Assembly: GCF_031769215.1 (NCBI RefSeq)
Contig: NW_026782555.1
Coordinates: 186,001-250,000 of the forward strand
DNA: 64,000 nt
Direction: 5' to 3'
Source of the DNA: Ylistrum balloti
Taxonomy: Eukaryota
Shown: in pieces, positions 1-64,000 of the stretch
Position numbering within the stretch: the stretch's first letter is position 1
Layout of the letters: every line of letters begins with the position of its first letter
Translations under genes and position numbers: made by a program
The notes under the pieces: generated by a model
What the model saw: only the letters and a program-made list of their open reading frames with translations
Told to the model about the DNA's origin: nothing
Databases searched by the model: none

Positions 1-615
1 AAATAGGGGTCACTATAAAGACAGGTATTCGAAGGACATTTTGTTATAATTTCTCTTATCTTCATTTACTATATTGCTTTGCATTAGCATAGTATTCTTA
101 TTTCCTTTTTTTATGACAGTTTCATTAAATATCTCTTACAATCAACAAACATCCACAAATATCAAACACTTCTTATGAACAGTACAATGGAGTTTATAGC
201 AACATTCCCTTTTTTGTGGAATGTTAATGTAGTAAAAGTAATCTATTCCATTCACAAGAATTCTTGGCAGTTGATGAAAACATCCTGCAGAATTTACCTC
301 ACATATCAATTTATTTGCATGATTTTATGTAAAGAAACGTATACACTGTTCAGCTGCTACATCCTTTTACCAGAAAGTAAAAAGTACACCAAAGTTTTGA
401 TATTAGAGCTGAGATATATGTTTAATGTAGTTAAGCGTGAATTTATGACAGGCAATATATTATACATGAACAGTTGTATAAGTGTAAAAATCCTGGAAAA
501 TGTGTCCCTGTAATGAGTACTTAAAATGAGCAACTGATGAGTAAATATACAGAAGTAAACAAGCACACTTTGTTGGTTTGATAACTAACTTTCAAAATTT
601 CTTTTAAACACTCAC

Positions 616-2528
616 CTCTGTCCCTCCTGAGGTGAACAAAATGTCTGAAACAATAAAATATAAAATGTTTATTCAAATTATAAGAAATGGATTACTTTAT
701 TTAATACATTGAAACCTGTTAATTTAATATCATCCAATATGTAATGACACACCTCAGAATATTTTTACCTGTATCACATCACACCTGTGACGTTTACCAG
801 TATCATGTCACCTCTGTGTAGTTTACCAGTATCATGTCACCCCTGTGTAGTTTACCTGTATCATGTCACCCCTGTGTAGTTTACCTGTATCATGTCACCC
901 CTATGTAGTTTACCAGCATCATGTCATCCCTGTGCCGTTTACAATTATCATGTCACCCCTGTGTAGTTTACCTGTATCATGTCACCCCATGTATTGTTTA
1001 CCTGTATCATGTCACCCCTGTGTAGTTTACCTGTATCATGTCACCACTATGTAGTTTACCAGCATCATGTCATCCCTGTGCCGTTTACATGTATCATGTC
1101 ACCCCTGTGTAATTTCCCTGTATCATGTCACCCCATGTATTGTTTACCAGCATCATGTCACCTCTGTGTAGTTTACCTGTATCATGTCGCCCCTGAGTAG
1201 TTTACCTGTATCATTTCACCTGTCACACCTGTGTAGATTATCTATATCAAATTACATCTGTATTGTTTACATGTATTGTATCACACCTGTATGGTTTACA
1301 TGTTACACCTATATTGTTTACATGTCACACCTGTTTAGATAATTTGTATCATATCACACAAGTATATTCACATCATACCTGTATAGTTTACTTGTATTAT
1401 ATCACACCTGTATAGATTCTATAACTTACCAGAGGACTTTGCTCCCACCATGGTAGCTACACTGCTCCTGGCATTGTCTATAACTGTCTTGGCTTTAACA
1501 CCTTTAACAACCAAAGAGAACTGGAATCATACTTCAAAGTATTTATGTACATTATTATACCCACTTGTAGCTCACTCTTGTAAGTCAAAATTTCAAGTCA
1601 AGACAAAGAAACATTCTGTTTGCTATCTAAGTATTACCTGCATCATGAGAACTACTAGGATTTCCCCAGGCTTCAGACAGTGCCGTGGAAATAGCCCCTA
1701 GGACATCAGGTTCCAGGGGAGTAGTAGCATTGTAGTCCAGGTAAATCCTAAATTGTAAAATATTGTTTATAAACAAGGTGCATTAGTAAAATACTCTTAT
1801 TACAACAGATTTGTTTCAGTAACAAGTCCATATGCTGCTCTGAAAAATTATTATGTTCATTTTTACTTATTTGCTGGGTTTATCAGCCCTTGACCAGCAA
1901 TGGTCATTTTGAGGAGAGCTGGTGGTCACTTCACTTAACGACATGCAGGTACAGAAGGCTTGTAGTACGTCTCTATACCACACTCCAAGACAAAAGTGTA
2001 ATACATGCAGTATGTATATGAACAGAACAATAAAACTAATTTTCAGTCCAGTATACTGCATTTTGTTAATATTTCAGCTTTATAGTTATAAAAAGAGTTT
2101 TTGTTTCTGCCATTGGTTGTTCAATAATATTGAAAGAGTTTACACTAGAAGCAGATATGTGTTTCAGGTCTGAAATAAAGACAGACAGACGGATGGACAG
2201 AGAAACACAGACACCTAAACAGACTAACAGGCAGACAGACATATGGACGGACACACAGACAGACAGGGGACAATATTTGATGGGAAAACGGCAAAGAGTA
2301 AAATCATGACGATTTTTAAAGGGCAGAGAAGAGAAAAATAATTCACAGAAAGATTGGTTGAGTACAGAGATGTTTTGTAAAAAGTTAGAGTGGGTTTACA
2401 TTAGATATAAAAGTCTGGATAAATGACAACAACAACAACCAAAAAACAAGGTGAACACGTCTAATAGCTTACTTTCTTCGATGACCACTTAATTCCTGAT
2501 ACATGTAAGCTATTGATATCACAGACAT
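616..2528 (-). CDS. SCLY: Selenocysteine lyase (class-V PLP enzyme), 5' part; exons 2528-2473, 1747-1638, 1501-1430, 644-616; continues beyond the left edge or into exons I could not place
   Basis: Spliced translation [89 protein letters not shown]. All junctions are GT-AG with matching phases (2,1,1,0). YxDYNATTP, WGNPSS and FTSGGTE are NifS/SCLY hallmarks; the LEP..WGNPSS spacing resembles SCLY more than NFS1 (recalled comparison, not a search). Confidence 0.9.
775..1420. repeat. 29-bp minisatellite (cctgtatcatgtcacccctgtgtagttta) in SCLY intron 3, degenerating towards 1420
   Basis: Tandem units are directly visible; they explain the repetitive ORFs 863..1054 and 979..1200. Confidence 0.95.
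2170..2265. repeat. Imperfect (GACA)n-type microsatellite in SCLY intron 1
   Basis: gacagacagacggatggacagagaaacacagacacc...cagacagacag. Confidence 0.75.
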
Positions 2529-3063
2529 GCGATCTGATCGTATCAACAAATGAGACAAATGAAGATGGTGACGGCTGTATCGTACAGTAGGCCGACTGCA
2601 CAACACGTGCAATCAAATCTACACTCAAATAAAATGAAATATTCACGATTAGTAAATACAAGAAATCATTTTTTGTAATGGGAGATCGGAGAAAGTTAAA
2701 TACTTTTCCTGATCCATGTGGAGCGTTTTCCCGTTTTCTTCGCTTCAGCGGCTGACATACGAATGACAGAAACTTTTACATTCATTTCGAAGGAAAATCA
2801 AAAGATATCCCGAACATCATGTAACTTTATTAACTCTATCAAAAAGAGCTCTCTTGTGGGGGAAAATGAGAGAAGAGTGTCTGCTGCGCTCCATTAAGAC
2901 AACACTTATTTACGTTGGGTGTCTGAGAGTATGCACACACGAGCAATAGGATATCTAGAAATGACAAAGAGGAAAGGTTCTTAAAATACAGGCCAGACGG
3001 AATGCAAAAAAAAATATTTTGTGTCATAAATGTCATGTTGGAGGCGAAAGTTCAAAGGTCAGC
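2529..3063. promoter_or_regulatory. Putative bidirectional promoter and 5'UTRs shared by SCLY and the SDR gene
   Basis: The divergent start codons are only 535 bp apart, and the region is CpG-enriched relative to its flanks. Confidence 0.6.
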
Positions 3064-6000
3064 ATGGTGGAAGAGAACGTAAACAAACGCTCGGACACTT
3101 TCAGATATTGGTTGCAACTGGCTTTTCTCCTCGTCTTAAAAATTCCATTTCTATGTTGCAAATCTTTGGTTTTAAGTTTTTGTCCTGCAAAGCTGAAGGA
3201 TATTTCAAATGACATCGTGTTGATAACAGGCGGGAGCCGTGGGATTGGACGACGACTAGCGTTGGAGCTCGCTAAATGCAAACCAGAACACGTGAGTGAC
3301 AGCAAGTCAAAACAAACCCATATTGCATTATGTCTGCCCAAGTCTCCGATTACTAAACACACACTCATGCATTTGCTTGTGTAGAACTACTGCACTAAAA
3401 GTTGAGTAAAAAGCAATTATTCCACCATATATGTTCATGTAGCCTCTCCACGGATGTGTTGATAAAATATGTTTTTATTTTTTATCTTTACTAAAGACTT
3501 TAGCCTAAGGTCGGTAGACAGACTGTTAACAACTCAGCGATGAAAGACATCCTACTTGCTTACTGCATCAGAAGCTCAGAATCATTTATTTATTTATTTA
3601 ACAGGTTTTACATCCACTATTACAACCGTGCGGGCCTCTCAGTGGACAAGTTCTGAATCATAATATACATGTAAATATAAGATATAGGAAAAGAAAAATG
3701 GCGTAGGATGATCTTGCAAGCCACATGAAAATATCATTGTTGTTTTTGATGGTAATTGTACATACACACTAGACGTTTGATTGACCTCATCTATTGCTTT
3801 TTTTTTTAATCATTTAAAACATTTCTAGTTAGATAAGTAACATTTCTTGTTGGCCAGATTGTGTTATGGGGTCGAGGAATTTCGAATCTTGAGATGACAG
3901 CTGCTGATGTACGAAGCCTTGGCATTAAATGTTCTTACATGTCCTGTGATGTAGGAGTCAGAGAACAGATATATGCTAAGGTGAGATACATAATTTGACA
4001 AACCTGTATTTGAGAATACACAGTTTAGGTTTTCATGATCCTGGTATACTTTATGTACTTGCACATGTACATGTATTACCAAATTCAATTATATGGACTT
4101 GAGAATGAACAATATTTTAAATTCCAACTGTATATCAACACAGGTTAATAAATTGATTTTCTTTTGCTTAATACATATCACTTTCATAATGTGTTTTGTT
4201 ATATGTCTAGAAGGAAACGAAAATCTTCAAACTTTTAGGAGTTTATATCTTTTCAGTTTGTAGATAAATCTATACTCATATATGTGAGTTTTGTTACTTT
4301 TACAAATAAATGGAGACTATGCATGTCCAGGTTCCTCCAGATGAACAAGTTTTACTTGTAATGCATATTCTTTCAAAATTACCCCCAAATAATGCAAATA
4401 AAGAGATATGGAAGTGAGTTGCAATATTTATTTGTGTACAGTTTCTGACCCTATTGCATGGAAAGACAGTTGTACATACACTTACAAATTTCTTGGCCAA
4501 TTTATTGACATTTTTTCAGGCAAAGGAGATAAAGGACACCATAGGTCCTGTTTCCATATTGGTCAACAATGCAGGCATAGTGAGTGGGCGAAAGATTGTG
4601 GAAAGCGTAGATGAGGAGTTGGAGGCTACATATGCAGTCAACACTCTCGCCCATATTTGGGTAAGTAGTTTAGAGACATCTCTGTAAATAATGATATAAA
4701 CAGTCTCTGTTCTGGTACACCTGAACACAGCATGAACTGTTATAATGGTCTCATCTTTTTGATTTCCAAAGGATTTTCATTTCTTTTTTACATCTAAATA
4801 TATCATGCACCTTATGCAGAAATTAAGATCTGTCTTGGTATTGTATTTTAATTCATGTTGTAGGATATGACTAATTTTGATACCTCCTGCAGAAACTGAG
4901 ATTTTATCTTCTTTTCTTCATTTAAGGCGACACTAAAGAGACCAATTGCAACCCCATGTGCAACACTTGAAATCTTACATCTTATTACTCTCCAGGCTAT
5001 TCTGTCTTTCTGTGTCTTTTCTTGTTGTCTCCCTAAATACTTGTCCTGATATTACCTTGGTTGAAATTGTCTCCAAGACAACTGTCCTCATATGACCCTA
5101 GCTGTTCGTGTTACCCAGATGCCTATGCTCATATAACCCTAGTTGATGGTTTCTCCCTAGATATCCATCCTCGTATGGCCTTGGTTGTAGGTGTCTCCCT
5201 ATATATCTGTCCTCATGTGACCCTGTCTATTTTTACCTCCTTAGACACCTGTTTTCATGTGACCTAGGCTGTTGGTGTTTACCAAAACACTTGTCTTCAT
5301 ATGACCCTGTCTATTTTTACCTCCTTAGACACCTGTTTTCATATGACCCTGGCTGTTGGTGTCTTCCTACATCCTCTTGTGACTCTAGCTTTTGGTGTGT
5401 CCCAAGATACCAATCCTCATGTGACTCTTGTGAGGGCACAATACCCTCAACAAACAAACAGAAGTTTAGAAAGGATGAATTTTTAAGATAAGATTGACAA
5501 ATTCTCATATTTTAAGCAATTTTATTAGCCAATGTTATCTGCATGAGTCACTGAGGATGTGATATGTGTAATTCAGACAATAAAGGCATTCCTACCAGAC
5601 ATGATAGACAGACAGAGGGGCCATATTGTGACTCTCAGTTCCGTGTTAAGTATGATGAGTATGGCTGGCCTGTCCGACTACTGCAGCTCCAAATTTTCCA
5701 GTGCTGGGCTGCTAGACTCATTATACTGGGAGGTAGAGGAGTATCCAGATATCTCCATCACATCTGTTCATCCATACCTGGTGACTAATGACATGTTCTC
5801 ATCACTGAAGCTAAGGTAGGTACCCTACCACCTATACATACCTGTACCTGGTCACTACTGACATGTTCTTATCACAGAATCTGAGGTAGATACCCCATCA
5901 CCTCATTGTCAGTAACCCACGGTCCTGGCTCCTATGCACAAAGACATGAGTGTCAGGACTGTGGGTTACCAACGATGCATCACCTATACATATTTGTTTC

Positions 6001-9000
6001 TGGTGACAAATGTCTTCTCATCACTGAAGCTAAGGTAGGTACCCCATCACTTGTACATGCCTGTATTTGGTAATTAATGGCATGTTCTTATCACTGAAGT
6101 TGGTGTAGGTAGCACATTACCTGTACATGCCTGTCCCTGGTAAGCAATGACTCGTTCTTGTCACTGAAGCTGAGGTAAGTACCCCATGACATGTATATAC
6201 TTGTATCTAGTGACTAATGATGCCTTCTCATCACTGAAGCTGAGTTATGTACCCTACCACTTGTACATACATATCTGGTAACTAATGACAAATTCTCATC
6301 CCTGAAACTGAGGGAGGTAAACCATGGTCTGTACATACCTGTTTCTGGTGACAAATTACACATTCTCATCACTGAAGCTGAGGTAGGTAACCCATGACCT
6401 GTACATACCTGTTTCTGGTGACATATGACATGTTCACATCACTGCAGCTGAAGTAGGTACCCCATCACCTTTATATACCTGTTTCTGGTGACATGACATG
6501 TTCACATCACTGCAGCTGAAGTAGGTACCCCATCACCTTTATATACCTGTTTCTGGTGACATATGACATGTTCACATCACTTCAGCTGAAGTAGGTACCC
6601 CATCACCTTTATATACCTGTTTCTGGTGACATATGACATGTTCACATCACTGCAGCTGAAGTAGGTACCCCATCACCTTTATATACCTGTTTCTGGTGAC
6701 ATATGACATGTTCACATCACTGCAGCTGAAGTAGGTACCCCATCACCTTTATATACCTGTTTCTGGTGACATGACATGTTCACATCACTGCAGCTGAAGT
6801 AGATACCCCATCACCTTTATATACCTGTTTCTGGTGACATGACATGTTCACATTACTGCAGTTGAAGTAGGTACCCCATCACCTTTATATACCTGTTTCT
6901 GGTGACATGACATGTTCACATCACTGCAGCTGAAGTAGATACCCCATCACCTTTATATACCTGTTTCTGGTGACATGACATGTTCACATTACTGCAGTTG
7001 AAGTAGGTACCCCATCACCTTTATATACCTGTTTCTAGTGACAAATGACAAGCTCTCATCACTGAAGCTGAGGTAGGTACCACATCACCTTTATGTACCT
7101 AAACTTCATGACAAATGACAAGTTCTCATCACTGAAGCTAATGTAGGTACCCCATCACCTGTATGTACCTGTTTTTGGTGATAAATGACATGTTCACATC
7201 ACTGAAGCTGAGGTAGGTAGTCCATCACCTGTACATACCTGTACTTGGTAACTAATGACAAGTTCACATCACTGAAGCTGAGGTAGGTACCCCATCACCT
7301 GTACATACCTGTTTTTGGTGACATATGACAGGTTCTTATCACTGAAGCTGAGGTAGGTACCCCATCACCTGTATGTACCTAAACCTGATGACTAATGACA
7401 TGTTCTTATCATTAAAACTGATAGGTCAATAATTTTAGATATTTCCACTATTGATGAGGTCAATAATTTTAGATTTGTCTACCATTGATGAGCCTGAAGA
7501 AGGTAGATACTTGAATTTTGTATTCTCTCTCTATCCATAGCTGTTGTCCTAATTGCTTTAATCATTCAAAGTGGCATGTTTTCTTTTCAACATTGATAAC
7601 ATCCTTAAAGTTTCTTTTTTGATGACACAAGTAGTTTATAGAGTGAAAAGAATCAAGAACCTGACATTTCAAAATGCCTTCTTCTTCTTACATCATGCAT
7701 TTGAAGAATTATGTTTGTTTATAAGTTTACTTTGTTGTGGTTACAATACAGATTTCCCTGGCTGATTCCTGCCTTATCAGAGAAATATGTAGCTGAGCGA
7801 ACTGTCCGGGCCATATTGACGAATACATCATATGTTATTATGCCACGCATCATGTACATCATCATCCTAGCCCAGAGGTCAGTGATATGAATTAGGGATC
7901 AGTTATATAGGCCAGAGGTCAATCATATAAATTAGGGGCCAATGATATTTCTCAGTGTAGCTTAGAAGTCATTCATATAAATTAGGGGCCAATGATATTA
8001 CTCAGTGTAGCTTAGAAGTCATTCCTATAAATTAGGGGCCAATGATATTACAGAGTGTTGCTTAGTAGTCAACTATATAAATTAGGGGCCAATGATATTA
8101 CTCAGTGTAGCTTAGAAGTCATTCATATAAGTCAGGGGCCAATGATATTACTCAGTGTAGCTTAGAAGTCATTTATATAAATTAGGGGCCAATGATATTA
8201 CAGAGTGTTGCTTAGTAGTCAAGCATATAAATTAGGGGCCAATGATATTACTTAGTGTAGCTTAGAAGTCATTCATATAAATTAGGGGCCAATGATATTA
8301 CAAAGTGTTGCTTAGTAGTCAACCATATAAATTAGGGGCCAATGATATTACTCAGTGTAGCTTAGAAGTCATTCATATAAGTCAGGGGCCAATGATATTA
8401 CTCATTGTAGCTTAGAAGTCATTCATATCAATTAGGGGCCAATGATATTATTCATTGTAGCTTAGAAGTCAATCACATAAATTAGGGGCCAATGATATTA
8501 CTCATTGTAGCTTAGAAGTCAATCACATAAATTAGGGGCCAATGATATTACTCATTGTAGCTTAGAAGTCAATCACATAAATTAGGGGCCAATGATATTA
8601 CTCATTGTAGCTTAGAAGTCAATCACATAAATTAGGGGCCAGTGATATTACTCAGTGTAATTAGGGGTCAGTAATTTAATTCAATGTATTTTTGGGTCAG
8701 TTACATAAGTCAAGGATTAATGATTTAATTCATAGTTCAGTCATTTGAATCAGAGTTCAGTCATTAAAATCAGAGGTCAGTGATGTACAACTGACTCAGG
8801 GTACTTCAGTGTGTGTAGTTCAGAGGTTATATTCATATAAATAAGGGGTCAATATGATCTGGAGTCAACATTATGTAACTTTGATGTCAAAAATGCAGCT
8901 TGTGAAGATCAAAAATTAAATTATATATCAATAGTATAATTTGAGACTGGTTATACAACTGAATGATGCACTCATTTCTTTATATATATTCTTTTAGGCA

Positions 9001-9211
9001 CAAATCTCTTAACTGGGAGCCAGTCATGTAATTCAGTATTATTCAGTATTATTTATGTAAGTTAAGGTTAGTTACTTGTATGTAACTTTTGTATGACAGA
9101 ATTTTTCCTGAGAGTATCTTACTGCCCATATACAAATTCCTGGGTACAGATACAGCCATGGACAACTTCTCGTCTCCAAAGTCGTCGCCATCCAAGGTAA
9201 AATCAAGTTAA
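3064..9211 (+). CDS. SDR16C5: Short-chain dehydrogenase/reductase, SDR16C family (epidermal retinol dehydrogenase 2 / RDH10-like), 322 aa; exons 3064-3291, 3858-3980, 4520-4660, 5577-5815, 7752-7877, 9100-9211
   Basis: N-terminal hydrophobic anchor, TGGSRGIG cofactor motif, IVLW, CDV, ILVNNAG, catalytic YCSSK, HPYLVTNDMF and FPWLIP. Exon lengths sum to 969 nt with GT-AG boundaries, consistent phase and TAA at 9209-9211. The symbol marks the family; the exact ortholog is unresolved. Confidence 0.92.
5060..5420. repeat. Degenerate tandem repeat in SDR intron 3 (~35-45-bp subunits around catgtgaccct, with an ~80-bp duplicated higher-order unit)
   Basis: Recurring ctcatgtgaccctgtctatttttacctccttagacacctgttttcatgtgacc. 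Confidence 0.8.
5770..7410 (+). repeat. 68-71-bp minisatellite (~23 copies) built from the end of SDR exon 4 plus its splice donor
   Basis: The unit ...cctggtgactaatgacatgttctcatcactgaagctgag|gtaggtaccccatcacc... matches exon 4 bases ~5778-5815 and the first intron bases. Confidence 0.95.
7868..8660 (+). repeat. 50-bp minisatellite (~15 copies) starting at the SDR exon 5 donor
   Basis: Unit attaggggccaatgatattactcagtgtagcttagaagtcattcatataa; the first copy overlaps tagcccagag|gtcagt. Confidence 0.93.
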
Positions 9212-9759
9212 AAACTGGTCAGTGGTCAAGATGTGTAGTTAGACTTTGGCTGTGATATGTTTAAACCTGGTGATCGGAATTTCGACCAAACTGGAACTGT
9301 GATGTGTGAAATAGGAAGGGAGGATAAAGAGAAACCATTTCTTCAATGTTACGTACTGTGATTAGTCTCTAAGGACTGTGATGTGTCAAACAGGAGAAAA
9401 CAGAAAGACATCGATGTATATAAAAATACCTAGTCAATATAGTTCTGAGGAGGTGGTGGTTGTATATCATGTTAACTCATTTTTTAAACATTTAAAAAAA
9501 AAATTGTCACATGGGTGTTGGGCATTTAATACAGATATTTTTTATTTTTTACATTACCTTTATAAGGCAAGCACCATTTGTCATAAGTGGAAATGCTGAG
9601 AACTGCTGAAGCTAATTCATGAACTGTTGTAGTGTTTATACAGCATGCATGCTTGGGATTCTGAGGACCTTGTAGAGGGTCAAGATGAAGAGCCAGATGT
9701 TTTGTTAGCAAATATACTACTTCTGAACAAAATGGAACTCCATCAGTGGTGATGTAACA

Positions 9760-10450
9760 ACAAGATTGTCTCTAATATAACATAAACTTGTTATTAACCT
9801 TGAGGAGCATAACAACTAGACTGTCTCTAATGTAACACAAACATGTCGTTGATTTTGAGGAGTATACCACTAGACTATCTTTAAAATAACACAAATTTGT
9901 CATTGACCTTGGGGCGTACTATTAAACTGTCTCTAATGTCACACAAACATGTCATTGACCTTGGGGACATACAGTTTGACTGTCTCTTAATATAACACAA
10001 ACTTGTTATTGACCTTGAGGAGCATACAGCTAGGTTGTCTCTTAATATAACACAAATATGTCATTGACATTGAGGAGTATACAACAAGACTGTCTCTAAT
10101 ATAACACAAACATGTCATTGACATTGAGGAGTATACAACAAGACTGTCTCTAATATAACACAAACATGTCATTGACCCTGAGGAGCATACAACAAGACTG
10201 TCTCTAATATAACACAAACATGTCATTGACCCTGAGGAGCATACAACAAGACTGTCTCTAATATAACACAAACATGTCATTGACCCTGAGAAGCATACAA
10301 CAAGACTGTCTCTAATATAACACAAACATGTCATTGACCCTGAGGAGCATACAACTAGACTGTCTCTAATATAACACAAACATGTCATTGACCCTGAGGA
10401 GCATACAACTAGACTGTCTCTAATATAACATAAACATGTCAGTGGAGTGT
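9760..10450. repeat. 54-bp minisatellite downstream of the SDR stop codon
   Basis: Unit gactgtctctaatataacacaaacatgtcattgaccctgaggagcatacaacaa; it produces the 18-aa periodic ORF 9987..10388. Confidence 0.95.
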
Positions 10451-11399
10451 CCTTGAGGAGCCTAATACCTGACTATCTATTAGGACACAAACATACTTAT
10501 AGCCTTAGAGGGCATTCAATTAGACTGTCCCTGATATTGGCCCAGAGGAGATTTTCATTTTGGTGTAAATGTACACAAATAGAGTGTACAAGGAAATTTT
10601 AAGTCTTACTGTTTCCTGCCTTTTCATCATGGTATGACACATGTATTCACCTTTTATATAAGGTATCTAATCTGGTGCTACAATTTCTTACATTTTTTTT
10701 ATAATTATTGATATACATTTAAATGTATGTTTATATATTTGTTATTTTCCTTGTACTCAGGGGGATTTTTTGGTTCTCAGGAAGCTGAGAAATAAACCAA
10801 TCTGTGCTGTTTTGGTTGTGGATTAGGTTTACACAGATTATTCCAGGAGGGTATATGATGCTCCCATATGTTGTTCAGTGAGGTAGCCACCAGCTTTAAA
10901 AGAAAACCCCACCACAAAATGACCCTGGCTGATAGCAGTTCCATAAACATAGCAAACAAATGTTTTGTATCCAAGACCCCTTAGGCAGTCAATATGATTA
11001 AAACCTGGATGTTACTTAGTGATATTTGTTTTGTTGTCCTTTGCTTCAGTTATATCTTTGGCACTTATCCTAATGCAATGCTAAACAGTATTATCATATT
11101 CTAGGTACATTAGAAACTACATTCTTTCAACAATAAGCCTATGTCTGGTAATAAGCCCGCCCATATTACCATTAGTAAAATTATCAGGCAATACTATTTT
11201 AATGATTGTACTGTAATAAGACCTGACTTTGTATTAGAGATAACATTTTAGCTTCCTAGGGTCCTATAATAAGCCAAATCTCTGATATTGTGTAAGAAGT
11301 AATGTGTTGGCCCATTGTTTGTACAAGTCTTAACAGTCTTAACAAGTTATTTCTGAAAAATTATTGCATTGTTATAGTCTTGAATTGATCTTTATACTT

Positions 11400-12260
11400 G
11401 TTAACCTACCTAAATGAAAGCAAGTTTATGCCATGGTGCGGTGTCTTCCTGTCTGTCTGTTGTATGTCCAGCTTCAAAATTTTCCTGTTCCTTGAAACAA
11501 CTTCTTTCCAATGACTTATAGGCCCATTGTCATGATTTTGGCAAGTAGCATTCTTGGTGAACAGCTGTCAAGTTTGTTGAAATGAAATACCTTGTCCCAT
11601 TTTCAAGGTAAGTATGGTCAAATGTTGATTTGGTGAGTACCATGCTGGGCTAGAATTTCAAGTCTGTTCAAAAGAATGACCTGGGCCTGCTTATAAGTTC
11701 ACAGTGGTCAAATATGTTAAAATCTTAAAAACTTCAAACATACAAAATTCAGGGCCATTGACCTCTCAGTAACAGAGTTATTGCCCTTTGTTCAAAATAC
11801 CTTGTCCAAAGCATAACTTTGCTTGTATTTAAAGTAGGGTAATGAAACTTGGTGTATACATTGATCATTTAAAGACAATGTGCATTGTATCAATGTTAGG
11901 GCCCACAACCCCTTAATTACAGATTTACTTTCCTTTGTTGAAATTTTGTGGCTAGAGCATTTCCTTTCCTACATTTAAACTAGGATATTGATAGGTGATG
12001 TATACATCAGTCATAGAAAAACAAGGTGCAGTGTAGTAAAATCAGGGCCAATGACCCTCAGTACAGAGTTTTTGCCCTTTGTTAGAATTTTGTGTCATGA
12101 GCATGGCTTTGCTTGCATTAAAACTAGATGTGTAAATTGGTCATAAAAAGAGAATGTGCAGTATACCAAATTCAGGGCCTGCAATTACAGAATTATTGTC
12201 CTTCAGTAAAATTTGTCATTTCGGGAAGCGTTCATCAGTTTCACTGATACTCTTGTGATT
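11400..12260. mobile_element. Non-autonomous interspersed element with internal ~130-bp subrepeats; second copy at ~61330-61592
   Basis: Internal repeats (cagggcc...cagagttattgccctttgtt...aaacttggtgtatacat) and the terminal ttcatcagtttcactgatactcttgt are shared with the 61.5-kb copy. Confidence 0.65.
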
Positions 12261-13499
12261 TTAGGTACCTTCAACCCTCACCCATAATGTCTGATGTTGT
12301 ATCATGTGAACCTGCAATTATCATAAAGCTTTATGTATAGATAATACATGTACATGCAGAAATTAATGGTATATACAGGACTTCTTGCTTTGGAATTTTT
12401 TCCATGTGTGTTGTAAGATTTAATCTTTTTAATTAACATATATATTGCTATTCATTTAATGATGGCCTTTCCCTATGAAATAATGCATAATAATGTGTAC
12501 ATGTGAAACGTGCCTTTACAGACTATATATCTATTGATGTGTACACAGGTGATGATCAATGCTGACATAAATTGGTAATATTATGTTTATACCAAGTGTA
12601 ACTAGTCTGACCATAGCTTAATGTAACCATGATGTGGTGATGGGATATTGGTAGAAAGATTGGCTTCTAGAAATAGCTTTATAGACATAATTTACTAAAG
12701 TTTTAAAATACACACTGTTTAATCTAAGCTTATACAATAGCTACAACATTGAAATGAAAATGACTATTTTGTGCACATGAAAATGAAAGTTTTCATGTCT
12801 GGAAATTGAAAACAGATACTGTATGGTTCAATTATAGTACCCAGTCACAAACAAACATTGCTAAACATGTTAATTTAAGCCTATTTATCGATGCAATGTT
12901 TTCAGTAATATTTTGTGGGACATATTGTGTGACACTTCATACTTCTTTATTTTAGTTTCTAATTTTATTAATATTATTTCCCAACCCGCAACAGAGATAA
13001 AAATAAACATTTTCCTCATGTTTTGTCCAATTATTTTTTCATAGTTTATTGTTCTGTCATTTTATTCATTATACGGAAATTGAAATTTAATGAAAATCAT
13101 TATCAGATTCTTGTTAATTAGAACAGATATACAGTTATAAGAGAAGTATCTGTGGTTCATTGTGTACTGTAAAAGAATCTGCTTAAACATATGCTTGTAT
13201 GATACATACATTGTACATATGTATAAGACATGGGTACAATAAAAAAATGACACACTATTTAATATTTTTGTTTTGTGTATTTGAATATATCTCATGCTGG
13301 GAATTCCTTGAGGGATTTTGGTAACACCTATCATATAAGGTGCCATACCGTCTATACATTTGCCCCTTTCAGGACATAACAAATTTGCTATTTTCAAATA
13401 TCAATTACAAATTTTGCAATATCACCTGTGGCATTTTGAACCATTTTCAGATTGTCTTTTGTGTATGATCTGTTGATGTTATTGTCTGTCTATAAACCC

Positions 13500-14280
13500 A
13501 TTAGTCTCTCAGGATATACCTGAGGGATTACATCTGAAAGGATATATCTGTGGGATATAATCTTGGGTTTTATCCGTGGGATATAATCTCTCAGGGAATA
13601 TTTGAGGGATAGATTCTCTCGGGATATGTCTATGGGATATAGTCTCTGAGGATATATATGAGGAATAACATCTCTCAGAATATGTATATCTGTGGGATAT
13701 AATCTCTCAGGATATATCTGTGGGATATAGTCTCTCAGGATATATCTGTGGGATATAATCTCTCAGGATATATCTGTGGGATATAATCTCTCAGGATGTA
13801 TCTGTGGGATATAGTCTCTCAGGATATATCTGTGGGATATAATCTCTCAGGATATATCTGTGGGATATAGTCTCTCAGGATATATCTGTGGGATATAATC
13901 TCTCAGGATATATCTGTGGGATATAATCTCTCAGGATATATCTGTGGGATATAATCTCTCAGGATATATCTGTGGGATATAATCTCTCAGGATATATATG
14001 AGGGATAACGTCTCTTAGGATTTATCTGAGGGATATAGTCTCTCAGGATATATCTGTGGGATATAGTCTCTCAGGATATATCTGTGGGATATAATCTCTC
14101 AGGATATATCTGTGGGATATAGTCTCTCAGGATATATCTGTGGGATATAATCTCTCATCTGTGGGATATAGTCTCTCAGGATATATCTGTGGGATATAGT
14201 CTCTCAGGATATATATGAGGGATAACGTCTCTCAGGATTTATCTGAGGGATATAGTCTCTCAGGATATATCTGAGTGATG
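13500..14280. repeat. 28-bp minisatellite (gggatataatctctcaggatatatctgt), itself made of two related half-units
   Basis: Roughly 25 tandem copies are directly visible. Confidence 0.95.
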
Positions 14281-15799
14281 AATATTGCATTTTTCAATTG
14301 ATGAAAAATAACACGATACCCATCATGTTCAGGCCATCTTTGATTTTGTGTTCAAGTTTGTTCTTGAGCGATCTTTCTGACAGACCAGCTGGAAATTCCC
14401 TTGTCTAGTTTTACACACCTACATTTTGAGGATCATTAGAAATATATAAAGGAAACCAATAAATATAAACCATTAATTTTGTTTCTGCATGGATATCTAC
14501 TGTTACATTAAAAATGCCTGTCGTATAGAAATGTATGACAATACAGAATCCATGATTATTTGTAACATCCCTTACAGATTTTACAATAAAGCAGACCTTG
14601 TCAAGACATATACACTACCAGGCAGTCTATTATTATCTTTGTAGGCATAATCCCTCATATAATTGTTCACCTTGTAGTACTTAATTACAGGTTTTGTTAA
14701 AATAACTTTTTATCTAGATGGAACTTGTTTGCACAATTTCATCTAAACTGCTCCAATAGATTGGTACTTCATATTTTACTTACACACATGATATACTTAG
14801 TTTTGTGTTTCTCTTGACCAAACAGACAACTCCTCCTTACTCATTGAGTAGATCTTCACCAAACTTTATTTTGATTTAAATAGAGTTATGTCCCTTTATA
14901 CTCAATAACTTGTCCAGAATTCTCCTTAAACTGGGAGCATCTTAGACTGCAGTTCTGTTTAGAGAGGAAGATTTCACAAACAAGATAAATGACAATGATG
15001 ATTTATTTCATATTTACAAATGCATGTAAAGTACAAAACTGATAAAATATATACAAAAGTTGACAAGTACAATGTATAAGGCTAGATTCTATACAGAAAA
15101 GAGTTTTAAGGCAACAAAGATTTTACAATGCTTAGAAATCCTAGTAGAAACAAGTGACTTCTGTATTGAATACCAATTTCACCTTTATACATACATGTAT
15201 GAAATCTATATCACTGAATTTCCATGTGACTTCTGAATGTACATATCTTGATACGATTAATTGGATCTTTCCACTTTCATAGTAGCATTGAAACAAATAT
15301 TATTACTGTTTTTAATTTACTTGCAGTCCATGATAAATTTTTGCTAATAAAACTGGATGTTTACCTTGAAGTAAAATATTACAAGTTCATAGTGATACCA
15401 TTGATATCTCTAATGCATTCATTTTACCATAAACCCAGAAATTAAACTGTTAACTGAAGTAATCCACATATCAGTTATCTGATTGTAACATCAGGCCATG
15501 TACATACATCTATAAGAATATATAACAATGATTATTCTTGTCCTGCTGGAGATGATACAAGTACAATCAATTCTTGGCGCTCAATATAAATACAAATATA
15601 TATGACCTTATAAACATTATTCGTGGGCTTTTTTATTTTTGTTTTTATTTTTTGAGTGGTAAGTTTTAAATAGTTCACATTTTAAATGAATGTCTGATCT
15701 CAAGTTACATTATTTTCCTTCTACATGCACAAGTTGGTTCTGAGATATATTACAGCCAATGCATGATGATATGTTTGTATTTGGAATTTGTCCTTGACA

Positions 15800-18700
15800 C
15801 TACGCCTCTGTGAGGTCGTCATTGAAGTACAAATGGATGGCTTGTAGGAATGTGTCGTCATTCATGCTGAGTTTGTAGAATTCCTCATCCTCGTCTGGGA
15901 TCTGGTTATCTTCCAATGTTTGGGTCATGTCCAGATTTCTGCCATCATATTTCCATGTGTAGCTTGCCGCGTGGGCATTATATTTAATGTAACGGTCTAA
16001 AATTTCTGTCATTATCTCTTCTGAACACACCTGTGGATATAAAAAGTATAATCCAATTAAACCTGGTAGTTTTTTTTTAACAAACCCGTATATAAAATAC
16101 CTGTTACCTATTATACCTGGTGATTTTTAAAGGAATGAGTGACTATGTCATGTTTACAAATAAGAGTTCATAAAAGTGATATGACATGCATGTATAAGAC
16201 TTGAGGCGAATTTTATTTATCATATAATGAGTTTATTCAATGCAATACATTTGTTTATATGGCAAAACAGGTCAGCATTATGATAAAGCAAAATTTTGAA
16301 ATAAACTTTAATAATTATATCAAATTCCTCATAGCGATTTTAGTAAAAGAGTACAAGAATGCAAAATTTTGCTAGCTCATCCTGGAAATTGAAATAATCA
16401 AAACTTTTTCAACATGTGAAGTTTCAAAGAAATATTTCTCTATCACATACCACAGTCTTACCTCTATAACTTGTTCTTGTGATGTTAAAGTGTTGATTAT
16501 TTTGATGGATCTTGTTTTCTTTGACAATATTCCTACGAGATATCCTTCGTCTTTCCACCATGGCCGACCAAAGTCATTTGCCCAAAAGCTGTCTGGATAT
16601 GGAGGAGGGATGTGAACAAATCGGCCATTTGGACAATAGGGGATCACACAACCTGTCAGAGGATCAACATGGGTACGGATCTGAAAGTACAAGAGTTGAA
16701 AAATATAAAAAGACATGTATACACTGCTGTAGTTTTCTTAGTTATATTAAAGTACTACATTTGTACATAACAATTTGCAGCAAAACATCAGCCTTGAGAT
16801 GTAAAGCTTGCTCAGGTCTTGATAATGGAATTATCCAGGTCATTCCTCAAGGTTTTAATCAGGAAAAGTTAATTGGAACACTGAAGGAGACAGAAACTAT
16901 AACCTTGTCTATATACTATACCTGCTTATTTAAATGAAGTATCTGTAAATACCAATCACTACCTAGCAGAATGACGTTGACCAGATGTTGTGCATTGTAT
17001 AACATTATTTCAACCAAAGAAGCAGAGAAAAAACCTCATCCAATATGTGACAAATGGCCAAACCAGATAAATACTCATCCAATGTCACAAATGACCAGAT
17101 CAGATAAATTCTCACAAACAACCAGACAAAATCAGTCCTCCCTCAATGCTACAAGCAACCAGATGAGAAAAACCCTCACCCTACATTACTAATAAACCAG
17201 ATGAGATAAATCCTCACCTGACATTGCAAACAACCACACAAGATAAATCCTCACCAGACATTAAATTTGGAATTTAACCCATACAAAATTGATGTACTTC
17301 AAAAGACCAGACTAGATAAATTCTCCCCCAATGTTATAAACAACTAGACCAGATAAATCCACTCTGACGTTACAAACATCCATGAAAACCAGATAAAACA
17401 TCCCTTGATATTGACTTTTACATTTAATCCAAGCAAAATACATTAAAAATATTTCACTTATATTATTTCATATTGATTCTAATGATGTGTATCTGACTTA
17501 CAAACTAATATCACTACAACTTGTGTCAATGTTTTCTAACCAATACAAATATATTAGCACTCCTGAAAAGCGATGAAAAATAGAGGACATCCATTTCAAT
17601 GATAAATCTATCATATCCTTAGTCATGCTTACATCTTTGAGTTTAGGATTAAACCAGTGTGAGATGTCTTTTCCTGCTGACTGGATGATTGGTTTTAGGA
17701 GGACATCACCTGGAGAAAACAAAGTGGTAGTTAATCACAGGATATAAAGATTTTATTAATGTTTCCTGTTTGCAGTGATGAGATCAGTAACACTCCAAAA
17801 TGTACTTCCTTGAATTAACCCCATCATGTGTAATGTCATTCATAAAAACATTTATTAGATGTGAGGAAACTATCAGAAATGTGAACAAGGAAGTTGAAAG
17901 TGCAAAACTTTTTGATGCAATTTGAAAATAATTCATTCAATTCTGGTTTCTAGTGTAATTTTTTTATTCGAGATGAGGTCATATGGTGCACTGTGCTGGT
18001 TTCTAGTTTTATTTGTGAGGTAGGGTGAAACATATGGTGAACAATTTTGATTTCAATTTTATTTTTTATTCGGGTGATGTCATATGGTGTTAATTTCTGG
18101 TGTCTGGTGTTATTTGTGAGTAGGGGAAAGGTCATATAATGCACACTTCTGGTTTTAAGTTTTATTCTTGACACATTAAAGATCTCCTTTTTGGCCACGT
18201 CAAATAAAACTAAAAAAGACTTGTCTTGTACTTGAAAAAAAGGGGGAAATATGATTTCTGTTAGGTACATTGTCAAAGAGGCCAAAGGTCCATATGAAAA
18301 TAAAAGACATCAATGACAGATTATAGGAAACTTCAGGTAATCATCAATATGATAGCCCCAACTCATTTAGGAAAAGAGACTGTCTTGTCCCCCTCAAATC
18401 TGTACAAGACTCAATTTATAGAGAGCATAAACATGTATAATCTGAAGTGATCTAAACGTTTCTTTCTGTTTGGGTTGGGGTGGGGATGGGGGCTTGGTCG
18501 GAACCTAAATAAAACCGCAGAGAGATAGTCAGTATAGAGTGTATTGTCCTTGCAACAGCAAGGGTCATATGAGGATGGAGTTGCGTGTGAGAGTGTATTA
18601 TTTTTTAATGTTACACATAAAAGAAATACCTACAAGACTGGTGGACAGTGCTAAAGGTTATGTTTTTGTGAGGCCTTGGGTCTGCGAGTGTATGTTCGGT

Positions 18701-19162
18701 GATTGTGCATACTAAAGTTGGATATCTGGATGGATCAGCTATTTGAGTGTATGCCATGTTCATCAAACAGTGAAACGTTTTATCAGAATACGATCGACAT
18801 GATCTGGTGCCCTGTCATAATGTTACTTATTTTGCACAAGATTTTGTTTATGAATTCACATCAGAGGCACTGAGTAGCTAATCATCTATGTTTGCGTGGA
18901 ATATAACATACAGGGAAATTACGTATCTAAAGGATACAAAGCGAGAGAAGTAGACATCTGGTTAGTGAATAAAGAGGCATAGCAGGTTGCAAGAGTCAAT
19001 GCTACGTGTCGATTCGATGAACGGTGTGATTACAAACTTACCTTTGTATTTTTCACATAGTGGAGTTAGATCATACACTTTTCCTAGGAAAGATACCCAA
19101 AGGTCATCTACAGTGTTGTGTACAGCAACTTCAGAGGGTGTGAAATACTTCGGCCGACCCAT
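15800..19162 (-). CDS. CYB5D1: Cytochrome b5 domain-containing protein 1, 215 aa; exons 19162-19042, 17709-17633, 16680-16462, 16030-15800
   Basis: [35 protein letters not shown] (b5-like fold), [40 protein letters not shown], and C-terminal [12 protein letters not shown]-type ending ([12 protein letters not shown]). Exons sum to 648 nt with GT-AG boundaries in phase. Confidence 0.96.
17000..17400. repeat. Old, loose tandem repeat (~40 bp, aaaccagataaat.ctca core) in CYB5D1 intron 2
   Basis: Recurring aaccagataaat / accagatgagataaatcctcacc motifs. Confidence 0.6.
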
Positions 19163-19453
19163 TTCGGTGTATCGACCATTCGAACTACGGGAAATCAACT
19201 GTTGCCAATGTCAACTAATCAACACCGGAAGTAAAAGTAAAGTGCGAACTGAAGTTTAAGCGGACAATGTACGCATTCAGTTAATAAAGCATGCAATTTG
19301 AAAGGTATATGATAATTCTTTTTAGTTATATTCTACTTCCTATTATTTTAGTTTGATTTCATTATTCAAAATATGACTTCTTAACAAATATAAAATATCG
19401 TTTTGTTCCGTTTGTCATTGACAGATCCGTAATATTGGTGTCGTAAAACCAAG
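19163..19453. promoter_or_regulatory. Compact bidirectional promoter between CYB5D1 and NAA38
   Basis: 291 bp separate the divergent ATGs. An ETS-like ccggaagt lies at ~19226-19233 and a YY1-like aagatggcgg covers the NAA38 start codon. Confidence 0.7.
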
Positions 19454-21744
19454 ATGGCGGGGGAGGTGAGGAAACGGTTTTGAAAAAAACTAACAAAACT
19501 TACCTACGAGCTCTCGTTGTAGTTATTTGCCCAAAACAATTCGAACTGTTACGATATATGTTATTGCTTATCATGATCGACTCATTTATTGAATTTGAAG
19601 AGTTAGGTCATTTATGAGGATGGAGTAATGACATGTCAATGATTCAAAACTTACCCCCGATGGGGTTCGAGCTAGCGACCCTTCGGTCTCTAGCCTGACA
19701 CTCTTAGCTAGACTACATGGAAATTTCCATTATATGATGCTAGTAAGGCGACCTGTACTCTCAACTTCTTCACTACCTCCAATTCCTTCTGGGATTCCTT
19801 TTAGGGACTCGTTTATATCGGACGTTTGACTATATTCCTCATTGGATATTGCCAAACTTCCGATATAAATGATGAATCCCAGAAGGGTTTCACTACTCCC
19901 ACCTTCAAATTCTTTGAATCCGAAGACGACAATATACCAGGTTTAACATCTCCATGGAAGTATTTCGATATTTAATAGTTTCTACCCATGGAGTGGCCAA
20001 CGTCCCCAAATCTGTAATGGGAAGGAATAATGAAACACACCTGCCACTGCTAGGGTTCGAACTAGCAACCCTTCGGTCTCTAGCTGGACACTACTGCTCG
20101 TCTAAAGTGAAATTCCCTTCAACGAGGACCTGTAAACTTAACTACAAGATAACCATGTAGTACTATGTCCCATCCCATCTTTTTTTTTATGGAAATCAAA
20201 AACTATGTATGTCATTATCACTATCTATATTTCGATGTTGAAGTATTTAGAAACATGCACACACTTTTTTGTATGATGTTTGTAGCATTATTTAAAATTC
20301 ATAGGATCAAGATGCGGAAAAGTCCGAAGGGATGAAGAAATTGGAGAAGTGGCTAAACAAAGGCATGAAAATACAAATGACTGATGGTCGGACACTTATT
20401 GGTAGGTCTTCAATAGAATGAGTAACAAAATATACAATATATAGTATGTAGTAGTCACAATTGCTTAATTTCTAAGTTGGTTCATCAAACTTGAAACCTA
20501 AGTTGGCTGTTGTAATTTTGTAACAATAACCTTTGAAGAAAAGAAAAAATATTTAGGATGTCCTTCTAATTTGGGTACATTTTTGATGCAGACAGCACAT
20601 TCTATCCATGTCAGTTTATTACAATTATATAGCTGTCTTTTTTTCATTTAAATGGGCTCTATAAATATTATATACATTTGTTTATGGGTGAATTTTGAAG
20701 CAATTTTACTTGTGTTGTATTGGTTTTCCTCATTTTCTTTCTCTAGGTGTATTTCTATGTACTGACAGAGACAGAAATGTAATATTGGGTTCCTGTGAGG
20801 AGTACCTGCGATCACCAGGTAATGAATTAATCCACTCATGGAAACTTGCATAAATGGATGAATATCATTTAAGGTTACAGTCTCCAGATCACACGCAACA
20901 AAATCAATAATAATATTTTCTTATAACTTTAATTATCAATTATAAAATGAGTTGTCCATGACAAACATCTGATTATCCAAGATTTTATGTTGACATCTCT
21001 TTGTAATCATGAGTGCAGTAAATTTAAGTCTCAGCGGAGTAGTAATTGTAAGGTTATGTCTTTTGAATCTGAAACATGTCAAATAAGACGCCTATAGATA
21101 GTAGCTGTTCAGAATTAATATATTACAGTATACTTTGCATGCTATTAATTTTTAACTGTGGTTCATATTGTAAAGCACATATATTACTGTAAAAGTATTT
21201 CAATATATATTAGATACGGACAAAGATGTAAAATCAGACCTGCATACTTACCTAACTTATGATATTCGTTAGATCAAGCTTGTCCATATTGTAGGTATAG
21301 ATTTGTGCGAGTATATGTCAATACAGAGACAGTTTAAATACAAAAGTTTGAGCATTGTTATAAAAAATGTTTTATTGGTGTTGACTATATATCTAGTCAA
21401 AGTCCATTAGAACACTTAGTCAGAGCCCAGGATAATGTGTTGTGTAAAAATCCATGTGATGATACTATTGACAGTTTGATGAAGAATTTAATAGTTTGTA
21501 TCATTTTAATTATTATTGATAAAACATTTTCAATTTCATCTATTTTTACAGAAAGAACCAATACCTATCATATTTTTATGTACATATATACAAATCAAGA
21601 TTCAATCAAATTTTCAATTTTGAATTTGAAGACAGTGGAAAGAAAGAAGATCCGAGAATTCTTGGATTGGCCATGATCCCTGGCTATCACATTGTCAGCA
21701 TCCATGTGGACGAGGAACACACTCCTGGGCAAAGTGTCATGTGA
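19454..21744 (+). CDS. NAA38: N-alpha-acetyltransferase 38, NatC auxiliary subunit (LSM domain; LSMD1), 97 aa; exons 19454-19465, 20305-20401, 20747-20818, 21632-21744
   Basis: MAGE-DQDAEKSEGMKKLEKWLNKGMKIQMTDGRTLIG-VFLCTDRDRNVILGSCEEYLRSP-DSGKKEDPRILGLAMIPGYHIVSIHVDEEHTPGQSVM*. Sm1/Sm2 motifs match the NAA38 type (MTDGRTL.G.FLCTDRD.NVILGS; PR.LGLAM.PG.HIVSI). Total 294 nt, in phase. Not in the ORF track. Confidence 0.95.
19650..20140 (-). mobile_element. tRNA-derived SINE-like element, two tRNA-like heads in tandem in NAA38 intron 1
   Basis: Minus-strand B-box-like gctcgaacccc (~19665) and gttcgaacccta (~20055), each preceded by gtgtc..gctagagaccgaaggg. The intervening body is homologous to 58085-58415. 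Confidence 0.7.
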
Positions 21745-22149
21745 TTCTGTCTTGTGACAGTCTGCAGGACTTCCTGCCAAATGACTCGCTACAATACATC
21801 ATCATATGACTTCCTGTCATGTGATTGGCTGCCATACATCATCATGTGGCTGAACTGAGTTTACTAGATATATGTAGATAAGTTCATGTGTGGACCTAAT
21901 CAGACAATGTACAATATTTCTGATGGGATTTTTAACGGTATGAATATTGACATAAAAAATAGTTGATATTGACTGTTATGAACGATTCAAAAAGAATACC
22001 AAGGATTTACTATGGTCACCTATTATTGAGACTGAATTCTGTTTGTGAATCAGATCAGAAGTCTTCATTAGAAATGAAATGTGATCTGTTCAGAAATGAA
22101 ATATGGTGGTCATGCTTGTTTGCCATTAATTAATTTGTACCCATATTTA

Positions 22150-23230
22150 TTTATAGACAAAATCATTGACATTTATGAAAATGTTGAAATAAAGATTGTG
22201 TTCTGATAACATGTTATTGTGATGATACACCCTCAGTGAAGCTCTTACTGTCACCATCCACTGAAAAGCTGTTGTAAACAATATAAAGCCTTTTCAGAAA
22301 ATCTCAAAATTGACAGAATAAAAGTTAGCAATATTAAGTCATTTTGTTCATATGATCATACAACATGTTTGTACCAAGTTATATGGTGATAGTTGAATTA
22401 TTTTCTAAGATCAGCTTTTCATATGTTTATTGTGTATCATATTCAAGAGGGGTATGATGCTGTGGAGACGCTCCTTGTAAGGTACATGTACATCCCTGTG
22501 ATAATGCTAAATAAAGTGTAAAGTTTATGGTGAAGTCAGCAGGATTTCCCAACCTGCAGTCCCTATGTATGTATTATAGCATCACTATATGAGCTAGGGT
22601 AGGATTACTGGTAAATAGTAACACTAAATCTTTCTCTTTTGATACACAGGGCTTCATTGTTAAACATGGCAGCACAAATTATACAATTTCTCTCTTGGTT
22701 CAACCTTGACTGATGCAAAATTAAAGGTGACAAAATGATTTTGATTAAATTCCCCCGAGGAATGAAGCCATAAGAACATTAATTGGGATTTTTCTAAAAA
22801 TAGTGACAGTAACCTTGACCCTGTGACACTGAAACTTGAACTTTCAAAAACTGTCATTGGCCTTAAATAGGAAGTTGAAATTTTTAATTTAGGAATATCT
22901 TGGTCCTTTTATTTATATTATGCGATGTTTTCAAAATATCTTGACAATGAAGCCATTAGAACATTGATAAGTTTTTTTTACACATAGTAATGGTGACTTG
23001 AACTTGACCCTGTATCCCTGAAACTCAACCAGGTCCGAGACATTATTATCCTTGCTAAGTATGGTACTAGCTCAAGGAATGACGCTGCTAAAGTGCTGAT
23101 AGGGATTTTCTTAAAATAGTAACACTGACAATGACCATACAAGCTTGAAACTCGAACTTGATAGAGATGTTTAGGTATTTGCTACAAGAAGTAACGGTGA
23201 CCATGACCTTTCAACCCTAAAACTCTATAG
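22150..23230. mobile_element. Degenerate non-autonomous interspersed repeat with internal gaccttgaccc...gaaactt/cgaactt subrepeats
   Basis: Recurring accttgaccctgt...ctgaaact(t/c)gaact motifs at ~22810, 23000 and 23140. Confidence 0.5.
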
Positions 23231-23399
23231 TGCGACGATTAATTTTATCATACGGTTCATCCCTTTATCCCCTTCGGCATTCAGTCACTATGGGATCGCA
23301 ATGACAGGCGCCTGTCTATTGGCTTTCTAACTCTCCTCTCCCTTATGAGTACAGAATTTACCTATGCATGCTTTATCTGTCCTCTTTACCGTACCTGGG

Positions 23400-24560
23400 G
23401 CTTGTACACTCGCAGTTTATCCCTCTTTCTCCTCAGCCGAGTGTTTGTCTAAGTTGTTCTTTCATTCTCCTCTTTTCGGTGCTGATAGTTTGTCTATTTG
23501 CTGTTGAAATATCTTCTTCCCTACCTATTCGTCGTTGAATTCTCCTCTTTCCTGTGCCGAAAGTATGCCTATTCATCGCTAAACTCTCCTATTTCTTTTG
23601 CCAAGAGTTTGAACGCTCCTCTTTCCAGTACAGAGTCTACATTATCGCTGATTATATACTTATTCTTAAAGTATTCCGAACCGTTTTACTTAGTTAATAA
23701 TTGTTCCTCCTCCTCCTACTACTACTGTTACTTTTACCAGTATATCATAAATCCTCATGGTCAGATGATTCTCCTGTTGTTTCTCCGTGTTTTACTACTC
23801 TTTATCTTGTACTGAGATTTGTCATTTCGGTTTTTGCTTCTGTTTTCCCGACATTTATCTTTTCATTTTTTTGTAAATATCTCTCTCCGGTACGGAGACA
23901 TATCTTTTTGCGTTTATTTCTCTTTCCTGTACCGATATTTGTCTTTTTTATTTCTGAATCTTGTACGGAAATACATCTTTTTGCATTTCACTCGTCTTTT
24001 CTATACCGAAAATTATATTTTAATAACATTTTACCTTTCTGTTGTGCCAAGACTTTTTTCCGTTTCGCGTTGAATTTCTTGTGCCGCAATTTTTCTTTTC
24101 GTGTTTTACTTCTCTTTCTTTTACAGAAATATGTCTTTTTCGTTCTACCTCTCTTTCCTGTTTTGTCTTTTCACTTATAATTTCTCGGCATTCCTGTGTT
24201 GAGAGTCTGTCGATGTCGTCAATTCTGTGCCGAGAGTATCAATCTCGTCATTCGTGTGCCGAGAGTATCAATATCGTCACTCGTGTGCCGAGAGCCTGTC
24301 AATCTCATCATTCGTGTTCCGAGAGTCTGTCATTCGCGTCTGTCCGGTGCCGAGCGTCTGTCGATCTCGTCATTCCCGTGCCGAGCGTCTGTAAATCTCG
24401 TCTTTCCCGTGCCGAGCGTCTGTAAATCTCGTCTTTCCTGTGCCGAGCGTCTGTAAATCTCGTCTTTCCTGTGCCGAGCGTCTGTAAATCTTTTCTTTCC
24501 TGTGCAGAGAGTATGTCAACTTGCTGTTTACTCTTCTCTGTCAAGAGGCTACCGTTCACC
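23400..24560 (-). pseudogene. Decayed, purine-biased coding-like stretch with recurring (I/L)S(V/A)QERE peptide units; many stops and frameshifts
   Basis: Minus-strand translations give HISVKERE, QISVQERE, YVSVPERD, QISVQDKE, LSAQERGE and LSAQERKD in shifting frames. Confidence 0.35.
24190..24510. repeat. 29-31-bp minisatellite (gagcgtctgtaaatctcgtctttcctgtgcc)
   Basis: Tandem units are directly visible; the unit length is not a multiple of 3. Confidence 0.9.
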
Positions 24561-25447
24561 TATTGCTGTAGAATGGACAACCTTACTCCTTCTAAAATGA
24601 CATGTTCTTCATATCCGGAAGTTGATTCTTCTGATAGCTTATTTTTGATATCCCGTTTTCGTTATCAAGCAGGAATTACGAATCAATCACCATCAATAAA
24701 ATTGGCATTGATGAAAATAACATATTAGAAAAAGTCACTGGAATCAGATATATGTACGTATGACACATACAGAAAAGTAAAGATTAATAAAGGAATTGCC
24801 TTCGGTATTTTTATTTCCGCTTTATATCAAGACAATCATTTGTAAGACTTTGTATTGTAATAACCAATTCACAAAAAAGTTGATTAATTTAATCAATATA
24901 ATGTATCATTGTCACATCAAAAACGCACTACATTGACTTAACAGTATAATTTTATTAATTATAAAAATAAATAATAGGAGATATATATTTATCTTGGATT
25001 AAAGAACTTTAAAAACATTCATATAAATAACAAAGAGAAAGTACAACTAGAAATATTCTGAATCATAAAACGATTTTCGGTGTAATACTTTTTAGTTCCA
25101 CTGGACATTGTATGTCTGAAGTTGTCTGAATATGAACCGATAACACATAACGTTACTATTGACGGTAACCTTGATCTTTCCTATAATGACAATTTGAGAA
25201 ATAAAGAAAATTTATGAAAATTCCTTTCCCATTAATCTATTGATATTTACATGTAAATCAATGTTTTGAAATATTAATACAGGACACAGCTCGTCTTAAC
25301 TCTTTAAATATTTTCCTCCGTAAGTTTTGTACTGTACATTGTGTTTACTCATCAGCAATAATTTGGCTTTCAGGTTTTATCGTTCCAAAAGAGATTTGTA
25401 CAATTTCAACATTACGTAATTTTGATGGAACATCGCACCGACTCGTT

Positions 25448-28400
25448 TTAACCTAACATTCCCATGATACCACCTAAGTCCATTCCACCGCCCCCTCCTC
25501 CTCCTCCCCCTCCCATCAAGCCTCCAAGCATATCCTGAAGCCCGCCTCCATCTTCGCCCATAAGTCCTCCGAGCATGTCCTGCAGGCCTCCGCCACCATC
25601 CCCCATTAATTCTCCGAGCATGTTCCCTATTCCACCAGCGTCTCCGCCTCCAAGTGATCCTAACATTCCGGACACTTGATTCATAACACCTGGGTCATTT
25701 AGGAGATTTTGTACATTACCTGCATCTATTTTACCATCACTCCCGAGGACACTTGACAAATCGGGCAATCCCCCACCACCACCACCACCACCACCACTCG
25801 AACTTCCTCCAAAGAGGTCACCGAGTCCTCCGCCATTGCCGTTCAACAGGCCATTCAGGTCTAATCCACCACCAGATGAACTGTCGCCATTGAGGAGGTT
25901 ATCCAATGCACCACCTGAAGGGAAACCACTGCCACCGCCAGATGGCGGAGGTGGTGCAGGGTCTTGAATGTTGTTTGCTGGTTGCATAGGCATGACTCCT
26001 GCAGGACCAGTATTCCCACCAAGGCCAAATCCACCACCCGATAGGTTTGGATCGGGTTGGCTGTTACTATTTGGTTGCTGGAAACCATTTTGGTTTGACT
26101 GATCTGGGTTGCTAAATTGAAAATTAAACGCGTTCTGTTGTCCGCCATTGTCAACTTGATTTCCAGAGGGTGGTCCTTGATTTCCCCACGGATTACCGCC
26201 AGGTCCCGAGGGCTGCGCCGGACTCCCTTGGTTACTCCACTGATTTCCGTTTGGTCCTTGATTTCCTTGGTTACCCCACTGATTTCCACCGGATCCCTGG
26301 TTACCCCACTGATTGCCGTTAGATCCTTGGGTTGCCTGGTTACCCCACTGATTACCGTTAAATCCTTGGTTTCCTTGATTACCCCACTGATTTCCACCGG
26401 ATCCCTGGCTACCCCACTGATTGCCGTTAGATCCTTGGTTTCCTTGATTACCCCACTGGTTACCGTTAGGTCCTTGGTTTCCCTGGTTACCCCACTGATT
26501 ACCGTTTGATCCTTGGTTACCCCACTGATTTCCGTTATATCCCGGCTGATTACCCCATTGATTTCCGTTCTGTTGCCACTGGTTACCCCACTGATTACCA
26601 TTTTGTTGACCTTGTGAATAGTAAGGGCCCTGCTGGTATTGCTGTTGTGGATACTGTTGTTGCTGGGGATAATATCCTCCCTGTTGATATTGCTGGTTCT
26701 GGCCCTGGTTCGACCACTGGGAGGAGGCGCTATTGGACCGACCGCCGGACCCACTTGAGCCTCCAAGCATGCCCATCACCTGAGAGAGTGCGTTATTCAG
26801 ACCAGCGTTAGGTCCTGGCTGGGCTCTTGTACCTTGAGAATTTTCCAACAGCTCCGGTCTTGGCCTGCTTGAATCCCCTCCTCCTGATGGATCTGATATT
26901 CCAAGCATACTCATGAGACTTCCACCGCCTCCTGCTCCTCCCCCTATACTTGATCCTGGTGACGATCCTCCCATATTTTGCAGCATTGACGATATACCTG
27001 CCATAGCGCCAGGGTTACCCAGAATGCTTGCTAATGGGTTACCACCAGATGACGCTCCGCTCCCTCCTCCCAATCCCATCATTCCTTGGCCACCTCCAAG
27101 CATACCTTGGGAAGATCCTCCCATCATGCCTTGCTGTCCGGAAAACATGCCTCCTTGCATACCCGCGTAGCCTCCATACATATCATCGTCATCTCTGCTG
27201 CTACCTCCTCCAAGGATAGACGAAAGTAGCCCTCCCCCTCCACCGCCTCCTCCCCCTCCGAGCATACCGGACAACATCTTACCGGCTCCGAGCATTGGAA
27301 TCAAACTAGTAAGTCCACCCAGACCACCGCCTCCTCCTCCTCCTCCACCAAGCATGCTGGATAGAAGTCCACCGCCGCCACCTCCGATCATGCTCGAAAT
27401 AAGACCGCCGCTTCCCCCGCCTCCACCGCCTCCAAGGACGCTTCCTGCTAGACTGGCCAATCCGCCTAAGCCTCCACTGTCGCTGCTGCCTCCTCCCATA
27501 AGGCCCTTCACTGTATTTAGAATGCTAGGGTTCTTGACAAGTCCAGTGACCTTCGATAGCAATCCTTCATCTCCGTCAGCCACCTCTTCTATTTTGTTGT
27601 TAACGTTGGTTGATGGTGGTGGGGGCGTGGTAGGTGGAGGCGCAGTGGTGGTGGCGCTAACTGTCGCGCCACCAGTAGCGCCACCAGTAGCACCACCTGT
27701 GGCGCTGCTCGTCCCAGTATTGGCCGTTAAGGAAGAGGTTATTCCCGCTAAGTCATCCTCCATGACCTTCACCTCTAAAATGGCCAATAACTGTTCTGCC
27801 TTGTCACTCCCGAACTCCTTCGCCAGCTGGGCAAGAAGATCACTTTTGGCGGGAGAGTCTTTAATTTCTAAAACGATTAAGATAAACAAATTAAACGGCA
27901 ATAAAAACTGTAAACTTGGGTCATTTTGACGTTCAATCTATAAAGAAATTATTCTGGAGGTACAGAAGCAATATGTATTTCTTTGTCTGATTTGTTGGAT
28001 CGCATTTGTTACGGGTTTCATCAATGTCGTAACTCGCAAACGATGATATGTCTTATCACACCAAGTTCATGACTAGAATTTAAAGGGGCAAAAACTAAGA
28101 AATGATCTCATATCTTAGTAACGTCAGCCCATATTCATTTATTTATTTACTAACTTAATTCAATCAAAGGGCGATTTCCATTTTCACTGTGTTTGTTAAC
28201 TATGTTAAATGTATATCACAAGGTACTCGGTATTTCAAATTGGTTACAAATAATAAGACTTACGATCTATCATCAAAGGTTTTGATTGGACACTTTCCCA
28301 GTATTCGTCATATGTACGGACAATAGAACCTCTGTAATGAAAGGTTGGGATGAGTAATCCAAAACTCATTAAGAGATATAATACAGAAAGAAAAGTTCAA

Positions 28401-31400
28401 ATACTGATAAATTATGGAAATCAATAAAGAAAATAATGACAATGCAAGTCAGTCGAATCTTAGTTCAGGCTCAACTCGATGAAACAAAAGAACAAGAGAA
28501 ACATTTAAAAAGGAGACCATCAAAACTTAAAATTCAATAGAAACATTAACGAATTAACTCCACTTCTGTTTTCTTCAACCATGATCAGGACTCTTTATAG
28601 AATATAAAATAAAAACAATATGAAGCGTAAATTTGATTGATTATTTCAGCACCGTTGAAGTAAGATGAATACATACCTAACAACCAGATTGTCCTCTAAA
28701 TCCTTGAATTCGGTTGGCGCGTGCCATATCATTGTAATGTTTCCTTTCCAGCGACTGTTCGCGTGACTGATGCTGTCGCCGTCCACCATTTGACACCGGA
28801 AGGGGCGTGCCATACCGTCCGCTGTCCACGTCCCGCGCGGAAAGTCGAACAAACTCTTCTCGGGAACAACTTGTAAGAAGAACCCTTTGAAGGCATCTTG
28901 TCTCGTCTTTGGTGAAATTGTCACTGTTGAAAGAGAAACGTTTCGTTATTTTCAGTATCGGGAAAGACGAAAAATTGACTTGGTAGCGTCCAAACAATGA
29001 TCGAGATTCGCATGGATTTGCTTAGACACTTAAAGATATCAATGACTCAGGAATGAAAGAATAATTACATTTCCCATTGTAATATTGTTTGTTTCCCAGT
29101 ACACTGTAAAATGAACTCTATGTATCCCGGCAAACATAGACGGGTAATACTGATGAAACTCTCGAACGCAGTTCTAGAACACAAGTGTTGTTACTTCTAA
29201 CGCGGTTATGAAACACGACAAAGGTGATATTTCTAACGCGATTATGAAACACGACACATGTGCTACTTCTAACGCTGTAACGCGGGTATAAAACACGACA
29301 AATGTGTTACTTCTAAAGCTGGTATAAAACACGACAAATGTGCTACTTCTAACGCTGTTATAAAACACGACAAATGTGCTACTTCTAACGCGGTTATAAA
29401 ACACGACAAATGTGCTACTTCTGACGCGGTTATGAAACACGACAAATGTGTTACTTCTAACGCGGTTACAGAACACGACAAATGTGCTACATCTAACGCG
29501 GTTACAGAACACGACAAATGTCTCGCACAATATGTACGCCAGTGCTTGTACGCTCCACACTGATTAAAGTGGCTTTGTAGTCATCGAAGCTTCACACTTA
29601 AATCTTCTACGTGTTGTGAAGTAAGAACTTCTATTCTATTGGTTGACCGATTTATACTCAGAATTGGACGAAATGATTAAAAATGTAACAATATATACGT
29701 CACGTGATTACCACAACACTTGTCACATTTCTGCTGAGAAGAATTTTTCCTTAACCAAGACAAGTAAATACATTAGGGATTTAAAGAGAAATTGGGTCGA
29801 TTCTATCAAACGTGTTATTACAATAGTTCCGTTACCAAAACACGGTCGTGTGATAAAACGAATATTGATATTGGAGCTATATAGTGATATATTTTCTGTT
29901 TCTAAAAGGGCCTACAAAATGATACCAATCGATTGAGAAAGGTATACTTATTTTTATCCTACTCTACTTTTGCCAGAAAAGTGAAAATTAATCAGGCTTA
30001 ATATGCATCATTCACACGCCAGTTTCAATGTTACCAAAGAGATATTTGTTTGTGATCTTAAACAATGTTTGAATATCATGTTCATGGCAATATCTTCATG
30101 TTTTGAAATGACCCCAAATGCGACGGAATCGCTACCGATGATGAATAATTAATTTTAATCAAACTTTTAAAAAATGGTATAAAACAGCACGATGTGTAGG
30201 GAATGTAAATGCTATAGTTGCCTGAACAAACTTTGGCATTTATAACGGCTATAAGTGACATAGCAACATAGCGAATGTTTACGAGTTATTTGTACTTCAA
30301 CTGGTCATCACAGTTCGGAGGTCGTCCGAGGTAAAATTGAACAGTCATAGTATGATATACAAACAAGCCGCAGGGTACGCAGTTAGCACGTATCGTGTCG
30401 GCAAGCTTCACAGCCGAAGGCCCCGCGTAATCGATGACGTCATCGTTAATGAAAACCTCGAGATATTGAACAAATCATGAAACAAGGCAGTTAAAAGAAT
30501 ACTCTGACGAGTATATTCTCTTTTTGGCGCGAATTTATTCGTGATAGAAAGTAATCTGAATTCTATATTTGGATGGCACTGGTATTTTAGATCTTCAATA
30601 ATAAAGATACTGCTAAAATTTGAAGTTTGATTTTGTCACTTATACAAAACGACTGAAGGCAAAGTTGAAAAAATAATTTGTAAATATCCGTAAAATAGAA
30701 TGAAATAACAGGTCAGAGATAAGGGGCGTGTTTAGTTATTATGGGTGTTTGGAATGAAATATGACTCATAGGTCATCGTGTGAACATGGCAAAGGAAGTC
30801 AGGACAAGCACCGGTCATCTACACTCGTCTTAAGTCACTCCTGACCACAAGTTTTGACAAACATGCGCCCAATCGACGTCATGATAAGTCAGTGAAAATT
30901 CTTGCCCACGAGAAGTGACACACACTCAATCGACGTCATGATAAGTCAGTGAAAATTCTTGCCCACGAGAAAAGAGACACACTCACCGACTTCATGATAA
31001 GTCATTGTAATTCTCTGTCAACGGGAGTGAGACACACTCACCGACTCCATGATAAGTCAGTGTAACGTCATGTCAAAGTGAAATGAGACACACTCACCGA
31101 CTCCATGAGAAAAGTCAGTGTAACGTCATGTCAAAGTGAAATGAGACACACTCACCGACTCCATGAGAAAAGTCAGTGTAACGTCATGTCAAAGTGAAAT
31201 GAGACACACTCACCGACTCCATGAGAAAAGTCAGTGTAACGCCATGTCAAAGTGAAATGAGACACACTCACCGACTCCATGAGAAAAGTCAGTGTAACGT
31301 CATGTCAAATTGAAATGAGACACACTCACCGACTCCATGATAAGTCAGTGTAACCCCCTGTCTAAGAGAAATGAGACACACTCACCGACTTCATGATAAA

Positions 31401-32716
31401 AGTCAGTGTAACTCCCTGTCCTCGAGAAGTGAGACACACTCACCGACATCATGATAAAGGTTAGTGTAACGTCATGTGACGACATACATCAGTATGATGT
31501 CGATGTAATGTGACGACATACATCAGTAATGGTAAGAGAAATGTACATAATCACGACATCCATGATAAGTCATGTAATTCGTCGATGTACATGTGACGAC
31601 ATACATCAGTATGATGTCAAAGTAATGTGACACATACATCAGTATGGTGTCGTCATGTAATATGACGACACACATCAGTATGGTGTAAGAGAAATGACGA
31701 CATAATCAGTCCATGATGTCGATGTAATGTAAGAGACGACATACATCAGTATGATGTCTATGTAATGTGACGACATGAGACACATCAGTATGGTGTCGAT
31801 GTAATGTGACGACATGAGACACATCAGACTTCATGATAAAAGTCAGTGTAATATGACGACATATATCATCATGATGTCAGATGTAATGTGACGACATACA
31901 CAGTATGGTGTCATGATAAGTCAGTGTAACTCATACATCGAGAAATAGACACATGACTTCATGATAAAAGTCATGTAATGTGACACATACATCATGATAA
32001 GTCAGTGTAACGTGATGTCTATGTAATGTGACGACATACATCAGTATGGTGTCGATGTAATGTGACGACATACATCAGTATGGTGTCGATGTAATGTGAC
32101 GACATACATCAGTATGATGTCGATGTAATGTGACGACATACATCAGTATGATGTCTATGTAATGTGACGACATACATCAGTATGGTGTCGATGTAATGTG
32201 ACGACATACATCAGTATGATGTCGATGTAATGTGACGACATTCATCAGTATGGTGTCGATGTAATCTGACGGTATATGTAAGTATGGTGTCTATGTAATG
32301 TGACGACATACATCAATATGCTGGATCTCTATAGAACTTAGTGATTCTTTTGTGTAATGTTTTTAAACCGTGAAAACACCTGAAATGAATTAGATATGGT
32401 TCTCCTGAAATATTTAGGTATAGTCAAGAAATACATAATAATTTTCAAAATAATTAATTATATTCTTCCTGTTGGAGAAAGTCCCGTACTAACCTTCCAC
32501 AGCATCACCAGGCTTTATAACTGTAGTATTTGTTAATATACGAAACGGTGGCGTCGAAAATTGAGGAGCATATTCCCAATTCCAGTCAGTAAAATTTCTC
32601 CGTATATGGTATGGTTTCTTTAAATTACATCCTTTTCTGGGTACTCCGGTACTGTATGATTCCACAGTGGCTAGAGCACACGCCACCAGAACTAAACACA
32701 CACAAAACTTATCCAT
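25448..32716 (-). CDS. Secreted Reeler-domain protein with a very long low-complexity tail, 985 aa; exons 32716-32494, 28923-28677, 28331-28264, 27867-25448
   Basis: Signal peptide MDKFCVCLVLVACALATVES, then a Reeler domain (YSTGVP..GC; PPFRI; VTISP; FKGFFLQ; ISHANSRWKGNITMIWHAP; GSIVRTYDEYW). This is spliced in phase (1,2,1) onto the 2.4-kb Gly/Met/Leu/Gln/Asn-rich exon. Total 2958 nt ending in TAA at 25448-25450. Confidence 0.88.
29185..29520. repeat. 36-bp minisatellite (ataaaacacgacaaatgtgctacttctaacgcggtt) in intron 1 of the Reeler gene
   Basis: About 9 tandem copies; they explain the 12-aa periodic ORFs 29174..29560 and 29269..29517. Confidence 0.95.
30865..31460. repeat. 56-58-bp minisatellite (gagacacactcaccgactccatgagaaaagtcagtgtaacgtcatgtcaaagtgaaat)
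   Basis: Tandem units, e.g. starting at 31085, 31143 and 31201. Confidence 0.93.
31470..32320. repeat. 34-bp minisatellite (gatgtaatgtgacgacatacatcagtatggtgtc), scrambled with the 58-bp unit between ~31470 and 32030
   Basis: Clean copies at 32030-32310; a mosaic of both units upstream. Confidence 0.9.
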
Positions 32717-33689
32717 ACTCGTTCACAATGCTGTCTTTTTGTCAAAATCCGTTGTATTTCCACATTTGCCTTTAGTCGAGGACCAGCCCCGACTTTTCAA
32801 TATCACTATATACTACTCTCTTACCAGCATCTGTTAAACAGTGCACAGGCTATATAAATTTCATACAGTTCCGGGTAACCCAAGGGGGCTCATCGCCAGT
32901 AAGTTGGCACATATTTGTACAGTCATCAATTGAAATCAGCTTTCTTAATGATTCCTGGAGAGATATGTCTGATGTTAAATACCTTTTCGTTTTTCATAGA
33001 AATTAATTAACAAATAATTTTCAAGAACAGAAAACGAAAGTATATATTTTTGTTAACATTAGTCTTATTTTTTTTTAAATTTTGGTTTCCCCATTAGCGC
33101 CTCGGATTCCACCCGCCTTTAGTTTGATGGATGATGAGTGACAAGTAATACACGGTACCGGGTGACTTTACTTCCGCCTTCGGGTGACGTCGGTACATAT
33201 AGTGGACCGCCACCACGGTCTCGGGATTATCAGAGTGACGTATACACCGTGGGATGGTAGCTGTACGCATCTATGGGAAGTCTGAAGCCCTTATTTTTTA
33301 GCTCCTCGAACAGTTGATACAAATTTACATCTCCAATCGAAATTTTTTATAGAAATCCATGCAATTTTCAAACTTGTAAAAAATGTGTGATCTCTTGACT
33401 TTTTCATGAGATTTTATGAAACAAGTCTCGAAGTTAATATTATTTTTTTGCTCGCCTTATCATATAAAATGAAAACAAATCTAAGATACTGTTCATCATA
33501 TAACCCGAAAAAGTTAAATTTTGACAGATTTTAGTAAAAACGTGGCGGTTCAGTTTATGACGTAATTTAATTGTCCATATCATCACGTTAAGATCTATTT
33601 CCAACAGGCGTAGCCAATGAAAAACGAAAGTTTTAAGGTTATTAAACTAGTGACCTACGTAAAAACATTCCGAAGTCTCAATAGTGTGC

Positions 33690-33820
33690 CATGTCAGTTA
33701 TGTGTAACCCCAGTAAGGTACAAGCCGCACCTCTTTGACTTGATCGGTTGTAGGCCACGGCGGTCCCGTGTTCGAATCCTAGCGGAGGCATTGATATAAT
33801 TAACTACCTCCGTTACATAC
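33690..33820 (+). mobile_element. tRNA-derived SINE head (B-box gttcgaatcc followed by tagcggaggca); related heads at ~33115-33175 (+), ~34485-34535 (-), 36442-36513 (-) and 57488-57590 (+)
   Basis: Shared ttcgaa/ttcaaa..c.agc.gaggcat tail and shared downstream ...acctc(c/t)gtta.ata between the 33.8-kb and 57.5-kb copies. I could not fold any copy into an intact cloverleaf. Confidence 0.6.
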
Positions 33821-35702
33821 GTGATAAAAATGTATTTTATGAAGCGAGTCTGGAAGTTTTAATATTTGCACGTCATATGAAATGAAACTTGAAGATACTT
33901 TTTACCACATAACTCAGAGAAATTATATTTTGATAAGTTTTAAGGCATTGAAATATGTAATGACACGCATTACATACGTGATAAAAAAAACCCTGTACAT
34001 GTCTCGAGCATTGTTCTATAAACGTGTCTAACGTTTAATGCCAGTTACGTTATATACCTTAAAAGCGTCTATTTTGGAACAGAGTTTTTCCCTTCTAACT
34101 TTCAATTGACAAGAAAACAGTAACAAAAAGATTACTTTAGTAACAGGATATTAATGTCATTCTCCCAATATATGGAAATTACAAACACTGAGATATAAGT
34201 CAGAATATTTCTGATTTCAAATTCGAAAAGTAGAAAAAAAACTTTAACAGTCAAAATACAAGATGGCCGCCTTTGTCCACGTGCCTATGTAAGACAAAGA
34301 AAAGCCTACTAAGTTTCAGAAAGATGACAAAAATCATGATAACAAGAATTGAATATTTCTGGAGAGACGGACGGCATGCTGCAGACGAAAGACAAGTCGC
34401 GTACTCACTCTCCCATTGGTTATGTCAATGAAATATGTTTAAAGTAAAGCCTATAATGATGGCGACAATAAAGATAATCGACAACAGGGCCCCAGGCTTT
34501 CTCGACTAAGACTCTACCGAATGAGCTGAAGAAGTGCCTTATAGAAGCTATTACACTGCTTTCCATATGAGGTTTATGATACGCGTCTCCAGATTATACC
34601 TAACGGCGAGGTGAACGAGTGTGGCGCGTTTCATAGATATCATACGGATTTATCACAGTATAAACTCATAATACCAATGCCTCATTTCACTTGCAAGCAT
34701 TAGTGAAAACAAACTGTGTAATTAATTGTTAGACTGGACTAATATTTTCAATCTGTGACTCTTTTCGTGCTCAACAACGTCATGGAATTATGACGTCACA
34801 ATTGAAACAATAACATAATGGGAACCTCCAGTCGCTATGTGTTATTAACCGAGTGATCATAATATTTATTTCTTTCATTTCTAGCTGTGTAATACTGGTA
34901 TCTCCAGGTCAATACACACTGGTTCTCTGTTCTTGTATTACATTCCCATCAATGCAATATAGGCGCGCACGCGTAGAAATATGACGTGTCCCTTCCCAAT
35001 TTGACGTCATCGGCTGTTACAAAATCGTGCATTTGTTTATATTTTGTTTTAATTTTGAAATCTAGGTAAGGAGAATTCATGTCTATCTCAACATGTTGGT
35101 TAACAATGAAAAATATAATATTTGTGTAATATGTGACGTCCATGGTAGTACATTGCCGACGTCTGGAGCTTACATTTTTTCAATATTTTCATAAAAGTTG
35201 AGAGAAAAGAATGGGATAATATTTTACCCTCGAGGTCACAAAATGTTGTAAAACCCAAGGCCTTGACATTGTGTGATCACTCGGTGCAGGCGGAGTATCC
35301 CATCCAGTAGTCCAACACATGAAACGTACCTGGACAGGATAGTTATCATTAGTGGCAAACACGATACTGAGATAAAAATTTACGTCTCTAGACAAGCTTA
35401 TTTATCTTTATCATTTCCGCTTTCTTTTCTGTCATTGAGTCCAATAAGTTTAGAAAATTACTACCTCACAAGAAACAGCCACCTTGTGAGAGTAAACCTC
35501 CGTATTTTTAACGCATCACTACATTAAATTGTCCTCGTAGCTAATCATATGTTATGTAAACTAAGTTTGCTAAAAGTGCATGTGTATAGTACCATAGTGT
35601 GGCGTCCGGGACTTGATAAGCGAATGCCTGACACAATTTTGCGCTGATTAAAAAATAACCAGGTCCGAGTGCGCAGTAATTAGTTAATAGTTAATTAATG
35701 AC

Positions 35703-35710
35703 AGAGAGAG

Positions 35711-35744
<34 letters not shown>

Positions 35745-35745
35745 A
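35703..35745. repeat. (GA)n microsatellite upstream of the BCO2-like gene
   Basis: agagagagagagagagagagagagaagagagagagagagaagg. Confidence 0.95.
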
Positions 35746-36073
35746 GGAGGTTTAGGGAGATGTGGGGAAATGAGCGGTAACTAGGCGGGTCATAGTCTGA
35801 ACCGATAATTGCATTCACACGTGACTGCAGTGAAGCGGAACACCCAAGCAAACAATTGTGATTTTGAAAGTTCAAGGCAGCCGATAAGTCAGTCAACTAC
35901 CCATGCATTAGCGAGATATATTTCAGCTCCACGTAGAATCTCCGCCGGGTAAAACAGAAAAGCAGCACGACAGACGTACGTCTCACTCAGTCTGGCCACA
36001 GACTTCCAAGGCAGATTTTGTGGTGTGTTACCACGCAAACATTGGTTAGAAAAACTTACTTCCCTTGAATACC

Positions 36074-39000
36074 ATGAAGTCATCACTTGTGTGTATACGG
36101 AGGCTGGAGAGGCTGTCAGTCACAGGTAAAGCGATACATCTTTATTGACTAGTAGGGTCGTGTACCAAATTCATACCGTACAAAAGACCATTTTTTGTAC
36201 TTTCACTTTATATACACAATACTTTACTTCTTTAAATATCATATCTTTTCTCGTCCTCTTCAACAGTTTCTTCGGACAAGTGAAACCTGTCACACCAAGT
36301 TCCCCTCTTCTTGTGTTCACCCTCGCACACTACATCGGCGTGGGTTCTCTTACACAAGCGAAGCCTTTCAGTCTGTTTTAGTCTCTTTTAGTATAACGTA
36401 ATTACGTCTTGAGTGGTCTAAGGCATCCAACGGATGGAGAAGCATGCCTCTGCTGGGTATCGAACCCATGACCCACAGCCTTACTGGTCCGTCACTTCAC
36501 CGATCAAACTAAATTATCCGTAGTTTATGTCAGATAGTAACCCGTGTATGTACAATTAAATCCTGTCATATCTTGACAATGTAAATTCTAATCAAGTAAT
36601 TCCTCTTGCTAAACATTAGTATCCACAATTGTTAGGGCATAATATATCAACCATTCTTAACTAATAGTTATGTAACACATCTTTTTAAAAGAAAAAAAAT
36701 TCACAATCTCATCCCTGATATACTCATGAATTCTGATGCTTTCCCAAAGATGGCGGCCATCTCTCTGGCTGAGGCAGAGAATTGGCATTGACAAAATTTA
36801 TTATGAGAACATGTTTAAATATTTCATCAAAATGTGACGTCAAAATTACGATAATGATAATCATTGTGACATTTCTGATTTACTTTTTCCATTTTATGTG
36901 AATTTGTCGGTAATGTCAGAATGACGATAAAGTTCATGGTCTATCCTAATTACTTGGTAGATACCATTTTTGATGTCCAGTAGTATGACATACCTGCCAA
37001 CTTTACTGATTCAGTCAGGAGTTTCCCTGATTTTCACTCCCCAGCCCCCCTTTGTATGGATCAAAATCGGTCAGAACAGTGCACAGTACACAGTACCTCG
37101 TCAGTTGAAACTGTTAGGTCTATACATAGTACCTTGTTGGTCGGAACAGTGTAGATCTATACACAGTACCTCGTCAGTTGAAACTGTTAGGTTTATACAT
37201 AGTACCTCGTTGGTCAGAACAGTGTAGATCTATACATGGTACCTCGTCAGTTGAAACTTTTAAGTCTATACATAGTACCTCGTTGGTCGGAACAGTGTAG
37301 ATCTATACACAGTACCTCGTCAGTTGAAACTGTTAAGTCTATACATAGTACCTTGTTGGTCGGAACAGTGTAGATCTATACACAGTACTTCGTAAGTTGA
37401 AACTGTTAAGTCTATACATAGTACCTTGTTGGTCGGAACAGTGTAGATCTATACACAGTACCTCGTCAGTTGAAACTGTTAGGTTTATACATAGTACCTT
37501 GTTGGTCGGAACAGTGTAGATCTATACACAGTACTTCGTAAGTTGAAACTGTTAAGTCTATACATAGTACCTTGTTGGTCGGAACAGTGTAGATCTATAC
37601 ACAGTACTTCGTAAGTTGAAACTGTTAAGTCTATACATAGTACCTTGTTGGTCGGAACAGTGTAGATCTATACATGGTACCTCATCAGTTGAAACCATTT
37701 GTTGAACAATGTCTATATGCTGTAACTTGCCAGTCGGAACATAGTTAGGTCTGTACACTCTACCATGTTGGTTGGAACATTGGTAGGGTAGGTCTGTGCA
37801 CTGTGCATTGTTGGGGCTGGAAATTAGCTGTAGCCTGATAGCTCGGTAGCCCAGGTTAGTGTAAATTACCATGGGCTAATTGATACTCATTTCTACCAGT
37901 CTGATTGGCCTAGTAATATTAGAACTCACCATTAAAGCTTTCAATGTTTCTAAAAAATCATAATGGCCTCTGTGTTCATAAAAAAGGAGATCGACCATGT
38001 ACCGACGAATTCCATTTTTCTGTTTGAATCAATTAGGCCTAAAGGGGTTTCAGTATTTGTACACTGGTTCTCTGCGCCAGGGGGCACTAAAACATGCCCC
38101 ACTATCATGCGCAGAAAACCAGCATAATGTATTGTAATCTAGGTCATTAAAAGGTTTAATTCATGGTCAGTAATGCGTTTGTACATAATAATAATAATAA
38201 TACTAATATACTGGACACAGACTTATTAAGCCTATATAGACAGATCAGTTTAAAGAATTAGTATCCAGAATATGGATCAGTGTGTTATTGTCTAGTTCAT
38301 GATTATAAACACATTCAGTTTCCCTCCAATGATTATCAAATCAGGATACGAAAGTTTTGATTAGTGGTGACGTTACAACGACATTAGGAAGTGAATTCCA
38401 GTGGTTTACCACCCGTTCACAGAAAGTTCATTTCCTCAGATTTAGTCTGCTCCTTCTTTTTAATAGTGGAAAACTGTGTTAACTCTTGTTATCTTGTTAT
38501 TGTTTTGTATCAGGAAATCCTCCACGACAGCCCTATTATATCCTCCATGTGTTAGTTTGTATACCTGATTGTTTATTGTTGATTAGTTTGTATAACCAAG
38601 ATCAAGACTTGACAATGTGGTGGTATAAAAATGGTGTAAGTCCCACATCTAAAAAAACCGACAAAATAAAAATGAAAAAAAGGAAAAATTGAAAGAATAT
38701 GAAAAGGAAAAAGGAGTAGAAAATTCCTCCCTTCTTGGAAAAATAGACAGGATTGGCTTATATTAAATGAAGACGAATCAGCGATGCTTCTCAAGTGTTA
38801 TGTCCAGTTTGCGTCAACGGAGACCGAACGTAAATCTATCTATGTTGTAGAATGTACAAATTTCAAAACAGAGTCAATTTTGGCACATGAAGGGAGTGGA
38901 CAGCATAAGGAGGCGTTTGGTTGCTGGCAAGCAAAGCATGCTAGTCCAGGAAAGTCTGTGGCCTCAAAGGTATTAGAAACTAATACTAACACTGCTGTAC

Positions 39001-42000
39001 TGAACAGACTTAAAACTTTATTCAGAAACGTACACACAGTCATTAAAAATCGACGTCCGTTCATCGACGACTTGTGATTATGCGACTAGAAGAAGTGAAA
39101 GGTGCTGATGTGGATAATACGTACAGAGACGACAAACAGGTTGTAAACTATGCAGAAAATGAACGCGGGAAGTAGGTCCAGTTTGCCCATGAATCTTAAT
39201 TTTTTTCTGTAATATGCGATGGTTGTACAGACACATTCAGGAAGAATATTAGAGTCTGCAAAATGGATGTAATCAAATTTGATTTTCTAGCTATTTGATT
39301 TCCAGAGAGAGCTGAAGCAGATGGTAGTATGAAGGTTATTACACACATATTAGATAGCTTGGGTATAACTGGTTGGCAGAAGAAAATTGTTGGATTTGGA
39401 AGTGATGGTACAAATGCGATGATGGATAGGAAGAGAGAAGTAGCAGCTAAACTCCAGGAAATACAACCTACCTTACAGGGCATACATTGATTTGTTCATT
39501 ACCATGAACTTGCTTACAAGAACGCCATTAAAAATATTCTCATATACACAAAGATGAATACATTGCTACTTGGACTCACAACAGTCCATTAAATCTTATA
39601 AGAGCATATGAGGCCCTTGCTATTAAACCATTTATTAAGCCAAGCAGAGTTACGGGAACTAGATGGTTACCTCATACAGAAAGGACACTTGAAGCTTTCT
39701 GGACAGGCTGTACTGTAATCAGAACACATTTAGACCAGGTGAGTTATTAAACTGTTCTAGAGTAAATCTTTTATTTCTTTATATTACACTAAAAAAAAAT
39801 AACATGAAATTATTAAATTGATTTTAAACATCTCAGTACAATTTATTATATCCAAAATTGACAATCTTTTGATTGAAGAGTCAAATTTTAAGCAAGACTT
39901 ACAGTTACAGGCCAATTTATTGATTTCTTTCCCCATTATTTCTCGGTGAAACATCAAAAGGATGCCTCTGTAGATACACAAGGAAAGGATAAAAGGTATC
40001 TTAGCACAATGATTCAGTAATAGTGAAGTTTATGCTATTTACGAGTAACACTGCTTGGAAAACAGTCTTTATTTTTCAAGACTCTAATTCTGCAGTAGCA
40101 GACATCAACCATAACCTGGATGCTACAGGTGTTATTTTGAAGAAATACCTGACCAAGTAATTTTTGTTTTAAATTTTAATTACAATGCCATTATGGAATT
40201 GATATATTTAAATTAATAATAAAATCATGTCTTTTACCAGTCTACATCAAGATTTCTCACAGAATAGGTATTTTAAAATAACTATGTAGCAGTAATTTTT
40301 TAATTTAATTCCAGAATTTCCAATGAGCATTATTAAGAAATAAAATGACAGTTTAATTAACTCTGCATAAAGATTGCCAAGATGGACCTCATCTCAGGCA
40401 GTTGGAAAGCGTAGCTACCATGACTGGAATGGATTTCTGTACAGCTGCCACTGAGAGCAGCAGAGACACAATCACATCAGTCCTGATCACCTGTTTGCAA
40501 AATCATTTCTCAGTGGATGGAATAGTATGAATAATAGCTTCATGCAAGATTACAAAAATCAAAATCTGGCCTAATAAAGCAAACAGTTCAGGTTAGTTTC
40601 TGACATTTCCTTTTAAAAAATAATGAACGGCTTTAATTTCAAATCATCAGGTTAAATTGAATTCTTTATCTATGTTGATGAGACAGAGAATATTTATTAA
40701 TAAATCAAAAATAATTAATACACATTAATTATGATAAATAAATAATATCTTTCATATTTTGGTGATGATGAGATTTCTTTGTTGGTCGACCACTACAGAC
40801 CTGTGTTGATAGAAGCAGGTGTTAATGTCAATGCAATAGAAATGGAATGGGACTTAATGAGAAGTACTGTTTACAAGAGGTTGTTAATGCTTAAATTTCA
40901 GTAAATCACTCCAAAAATAACTGATTTTGTTCTTAGTCTATCAAATAAAGAAAATTTTATTTCATTAACTCTGAATCATGATATTAAAATATTTCTTTCT
41001 ATATGTATTTTGAAAGTATCTTTTTAATAATCTATTTCAGCTGCAAAGATCTATCCTCTTTAGACGGGCAGATAATCAACAGGCAGTAAAAAGACTGCAC
41101 TAATATCCAGGCCTTGATTGACTTAATGCTTACCTTACCAGCTCATTCAGCTGATGCTGAAACAGGCTTTTCAGAAATGTAATTAGTCAAAGGTGATTAG
41201 AAGTCAAGACTGAGACCACATGTTCTGTCCGATTTGCTCTTTGTCATGTTCCATACAAACATTATTAAAGAGTATGACCCTACTGATGCTGTTCATTTTT
41301 GGAACACAACAGCTTAGAGAGTAAGGAGACCTCCTCAAGACCCACATGGAGCCAGACAAGTTGAGGAAAATCATGATGCATTGGATGTTTGGACAGAAAT
41401 GGATCTAGATTATCTGGACAAACTTCCTTGACATTCAGATCATGTTGTGTACTTAGTATCTCTATGAGTGTAGCATCTAGTCAGTGTTGAATTAAACTCT
41501 TAATAATACTTATTCGTATTGGTGTTTCTTTTAATACTTTTTTAAAAATGTATGAAAATTCTGGGCTAGTAACATTTGCCCAGGGCTAATAAATTTCAGG
41601 ATGTACAAGCCCATCTGTCTTCCTGGAAAAACAACTTAAATTCTACCTCTGGTTGTTTATAAAAAAAATCTTAGGTCTGTATGCTGTACATTGTCAGTTG
41701 GAGCTGTTAGGCCCATTTTTCTGTGTGCCATGTATATATTTATTTCAACACTGTCCTATTCTGGGTGACATATATCTCAACACTGGCCTATTTTTCAGCT
41801 TGATATATATCCAAACACTTACCTTTGGTGTATGTGTTTATAAATAGTAAGTGTAACATTCTGTCTGTCATTCTTTCTGTGAACTGTATCAAAATATAAG
41901 TATAATATATACAATGTACTAGTTATTTATACAGGAATATTAGATAAGATATTATAGAGCTATAAATGTAATCAGCTTCATAAGTCATCAGAATAGAGCT

Positions 42001-45000
42001 TGTGTTTTGTACAGGTTCTTGTCTGGTATGTCAGTACACTCCTGCACTGTTATTTTATTTGTGAATGACTGCATTGACAGATGATGCAAGAACCTGTGCA
42101 CTGGGTTGAATATTAGGGTGTATTGTATTTACTCAGCCATGACAGCTACCTTAGTGGTACACCATCTTATTAGACAGTGGAATTAGAGTGTGACATATCA
42201 TAAAGACATGCTCTACATACAGATAAAGATAGGTCACAGTGAAGTCTGCATTGAACAAGACATCAGGCAACTGACGTTAGCCAGATAGCACGTTACACAG
42301 GTAAATTCCTGACTCATTCAGAGGTAAATATGGCCGCTGTGGCACTATAAATCATTATCATTGTTTATCCTATACTAGAACAGTGAATTCAGGTGTTTTC
42401 CTTCAACATGTAACCTGTCTGATAATAACATCTACAGAATAGTCATGGCATTCCAGCAGGAAAACTTTGAATTTCACAATCTATTTGTTGGAACCATTAC
42501 TAGGAACCACAGATTATCTACTAAATATAGGTACAGTTGTAACGGTATCACTTGATTTAAATAACATGTACCTTGCATTCATTAATAATGTGATTATTTT
42601 GATGTTGTTTCAGGGTTTGTGCTGAGTATCTTAAAAATGGGGTCATTTTTAGATTAAATTTGGTTTTACCCTATAGTTTGAATAAACTTCCTGCAAATAA
42701 GCAAGGTCCTATTCAATTTCTACACTTCTACAATGAGGGCTTTCAGTTAAAACTTGTGGTTTGAAATTCATTCATTAATAAGTTGATTTTACTAGTGAAA
42801 TATATTTGCAACTTTTTTATGACAGCTTTTTCTATGGTTTACAAATGTGTCACCAATGGCCTCTCTATAGGGATGGATAGTATTGGACAGTGTGTAGACT
42901 GGTGCTATTTAGGTTTTTTTTGTCTCTTGTTTTATCTATCTTATATAATCTATATTGACTAGAGCAAGCACTTAACAATATTGTTATGTAGGTAGAAATT
43001 AACAGTGGTGAAGAAACCGAACAAAGACCAACAAACTGAAAATGTGATCTGCCTTAAACAGCTGAGTTGTTGGAATTTTTGTAGCAGAATGGACTTGGGT
43101 CTTAATTTAATTCTAATGTTTGTGAAAAATGATGTACAAACTATGTGAGTGAAGCCAGGAAACAGTCAGTTCAAATAATACACTAAATAGACAGTGCTGA
43201 CAAAATTAATTTTCAAATTTTCAAGGCAATATGTCCCTTTATTGCGCCAACACAAAAAACTTTTAAAAAATACTCTAAACATTAAAACAATGGTTACATA
43301 AAAAATATACTAAAAATCACATTATATGAGTCCCATAGGCCTAATGCAGCCAAACACTAGGGAGATTTACATCTACAAATGTATATATAAATGTGCACCT
43401 TACATTGATCAATTTGTACTTGTTGTTAGGCAGACTTGCCTATATCATATCAATTTTTGTGTGTAAGTTTCTGTAATTACTATATATATCAGTTTACATA
43501 CATTTTATTTTAGTACTCAGGTGAACAACATCAATTGATCTTTTCATCTGCAACAAAATATTTTATTGGAATGTAATTTAAGATTTTTTTTTCTTTTTAT
43601 TAAGCCCACCTCACCAGAAAGACCTTACAGACATCTGTGACTACAAAGAACATGCACAGACTGTATGAAGGAGTAAACGATGAGGTCCCTGCGACTAAAG
43701 GCATTGTAACAGGTGATGTCAGTAGGGTTTTTGACGACCTTTTATCAGTACATATTAAGTGATTGTGGTGGGCTGGACGGTTCCTAAACTTGAGAAGCTA
43801 TTTAAATGAAACTCTACAGGATTGTTTGCCACTATATGTAGATGTGCATGCAGGATTTTTTCAGCAGAAATTTGGGTTGCCATGGTAACCAGGTCACTGT
43901 ATAGAGGTTTTTATTTAAAAAGTTTGTCGAGATAAGTCCTAAACCTGTGAACCAATTTCAGTTAAACTATACAGGAATATTAGGAACCATGTGTAGATGT
44001 ATATTAAGTTTATTTTTCTAGCAGAAATTAGGGTTGCCATAGTAACCAGGTTACTATAAAAACATGTGAACAGGTATGTAATGGCCGTAACTCATCAATC
44101 CTTTCATCAATTGTAACTGGGTCAGGCGATGTAACTTATCAATGCCTGTAACTTGACACATTTGGTGTTTCCAGAACCATTGCTATGGAAACATCTTGGA
44201 GACTTCTGATGAGTTGAAAATTAAGATATTAAGATATTATTATTAAGTTAAAAATTGGTTATATCAAGGTTAAGGGGGATGAAAAATTCAGATACAATTT
44301 TTGAAAAAAAAGCAAGAAGTGTTGCCATGGTGAGCAAATGAAGACCTTGGAGGGTTATAAGGACAACCCCTGAGAAACAGTTGTTGATCAGAGAGTGAGT
44401 AGGTATCGTTCAGCCATCCTGGGGATAGTTCTAGTTTACATTCATATAACTTCACCATTGTTGTTAAATTAATATAGTAAGCTTATATAATTTATACTTA
44501 GGTTTCATGACTACATCTTAGTTTGAACAATATTTATTCAATAATCAGTAATTTGACATATACAGATAATTTTATGGATGACTACATTTTGCATGAGAAC
44601 ATGGCATCTTTCAGTGTATTTTATGTTACCAGGTACCATCCCCTCCTGGGTTAATGGTGCTCTCTACAGAAATGGTCCAGCCATATTCCAGATTGGTCCA
44701 GACAAGTTCAAGCATCTTTTTGATGGTATGGGAGCCATACAGAAGTTTGAGGTCAAAGATGGAGCTGCTGTGTTTTCAAGGAAGTTTATCAACAGTAACT
44801 CCTACCAGAAAAACATGTCTGTCAATAGAATAGTCGTTTCAGAATTCGGGACTTATGCTGCGTATCCTGATCCATGTAAAACAATTTTCGAAAGGTACAA
44901 AAAAAATAAGCATACCTATCAATGTGTCTTAACTGGAATCATGAATTGAATGATATAGAAGTAATCAGTATATGTAAAAGGTGGTCATCGATCTAGGTGA

Positions 45001-48000
45001 AAGGTCACATTTAACAACTGCAATAAAAATGTCTTGATTGAGATATTTCCTGAAACTCTAAACATAATGAGTTCATATTCACATCTCAGTATCATAGAGC
45101 AAAGACATTAATTTGCTTATGAACTTTTTTCTAGTTTCAATGAAAGTGATTGCTAATAATAATGTATCAACAGTGATATATATCGATGGAATTAGAATTT
45201 TATTTATTTATAATTGGCTGAAGGCCCAAGTGAGCTCTAGGGATATTGCGGTGTCTGTGTCTGTCAACTTTTAATATTTTTTCCAATAATTCACGAAAGG
45301 CTGAGTGGATTTCAATCGAATTTGGTCTGAAGCGTCCTTGGGGAAAGGGGAACCAATTTTGTGTATTTGGTAGGTCTGGGTCTCTTGTTTATAAACTTCA
45401 CAAATATATGATATACTTTTGAATTGTATTGTAGATTCTTCTCCTATTTCAAACTAGGAAAGCCAACTGACAATACTAACATTACTATCTGGCCATTTAA
45501 AGACAGGCTTTTTACCAGCACAGAGACTACTCACCTCCATGAGATAGACCCAGACAATCTGGACACAATCAGTAAGGTAAGGTAACCGCCAACAGATAGT
45601 AAGGGGAGGTAATCACAAATAGATAGTAAGGAGAGGTTACCACAAATAGATAGTAAGTAGAGGTTACCACAAACAGATAGTAAGGGGAGGTAATCACAAA
45701 TAGATAGTAAGGAGAGGTTACCACAAATAGATAGTAAGTAGAGGTAACCGCCAACAGATAGTAAGGGGAGGTAATCACAAATAGATAGTAAGTTGAGGTT
45801 ACCACAAACAGATAGTAAGGAGAGGTAATCACAAATAGATAGTAAGGGGAGGTAATCACAAATATATTGTAAGGGGAGGTAACCACAAACAGATAGCAAG
45901 GGGAGATAACCACAAATAGATTGTAAGGGAAGGTAACCACAAACAGATAGCAAGGGGAGGTAACCACAAACAGAAAGTAGGGGGAGGTAATCACAGAGAG
46001 ATTGTAAGGTAGCAGTAAACAGTTAATTTGCATTTTTCCTGAAATTATTTGTCATGTTTGAGATATACAGGTGTAGCAGATTGGTTATGAAAAATACATC
46101 ATTACATGTAGATATATTTATAAACTGCATAACAATTACATTAACAGTAGAGAGATGAAATTTGTGTAAAAAAAAATTTCCTCTGATTTCTGACATTTGA
46201 TTGTCATGGTTACCTACTGAAAAAATGCTAAAAATGCAGAAATACTGCTAATTCCAACCCAACACTACAACTTTCTAGGAGAAATTTAATTCTAAACACC
46301 TATCTTACAATCAACAACACTATCATGGTAACAAAGTACTTACATTTCAGCAAATTCCAACTCGGAAATTCTTCATAACATGACCACATGTAAACAATAT
46401 GAAAATTTCACTTCCTGTAAAGCTAGTTTTTGGTGCGTAGACACAGATTCGAGACTGCCTAAATAGTAATCTCCAACAAAAAGCTAAAATATTATCCTGA
46501 AAAAAATGAAACCCCACATTGTCCACTTTAACATGACAGGACCAATTTTAGCATTTTCACCCATGGCCACACCGAGAAACTGTGTACTGCTACCTAAGGG
46601 AAGGTAACCACAAACAGATAGCAAGGAGAGGTAACCACAAACAGAAAGTAAGGGGAGGTAATCACAAATAGATTGTAAGGGAAGGTAACCACAAACAGAT
46701 AGCAAGGGGAGGTAACCACAAAGATATTACAAGGATGTAAGCACACACACATAGTAAATGGAGTTATATTTATATATATTATTTACATGTATATGTATGT
46801 TTTACATTGTGATTTTCTGTTGGCTTGACCCTGAGTCTTGCATATCATTTATAAAAAAGGAGAGTAGAGTAAACAGGCGTGAAACTTCAGAAGATCATAC
46901 AGTAATTCTTGTGCAGGTATAATTGTGATATTTGTATTTTGCAGGTTGATTTGAAGGATAATATGACTATTAGTTCTGCTATAGCACACGTCCACTGGGA
47001 TCGAGATGGAACCATACACAATATTGGTCACCTCTATGAAGGTCATCCTTCCTATTGCCTCTTTAGAATACCAGCAGGCTCAGGTGAGAACATACACAAT
47101 ATTGGTCACCTCTTAGGTCACAAGCAGAATGACAAGAATTACATGTAATTGTATGTCTTTTGTTTCCTGACTTCTCTTTATCATCAGGAAAGTATATGAC
47201 ACCATCAGTTATCAAAGTCTAGTTAATGTTAAACAATGTTGGTGAAATTCAGGATCTAAGATATGTATTGGCAGGATCACACATAGAAACAAGTAAATTC
47301 AAAAATTCAAAAATTAAAAAAAAGCTAAACACAAAACTAAACAGAAAATTTTAACTAAGTCCAATTAATGATAAACTTTAGGTTTGTGTGCAGGGATGAT
47401 CATACATATACATATATATATATATATACACCAGGTTTTGCTAGGACAGCTTAAACACTTTGAGAGAAATTGAGATCAACATAAAACTGATCTGAAAATT
47501 TCAACATGACCCAATTAGTTAACAAAGTCCAAATAACAGCAAACTCATTCTGAATGTGAAATGAGAGTTTGAATGGTTATGTGTAGATAGAAGTATATTT
47601 CATGTTTTGTTGTACCTGTAATAGCTTCTGTGGAGCTTAAAACACAAGCATTTTACATGGCAAAATTAATTAACAAAGTCTGATTAATTATCAGCTAAAA
47701 AAGCTAAAATCTTTGTTGAAAACATTCACCAAGATGTTCATGCTAGTATATAACATTTAAGCAGGTTTGAGAATGTTAGCAGGTGTATAGCACTTGTATT
47801 CAATTGAATTTTGGTTTTTAAACAAATTTTGATGTTGTTACCACGGCAGAGAAGTAATGCCTTTGCCTCACCTTGCGACTCCCGAAGATAAAAATTATGT
47901 GTGACGTATCAATGACTACACTATAACCTTCATCAAATGACCAGTGTGAAGAGTATTTACACGCAGGTATACTGTGTACACTGTGTATGATTGTGATACA

Positions 48001-51000
48001 AGAGTTTCTATCTAGTTAATAATCTGAAAAAAAATTCCAAGATATTTAATGTGACACACATCCAACTCAAGAAACTGTGAGATATTAGACCTAGCCAAGT
48101 ATAATAAGCATACCCATGTGACAAAATCTAATCCCTCCAACTGATAATGACCAGGTTAACTGTAAAATATAAGCTTTGTGAAGTGAAGTACAGTACATCC
48201 AGAATCGCCCGAGTTGTTTTGTGAGTAAGAGTAGATGGTCTTAATTTCAGACATCACAGATGGAAAAGTTGTTGCGTCAGTGAAGTCACGTTGGAAGTTA
48301 AACCCGGGCTACTACCATAGTTTTGCTGTTACTGAAAATTATTATGTGTTTGTGGAACAGCCTTTGGTGATCAATGTCTTGAAAATTTTAACGGCTCGCA
48401 TCCGTGGCTTGAGAATACCAGACTGCCTTGATTATTGGCCTGATGAAAAGGTGATTTACTGTTTAAGACTTTAATTAGCAAAAATTGATCTTAATCTTAT
48501 CTTTCTTTTTCATTGCAAATATACAACTGTGGTAATTTTAAAAATCTATCGTTTGTCATTCCGAATTTTCTTTTAAGAGGAATACATTTTAACTCAAATT
48601 CCAAAGGACTTGATCAAGTAATGTCTTTATTTTCATTTTATGTCAGATAACCCAATGTCTTATTGTAGGCTATTTTCCATGTGATTGATAAAGCTACTGG
48701 AGAACCAGTTAACCAGTCATTTGTCTACCAGTCAGATGCCTTTTTCACATTTCACCATGTCAATGCGTATGAAGATGGAGGTATGCCAGATTTTTATCAG
48801 TTCTTGTACTGCAAAACTTCAAACCATGAAGATGAAGAGTTTTGCCATAATTTGAATTGTCATTTTTGCAGAAGAAGACATATTTAACAATTCTATCTGG
48901 ATTTTTATTTCCAATTTAATGTCTTAGATATTTTTTTCTGAATATGTTTGATATTAACTTGGAATAATTTTGAGTCTGCAAATATTTGAACATATTGTTT
49001 TAAAAAAATATTGACATTTGAAAACTGTCAGCCATTTATGCTATATGTTGGATTATTTCAACAGATTGAATCTGAGTCTGTTTGAAATTTAAAAGTAATT
49101 TTACTGTTCATGGCAAATTAAGAAATTGCCTCAACTCATCAACCATAGTGAACGATGACAAATGATTACACATGTACAATGTATTTAATTGTCTGCATTA
49201 AAATTTTGTTCAGACCATGCCAGCTACACACAGTTTGAGGCCCTGACAGTGTATCATATTTCATAAGATCACAGAGTATAGAATGTTCATAAACCCAGTA
49301 TGGCAACAGAATGTTATATTGTCAGAAAATGACTGCAATATAAATTACATTCAGGCCATCCCCATACTATAAACTGACAGTACTACTAATGTCATCATCA
49401 TCGTTACTTTAATTACAAAATTGGTTTCAAAGATATAATTTTTATGGTGATTAAACCCGAGCTTATTGCTTGCTTGGGATGTTATTTCAGGTCTGGTTTA
49501 ATTATTTCTTTAATGAAGATTGCATAAAATCCACAGGCTACTGGATGCTTTCAAGTCAGGTGTGAAGGTCATAGATAAAGGTCATTGTTACTATATATAG
49601 GAAATAAATTTTATCACCTCTTACCTCATACTTGGGTTGATCAAGCTTTGTGTAGTGCTTCATTACCAAAAGTGGATACTTATATAAACTGCATCTGAAA
49701 CTCATTTTGACTGCCTTGACACTCTCATTTTGTGTTTTCCATTTTAGAAATATCTAGATTTTGATGATTTTTTCACAAAACGTTCTTTTAAAGGTTGATG
49801 AAGATCAATTAAGATATCAATGGATAATGTTTTAACTGGGAAGTACATTTTATCCTGGCTCAGACATTGTCAGAATATGCCTGCCACATATATTTTTGCT
49901 GTATTCGACAGTGACGGATAACAGCAGTATTTTAGCATGAGCGGTAATTCGACAGAATTATTCTCTGAATTTACTTAAATATTACGTTTAGAATTGTAAT
50001 AGTTATTGAAATACGCGATTTTACATGTTGTAATAAACAAGTTCAGTTATGAATATTCATAAAATCGCTGTTATATCTGATGAAAGTTTGGAACTATGTT
50101 TTCACCTGGAGCAATTGTTTTGGCATCTGTCATCAGGCAAAATTCAGCGTAACATCAATGTTAGGTAAACAAAGATTGAATAACAAAACGGTTTAAGTTT
50201 CAATAGTCTGATTTTCAATCAATGTTGCAGGATAAATAAAATACATGGTCAATGTCTTCAATGTAAACTGCATTTTGGCTCGGTATAGAAAGACAAAAGT
50301 GGCTTGCCACTTTTATTTTGATATATTTGAAGACATTGACCATATATTCTCTATGTACATGTTTGTGGTGAATTTGTCGCTGATCAGTATGATATATCAT
50401 AGCTACTAAAATGTGTGTATGTAAACTGATCTTATGTCCAGCAGAAATATTTGCTATGAGAAGTTAAATATTTTACGTCAGAGAAACAACAAAACAATAT
50501 ATTTCCTTCTGAATGACTGGATTTCTCCTTTGTGTTGTCAGATTCATTGGTTCTGGACCTGTGTTCATACAAAGATGCCCAAATAATTAAAAAAGTGTAT
50601 ATGAAAGATTTCTCCAAAGACCGAGTAGATGAGACCTTGAAGCATTTACCCAAGGCTATTCTGTCACGGTTTGTTTTACCACTGGGAGTCAACTCAGAGG
50701 TAAGTACACTATAAGTAATATTGTAAAATGTTTATCTCTAACACAAACAGTGATTGAAATGTGAATTTGTGAGCATTGGAAAATATCTTTTTCCTTTGTC
50801 AAAAAAAAAACCCACACAAATAACTGAGTCTTGACAACTTTTCAATTTTCAGTGATTGGATGAAAGAGTCAAAAAGTCGAGACGCATTTTTGTATTTTTA
50901 GCACTTATCATAAAAGCTCAGTTATTTGCTCTCTGTTTAACAAAGGACGAAATGGTCGCTTTTGAATGTTCGCAACAAGAGTTTTCAATATGTCAAAGGT

Positions 51001-54000
51001 GCTACGTCTTTTCAAGTAATATTAATACTCAACTGATGAATCTCATAGTTTTACAACTGTGGTTAATGTTGATAATGTAATGAGTTATTACCCTACAGTA
51101 AATCCTGTCATCAAGATGTAATGTACGGCTCTTTTATTTTGCGGGTGTTTAATTCTGCGACTCTTTTTGAAACTTATTCAGGGGGATTCAATTTCACAAA
51201 TCATATTACTGTTTTTTCTAGTATACCTATCAGCATTTCAGAACACTTTACGAAGATCTAAAATATTCATGAGGTATAAAATATATCAATGTTAAATGAC
51301 CACTTTATCATACCTGTTTGTAAAGGAAAGGAACTTTCTGGTTTTAATTATTTATAGACTCCTAAAGACAAGAACTTGATTGAGATGTCTGGATGTAAGG
51401 CTACAGCTGTCAGGACGTCAGATGACACAGTACATTGTACACATGATGCCATATACAATGAAGGTAAAGAAGGTTTAAAAGTCATATTGAAACAAGCACG
51501 GTCAAAAACATCAATAACTGAACATAATTTTGGTCAGAAAAGGTAAAAATGTCAAATTTTGGTAAATTCTATGAATATGTATTTCATGTTTAAAAATGCA
51601 TAATTATTTAAATACTGGTATTGCTACCTCTTATTTCTATGGTGCTTACAAACTGTTAAGTAAAATAGACCTGGAAATATGGTATAGTCAGATAAAAAAG
51701 AAAAAGAATTAAGTTTTAGTAGTCTTTAGTACTCTTTAGTTTGCTTAAAATTGACCATATTGACAAAGATGGATAGGACAGACAACACATACAGTGTAAT
51801 TGTACATATGTTTATTTTACAATAAATCTTGACACAAAGTAGGCACTGGGTTTATTGTATCGATGAAGCTTTAGTTAGCTGATCTGATCCGTAGGGTCAA
51901 ATAACCTATAGCCATCCTGTTTCAGCTTTCATTGTACATTGTCCCTAACATTTTAAATGCAACTTCTACTCAAGTTTTTTTTTTTAAATGCTGATAGTGA
52001 TATAAAAAATTAACCGTCTAATTCAAAAGCATTTTATTTCTCAGGATTTGAACTTCCGACCGTGAACTATGACCTATACAACGGTCGTCAGTATCGTTAC
52101 AGCTATGGATTCAGCGTACAAAGTGAAAAAACTGTTGCTGTAAGTACCCATAGTTTTGTGTCAGTAAAGACAAAAGTTTGTAGATATAACAAAGTGGTGA
52201 TATATTCTGGAGGTTTAACTGTTGGTGCCTGGGATGGCTGTGGGTTTGGGAGGTTTGGCTGGGAGGTGCTTGGGATGGTTGCAGGTTTGGGAGGTTTGGC
52301 TGGTAGGTGCCTGGGATGGCTGTAGGTTTTGGAGGTTTGGCTGGTAGGTGCCTGGGATGGTGTAGATTTGGGAGGTTTGACTGGTAGCTGCCTGGGATGA
52401 CTGTAGGTTTGGGAGGTTTGGCTGGGAGGTGCCTTGAATGGTTGCAGGTTTGGGAGGTTTGGCTGATAGGTGCCTGCGATGGTTGCAGGTTTTGGAGGTT
52501 TGGCTGGTAGATGCCTGGGATGGCTGTAGGTTTGGGAGGTTTGGCTGGTAGGTGCCTGGGATGGCTGTAGGTTTTGGAGGTTTGGCTGGTAGGTGCCTGG
52601 GATGGTGTAGATTTTGGAGGTTTGGCTGGGAGGTGCCTTGAATGGTTGCAGGTTTGGGAGGTTTGGCTGATAGGTGCCTGCGATGGTTGCAGGTTTTGGA
52701 GGTTTGGCTGGTAGATGCCTGGGATGGCTGTAGGTTTGGGATGTTTGGCTGATTGGTGCCTGGGATGGCTGTAGGTTTGGGAGGTTTGGCTGGTAGGTGC
52801 CTGGGATGGCTGTAGGTTTTGGAGGTTTGGCTGGTAGGTGCCTGGGATGGTGTAGATTTTGGAGGTTTGGCTGGTAGGTGCCTGGGATGGCTGTAGGTTT
52901 TGGAGGTTTGGCTGGTAGGTGCCTGGGATGGTGTAGATTTTGGAGGTTTGGCTGGTAGGTGCCTGGGATGGTGTAGATTTTGGAAGTTTGGCTGGTAGGT
53001 GCCTGGGATGGTTGCAGGTTTGGAAGGTTTGGCTGGTAGGTGCCTGGGATGGTTGCAGGTTTGGAAGGTTTGGCTGGTAGGTGCCTTGAATGGTTGCAGG
53101 TTTTGGAGGTTTGGCTGGAGGTACCTGGGATGGCTGTAGGTTAGGGATGTTTGGCTGGTAGGTGCCTGGGATTACTGTAGGTTTGGGAGGTTTGGCTGGT
53201 AGGTGCCTGTGATGGTTGCTGGTGTGGGAGGTTTGGCTGGTAGGTGCCTGTGATGGTTGCTGGTGTGGGAGATTTTGCTGGTAGGTGCTTTGTATGGCAA
53301 TATGAAATGAAAAATGATTTAAGATCCTTGTGCAGTATAACTTCTTATTTCTAATATCTGTGTAAAGGTATATTGGGTAAGAAAATGATGAATATTATCT
53401 AGATACCTCTTTCAAACTTATAATGCTATATAGTTGGGAGTATATTTATCTCACTCTAATATAATCGGAGGTAGTGATAAAACAAAATGGATGTCTACTT
53501 TGGTTGACAGTTGGTGAAGGTAGACCTCCCCAATAAAACATCTCTTCAGTGGGACTGTGAAGGGTGTGTGCCATCAGAACCAATCTTTGTGGCCGATCCA
53601 GACGGAACTGAGGAAGATGATGGTAGGTTGGACTGTTGACCATGTTAAATGTGAAAGTTACAAAAGTAAAAAGGATGTTTGACATTTTGCTTGTGCAAAT
53701 CTTAGTGCCCTATAGTATCATAATGTACCATAAAATTTTATTTTCCAATTTTTTTTTGTGTGTGTGAAGGACAAAGGATCCTGCAAGGCTGCCATCAATG
53801 ATTGTTGAGATTATTTTGTACACAAAACTAACACAAAAAGGATTTGACGATTTACGTTCGAACAACAATAATGAATGAAATAATTACTTTATATATTATG
53901 CAAACTATCTGAGTACTTGTAGACATCATCCAAAATCAGGACGAATGGTTTAAAACATGATAGCAACTAGCAAGACAAGAAACTGCTGTTCCCAGTTTGA

Positions 54001-55165
54001 GATAACGAAATATTTTGAAACACATGTATGCTTGACTTTTAAGAAATGACAGGTTTTATTTTATTTTCCTTCATGTTGGATATTGCCAACACAAAACCAT
54101 GAGCAAATGTCTGCATGTGTCATTGTGGAAATTAGTGTTGACATACAAGTAAACAGATTATGGATGGAGACTGATGACTATGTATATGTTATTTATTAAA
54201 ATCAGTCTCATTGGTATTTATGAAGCTTATCTATGAGATTTACAGTTAAGATAAATTGGGGATATCCTTAGCATGATACTCTTATCAAAATGTGTAGTGA
54301 AAGACTGTCACTCTTTGACAGTACATATTATTACATTCCGTACTCAATACGGAATACTCATTTGCTAGCAAATACAGTGTTGGGGCCTCAATTTGTGTCT
54401 GCTGGCATGTGCAGGATGTGACAGCAAGACACGAGAAAAAAAAACTTGAGATTGTAATTACCTGATTTTATCTTCAATAGATAGATATTCACTTGGACCT
54501 CTCATTACAACACTGAACACTGTTGATTAGTGTGAAGTGGTTGTGTACACTAACATAGATCAATCTAGGTTCATGAATAGCTGTGTGTATCAAGTAACAG
54601 TTCTGATGTCAAACAGTCAGGAAGTGCATGAGTTTGGCAGTAGGTACATATGCAAATTATGTAGGTGCACACTTTTTGCATGTTTTACAGTACGCCCATC
54701 TTTCTCTCCATCAGACGGTATGTAAAAAGGGGGTGGGGGGAAAGTAAATTGTTAAAACATAATGAAGTAACGGACGCTATATAGTTAATAGATAACTAAG
54801 CTCACATTTGGTAATTAGCTTTTTTTTGGTAATTAGCCCATGCTTGGTATAAGCCTATATGTATTACTTTTCGGAAGAATTACTCGTAAATGTAATTCTA
54901 GTGTCCTATCTCCCATTTCACTTTAGGATAAGTACAGTAAGTGGGTGTATGCTGTGTTTCTGATGTGAAGAAATTATTGAGAATTTTCAAAATTTCAGGT
55001 GTGGTGCTGTCAGCAGTAATGACTTTAGGAGAGGGTGATGATAACTTCCTGCTCGTCTTGGATGGAAAGACTTTTACTGAGCGTGCCAGAGCTCGATTCC
55101 CAGGAGTCCAAATCAACAGGGATCTTCATGGATTTTTTAGAAGGACTGTCGATCACCGGTTATAG
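36074..55165 (+). CDS. BCO2: Carotenoid cleavage oxygenase (BCO1/BCO2/RPE65/NinaB family), BCO2-like, 550 aa; exons 36074-36125 (putative leader), 43605-43712, 44633-44894, 45435-45576, 46945-47083, 48251-48450, 48669-48780, 50542-50699, 51358-51463, 52045-52139, 53511-53622, 54999-55165
   Basis: G.IPSWVNGALYRNGP, HLFDG, NRIVVSEFGT..YPDPCKTIFERF, TDNTN, four Fe-ligand His contexts (AHVHWD, YYHSF, FHHVNAYE, LHGFF), FELPTVNY, PSEPIFVADPDGTEEDDGVVLS. All junctions GT-AG and in phase, 1653 nt total. Exons 2-12 are secure; the leader exon and the BCO2 versus BCO1 label are inferred. Confidence 0.92.
36442..36513 (-). mobile_element. tRNA-derived SINE head in BCO intron 1
   Basis: Reverse complement tttagtttgatcggtgaagtgacggaccagtaaggctgtgggtcatgggttcgatacccagcagaggcatgc, with A-box-like and B-box-like segments. 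Confidence 0.65.
37070..37745. repeat. 73-bp dimeric minisatellite (37-bp plus 36-bp related subunits) in BCO intron 1
   Basis: gtaccttgttggtcggaacagtgtagatctatacaca / gtacctcgtcagttgaaactgttaagtctatacata alternate. Confidence 0.93.
37812..41651 (+). mobile_element. Decayed hAT-superfamily DNA transposon (ZNF862-like transposase pseudogene) inside BCO intron 1; boundaries approximate
   Basis: Fragments: CTNFKTESILAHEGSGQHK (Zn-finger-like), FFSVICDGCTD (first catalytic Asp), KIVGFGSDGTNAMM...LQGIH*FVHYHELAYKNAIK (CxxH motif with Cys mutated to a stop), RWLPH, and LTLPAHSADAETGFSEM*LVKGD*KSRL (hAT C-terminal dimerisation domain). Degenerate terminal inverted repeats ggggctggaaattagc (left) versus aacttaaattctacctctg (right). 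Confidence 0.85.
43730..44430. mobile_element. Non-autonomous interspersed repeat in BCO intron 2 with internal gttgccatggtaacc subrepeats
   Basis: Repeated cagcagaaattt/agggttgccat(g/a)gtaaccagg blocks ~160 bp apart. Confidence 0.5.
45571..46010 (+). repeat. 27-bp minisatellite (agtaaggggaggtaatcacaaatagat) starting at the BCO exon 4 donor; a detached island of the same unit lies at ~46596-46730
   Basis: Tandem units overlap the exon end (cacaatcagtaag|gtaagg) and explain the 9-aa periodic ORFs. Confidence 0.95.
52215..53290 (+). repeat. ~40-41-bp G-rich minisatellite (gggatggctgtaggtttgggaggtttggctggtaggtgcct) in BCO intron 10
   Basis: About 26 tandem copies with strong G-over-C skew on the sense strand. 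Confidence 0.95.
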
Positions 55166-56775
55166 ACTAAATTATAAAGAAGATATTGTCTGTTACGGAA
55201 GACTCTAAAATATGATAAAAAATGGAAATACTTTTATTTCATGATTATTGCAGAATATTTAAAAGTATTTTTACAAAAACAACTACTGGTCACTGGCCTT
55301 TCCTCACCAAGGTTCACCAATACTCACTTTTCATTGGTAAGATTGAAATATTTTTTTGAAAGCTTTTTCCAACAAAAAAAAAAAATAATAATTGTTTCAA
55401 AAAATTTTTGGAAAACGTTGGCTAGTTGTTTGCAAATTTACAAATATTCCCCTAGGCATGGATGAGAATCTGTAGTATAGGTTGATGACCAATAGTTCAA
55501 GTAAAAATATTAAATATTTTGTATGTAGAATATTGATTCCCTGTGATGTTTTATCGAGAATTAATGAATGAAATGAATAAACCTTTTTACCCTGTGCCAT
55601 TCTAAGTCAGAAAACAACTTGTCCTAGGATATTGTGTCATACCTATTAAACTTCCATTCTAGTTTGATCTACCTTCTATAATTAGCTTTATTGTTTATAC
55701 GTATATAGCATCATGATATTAATGATTAGTTTATTTGTAGAATCATTGACATATAAACGGCAGTTATTGTTTATTAATTTCTATGTTGAATCATTAGTTT
55801 TTTAATCTTGTTATTTGATGTTCCAGTTGTGTTTATACTGCTTAATAATGTTATATTTTTTGTTCAATCTTCCCCATCCAGTTAAAAATAAGAATATAAA
55901 TCTATATAACTGGACATGTTGACGATCACTCCACAGCCAATTTTGAATTTTCTTCCTTTTATAATAGCATATAAAACTCTGTAGACAATTAAATATTTTC
56001 CAACTTTAAGTGTTATTTTATCTAAGTAACTTTAATTTTATGGTCATCAATGACAACCAAGTTTCCACCAATGAAATTAATATATCAGATTAGTACAAAT
56101 AATGGGTTTTATTTGCTTGACACTGCTATAAATAAGGGTCACATGTTGTCTTGCCTATTATTTTGGTATCTCTTCAGCTTCCCTTTTGTTTCAGTTTTCT
56201 TGTTCATTGCAGTTATTGATTTATAGTCACATAATGGCGAGATCTTTTTTATGAAAATTATATTTCTTTCATTTTACCTCATATTTTTCTTCTTTTATTG
56301 AACCACTTTCCAAGTGTTACACAGCTTTGATTTACCTATTTATGCCATATATTCAAAATAGTCTGAAGCGATATTTGCCAATAACATACCTCAGTTACAA
56401 GGAAGAGTTATGTGTTTGGTTGCTTTTTAACCCTCTAACTGTACCTTTTAACATTACTATGGTATCAATGACGAAGTAATACTATCTCAAAAAATTTTTT
56501 TATTATAAAGTTCTTGTCTTAATCAGTGATGTCAAAAACGCTATTGCTAATATTTTCCAGTCAGAAATTTTACCTTTCATTCTTACTACAGGTATTTAGT
56601 AAAGAGGAGACAACTCATGTTGTCAAAATCAAACTTAGACAAAAAATTGGCTACATGTGCCGGACAGAAATGGGGATAAAAATATTTCATTGCTTCAGAA
56701 TAATTTTTTTTTTCATAATTGATTAAAATATTTTTGAAATGGATTATGCATCAGTCAAATACTCGTTATTAAGCG

Positions 56776-56987
56776 AGTCATTGCAATGTCTCTGTTACAG
56801 CTTGTGATCTTACTTGGATGCGGTGCCAGTGTTAGGATAGAGGTATCATTTAATTATAAACCTCTGCTGTTGTTTGTTGCTAGTCATTGCAATGTCTCTG
56901 TTACAGCTTGTGATCTTGCTTGGATGCGGTGCCAGTGTTAGGATAGAGGTATCATTTAATTATAAACCTCTGCTATTGTTTGTTGTT
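56776..56987. repeat. Near-perfect 106-bp direct tandem duplication
   Basis: agtcattgcaatgtctctgttacagcttgtgatctt... begins at both 56776 and 56882. Confidence 0.9.
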
Positions 56988-57487
56988 TAGTGTTGCTATT
57001 AAATTTTGAAGACTGGTACATGAGTGTGATAATAATACGTCTGGTTTTTTTTTAGAAAATCTTAGGACAGTGCAGATAAAGTCTTTCAATCATAAAAAGA
57101 TTTAAATATAGAAAAGTACATGCATGTTTATTGACGTAAGCAACAGGTTTATTTTTTGATGGACCTGTCTCCCTCAGACTGGCAATAAAAATCTGCAGCC
57201 TCCTACAAATTTGTGCAGGTTAAAACCTGGGAGCTGCAGAGAACAAGGACATGGTTTATCATCTGTATTTTCATAGACATATATACAAGTTGCTTGGCAT
57301 GGAAGAAGTTACTTCATGTGTTTTGTTTGTATGTAACACCACTGTGATGTGAAGCTTTGGTAAAATGAACTTGTGATGCACAGCATCAAGACCTGATTAG
57401 TAAATAAAAGTTCATTTTGTCTAAATGGTATTATGTTGTATTTTTATTCTGGTAAATATTTCTAGCAATATCCCTCTCGGTTTGTGA

Positions 57488-57590
57488 GACCTTCATGTTA
57501 GCTAGGTTGGTTGAATTTTAGACAAGTAAACCAGAGGTCCCTGGTTCAAATCTAAGCAGAGGCATGGAAATACATAATGACCTCTGTTAT
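57488..57590 (+). mobile_element. tRNA-derived SINE head directly followed by a 38-bp array
   Basis: A-box-like tagctaggttggt and B-box-like ggttcaaatc, then gcagaggcat as in the other copies. Confidence 0.65.
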
Positions 57591-58020
57591 ACAGGGATGT
57601 ATACCGTACTCGACCCAATAATTTGTATACAGGGATGTATACCGTACTCGACCCAATAATTTGTATACAGGGATGTATACGGTACTCGACCGAATAATTT
57701 GTATACAGGGATGTATACCGTACTCGTCCCAATAATTTGTATACAGGGATGTATACCGTACTCGACCCAACAATTTGTATACAGGGATGTATACCGTACT
57801 CGACCCAATAATTTGTATACAGGGATGTATACCGTACTCAACCCAAGAATTTGTATACAGGGATGTATACCGTGCTCGACCCAATAATTTGTATACAGGG
57901 ATGTATACCGTGCTCGACCTAATAATTCATTTACAGGGATGTTTACCATACTCAACCTAATAATCAGTGTACAGGGATGTGCACCATATTTGACCTAATC
58001 ATAGGTATGCAGGGATGCAA
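57585..58020. repeat. 38-bp minisatellite (tatacagggatgtataccgtactcgacccaataatttg)
   Basis: About 10 copies; the unit reappears degenerate at ~58435-58490, after the interrupting element. Confidence 0.93.
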
Positions 58021-58084
58021 ACTGTACTAATTCTTATTCTTATATCAAACTTAAGCTAATAATTCTTATACAGAGATGTAAGAA

Positions 58085-58415
58085 GGAGTAATGAAAAATA
58101 CCCTGCCATTTCTAGGGCGGCCTGTACTCTCAGCTTCTACACTACTCCCCTCCTTCTCAAAGTCTTTGACTCTGAAGACAACGACAACCCAGGTTCAGTA
58201 TCTCCAAGGAAGCATCACAATCTCTTATATCTTCTATCCTTGGAGTGGTCAATGGCACCAAATCTGTAATAGGAAAGTGTGATGAAAAATTTCCTGCCAC
58301 AGACGGAGTTCAAACTAGTGAGCCATCCGTCTCTAGCCAGACACTCTACCACTGGACTAAAGGGAAATTCCCACTAGCTGAGGCTAGTAAGGCGACCTTT
58401 ACTCTCAAATTCTAC
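58085..58415 (-). mobile_element. Second copy of the tRNA-containing element seen in NAA38 intron 1
   Basis: Shared blocks: gcgacct(g/t)tactctca, cactactcccc, tctttga.tc.gaagac, atctcca.ggaag, tggagtgg.caa, ccaaatctgtaat.ggaa, gttc(g/a)aactag, gtctctagc, gctagtaaggcgacc. Confidence 0.7.
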
Positions 58416-60160
58416 ACCATATTTAACCTTATATATATGCAGGGATGCATACCAAATCCCACCTAATAATCTGTGTATAGGGACCCTATGCCTGAGGGGT
58501 GGCACAATAGTGGAGATATAACCGTTTCCTTCAAATGCTTCTTTTGTAGGAATGTCAGCCTGATGGATTTTGTCCCAATTTGATCAAAAGCACGATGCCT
58601 TTGGGAAAGGAAAACAAATTTGTATAAATTGCAAGTCTTGACCACACAGGATTGAAAGGGCTGGGCCTAATAGGAAATCCTTCTTTTGTAGGAATGACAT
58701 GATTTTGTCCTAGTAACCTTAATGTGAAGAGAAACCAATTTGATGTAAATGGAGGCAAGTTCCTCTGCACATATTTTCTGCTACAAAGGTGGTTTTTGTA
58801 AGACAGGTTTTACCAGACTTTTTATCCACGATATTCAGACATTCAGACTCTGTAATTTTTCAACATACTTTTTTTTGCTTTTTATTCTTTTATAAAATTT
58901 CGGTAAAAAAATGTAACAGATTCTGTTTTGAATATCATTTTGGTTTATGTTATTATTCTTATTATCTTCAAAAAGAAAGTGTTGGGAAGAGTGTATATTC
59001 CATTTCATTTATAAAATGTTGAAATCTTTTGTCATGACACGGACTTATATACACATATATATATGTGTATATAAGTCCGTGGTCATGAGAGCGCTCCAAT
59101 GCGAAGAACACACGACACCTTGTTATTCGGGACATACTTGCCGTTTAAACAGATCCGAGTATACCGAATGTTATGTTAACTTCCGGTTTAAAACTGAAAA
59201 TGGTGTTTTTCATGTGTATTGTTTGAAGGGGTTTTTTTTTGTTACTTTACCAGTTTTGATTGCGACGAAAGAATATATCGCCGTTTTGAAACGTTAGTAT
59301 ATTCACTTTAACACTTACTTTTGACAAGTATTTACTCATATTTTGTGTTTTGTTTTCTACTTTCGTTTTCTCATGCCATGAGAGATCATAAACAGGTAGA
59401 TCAACAATAACTAATTCATATTAATTCATACTGATTCATAACTAATTCATATATATTTAAATATGCATCGACCGCACTCGATTTAACTTTGTAATTGTTT
59501 TATGTTCTATGTATGTGATGTAATTTTTGTCATATTTGTGTCTTGATAAAGAGACAGGTTGCCTCGAAAATCTTACCATTCACTTGTCTGTACTGTCGTT
59601 ATTACTTCATTTATCATATGTGTGTGTATACATATATCAACATATTGAACATAATTAATATTTCAAGCAGTGAGAATGTAATGTTATTACAGAACATGTT
59701 TGAATTTAGTTTGAAAGTTTCTGACTTCATTCATGATTTTATTTTTGTCACAGTCAAAAAAACTCGGATAGTCAGATTACAGAATCCTTCTCACTGTTTT
59801 GAAATGTCGCACATAGTTTTGATAAAGAATTGAGATTTATGAATACATATTTAACAAAATGCAATTATTATATGAGAGTACAGTGCAGTAGCACCATACA
59901 ATATCACCTCTCTACTTTATATATATGTAAAACTATTACATATGGTCTATATTCCTGTCACATAGGATGAAGTATAAATGTACGGTTATCCATACCAATG
60001 GAATAGATTAAGATTTAAAGGTAAAATGTTAAACGATATGCATTCATTCGTTACACAGAAATTGTTATGCATTTATTGAGGAAATATTTGGGATAGAATC
60101 ATTCAGAGAAAATCCAGCCATTTTCATAATGTTGATTTTTGTATTTTTCAGAATGTTTGT

Positions 60161-63035
60161 ATGAAATACAATGTCTTATTTATGCACAAAAGTATTTTGA
60201 GTGCAGAAGTAGCAATGGCAAGTGGATCACATGGAGACAAGCGTAATATAAAAATTATAGCCAGCGGGTCTCGAGCTTACGACGAAGATTACGTTAAGAA
60301 AAAACTTGCAAGAGCACAACAAAAGGTAAGAAAAATAATGGTTAGCATTTTTGGAAGCAAGTCAATGATGATTTGACAAACATGCATGAAGTTTAGAGAA
60401 TAAATGACTTATTTACATCACAAGTGAATTTATAATTTGAGAAATATAAAAAAACAAATTAGTTTTTCATTTGAATACCAATATAAAACTTTCATGCAAG
60501 TTCATTTTTCAATTCGAAGGATGTTGAGCTTACTTGCTCTGACATGCCACAGAATAGTGCAGTGCATTCTTGTGGTAAAATAATTGTTCACTAGAACATT
60601 TCTCATAGCATTTTGAACAAAAAAAACTGCAAGGATATGATTAATAAAAACAAACTTGATGTACATACCTGTATGTGAGAGGGGATTTTGAAATGGAATG
60701 TTATGAAACATTAATGGAAACGGATTTTGCATTCATTGACAACTGAACATGAATTTCCATTTGATAGATATATGTGATTTGTGAAATAATTGTGAAAATA
60801 TGGGACAGAATCCTTTTTATCACATGGTTGATTATTCAAGCAAATGTTATAAAATGAAGGAGATGAACAATCAAACTTGACAACAAACATGACGTAATTT
60901 CAACTCTATATCAATATCTATTGTCCCTATCTTGTGGTAAGTGTAATATCATTTCACTCTCTTAACTTGACATCTTGATAGTTTATATTACATAGGAATA
61001 TATTCACTTTATGACAAATTGTGTGATAGAAATATATTTACAACTTTTGTAAATGAAAGAAAAAAATGTAATTATATATATGTTGACTGTACTAGGTAGC
61101 TGCAGCCATGAAAAAAATGCAAAAGGCTAACCACTATGTGAATTACGATGTCAGCAGCAGTTCGGATTCATCATCATCTGATGATGAGGGAATAGGTTCT
61201 TCTTTCCAAGGTTTGTTTATCACACCACATTCTCTGACAAGACACAAAAGAACTCATTTTCTTGAATAATTTTTATATGTTTATACTTTTATTGCTGATG
61301 ATAAACTTGGAGAAGATTATCATGAAGGTATTAAACAAACTACATCAGGCTTCCTTACTGAAGTAATCGGAGACAGGTCTCTTCTGAAGTAAATCGGAAC
61401 TATAACTTTGCAAAATGTTAAGCAAGGAGCATGAAAGTTGGTGTATATACTAGTCATGCTAAGGTTTTGTGCAGTAGACAAAATTCTGGGCTTGAAACCC
61501 CTTAATTACAGAGTAATTGCCCTTTGTTAAAATTTTATGTCCAGTAAAGCTGTTTTCAGGGAAAATTCATCAGTTTCACTGATACTCTTGTTTACTATCC
61601 TGCATTTTGATTTTGTCTTGAAATCCTTCTTTAAGTTTTAGCATAGGACAGACATACTTTAATTTTGTTCACTGCAGGTTTCAGTAACAAGCAAGGCGGT
61701 GCAAAAATGGAAATTAAAAAACAAATGGGTGATGGAATTGCCAACATAACTATCGGCAGTGCTAAAAATATACAAATGGGTGACCGTAATGTTATGGTGA
61801 TAAACAAGGGTGGTGCCAAACCTGAACAGAAATCTGTGGCAGAGGATGTTGATATGCCGTCCGCACAAGATGAATCATCGCAGGATCTGACACTGACAGC
61901 TGCTCAACAGGCAGTCCTTGGTGAGTTCCCTTTCAGGCAAATATAGTTGTCATTGGTTCTGTTTACAAGATTTCTCAGCACTGAATAAAATAAATGGATT
62001 TAAGTTGGTTTTTATGAGTGAAAAAGAGTAAATTTGTTATAGAGCACCATGTAAACCTGTCCTTTACTGAAAAATTTCTGCTTATCATAAAAATAACTGT
62101 CTGCCCATTCATCATTGATAAATGTCTGCCCTTTCATCATTGATAAAATCTGCCCATTCATCATTGATAAATGCCTGCCAATTCCTTAATGATCACTGTC
62201 TGCCCTTTTATCATTGATAAATGTCAACCCATTCATCATTGATAAATGTTTGCTTGTTCATCGTTGATCAACATCTGCCAATTCCTTATTGATCCATGTC
62301 TTCTGCCCTTTCATCATTGATAAATGTCTACCCATTCATCGTTGATAAATGTCTACCAATTCATCATTGATAAATGTCTACCCATTCATCATTGATAAAT
62401 GTCTACCAATTCATCATTGATAAATGTCTACCCATTCATCATTGATAAATTCCTGAATGATAACAACAGTTACCAATAGCACATCAATATATATGACAAC
62501 CTTTGAACTCTGTTGTTAAGACCTGCTCTGGATAAGAGCATGTCTCCTTCGATGTAAACATCACCAACTGTAACAGGATTTCCATCAGATGTCACAGATA
62601 ATGTAAAGTTGGTGCATACCAGGTTAGTTTTCAATCACAGTAGACACGACTGGTCATGAAATTCTGTAATCCACACAATGGCTTCAAGTAGCTATTATAA
62701 ATGTACAATATATATATACAATTTACATATGTGCAATGGATATAAACAGGTCATCTGTATGTGCCAGCCTTATGAAAGTTTCTTAAGCAAAAACCTTAAA
62801 TTAAATCTTTCGATAGGAACTCCTCGAAATAAAGGAAGAATCTAATTTCAGAACATTTGTTTTACACACTTTGTCTGATCTCTATACATGATGTTAGTTT
62901 CAAAATATTGGCACACTTTCGGCAATGTGTTTATTTTTTAATCACATTATCTGACCACAGATTCAGAGGAGGTTGTTGATGACAGGAGCTTACGTATCCT
63001 TTCAACATGCATTGGGAACCCATGGCGACGAATTT
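60161..63035 (+). CDS. RHIM-containing, kinase-less adaptor with a probable C-terminal death domain (IMD/RIP1-like); exons 60161(or 60215)-60325, 61096-61210, 61678-61920, 62961-63035; 3' end not located in the window
   Basis: In-phase GT-AG splicing (0,1,1) gives MASGSHGDKRNIKIIASGSRAYDEDYVKKKLARAQQK-VAAAMKKMQKANHYVNYDVSSSSDSSSSDDEGIGSSFQ-GFSNKQGGAKMEIKKQMGDGIANITIGSAKNIQMGDRNVMVINKGG...AVL-DSEEVVDDRSLRILSTCIGNPWRRI. The RHIM core IQMG is at 61770-61781. The last exon resembles death-domain helices 1-2. Confidence 0.75.
61330..61592. mobile_element. Truncated copy of the 11.4-12.3-kb interspersed element in intron 2 of the RHIM gene
   Basis: Shared ttacagagtaattgccctttgttaaaatttt and terminal ttcatcagtttcactgatactcttgt. 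Confidence 0.65.
62095..62452. repeat. 25-bp minisatellite (ataaatgtctacccattcatcattg) in intron 3 of the RHIM gene
   Basis: About 14 tandem copies are directly visible. Confidence 0.92.
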
Positions 63036-64000
63036 GTAAGTAATCCCTCATAATGTTTATCTTTGAATTGGTTCATTGCCTTGGTGTTGTGATGAACTGC
63101 ATGGTTGTTTGTTTTTGCTGGGCTGGTATTTCGGGATTAAATCCCTTTCAAATATTACCAACGATATAATATGCAATGTGACATCGATTACATTGCCATA
63201 TTGTTTGAATAGTTCAATAATGCTGAAGATATTATCAAGTTTAATTGAAATATCCTGAAAAAAAGTTAATCGCTAGGGATCAAATGATTCCAGCAAATGT
63301 CTTTCTTTTTCTGTTTATAATGTAAACTAAAGTATTGATGAGGAATGGATCCCTGCCCAGAAAAATCGTCCAGTTAATTTGTAAATAGGATAGAGGCTCA
63401 TGGTGACCTATTGGGATGGCTTTTTGTATGGAATCTCAAACTTTTAACATTTTTAACTTCTGGAAAAATCCTGATCCAATTTCACTGAAAATTTACAGAA
63501 ACCTTCTATGGCTATAGGATAATTATACCTTTAAACTATATGGTTGTCACCTCCATGGGCCTGATTGGCAGTGCCAAAAGTGGTAAAATTGACTCAAATT
63601 TCGAAAAAAAAACCCCACCTGGATTGGGTACATGAAAATGTTCTTCATGGATATAAAGGTCATAAGGTGCTTTACCAAAATTGTGATTTCATGACTGCAG
63701 GGTCTTGTATGTTTTCCACTGTGGAGGGGGTAAAGTTTACTATAGTTTATATAGGAAAATTACCTCTTTTATTAGCACTGTTCATGTGGCAAGGCAAGGC
63801 AAGTGACTGTGACACCTTCAACAATGGTTATGTGAAAAAAAAATAGTGAACTTGTACTTAAATTCAGGAGAGTAGAAAGCCTGCTGGCAACAGATAGAGG
63901 CAGATTGTCTGTAACCTTAAATTGATAAAACAGTTGTTACAATACACAGAAAATGTTCCATCCACAAACGACCACTTGCTTCCTCCTTCTGTAATATTGA

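What the first reader, a model, noticed from the sequence alone, without database searches (positions are those of the whole stretch)
25448..32716. Unusual architecture: signal peptide, Reeler domain and an ~800-aa block-copolymer low-complexity tail
Seen: three small exons give a complete secreted Reeler domain. It splices in frame to one 2.4-kb exon with ordered blocks: a short helical linker, a Thr/Pro stalk (TTTAPPPTTPPPP), poly-Gly with amphipathic GGLLSSMLGG/Met motifs, an acidic RDDDD, a Gln/Tyr block, NQWG repeats, a Pro/Asn/Gln block and a terminal Gly/Asp/Met/Leu block (GGLQDMLGGLMG). The tail has no Cys and very little Lys or Arg. Established: Reeler domains usually occur alone (insect defense proteins) or with spondin, DOMON or cytochrome b561 modules, and Gly/Met-rich blocks typify molluscan structural proteins such as scallop abductin. 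Inference: a possibly undescribed self-assembling extracellular material protein (shell matrix, ligament, byssus, adhesive or mucus) with a folded binding head.
Basis: partly seen in the sequence, partly recalled or inferred. Interest (0 to 1): 0.8.

Follow-up and report, generated by a model that had tools for sequence, protein, structure and literature searches.

The report
Secreted Reeler protein, giant disordered tail
This is a real, intact bivalve gene for a secreted protein with a small folded Reeler head and an 805-residue glycine-rich disordered tail; oysters and mussels share the tail's block order, and "Reeler head plus disordered tail" is already known from snail shell-matrix proteins, but this long-tailed bivalve branch is unstudied.

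Summary
On the minus strand, four phase-compatible GT-AG exons (32716-32494, 28923-28677, 28331-28264, 27867-25448) encode a signal peptide, a complete Reeler domain and an 805-residue low-complexity tail. The tail is 29% Gly, has no Cys or His, and has 16 Lys+Arg.

I found no scallop RNA. The head-to-tail join is supported independently by gene models in Ostrea edulis (XP_048771820.2, 969 aa, misnamed "ARID1B-like"), Saccostrea cucullata (976 aa, "PE-PGRS-like") and Mytilus galloprovincialis. The oyster gene has the same four-exon layout and the same downstream neighbours (LSM, cytochrome b5), so it is an ortholog.

The order of the tail blocks is conserved well beyond composition (z = 7-8 against block shuffles). 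Conserved sequence islands sit at similar spacings in all species.

The architecture class is not new. Gastropod shell matrix protein SMP1 and abalone shell proteins are signal peptide + Reeler + disordered region. What is new is a conserved, 18-fold longer, multi-block tail that nobody has characterised.

The function is inferred, not shown: a secreted matrix scaffold anchored by the Reeler head.

The parts
32494..32716 (-). Exon 1. It holds the ATG, the signal peptide (about residues 1-19, roughly 32660-32716) and the N-terminal third of the Reeler domain, including the first conserved Cys. It ends in phase 1.
   Evidence: Sequence read; hydrophobic core at residues 4-16; BLASTP to oyster P0007 residues 7-72; hhalign to head profile, 97.5%; donor AAG|GTTAGT.
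28677..28923 (-). Exon 2. It holds the core of the Reeler domain, including the invariant Cys, His, Lys and Trp columns. It ends in phase 2.
   Evidence: Pfam PF02014 35.9 bits, profile positions 42-110; BLASTP to P0007 residues 74-146; invariant columns in A3.
28264..28331 (-). Exon 3. It holds the last strand of the Reeler domain (the IV..Y.EYWE motif). It ends in phase 1.
   Evidence: hhalign to head profile columns 138-155, E 1.8e-5; 79% identical exon at the same spacing in relative L002; donor TCG|GTAAGT.
25448..27867 (-). Exon 4. It encodes the 805-residue low-complexity tail plus the stop codon (25448-25450).
   Evidence: ORF; acceptor TTTTAG behind a pyrimidine tract; composition; alignments A1 and A2 to oyster and mussel tails.
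27716..27853 (-). Conserved helical linker (tail residues 5-50), with the motif LL.QLA.E.G.D.A..LL..L..KV.E.D.
   Evidence: AF2 helices 5-18 and 20-50, pLDDT 71-87; 56% identity over 32 residues to oyster; 60% identity to Mytilus proteins.
27608..27715 (-). Thr/Ala/Gly/Pro stalk (tail residues 51-86). This is a candidate O-glycosylated spacer, and it is longer in the scallop than in oysters.
   Evidence: Sequence blocks; it appears as a gap in the oyster rows of A1; pLDDT below 50.
27500..27607 (-). Second helical island (tail residues 87-122), ending in the conserved KNPSIL..VK motif.
   Evidence: AF2 helices 87-96, 100-110 and 113-122, pLDDT 80-85; V119 and K120 invariant in the 4-way alignment.
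26918..27499 (-). Gly/Ser/Leu/Met block (tail residues 123-316): poly-Gly runs separated by short aliphatic motifs (three G[LIM][LIM]SS[LIM][LIM]GG units), plus the acidic RDDDD patch.
   Evidence: The block between the VK and RPEL anchors is 221 aa in the scallop, 245 and 228 aa in the oysters and 227 aa in the mussel. Another individual carries an in-frame +6 nt (two extra Gly) at 27329.
26816..26917 (-). Conserved non-repetitive island (tail residues 317-350): L..MLGI.DP ... PRPEL.E..Q..RAQP.
   Evidence: Invariant columns L317, L321, G322, D325, P326, P335, R336, E338, L339, E341, A348 and P350 across scallop, two oysters and mussel.
26216..26719 (-). Gln/Tyr block followed by the NQWGNQG repeat array (tail residues 383-550; 12 NQW units).
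   Evidence: At DNA level there are tandem repeats of period 39 and 108 bp at 26224-26542. Oysters and the mussel have Q/N/G blocks here built from different repeat units.
25916..26215 (-). Pro/Asn/Gln/Gly block (tail residues 551-650).
   Evidence: the equivalent P/N-rich block sits at the same place in oysters.
25451..25915 (-). C-terminal Gly/Leu/Met/Asp module (tail residues 651-805). It holds the conserved PDLS..LG and MNQV.GM islands, two GGLQDMLGGLMG units, and a terminal poly-Gly followed by LGG.MGMLG.
   Evidence: Invariant D702, L703, G726, M728, G733, M734, the G785-G792 run, L797, G798 and G805; AF2 weak helices at 715-781, pLDDT 50-66; PDL-to-end length 105, 95, 95 and 128 aa in the four species.
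24951..24956 (-). AATAAA, a candidate polyadenylation signal about 490 nt after the stop codon. This is inferred only.
   Evidence: Sequence read; no RNA data are available.

Best explanation
It encodes a secreted protein of about 985 residues: signal peptide, one Reeler domain with its conserved Cys pair, a conserved alpha-helical linker, and an 805-residue tail that is mostly disordered.

The tail is built of ordered blocks:
- a Thr/Pro stalk;
- poly-Gly with short Leu/Met/Ser motifs;
- a conserved PRPEL...RAQP island;
- Gln/Asn/Gly repeats with Trp and Tyr;
- a Pro/Asn block;
- a Gly/Leu/Met/Asp end module.

The gene is the scallop ortholog of Ostrea edulis XP_048771820.2. It belongs to a family present in scallops, oysters and mussels (Pteriomorphia).

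Shown here: the gene structure, the domain, orthology, microsynteny, and conservation of block order and block lengths.

Inferred: it works like the known molluscan Reeler + disordered-region matrix proteins such as gastropod SMP1. The folded Reeler head would anchor the molecule to an extracellular partner, probably a polysaccharide such as chitin or a glycosaminoglycan. That guess rests on what is known of other Reeler domains. The tail would self-associate into an insoluble gel or scaffold. Aliphatic Leu/Met stickers in Gly spacers, and aromatic Trp/Tyr/Phe stickers in Gln/Asn/Gly spacers, would drive the association. The likely site is an organic matrix secreted by the mantle (shell, periostracum or ligament).

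My confidence by part: gene model and family about 0.9; extracellular self-assembling matrix role about 0.55; shell matrix specifically about 0.35.
For: Gene model:
- Canonical splice sites and compatible phases.
- An ORF of 817 codons, P about 1e-19 by chance.
- Pfam Reeler on exon 2; exons 1 and 3 fit the head profile.
- A DNA run of another individual shows one synonymous, one non-synonymous and one in-frame +6 nt change in the part of exon 4 covered (27000-27867) and one synonymous change in exon 3, against many changes in the introns.

Head joined to tail in other species:
- Ostrea P0007 and Saccostrea P0022 carry a Reeler domain (80 bits) plus a collinear tail.
- Mytilus P0011 joins Reeler, linker and the Gly/Met block.
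- Mytilus proteins hit exon 1, exon 2 and the start of exon 4 in order.

Orthology:
- The oyster locus L001 has the same four-exon layout.
- The LSM and cytochrome-b5 genes lie downstream in the same order and orientation.

Tail under constraint:
- Global alignment score is 808 against 404 +/- 50 for 25-aa block shuffles (z 8.1, oyster), and 747 against 472 +/- 39 (z 7.1, mussel).
- The anchor islands are spaced 221/245/228/227 aa, 366/343/360/451 aa and 105/95/95/128 aa in scallop, the two oysters and mussel.

Disorder: AF2 gives pLDDT below 50 for 647 of 805 residues, with confident helices only at 5-50 and 87-122.

Known class and analogy:
- Signal peptide + Reeler + disordered-region shell matrix proteins are described in Crepidula. 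CfSMP1 is the most differentially expressed shell matrix protein of the adult mantle, and its expression during development is confined to the shell gland / shell field (PMC9365450, PMC11401363, PMC12277549).
- The same architecture is found in abalone nacre (PMC6003135).
- Met-rich low-complexity regions typify the insoluble scaffold proteins of Pinctada nacre, prisms and ligament (PMC7591529).
Against: - There is no RNA, tissue or proteomic evidence for the scallop gene, so the exon 3 to exon 4 join rests on phase, splice signals and orthologs' predicted models.
- No ligand of the head was tested. The head model was too poor to compare folds.
- Literature searches found no bivalve shell, byssus or ligament proteome naming this protein.
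- Gastropod SMP1 was reported as gastropod-restricted (PMC12277549), so the resemblance may be convergent addition of a tail to a Reeler head rather than orthology.
- AF2 disorder was called on an alignment of only 3 sequences.
- Only two full-length models were found in a 5.8-billion-protein collection, so the family's spread is poorly sampled.
Confidence: 0.55

Rival explanations
1. Humoral immune factor. As with insect Reeler-only proteins (Noduler type), the head would recognise microbial polysaccharides. The Gly/Leu-rich tail would aggregate around or insert into microbes, giving entrapment or clotting rather than building a material.
For: Reeler-domain proteins are treated as immune genes in insects (PMC3616906, found). 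The conserved helices at tail residues 87-122 are amphipathic and rich in Gly, Leu and Lys. Oysters and mussels keep small Reeler paralogs next to the gene.
Against: An 805-residue tail with conserved block order and lengths and no dibasic processing sites (16 K/R in all) does not look like an antimicrobial-peptide precursor. Molluscan Reeler + disordered-region proteins that have been located are in shell matrix and shell-field cells (PMC12277549, PMC6003135).
Confidence: 0.12
2. Non-mineral secreted gel. The protein would be a component of mucus, the byssus or its adhesive, the larval cement, or the rubbery hinge ligament. It would act as an elastomeric or cohesive hydrogel rather than as a shell matrix scaffold.
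For: The Gly/Met-rich composition recalls elastomeric and ligament proteins of bivalves (LMP and abductin, cited in PMC7591529). The tail has few acidic residues (43 D+E of 805) and no Asp-rich calcium-binding block. It also has a short Thr/Pro stalk of mucin type.
Against: There is no abductin-type FGGMGG repeat and Phe is only 1.2%. Oysters lack a byssus as adults yet keep the gene. No expression data exist either way.
Confidence: 0.25
3. Two genes. The three Reeler exons would make a small secreted Reeler protein (read-through of the exon 3 donor stops after 8 codons), and the 2.4-kb ORF would be a separate low-complexity gene. The apparent fusion would be an artefact of gene prediction in all species.
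For: There is no scallop RNA. The orthologs' models are computational predictions. M. edulis models end soon after the linker.
Against: - The large ORF has no signal peptide and no plausible start of its own. Its first in-frame Met follows the linker helix.
- The ORF opens exactly at a strong acceptor in the phase left by exon 3.
- The linker helix that begins exon 4 follows the Reeler domain in three independent annotations.
- The M. edulis truncation coincides with a frame break in that assembly, because M. galloprovincialis reads through.
- Four-exon layout and spacing are conserved between scallop and oyster.
Confidence: 0.05

Closest known systems
Ostrea edulis XP_048771820.2 (969 aa, auto-named 'AT-rich interactive domain-containing protein 1B-like') and Saccostrea cucullata P0022 (976 aa, 'PE-PGRS family protein PE_PGRS54-like')
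   Same: They share the signal peptide, Reeler domain, helical linker, block order, conserved islands and C-terminal module. They also share the four-exon layout and the LSM / cytochrome-b5 neighbours.
   Different: The heads are only about 36% identical. The scallop has a longer Thr/Ala/Gly/Pro stalk. Its Q/N block is built of Trp-containing NQWGNQG units, where oysters have Phe/Pro-containing NNFQQNPN-type units. The oysters carry an extra small Reeler gene just upstream. These proteins are predictions with misleading names and are uncharacterised.
Gastropod shell matrix protein 1 (SMP1; Crepidula fornicata and C. atrasolea)
   Same: It has a signal peptide + Reeler domain + C-terminal Gly/Gln-rich intrinsically disordered region, and it is a secreted molluscan protein (PMC9365450, PMC12277549).
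   Different: CfSMP1 is 275 aa with a 45-aa disordered region, against about 985 aa with an 805-aa multi-block tail here. SMP1 was reported as gastropod-restricted. Orthology to the bivalve family was not tested because no SMP1 sequence was available through the tools. SMP1's shell-field expression and its presence in the shell proteome are shown; nothing comparable is known for this gene.
Abalone (Haliotis laevigata) shell proteins with Reeler + disordered region (Tri_63049 / ML7B12, Tri_61496, Tri_28544)
   Same: They combine a Reeler domain with predicted disordered, compositionally biased regions, and they were recovered from nacre and prismatic matrix (PMC6003135).
   Different: Their bias differs (Thr- or Ser-rich). 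Some also carry DOMON or transmembrane segments. Their sequences were not compared here.
Met-rich insoluble scaffold proteins of Pinctada fucata (NU-5, LMP), MRNP34 and scallop abductin
   Same: They are secreted bivalve matrix proteins with Gly/Met-rich low-complexity regions that aggregate or cross-link (PMC7591529 and the references it cites).
   Different: None of them has a Reeler head. From my own knowledge, abductin is a protein of about 130 aa made of GGFGGMGGGX-type repeats, which are absent here. Met is only 4.3% of this tail, against much higher values in those proteins.
Ferric-chelate reductase 1-like proteins (Reeler-DOMON-cytochrome b561) and small Reeler-only proteins
   Same: They carry a homologous Reeler domain. 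P0008 and P0004 were among the 8 hits of the exhaustive search.
   Different: This protein has no DOMON, no b561 and no membrane span. The canonical AC..M.P.H motif of the head is altered in the long-tail family.

Membership tests
Reeler domain (Pfam PF02014) | Profile match above the curated gathering score | tested here: met
   Exon 2 alone scores 35.9 bits against a cut-off of 21, profile positions 42-110. The oyster ortholog scores 80.3 bits over positions 12-130 of 131.
Reeler domain (Pfam PF02014) | Whole domain present (N-terminal and C-terminal thirds as well) | tested here: met
Tested piecewise. Exon 1 fits head profile columns 3-54 (97.5%). Exon 3 fits columns 138-155 (E 1.8e-5).
Reeler domain (Pfam PF02014) | Conserved Cys pair (N-terminal Cys and mid-domain Cys) and the downstream His, Lys and Trp | tested here: met
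   Cys30 of exon 1 aligns with the Cys of the A/G-C motif. Cys43 of exon 2 falls in the invariant C100 column, with H109, K115 and W122 also invariant.
Reeler domain (Pfam PF02014) | Beta-sandwich fold like solved reeler domains | tested here: inconclusive
   The AF2 model of the oyster head is all-beta (8 strands) but has mean pLDDT 44.6, so no fold search was run. phmmer against PDB sequences found nothing significant.
Pteriomorph long-tail Reeler family (Ostrea XP_048771820.2 type) | Collinear head, helical linker, block order and conserved islands | tested here: met
   Alignments A1 and A2; block-shuffle z 8.1 and 7.1; similar anchor spacings.
Pteriomorph long-tail Reeler family (Ostrea XP_048771820.2 type) | Same exon layout and genomic neighbourhood (orthology) | tested here: met
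   The four exons have the same boundaries in L001. LSM and cytochrome-b5 lie downstream in the same order and orientation.
Molluscan Reeler + disordered-region shell matrix proteins (SMP1-like) | Signal peptide + Reeler + C-terminal Gly/Gln-rich low-complexity region | tested here: met
   The architecture is as published in PMC9365450 and PMC12277549, but the tail here is about 18 times longer.
Molluscan Reeler + disordered-region shell matrix proteins (SMP1-like) | Presence in a shell proteome and/or expression in mantle or shell-field cells | not testable with these tools
   No RNA run holds the locus. No paper in the library names the bivalve protein.
Molluscan Reeler + disordered-region shell matrix proteins (SMP1-like) | Sequence orthology to gastropod SMP1 | not tested
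   No SMP1 sequence was returned by any tool. SMP1 is reported as gastropod-restricted (PMC12277549).
Abductin | Short protein made of Gly/Met/Phe decapeptide repeats (GGFGGMGGGX type; from my own knowledge) | tested here: not met
   No FGGMGG motif, 10 Phe and 35 Met in 805 residues.
Ferric-chelate reductase 1 / SDR2 type (Reeler-DOMON-cytochrome b561) | DOMON and cytochrome b561 domains after the Reeler domain | tested here: not met
   A Pfam scan of exon 4 finds neither. The true member P0008 shows both.

The most novel reading that the evidence does not exclude
The tail is an ancient extracellular 'multi-block sticker-spacer' polymer. Aliphatic Leu/Met stickers in poly-Gly, then aromatic Trp/Tyr/Phe stickers in Gln/Asn/Gly, then a Met-rich helical end module would drive ordered phase separation or gelation outside the cell, tethered by the Reeler head.

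The order and lengths of the blocks have been held since scallops, oysters and mussels diverged, while the repeat units inside each block turned over. That would make it a naturally conserved block copolymer, and a major matrix component that tryptic proteomics has overlooked: only 100 of its 805 tail residues fall in peptides of 7-35 residues.
Probability: 0.25. Interest if true: 0.65.

Novelty: new variant of a known kind. Interest (0 to 1): 0.45.

Why it matters
If the reading holds, this is a tractable case of a disordered protein whose block architecture is conserved over deep time, rather than its sequence. It would give materials scientists a natural design: a folded anchor plus ordered cohesive blocks.

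It also extends the Reeler + disordered-region matrix-protein class from snails to bivalves.

It flags a practical blind spot. A 336-residue stretch of the tail has no Lys or Arg, so standard tryptic shell, ligament and byssus proteomes would miss most of the protein.

It corrects misleading database names ("ARID1B-like", "PE-PGRS-like").

It is not a new kind of system, and nothing about its function has been shown.

Tried and rejected
- RNA evidence. The run search returned one holder, not on record as RNA. Laid on 27000-32800, it covers the introns, so it is DNA and shows no splice joints.
- Word-index protein search with the tail's first 130 residues: no hit.
- Word-index protein search with the 4-way tail alignment: only the oyster and an unrelated Met-rich repeat protein, P0023. 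Candidates were swamped by low complexity.
- The exhaustive search with exon 2 gave only 8 hits and no annotated scallop protein. Either scallop annotations lack this gene or they are not in the library.
- PDB sequence searches with exon 2 and with the oyster head: nothing significant.
- AF2 of the oyster head with 7 sequences had mean pLDDT 44.6, too poor for a fold search, so none was run.
- The Pfam 'New_glue' match on the tail (E 0.54, 10.5 bits against a cut-off of 31) was rejected as noise.
- A second Reeler gene in the window, as in oyster and mussel: none found by tblastn.
- The GC-rich, G-skewed stretch at 52-54 kb was checked as a possible paralogous tail. It is a non-coding 41-bp minisatellite.
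- One literature search with min_terms 2 was too broad and gave nothing useful.
- An STI1/DP-like reading of the C-terminal Met-rich helices was considered from resemblance only. There is no Pfam support, so it is not claimed.

Full report
**What is in the sequence**

The minus strand carries an 817-codon ORF at 25448-27901. It lies in a window of about 35% GC, and its own GC rises to about 52%. The chance of such an open frame is about 1e-19, even with the local base composition.

Reading the minus strand gives four exons:
- E1 32716-32494, starting at the ATG
- E2 28923-28677
- E3 28331-28264
- E4 27867-25448, stop codon included

The donors are AAG|GTTAGT, TAG|GTATGT and TCG|GTAAGT. The acceptors are CAG, CAG and TAG behind pyrimidine tracts. 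The introns are 3570, 345 and 396 nt long. The exons end in phases 1, 2 and 1, so the frame is continuous. The large ORF opens upstream of the acceptor only because the pyrimidine tract happens to be stop-free.

**The head**

Exon 2 alone matches Pfam Reeler (PF02014) at 35.9 bits, against a cut-off of 21, over profile positions 42-110. Exons 1 and 3 are too short for Pfam. I built a head profile from oyster, mussel and other Reeler proteins (A3) and compared each exon with it:
- Exon 1 aligns to columns 3-54 (97.5%, E 6e-12).
- Exon 3 aligns to columns 138-155 (E 1.8e-5).

The two structural Cys and the invariant His, Lys and Trp columns are present. The N-terminus has a hydrophobic core at residues 4-16 followed by small residues, as in a cleaved signal peptide. 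No signal-peptide predictor was available.

All head evidence is exon by exon.

**The tail**

The 805 residues of exon 4 are G 29%, S 11%, Q 9%, N 9%, L 9%, P 6% and M 4%. There are no Cys or His, and only 11 Lys and 5 Arg.

AlphaFold2 on exon 4, with the two oyster tails as its alignment, gives:
- confident helices only at residues 5-50 (pLDDT 71-87) and 87-122 (80-85);
- weak helices at 715-781;
- pLDDT below 50 for 647 of 805 residues.

This fits a mostly disordered chain. The alignment had only three rows, so the call is soft.

**Is the head really joined to the tail?**

I could not get RNA. The run search found one holder. It covers the introns, so it is DNA.

That run is still useful. 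In the part of exon 4 that was laid (27000-27867) it shows one synonymous change, one non-synonymous change (G126D) and one in-frame +6 nt insertion that adds two Gly. Exon 3 has one synonymous change. No change is listed in exons 1 or 2. The introns carry dozens of changes. This is the pattern of a gene under purifying selection. Nine rows of that table were not shown, so the contrast is approximate.

The main support for the join comes from other species. The exhaustive HMMER search with exon 2 returned only 8 proteins. One is a 969-aa Ostrea edulis RefSeq protein, XP_048771820.2, auto-named "AT-rich interactive domain-containing protein 1B-like". It has a signal peptide, a Reeler domain (80 bits), the same helical linker (56% identity over 32 residues) and a tail with the same blocks. 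Saccostrea cucullata has a 976-aa counterpart, named "PE-PGRS54-like".

The Mytilus "Reelin domain-containing" models hit exon 1, exon 2 and the start of exon 4 of the window, in that order. The M. galloprovincialis model runs from Reeler through the linker into the Gly/Met block. In the M. edulis assembly the model breaks where two reading frames overlap. An 806-codon tail ORF follows directly at L003 13977-16397.

**Orthology**

The oyster locus L001 has the same four exons with the same boundaries. tblastx shows the LSM gene and the cytochrome-b5 gene downstream of it in the same order and relative orientation as in the window, at about 20305-21780 and 17630-19165.

A genomic contig from another relative (L002) has exon 2 at 66% identity and exon 3 at 79% identity with the same layout.

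Oyster and mussel each carry a small Reeler gene beside the long one. The scallop window has none.

**Is the tail's order conserved beyond composition?**

Yes. Semi-global alignment of the scallop tail gives these scores:

| Comparison | Real score | Partner shuffled in 25-residue blocks | z |
|---|---|---|---|
| Scallop vs oyster | 808 | 404 +/- 50 | 8.1 |
| Scallop vs mussel | 747 | 472 +/- 39 | 7.1 |

Four conserved islands act as anchors: KNPSIL..VK, PRPEL.E..Q..RAQP, PDLS..LG and MNQV.GM. Their spacings are similar:

| Segment | Scallop | O. edulis | S. cucullata | M. edulis |
|---|---|---|---|---|
| VK to RPEL | 221 | 245 | 228 | 227 |
| RPEL to PDL | 366 | 343 | 360 | 451 |
| PDL to end | 105 | 95 | 95 | 128 |

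Inside the Q/N block the repeat unit differs by lineage. The scallop has NQWGNQG, oysters have NNFQQNPN-like units, and the mussel has NGFNNGMSNSNGQGG-like units. The scallop array is still a DNA-level tandem repeat. So the block type and block size are held while the repeats turn over.

**What it most likely does**

Nothing here shows function. The closest described proteins are molluscan shell matrix proteins with the same architecture on a small scale:
- Crepidula SMP1 has a signal peptide, a Reeler domain and a 45-aa Gly/Gln disordered region. It is the most differentially expressed shell matrix protein of the adult mantle, and during development its expression is confined to the shell gland / shell field (PMC9365450, PMC11401363, PMC12277549).
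- Several abalone nacre and prism proteins are annotated "Reeler, IDR" (PMC6003135).
- Met-rich low-complexity regions are common to the insoluble scaffold proteins of Pinctada nacre, prisms and ligament, and one of them aggregates in vitro (PMC7591529).

On this basis I take the protein to be a secreted matrix scaffold. The Reeler head would act as the anchor. The tail would be a self-associating, largely uncharged polymer.

I hold this at about 0.55, and a location in shell matrix specifically at about 0.35. The rivals are:
- a non-mineral gel, ligament or adhesive role (0.25);
- an immune aggregation role, by analogy with insect Reeler proteins (0.12);
- a two-gene artefact (0.05).

**Novelty**

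The architecture class is published, and orthologs are in RefSeq. No paper in the library deals with the bivalve long-tail protein, and its database names are wrong.

The conserved multi-block tail of about 800 residues is a new variant of the known Reeler + disordered-region kind.

A practical point follows from the composition. Only 6 tryptic peptides, 100 of the 805 residues, fall in the 7-35-residue range, and residues 377-712 have no Lys or Arg at all. Standard proteomes would see little of this protein. CNBr would cut it into 36 pieces.

**Limits**

- There is no RNA evidence for the scallop gene.
- The joined protein was not searched or folded.
- The head model was too poor for fold comparison.
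- Orthology to gastropod SMP1 was not tested.
- The family's taxonomic spread is known from only a handful of models.
I did not check it.

Noticed in passing
window 52209-53288: A G-rich 41-bp minisatellite of 26.5 copies (89% matches) causes the local GC peak and the strong GC skew. No long ORF lies in it, so it is not a second low-complexity exon.
   Followed up: partly
window 29192-29521, 30969-31477, 31579-32320 (intron 1 of the gene): Three minisatellite arrays with periods of 36, 58 and 34/68 bp (about 9-10 copies each) fill much of the 3.6-kb first intron. The DNA run shows depth spikes and gaps there.
   Followed up: no
window about 20305-21780 (+) and about 17630-19165 (-): Exons of an LSM-family gene and a cytochrome-b5-domain gene lie here. 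They are in the same order and orientation relative to the Reeler gene as in Ostrea edulis.
   Followed up: partly
L003 13684-14055 and 13977-16397 (Mytilus edulis CAJPWZ010003335.1): The mussel ortholog is split in this assembly into two overlapping reading frames near 13960-14055. The deposited models (CAG2196341.1, CAG2257938.1) therefore end in out-of-frame residues, whereas the M. galloprovincialis model reads through.
   Followed up: partly
L001 7926-9105 (Ostrea edulis) and L003 428-8420 (Mytilus edulis): A small Reeler-only gene (281 and 290 aa) sits next to the long-tail gene in oyster and mussel. Its first exon ends at the same position in the domain. No such neighbour is in the scallop window.
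   Followed up: partly
window 27329: Another individual carries an in-frame 6-nt insertion (two extra Gly) in a poly-Gly run of the tail. This is a length polymorphism of the coding repeat.
   Followed up: yes
P0023 (579-aa metagenome protein): This unrelated protein has repeats of G.NPMA[DE]I[ML]KGMM flanked by Gly runs. They resemble the SNPLA.L.GGGG repeats of the oyster and mussel tails. The likeness may be convergent Met-rich helical units.
   Followed up: no
window 32851-32856: A TATATA motif lies about 135 nt upstream of the ATG on the minus strand. It is a possible core promoter element, by inference only.
   Followed up: no

What the first reader, a model, noticed from the sequence alone, without database searches (positions are those of the whole stretch)
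60161..63035. Kinase-less RHIM plus death-domain adaptor: candidate amyloid-signalling (IMD/RIP1-like) node in an invertebrate
Seen: exon 3 encodes NITIGSAKNIQMGDRNVMVI (61743-61802). This fits the RHIM pattern of a hydrophobic-x-hydrophobic strand, a core (I/V)Q(I/V/L/M)G, then xxNx-hydrophobic, as in RIPK1 (IQIG) and RIPK3 (VQVG). The next in-phase exon reads VVDDRSLRILSTCIGNPWRRI, like death-domain helices 1-2 (compare FADD ..ICDNVGKDWRRL). The N-terminus is short, basic then Ser/Asp-rich, with no kinase domain. Established: RHIMs polymerise into amyloid signalling platforms in mammalian necroptosis, and cryptic RHIMs do so in the Drosophila PGRP-LC/IMD pathway; IMD is a (c)RHIM plus death-domain protein without a kinase. 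Inference: an IMD/RIP1-type adaptor with a near-canonical RHIM, pointing to a RHIM-amyloid immune or cell-death pathway in this lineage whose partners are unknown.
Basis: partly seen in the sequence, partly recalled or inferred. Interest (0 to 1): 0.85.

Follow-up and report, generated by a model that had tools for sequence, protein, structure and literature searches.

The report
Scallop kinase-less RHIM plus death-domain adaptor
This is a real, conserved scallop gene for a small protein joining a RIPK1/RIPK3-like amyloid-type interaction motif (RHIM) to a RIPK1-type death domain with no kinase, a natural version of the RIPK1 C-terminal half that has already been shown to signal for a mussel RIPK1, so it is interesting but not a new kind of system.

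Summary
Four clean GT-AG exons in the window (60215/60161-63035, + strand) and a fifth 826 nt beyond its end splice exactly into RefSeq XP_060080499.1, "uncharacterized protein LOC132559886" of the scallop Ylistrum balloti (267 aa).

Orthologues exist in Mizuhopecten, Pecten, Argopecten and one unidentified transcriptome. All are 228-267 aa and lack a kinase.

- **Death domain:** it passes Pfam Death, and its nearest solved relative by sequence and by fold is the RIPK1 death domain.
- **RHIM-like block:** it is the best-conserved part of the protein (82% pairwise identity) and sits between poorly conserved, low-confidence linkers. The tetrads are IQMG, VQVG, IQVG and VQLG. It aligns without gaps to the solved RIPK3 and RIPK1 RHIM cores (0-9 of 2000 shuffles do as well).
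- **Pfam RHIM:** three orthologues match at the same position, only one at the curated cut-off. The Ylistrum sequence itself does not match.

Amyloid formation, partners and output are untested.

Novelty is moderate. RIPK1 with a RHIM and death domain is published for zebra mussel, and its kinase-less C-terminus activates NF-kB RHIM-dependently. I found no published account of the natural kinase-less scallop form.

The scan noted other RHIM-like motifs on other genes of this genome, not this gene.

The parts
60161..60214 (+). In-frame upstream ATG extension (18 aa, MKYNVLFMHKSILSAEVA) used by the RefSeq model; probably 5' UTR
   Evidence: Absent from all four orthologues, which start at MASG. 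By inspection, this ATG has a weak context (T at -3, A at +4), while the ATG at 60215 has G at -3 and G at +4.
60215..60325 (+). Coding exon 1 from the conserved start MASG: a short N-I-x-I-I-x-x-G strand, the DEDY motif and the start of a predicted helix
   Evidence: GT donor at 60326. The exon border K|VAAAM is shared with the Argopecten isoforms and with Mizuhopecten. The N-terminus aligns across the five proteins.
61096..61210 (+). Coding exon 2: end of the helix (VAAAMKKMQKA) and an acidic Ser/Asp-rich linker
   Evidence: AG/GT borders, ends in phase 1. The linker is poorly conserved, 34% pairwise identity.
61678..61920 (+). Coding exon 3 (243 nt, phase 1-1 symmetric): the whole RHIM-like block and most of the linker to the death domain
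   Evidence: The same exon is found in Mizuhopecten by tblastn.
61743..61802 (+). RHIM-like motif NITIGSAKNIQMGDRNVMVI; core tetrad IQMG at 61770-61781
   Evidence: Core of 13 columns: 9 invariant, 82% pairwise identity. Ungapped alignment to the solved RIPK3 and RIPK1 RHIM cores, reached by 3-7 of 2000 shuffles for this protein (reference sequences confirmed). Orthologous blocks hit Pfam RHIM at 15.0-20.7 bits. pLDDT is below 50 for residues 124-136, about 49 averaged over 121-130.
61869..61871 (+). Asp158 codon, the only invariant residue in the 31-column linker between the RHIM and the death domain; possible caspase site (speculative)
   Evidence: Contexts are AQD|E, IRD|A, IED|V, ITD|V and LPD|V.
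62961..63035 (+). Coding exon 4 (75 nt, phase 1-1): the segment before the death domain and its first helix (DSEEVVDDRSLRILSTCIGNPWRRI). The last exon, holding the rest of the death domain, lies outside the window at window-equivalent 64826-65031.
   Evidence: The phmmer alignment to the RIPK1 death domain starts at residue 168.

Best explanation
The gene (Ylistrum balloti LOC132559886) encodes a cytosolic adaptor of about 250 aa without any enzyme domain. It has four modules: a conserved N-terminal strand-plus-helix of unknown role, an acidic linker, a RHIM, and a C-terminal RIPK1-type death domain.

Shown here:
- the gene structure;
- the absence of a kinase;
- the death domain and its closest kinship to the RIPK1 death domain;
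- strong conservation of a RHIM-like block that lies in otherwise variable sequence modelled with low confidence.

Inferred:
- The death domain recruits the protein into death-domain assemblies (a FADD-, TRADD- or receptor-type partner).
- The RHIM then stacks with itself or with other RHIM-bearing proteins into a beta-sheet (amyloid-type) oligomer. This concentrates the complex and drives NF-kB activation and/or caspase-8-type cell death.
- In this it would work like Drosophila IMD, and like the kinase-less RIPK1 C-terminus of zebra mussel, which activates NF-kB in a RHIM-dependent way.
For: - **Gene model and identity:**
- **Orthologues:** same five-exon structure in Mizuhopecten. Short contigs hold the whole uninterrupted ORF, although the genomic genes of Ylistrum and Mizuhopecten span about 4.9 kb. 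These are a 985-nt contig from the unidentified species, read directly, and a 1007-nt contig of an Argopecten-like protein, judged from its length alone.
- **No kinase:**
- **Death domain:** Pfam Death matches in 5 of 5 members, best E 4.9e-12. phmmer against PDB gives the RIPK1 death domain at 3.4e-9, against 5.7e-4 for ankyrin-2 and 1.5e-3 for FADD. The AlphaFold2 model has pLDDT 85-93 there. Foldseek ranks the RIPK1 death-domain filament 9v9e first, TM 0.79 by target, 28% identity.
- **RHIM, conservation:** the core has 82% identity, against 57% for the death domain and 23-34% for the linkers. Tetrads are IQMG, VQVG, IQVG, VQLG, IQMG.
- **RHIM, Pfam PF12721:** the same aligned positions match in Argopecten (20.7 bits, E 2.9e-4, cut-off 20), in P0004 (16.1 bits) and in Mizuhopecten (15.0 bits).
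- **RHIM, targeted alignment:** ungapped alignments of 15-21 residues to the solved RIPK3 and RIPK1 RHIM cores are reached by 0-9 of 2000 composition-preserving shuffles.
- **Function by analogy:** the zebra mussel RIPK1 C-terminus needs its RHIM tetrad to activate NF-kB in HEK293T cells (PMC12119088). Cryptic RHIMs of IMD and PGRPs form amyloid fibrils and are needed for signalling (Kleino et al., as summarised in PMC10268257).
- **Lead only:** the nearest ESM Atlas clusters are short arthropod death-domain proteins named RIPK1-like, scores 0.88-0.89.
Against: - The Ylistrum and Pecten sequences give no Pfam RHIM hit. Only one orthologue reaches the cut-off, and only when the block is scanned alone.
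- A profile of the block finds no RIPK chain in PDB. Its best hit is the LpxD hexapeptide beta-helix at E 0.17. For scale, the human RIPK3 RHIM finds the RIPK1 RHIM only at E 0.01-0.18.
- Met at the third tetrad position is not among the variants tested in the literature I read.
- No RNA run holds the Ylistrum locus, so expression in this species is not shown here.
- No fibril, binding or signalling data exist for any member.
- The five orthologues are not independent samples.
Confidence: 0.6

Rival explanations
1. Decoy or brake. The kinase-less RHIM plus death-domain protein caps or competes with assemblies of a full-length RIPK1 or of other RHIM proteins and so dampens signalling. Viral RHIM proteins such as M45 do this, and Drosophila Pirk does it in the IMD pathway.
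For: It has the same two interaction modules but no enzymatic or known effector-recruiting part. Full-length RIPK1 exists in other bivalves (PMC12119088), so a scallop paralogue with a kinase may exist. Kajava et al. list Pirk as a RHIM-like negative regulator (PMC4262963).
Against: The engineered kinase-less RIPK1 C-terminus of zebra mussel activates NF-kB instead of blocking it (PMC12119088). IMD, which has the same layout, is a positive adaptor. Whether scallops have a full-length RIPK1 could not be checked with the tools here.
Confidence: 0.17
2. A death-domain adaptor only. The conserved block is an ordinary beta-strand or linear binding motif that merely resembles a RHIM, and no amyloid-type assembly is involved.
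For: There is no Pfam RHIM hit for the Ylistrum protein, and orthologues score mostly below the cut-off. Weak hits of similar strength go to unrelated beta-rich models: EAD10 at E 0.009-0.04 and the LpxD beta-helix at E 0.17.
Against: Here the motif is conserved in every orthologue and is the most conserved part of the protein. It aligns without gaps to solved RHIM cores with the same strand-to-tetrad spacing. It lies upstream of a RIPK1-type death domain and is separated from it by a linker, the same order in which Fay et al. place the RHIM tetrad and death domain in the C-terminal part of RIPK1 (PMC12119088).
Confidence: 0.17
3. An annotation fragment: the 3' half of an ordinary RIPK1 gene whose kinase exons lie further upstream.
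For: NCBI names two orthologues 'RIPK1-like'. A possible splice acceptor (tttttcag) lies just before 60152.
Against: The MASG start is conserved in five species. An orthologue's transcript has an in-frame stop upstream of that start. No kinase motifs occur in 60 kb upstream, and an unrelated RPE65-family gene lies in between on the same strand. All Argopecten isoforms are short.
Confidence: 0.03

Closest known systems
RIPK1 (vertebrates; also zebra mussel, Lingula, lancelet; Fay et al. 2025, PMC12119088)
   Same: A RHIM with a V/I-Q-x-G tetrad lies upstream of a C-terminal death domain, separated from it by a linker. The death domain is the closest solved relative by sequence (E 3.4e-9) and by fold. 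The pre-domain segment also aligns (AAQQAVLDS with AKYQAIFDN), as does the Arg of the RKL motif.
   Different: There is no kinase domain and no long intermediate domain. Instead there is a 50-residue conserved N-terminal strand-plus-helix module with no known relative. By the published definition (kinase plus RHIM tetrad plus death domain) it is not a RIPK1.
Drosophila and other arthropod IMD
   Same: A small kinase-less protein with a RHIM-type motif in a disordered region and a C-terminal death domain. The nearest ESM Atlas clusters are short arthropod death-domain proteins named RIPK1-like (a lead only).
   Different: The IMD motif is a cryptic RHIM with a VxxG core (PMC10268257), whereas here the tetrad is canonical or near-canonical. 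I saw no conserved N-terminal caspase site followed by an Ala-led IAP-binding motif (inspection; the feature itself is from my own knowledge of IMD). Orthology was not tested. The literature I read says no Imd adaptor has been found in molluscs (PMC9835746).
Branchiostoma and other invertebrate RHIM proteins (Kajava et al. 2014, PMC4262963)
   Same: A RHIM sits where other innate-immunity proteins carry a death-fold interaction module. Death domains appear among the domains drawn in the paper's architecture figure of human, Drosophila and Branchiostoma RHIM proteins.
   Different: These are different proteins. No scallop or other mollusc member is named in that paper's text.
Fungal HET-s prion-forming domain and NWD2 signalling amyloids
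   Same: A short motif in disordered sequence, proposed to template a cross-beta fold for signal transfer.
   Different: There is no sequence match here. HET-s has two pseudo-repeats; this protein has one conserved tetrad. The upstream 'KQMG' is not conserved across the orthologues.

Membership tests
RHIM (RIP homotypic interaction motif, Pfam PF12721) | Core tetrad (V/I)-Q-(V/I/L/C)-G | tested here: met
   VQVG (Mizuhopecten), IQVG (Pecten) and VQLG (Argopecten) are canonical. Ylistrum and P0004 have IQMG, with Met at position 3. The V/I-Q-V/I-G definition is from PMC12119088; Leu and Cys at position 3 are from my own knowledge of other RHIM proteins.
RHIM (RIP homotypic interaction motif, Pfam PF12721) | Flanks: an upstream hydrophobic-x-hydrophobic strand, Asn three residues after the Gly, alternating hydrophobics downstream, in register with solved RHIM cores | tested here: met
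   Ungapped local alignments of 15-21 residues to RIPK3 (7dac) and RIPK1 (8ib0) cores score 31-44, reached by 0-9 of 2000 shuffles.
RHIM (RIP homotypic interaction motif, Pfam PF12721) | Score at or above the Pfam gathering cut-off (20 bits) | tested here: inconclusive
   Ylistrum and Pecten: no hit. Argopecten block 20.7 bits (16.2 in the whole protein), P0004 16.1, Mizuhopecten 15.0. All hits fall at the same aligned positions, profile 4-22 of 22.
RHIM (RIP homotypic interaction motif, Pfam PF12721) | Lies in a natively unfolded region | tested here: met
   pLDDT is below 50 for residues 67-101, 124-136 and 138-163. The flanking linkers have 23-34% identity and many gaps.
RHIM (RIP homotypic interaction motif, Pfam PF12721) | Forms tetrad-dependent amyloid-type homo- or hetero-oligomers | not testable with these tools
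   Needs ThT, electron microscopy or co-assembly assays.
Death domain (Pfam PF00531) | Profile match above the cut-off and a six-helix bundle fold | tested here: met
   35.6 bits against 22.6 for this protein, and 5 of 5 members match. Helices span residues 168-266 with pLDDT 85-93. Foldseek top hits are all death domains.
RIPK1 (as defined in PMC12119088) | N-terminal RIP-type kinase domain | tested here: not met
   No kinase motifs in the window, no Pkinase Pfam hit in any member, and an in-frame stop before the start in an orthologue's transcript.
RIPK1 (as defined in PMC12119088) | C-terminal RHIM tetrad followed by a death domain of RIPK1 type | tested here: met
IMD (arthropod immune deficiency adaptor) | Kinase-less, RHIM-type motif, C-terminal death domain | tested here: met
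IMD (arthropod immune deficiency adaptor) | N-terminal caspase (Dredd) cleavage site that exposes an Ala-led IAP-binding motif | tested here: not met
   By inspection of alignment A1, no conserved Asp-Ala site occurs near the N-terminus. DEDY is DPEY in Argopecten. The one invariant linker Asp is followed by E, A or V. The feature itself is from my own knowledge of Drosophila IMD.
IMD (arthropod immune deficiency adaptor) | Orthology by phylogeny of the death domain | not tested
   No IMD or invertebrate RIPK1 sequences could be fetched. The protein searches found only the scallop family.

The most novel reading that the evidence does not exclude
Scallops use this kinase-less RHIM plus death-domain protein as the hub of an amyloid-templated innate immune network. 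RHIM-bearing STAND or SAMD9-like sensors, noted elsewhere in this genome by the scan (unchecked), would seed its RHIM, and its RIPK1-type death domain would pass the signal to FADD/caspase-8 and NF-kB. It would then stand for the ancestral bilaterian adaptor from which arthropod IMD and, by fusion to a kinase, RIPK1 both descend.
Probability: 0.2. Interest if true: 0.7.

Novelty: new variant of a known kind. Interest (0 to 1): 0.45.

Why it matters
The literature I read says that molluscs lack the Imd adaptor and RHIM-bearing PGRPs (PMC9835746). A 2025 study counts as RIPK1 homologues only proteins that have a kinase (PMC12119088). This scallop family fills the gap between the two: it is laid out like IMD but keeps a mammalian-type RHIM tetrad and a RIPK1-type death domain.

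It is a small, easily expressed protein. With it one could test whether RHIM-driven assembly is an old, kinase-independent way of switching on NF-kB or cell death in Spiralia. It could also serve as bait to fish for RHIM partners in commercially important bivalves.

It does not open a new class of system.

Tried and rejected
- **Single-sequence Pfam scan of the four window exons:** only a weak EAD10 hit, no RHIM and no Death, because the death domain is cut by the window end.
- **ESM Atlas with exon 3 alone:** uninformative, scores 0.81-0.83.
- **phmmer and a profile of the RHIM block against PDB:** no RIPK chains. Best hits were a dehydrogenase and the LpxD beta-helix, at chance level.
- **EAD10:** a mixed alpha/beta bacterial effector-associated domain (PMC7159879). 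All hits are below its cut-off, so I treated it as a composition effect. A literature search for 'EAD10' returned only animal facial-coding papers.
- **Protein searches:** an alignment query and a query limited to the RHIM plus death-domain region found no members beyond the five. Family range outside scallops therefore remains unknown; the search tool also cannot see proteins longer than 467 aa.
- **Supplements of PMC12119088:** no mollusc sequences held as text.
- **A second RHIM:** the upstream 'KQMG' is not conserved (R in Argopecten, absent in P0004).
- **N-terminal module:** no Pfam or PDB relative, only tropomyosin-like coiled-coil noise.
- **kB site:** a perfect GGGAAATTCC lies 1.85 kb upstream, but the window-wide count is not above chance.
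- **RNA evidence for this species:** only one DNA run holds the locus.
- **Fold search of the ESM Atlas:** returned only a generic mollusc death-domain cluster.
Full report
**What is in the sequence**

Reading 59800-64000 shows four exons on the + strand with GT-AG borders and matching phases:
- 60215-60325, or from 60161 if the upstream in-frame ATG is used;
- 61096-61210;
- 61678-61920;
- 62961-63035.

They give 181 residues from MASG. The order is a short basic and hydrophobic N-terminus, a stretch later predicted helical, a Ser/Asp-rich acidic stretch, the block GIANITIGSAKNIQMGDRNVMVIN, a linker, then DSEEVVDDRSLRILSTCIGNPWRRI. After that the reading frame leaves the window. No continuation of the frame lies in 63036-64000.

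**Identity of the gene**

phmmer with exon 3 against 1.84 billion representatives found two true relatives, P0001 and P0004. The two other hits, P0002 and P0003, are unrelated repeat proteins. A word-indexed search added three more proteins with their source names:

| Id | Species | Name in source | Length |
|---|---|---|---|
| P0006 | Ylistrum balloti | uncharacterized protein LOC132559886 | 267 aa |
| P0001 | Mizuhopecten yessoensis | RIPK1-like | 242 aa |
| P0005 | Pecten maximus | uncharacterized protein | 241 aa |
| P0007 | Argopecten irradians | RIPK1-like isoform X2 | 240 aa |
| P0004 | unidentified (Logan transcriptome run) | none | 228 aa |

P0006 contains the window's 181 residues letter for letter. 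The contig that encodes it (JAUZWB010000701.1, assembly GCA_031769215.1) is identical to the window over the overlap. With a fifth exon at window-equivalent 64826-65031, the spliced product equals XP_060080499.1. So the window is Ylistrum balloti, and the gene is already in RefSeq, unnamed.

Mizuhopecten has the same five-exon layout.

Two short contigs hold a whole ORF, although the genomic genes of Ylistrum and Mizuhopecten span about 4.9 kb. One is the 985-nt contig of P0004, which I read and found uninterrupted. The other is a 1007-nt contig of an Argopecten-like protein of 240 aa, judged from its length alone. These are spliced transcripts, so the family is expressed. For Ylistrum itself no RNA run was found.

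**No kinase**

- All five proteins start MASG.
- The P0004 transcript has an in-frame stop five codons upstream of that start.
- Argopecten isoforms X1, X2 and X3 are 258, 240 and 202 aa. They differ only at the exon 1/2 junction or in the start.
- A regex scan of all six frames of the 64-kb window finds no HRDLKxxN, DFG, APE or glycine-loop motif.
- The nearest upstream gene on the same strand is an RPE65-family carotenoid oxygenase ending about 5 kb away.

The reading 'fragment of an ordinary RIPK1' is therefore rejected. The 18 extra residues of the RefSeq model (from 60161) have no counterpart in the orthologues. Their ATG has a poor context, so 60215 is the likelier start (inspection).

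**Death domain**

- Pfam Death is hit by all five members. This protein scores 35.6 bits against a cut-off of 22.6, and the best member reaches E 4.9e-12.
- Against all PDB sequences the best hits are RIPK1 death domains (6ac5, 9vin, 9v9e) at E 3.4e-9. Next come ankyrin-2 at 5.7e-4 and FADD at 1.5e-3.
- The alignment starts before the domain proper (AAQQAVLDS with AKYQAIFDN). It also keeps the Arg of the RKL motif, which is invariant in the scallop family.
- An AlphaFold2 model built on the five-sequence alignment gives helices over residues 168-266 with pLDDT 85-93.
- Foldseek ranks the human RIPK1 death-domain filament first (TM 0.79 by target, 28% identity), then RAIDD, p84, ankyrin-G, FADD and TRADD.

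**RHIM-like block**

*Conservation:*

| Region (P0006 numbering) | Mean pairwise identity | Invariant columns |
|---|---|---|
| N-terminal module (19-67) | 54% | 15 of 52 |
| Acidic linker (68-100) | 34% | 3 of 33 |
| RHIM-like block (101-137) | 64% | 19 of 38 |
| Core, 13 columns (124-136) | 82% | 9 of 13 |
| Linker to the death domain (138-165) | 23% | 1 of 31 |
| Pre-domain and death domain (166-262) | 57% | 31 of 98 |

- **Tetrads:** IQMG (Ylistrum, P0004), VQVG (Mizuhopecten), IQVG (Pecten) and VQLG (Argopecten). Each is followed by GD(R/H)N(V/T)MVIN.
- **Model:** the region has low confidence (pLDDT 46-54). A weak hairpin is predicted at 103-120 and no structure over the core, as expected for a motif that is unfolded in the monomer.
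- **Pfam RHIM (22 positions, cut-off 20 bits):** no match for the Ylistrum or Pecten sequences. The orthologous positions do match in Argopecten (20.7 bits, E 2.9e-4 for the block alone; 16.2 bits in the whole protein), in P0004 (16.1 bits) and in Mizuhopecten (15.0 bits).
- **How weak RHIM statistics are:** a bait peptide recalled from memory for human RIPK3 was confirmed letter for letter in PDB entries 7dac and 7da4. Yet it finds RIPK1 RHIM chains only at 15-18 bits, E 0.01-0.18.
- **Targeted test:** I made local alignments of the whole non-death-domain part of each scallop protein to those two solved cores. They are ungapped, 15-21 residues long, always on the same block, and score 31-44. 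Only 0-9 of 2000 composition-preserving shuffles do as well.
- **Background:** the extended motif occurs once in 127,996 six-frame codons of the window.

I conclude that this is a genuine RHIM-type motif at sequence level. The caveat is that the window's own sequence fails the curated profile. Amyloid formation is not shown.

**Weak similarities I do not rely on**

These are sub-threshold hits of the block to Pfam EAD10 (E 0.009-0.04) and to the LpxD hexapeptide beta-helix in PDB (E 0.17). EAD10 is a mixed alpha/beta adaptor domain of bacterial conflict systems (PMC7159879). I take both for the signature of short beta-strand and turn repeats.

**How it most likely works**

Shown: a kinase-less protein with a RIPK1-type death domain and a conserved RHIM-type motif in sequence that is otherwise variable and modelled with low confidence.

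Inferred: the death domain joins death-domain oligomers (FADD, TRADD or a receptor). The RHIM stacks homotypically or with other RHIM proteins. The output is NF-kB activation and/or caspase-8-type death.

The inference rests on three published points:
- Fay et al. (PMC12119088) found RIPK1 with kinase, RHIM tetrad and death domain in zebra mussel, other Spiralia, Lingula and lancelets. They showed that the zebra mussel RIPK1 C-terminus, made without its kinase, activates NF-kB in HEK293T cells only with an intact tetrad.
- Cryptic RHIMs of Drosophila PGRPs and IMD form fibrils and are needed for signalling (Kleino et al., as summarised in PMC10268257).
- Kajava et al. (PMC4262963) found RHIMs in innate-immunity architectures of invertebrates.

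Rivals:
- a decoy that caps RHIM or death-domain assemblies;
- a death-domain adaptor whose conserved block is not amyloid-forming;
- an annotation fragment (rejected above).

**Comparison and novelty**

By the published definition it is not a RIPK1, because it has no kinase. It has the layout of IMD, but with a canonical rather than cryptic RHIM, and without a conserved IMD-type N-terminal caspase site and IAP-binding motif (inspection; that feature is from my own knowledge). ESM Atlas features place it nearest to short arthropod death-domain proteins named RIPK1-like (0.88-0.89, below the 0.9 guide). This is a lead only.

Orus-Alcalde et al. (PMC9835746) state that the Imd adaptor and RHIM-bearing PGRPs have not been found in molluscs. 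In six literature searches I found no paper describing this scallop family.

The concept of RHIM plus death-domain signalling in bivalves is already published and partly tested. The gene is also already in RefSeq, and two orthologues are auto-named RIPK1-like. I therefore class it as a new variant of a known kind, of moderate interest.

**Earlier notes of this scan**

Notes on the same genome mention RHIM-like motifs on other genes. These include a SAMD9-like STAND NTPase, an nSTAND3 NLR-like gene and a motif on a skippable exon. One case was judged a coincidence because the motif was not conserved. None concerns this gene. I did not test them. They are candidate partners to check, and the coincidence case is the reason the conservation test here matters.

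**Limits**

The range of the family outside scallops is open.
- Whether a full-length RIPK1 exists in scallops is open.
- Orthology to IMD is open.

Noticed in passing
window 61678-61920 and 62961-63035: Exons 3 (243 nt) and 4 (75 nt) are both phase 1-1 symmetric. Skipping exon 3 would give an in-frame death-domain protein without the RHIM. No isoform showing this was seen; Argopecten X1-X3 all keep the exon.
   Followed up: partly
window 61869-61871 (Asp158 of P0006): This is the only invariant residue in the 31-column linker between the RHIM and the death domain. Contexts are AQD|E, IRD|A, IED|V, ITD|V and LPD|V. It may be a caspase cleavage site that would separate the RHIM from the death domain; this is speculative.
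   Followed up: partly
window 60215-60325 and 61096-61140 (residues 19-67 of P0006): A conserved N-terminal module (MASG, an N-I-x-I-I-x-x-G strand, DEDY, then the helix VKKKLERANQKVAAAM) has no Pfam or PDB relative, only tropomyosin-like noise. Its role is unknown.
   Followed up: partly
window 58362-58372: A perfect palindromic NF-kB consensus GGGAAATTCC lies 1.85 kb upstream of the start codon. The window-wide count of the pattern (5 against 2.96 expected) is not significant.
   Followed up: partly
window 62093-62450: A 25-bp minisatellite of about 14 copies (consensus ATAAATGTCTGCCCATTCATCATTG) lies in intron 3.
   Followed up: no
window 57512-58104: A 38-bp tandem satellite of about 15 copies lies in the intergenic region between the RPE65-family gene and this gene. 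It produces long spurious ORFs on the - strand.
   Followed up: no
window about 44578-55165, + strand: The upstream neighbour is a carotenoid oxygenase gene of the RPE65 family (550-aa product in the public annotation). One exon ORF lies at 44578-44949.
   Followed up: no
window 61698-61808 (RHIM block): The block gives sub-threshold hits to Pfam EAD10, a bacterial effector-associated adaptor domain, in 3 of 5 orthologues. It also hits the LpxD left-handed beta-helix in PDB (E 0.17). Both are probably a composition effect of strand and turn repeats.
   Followed up: partly
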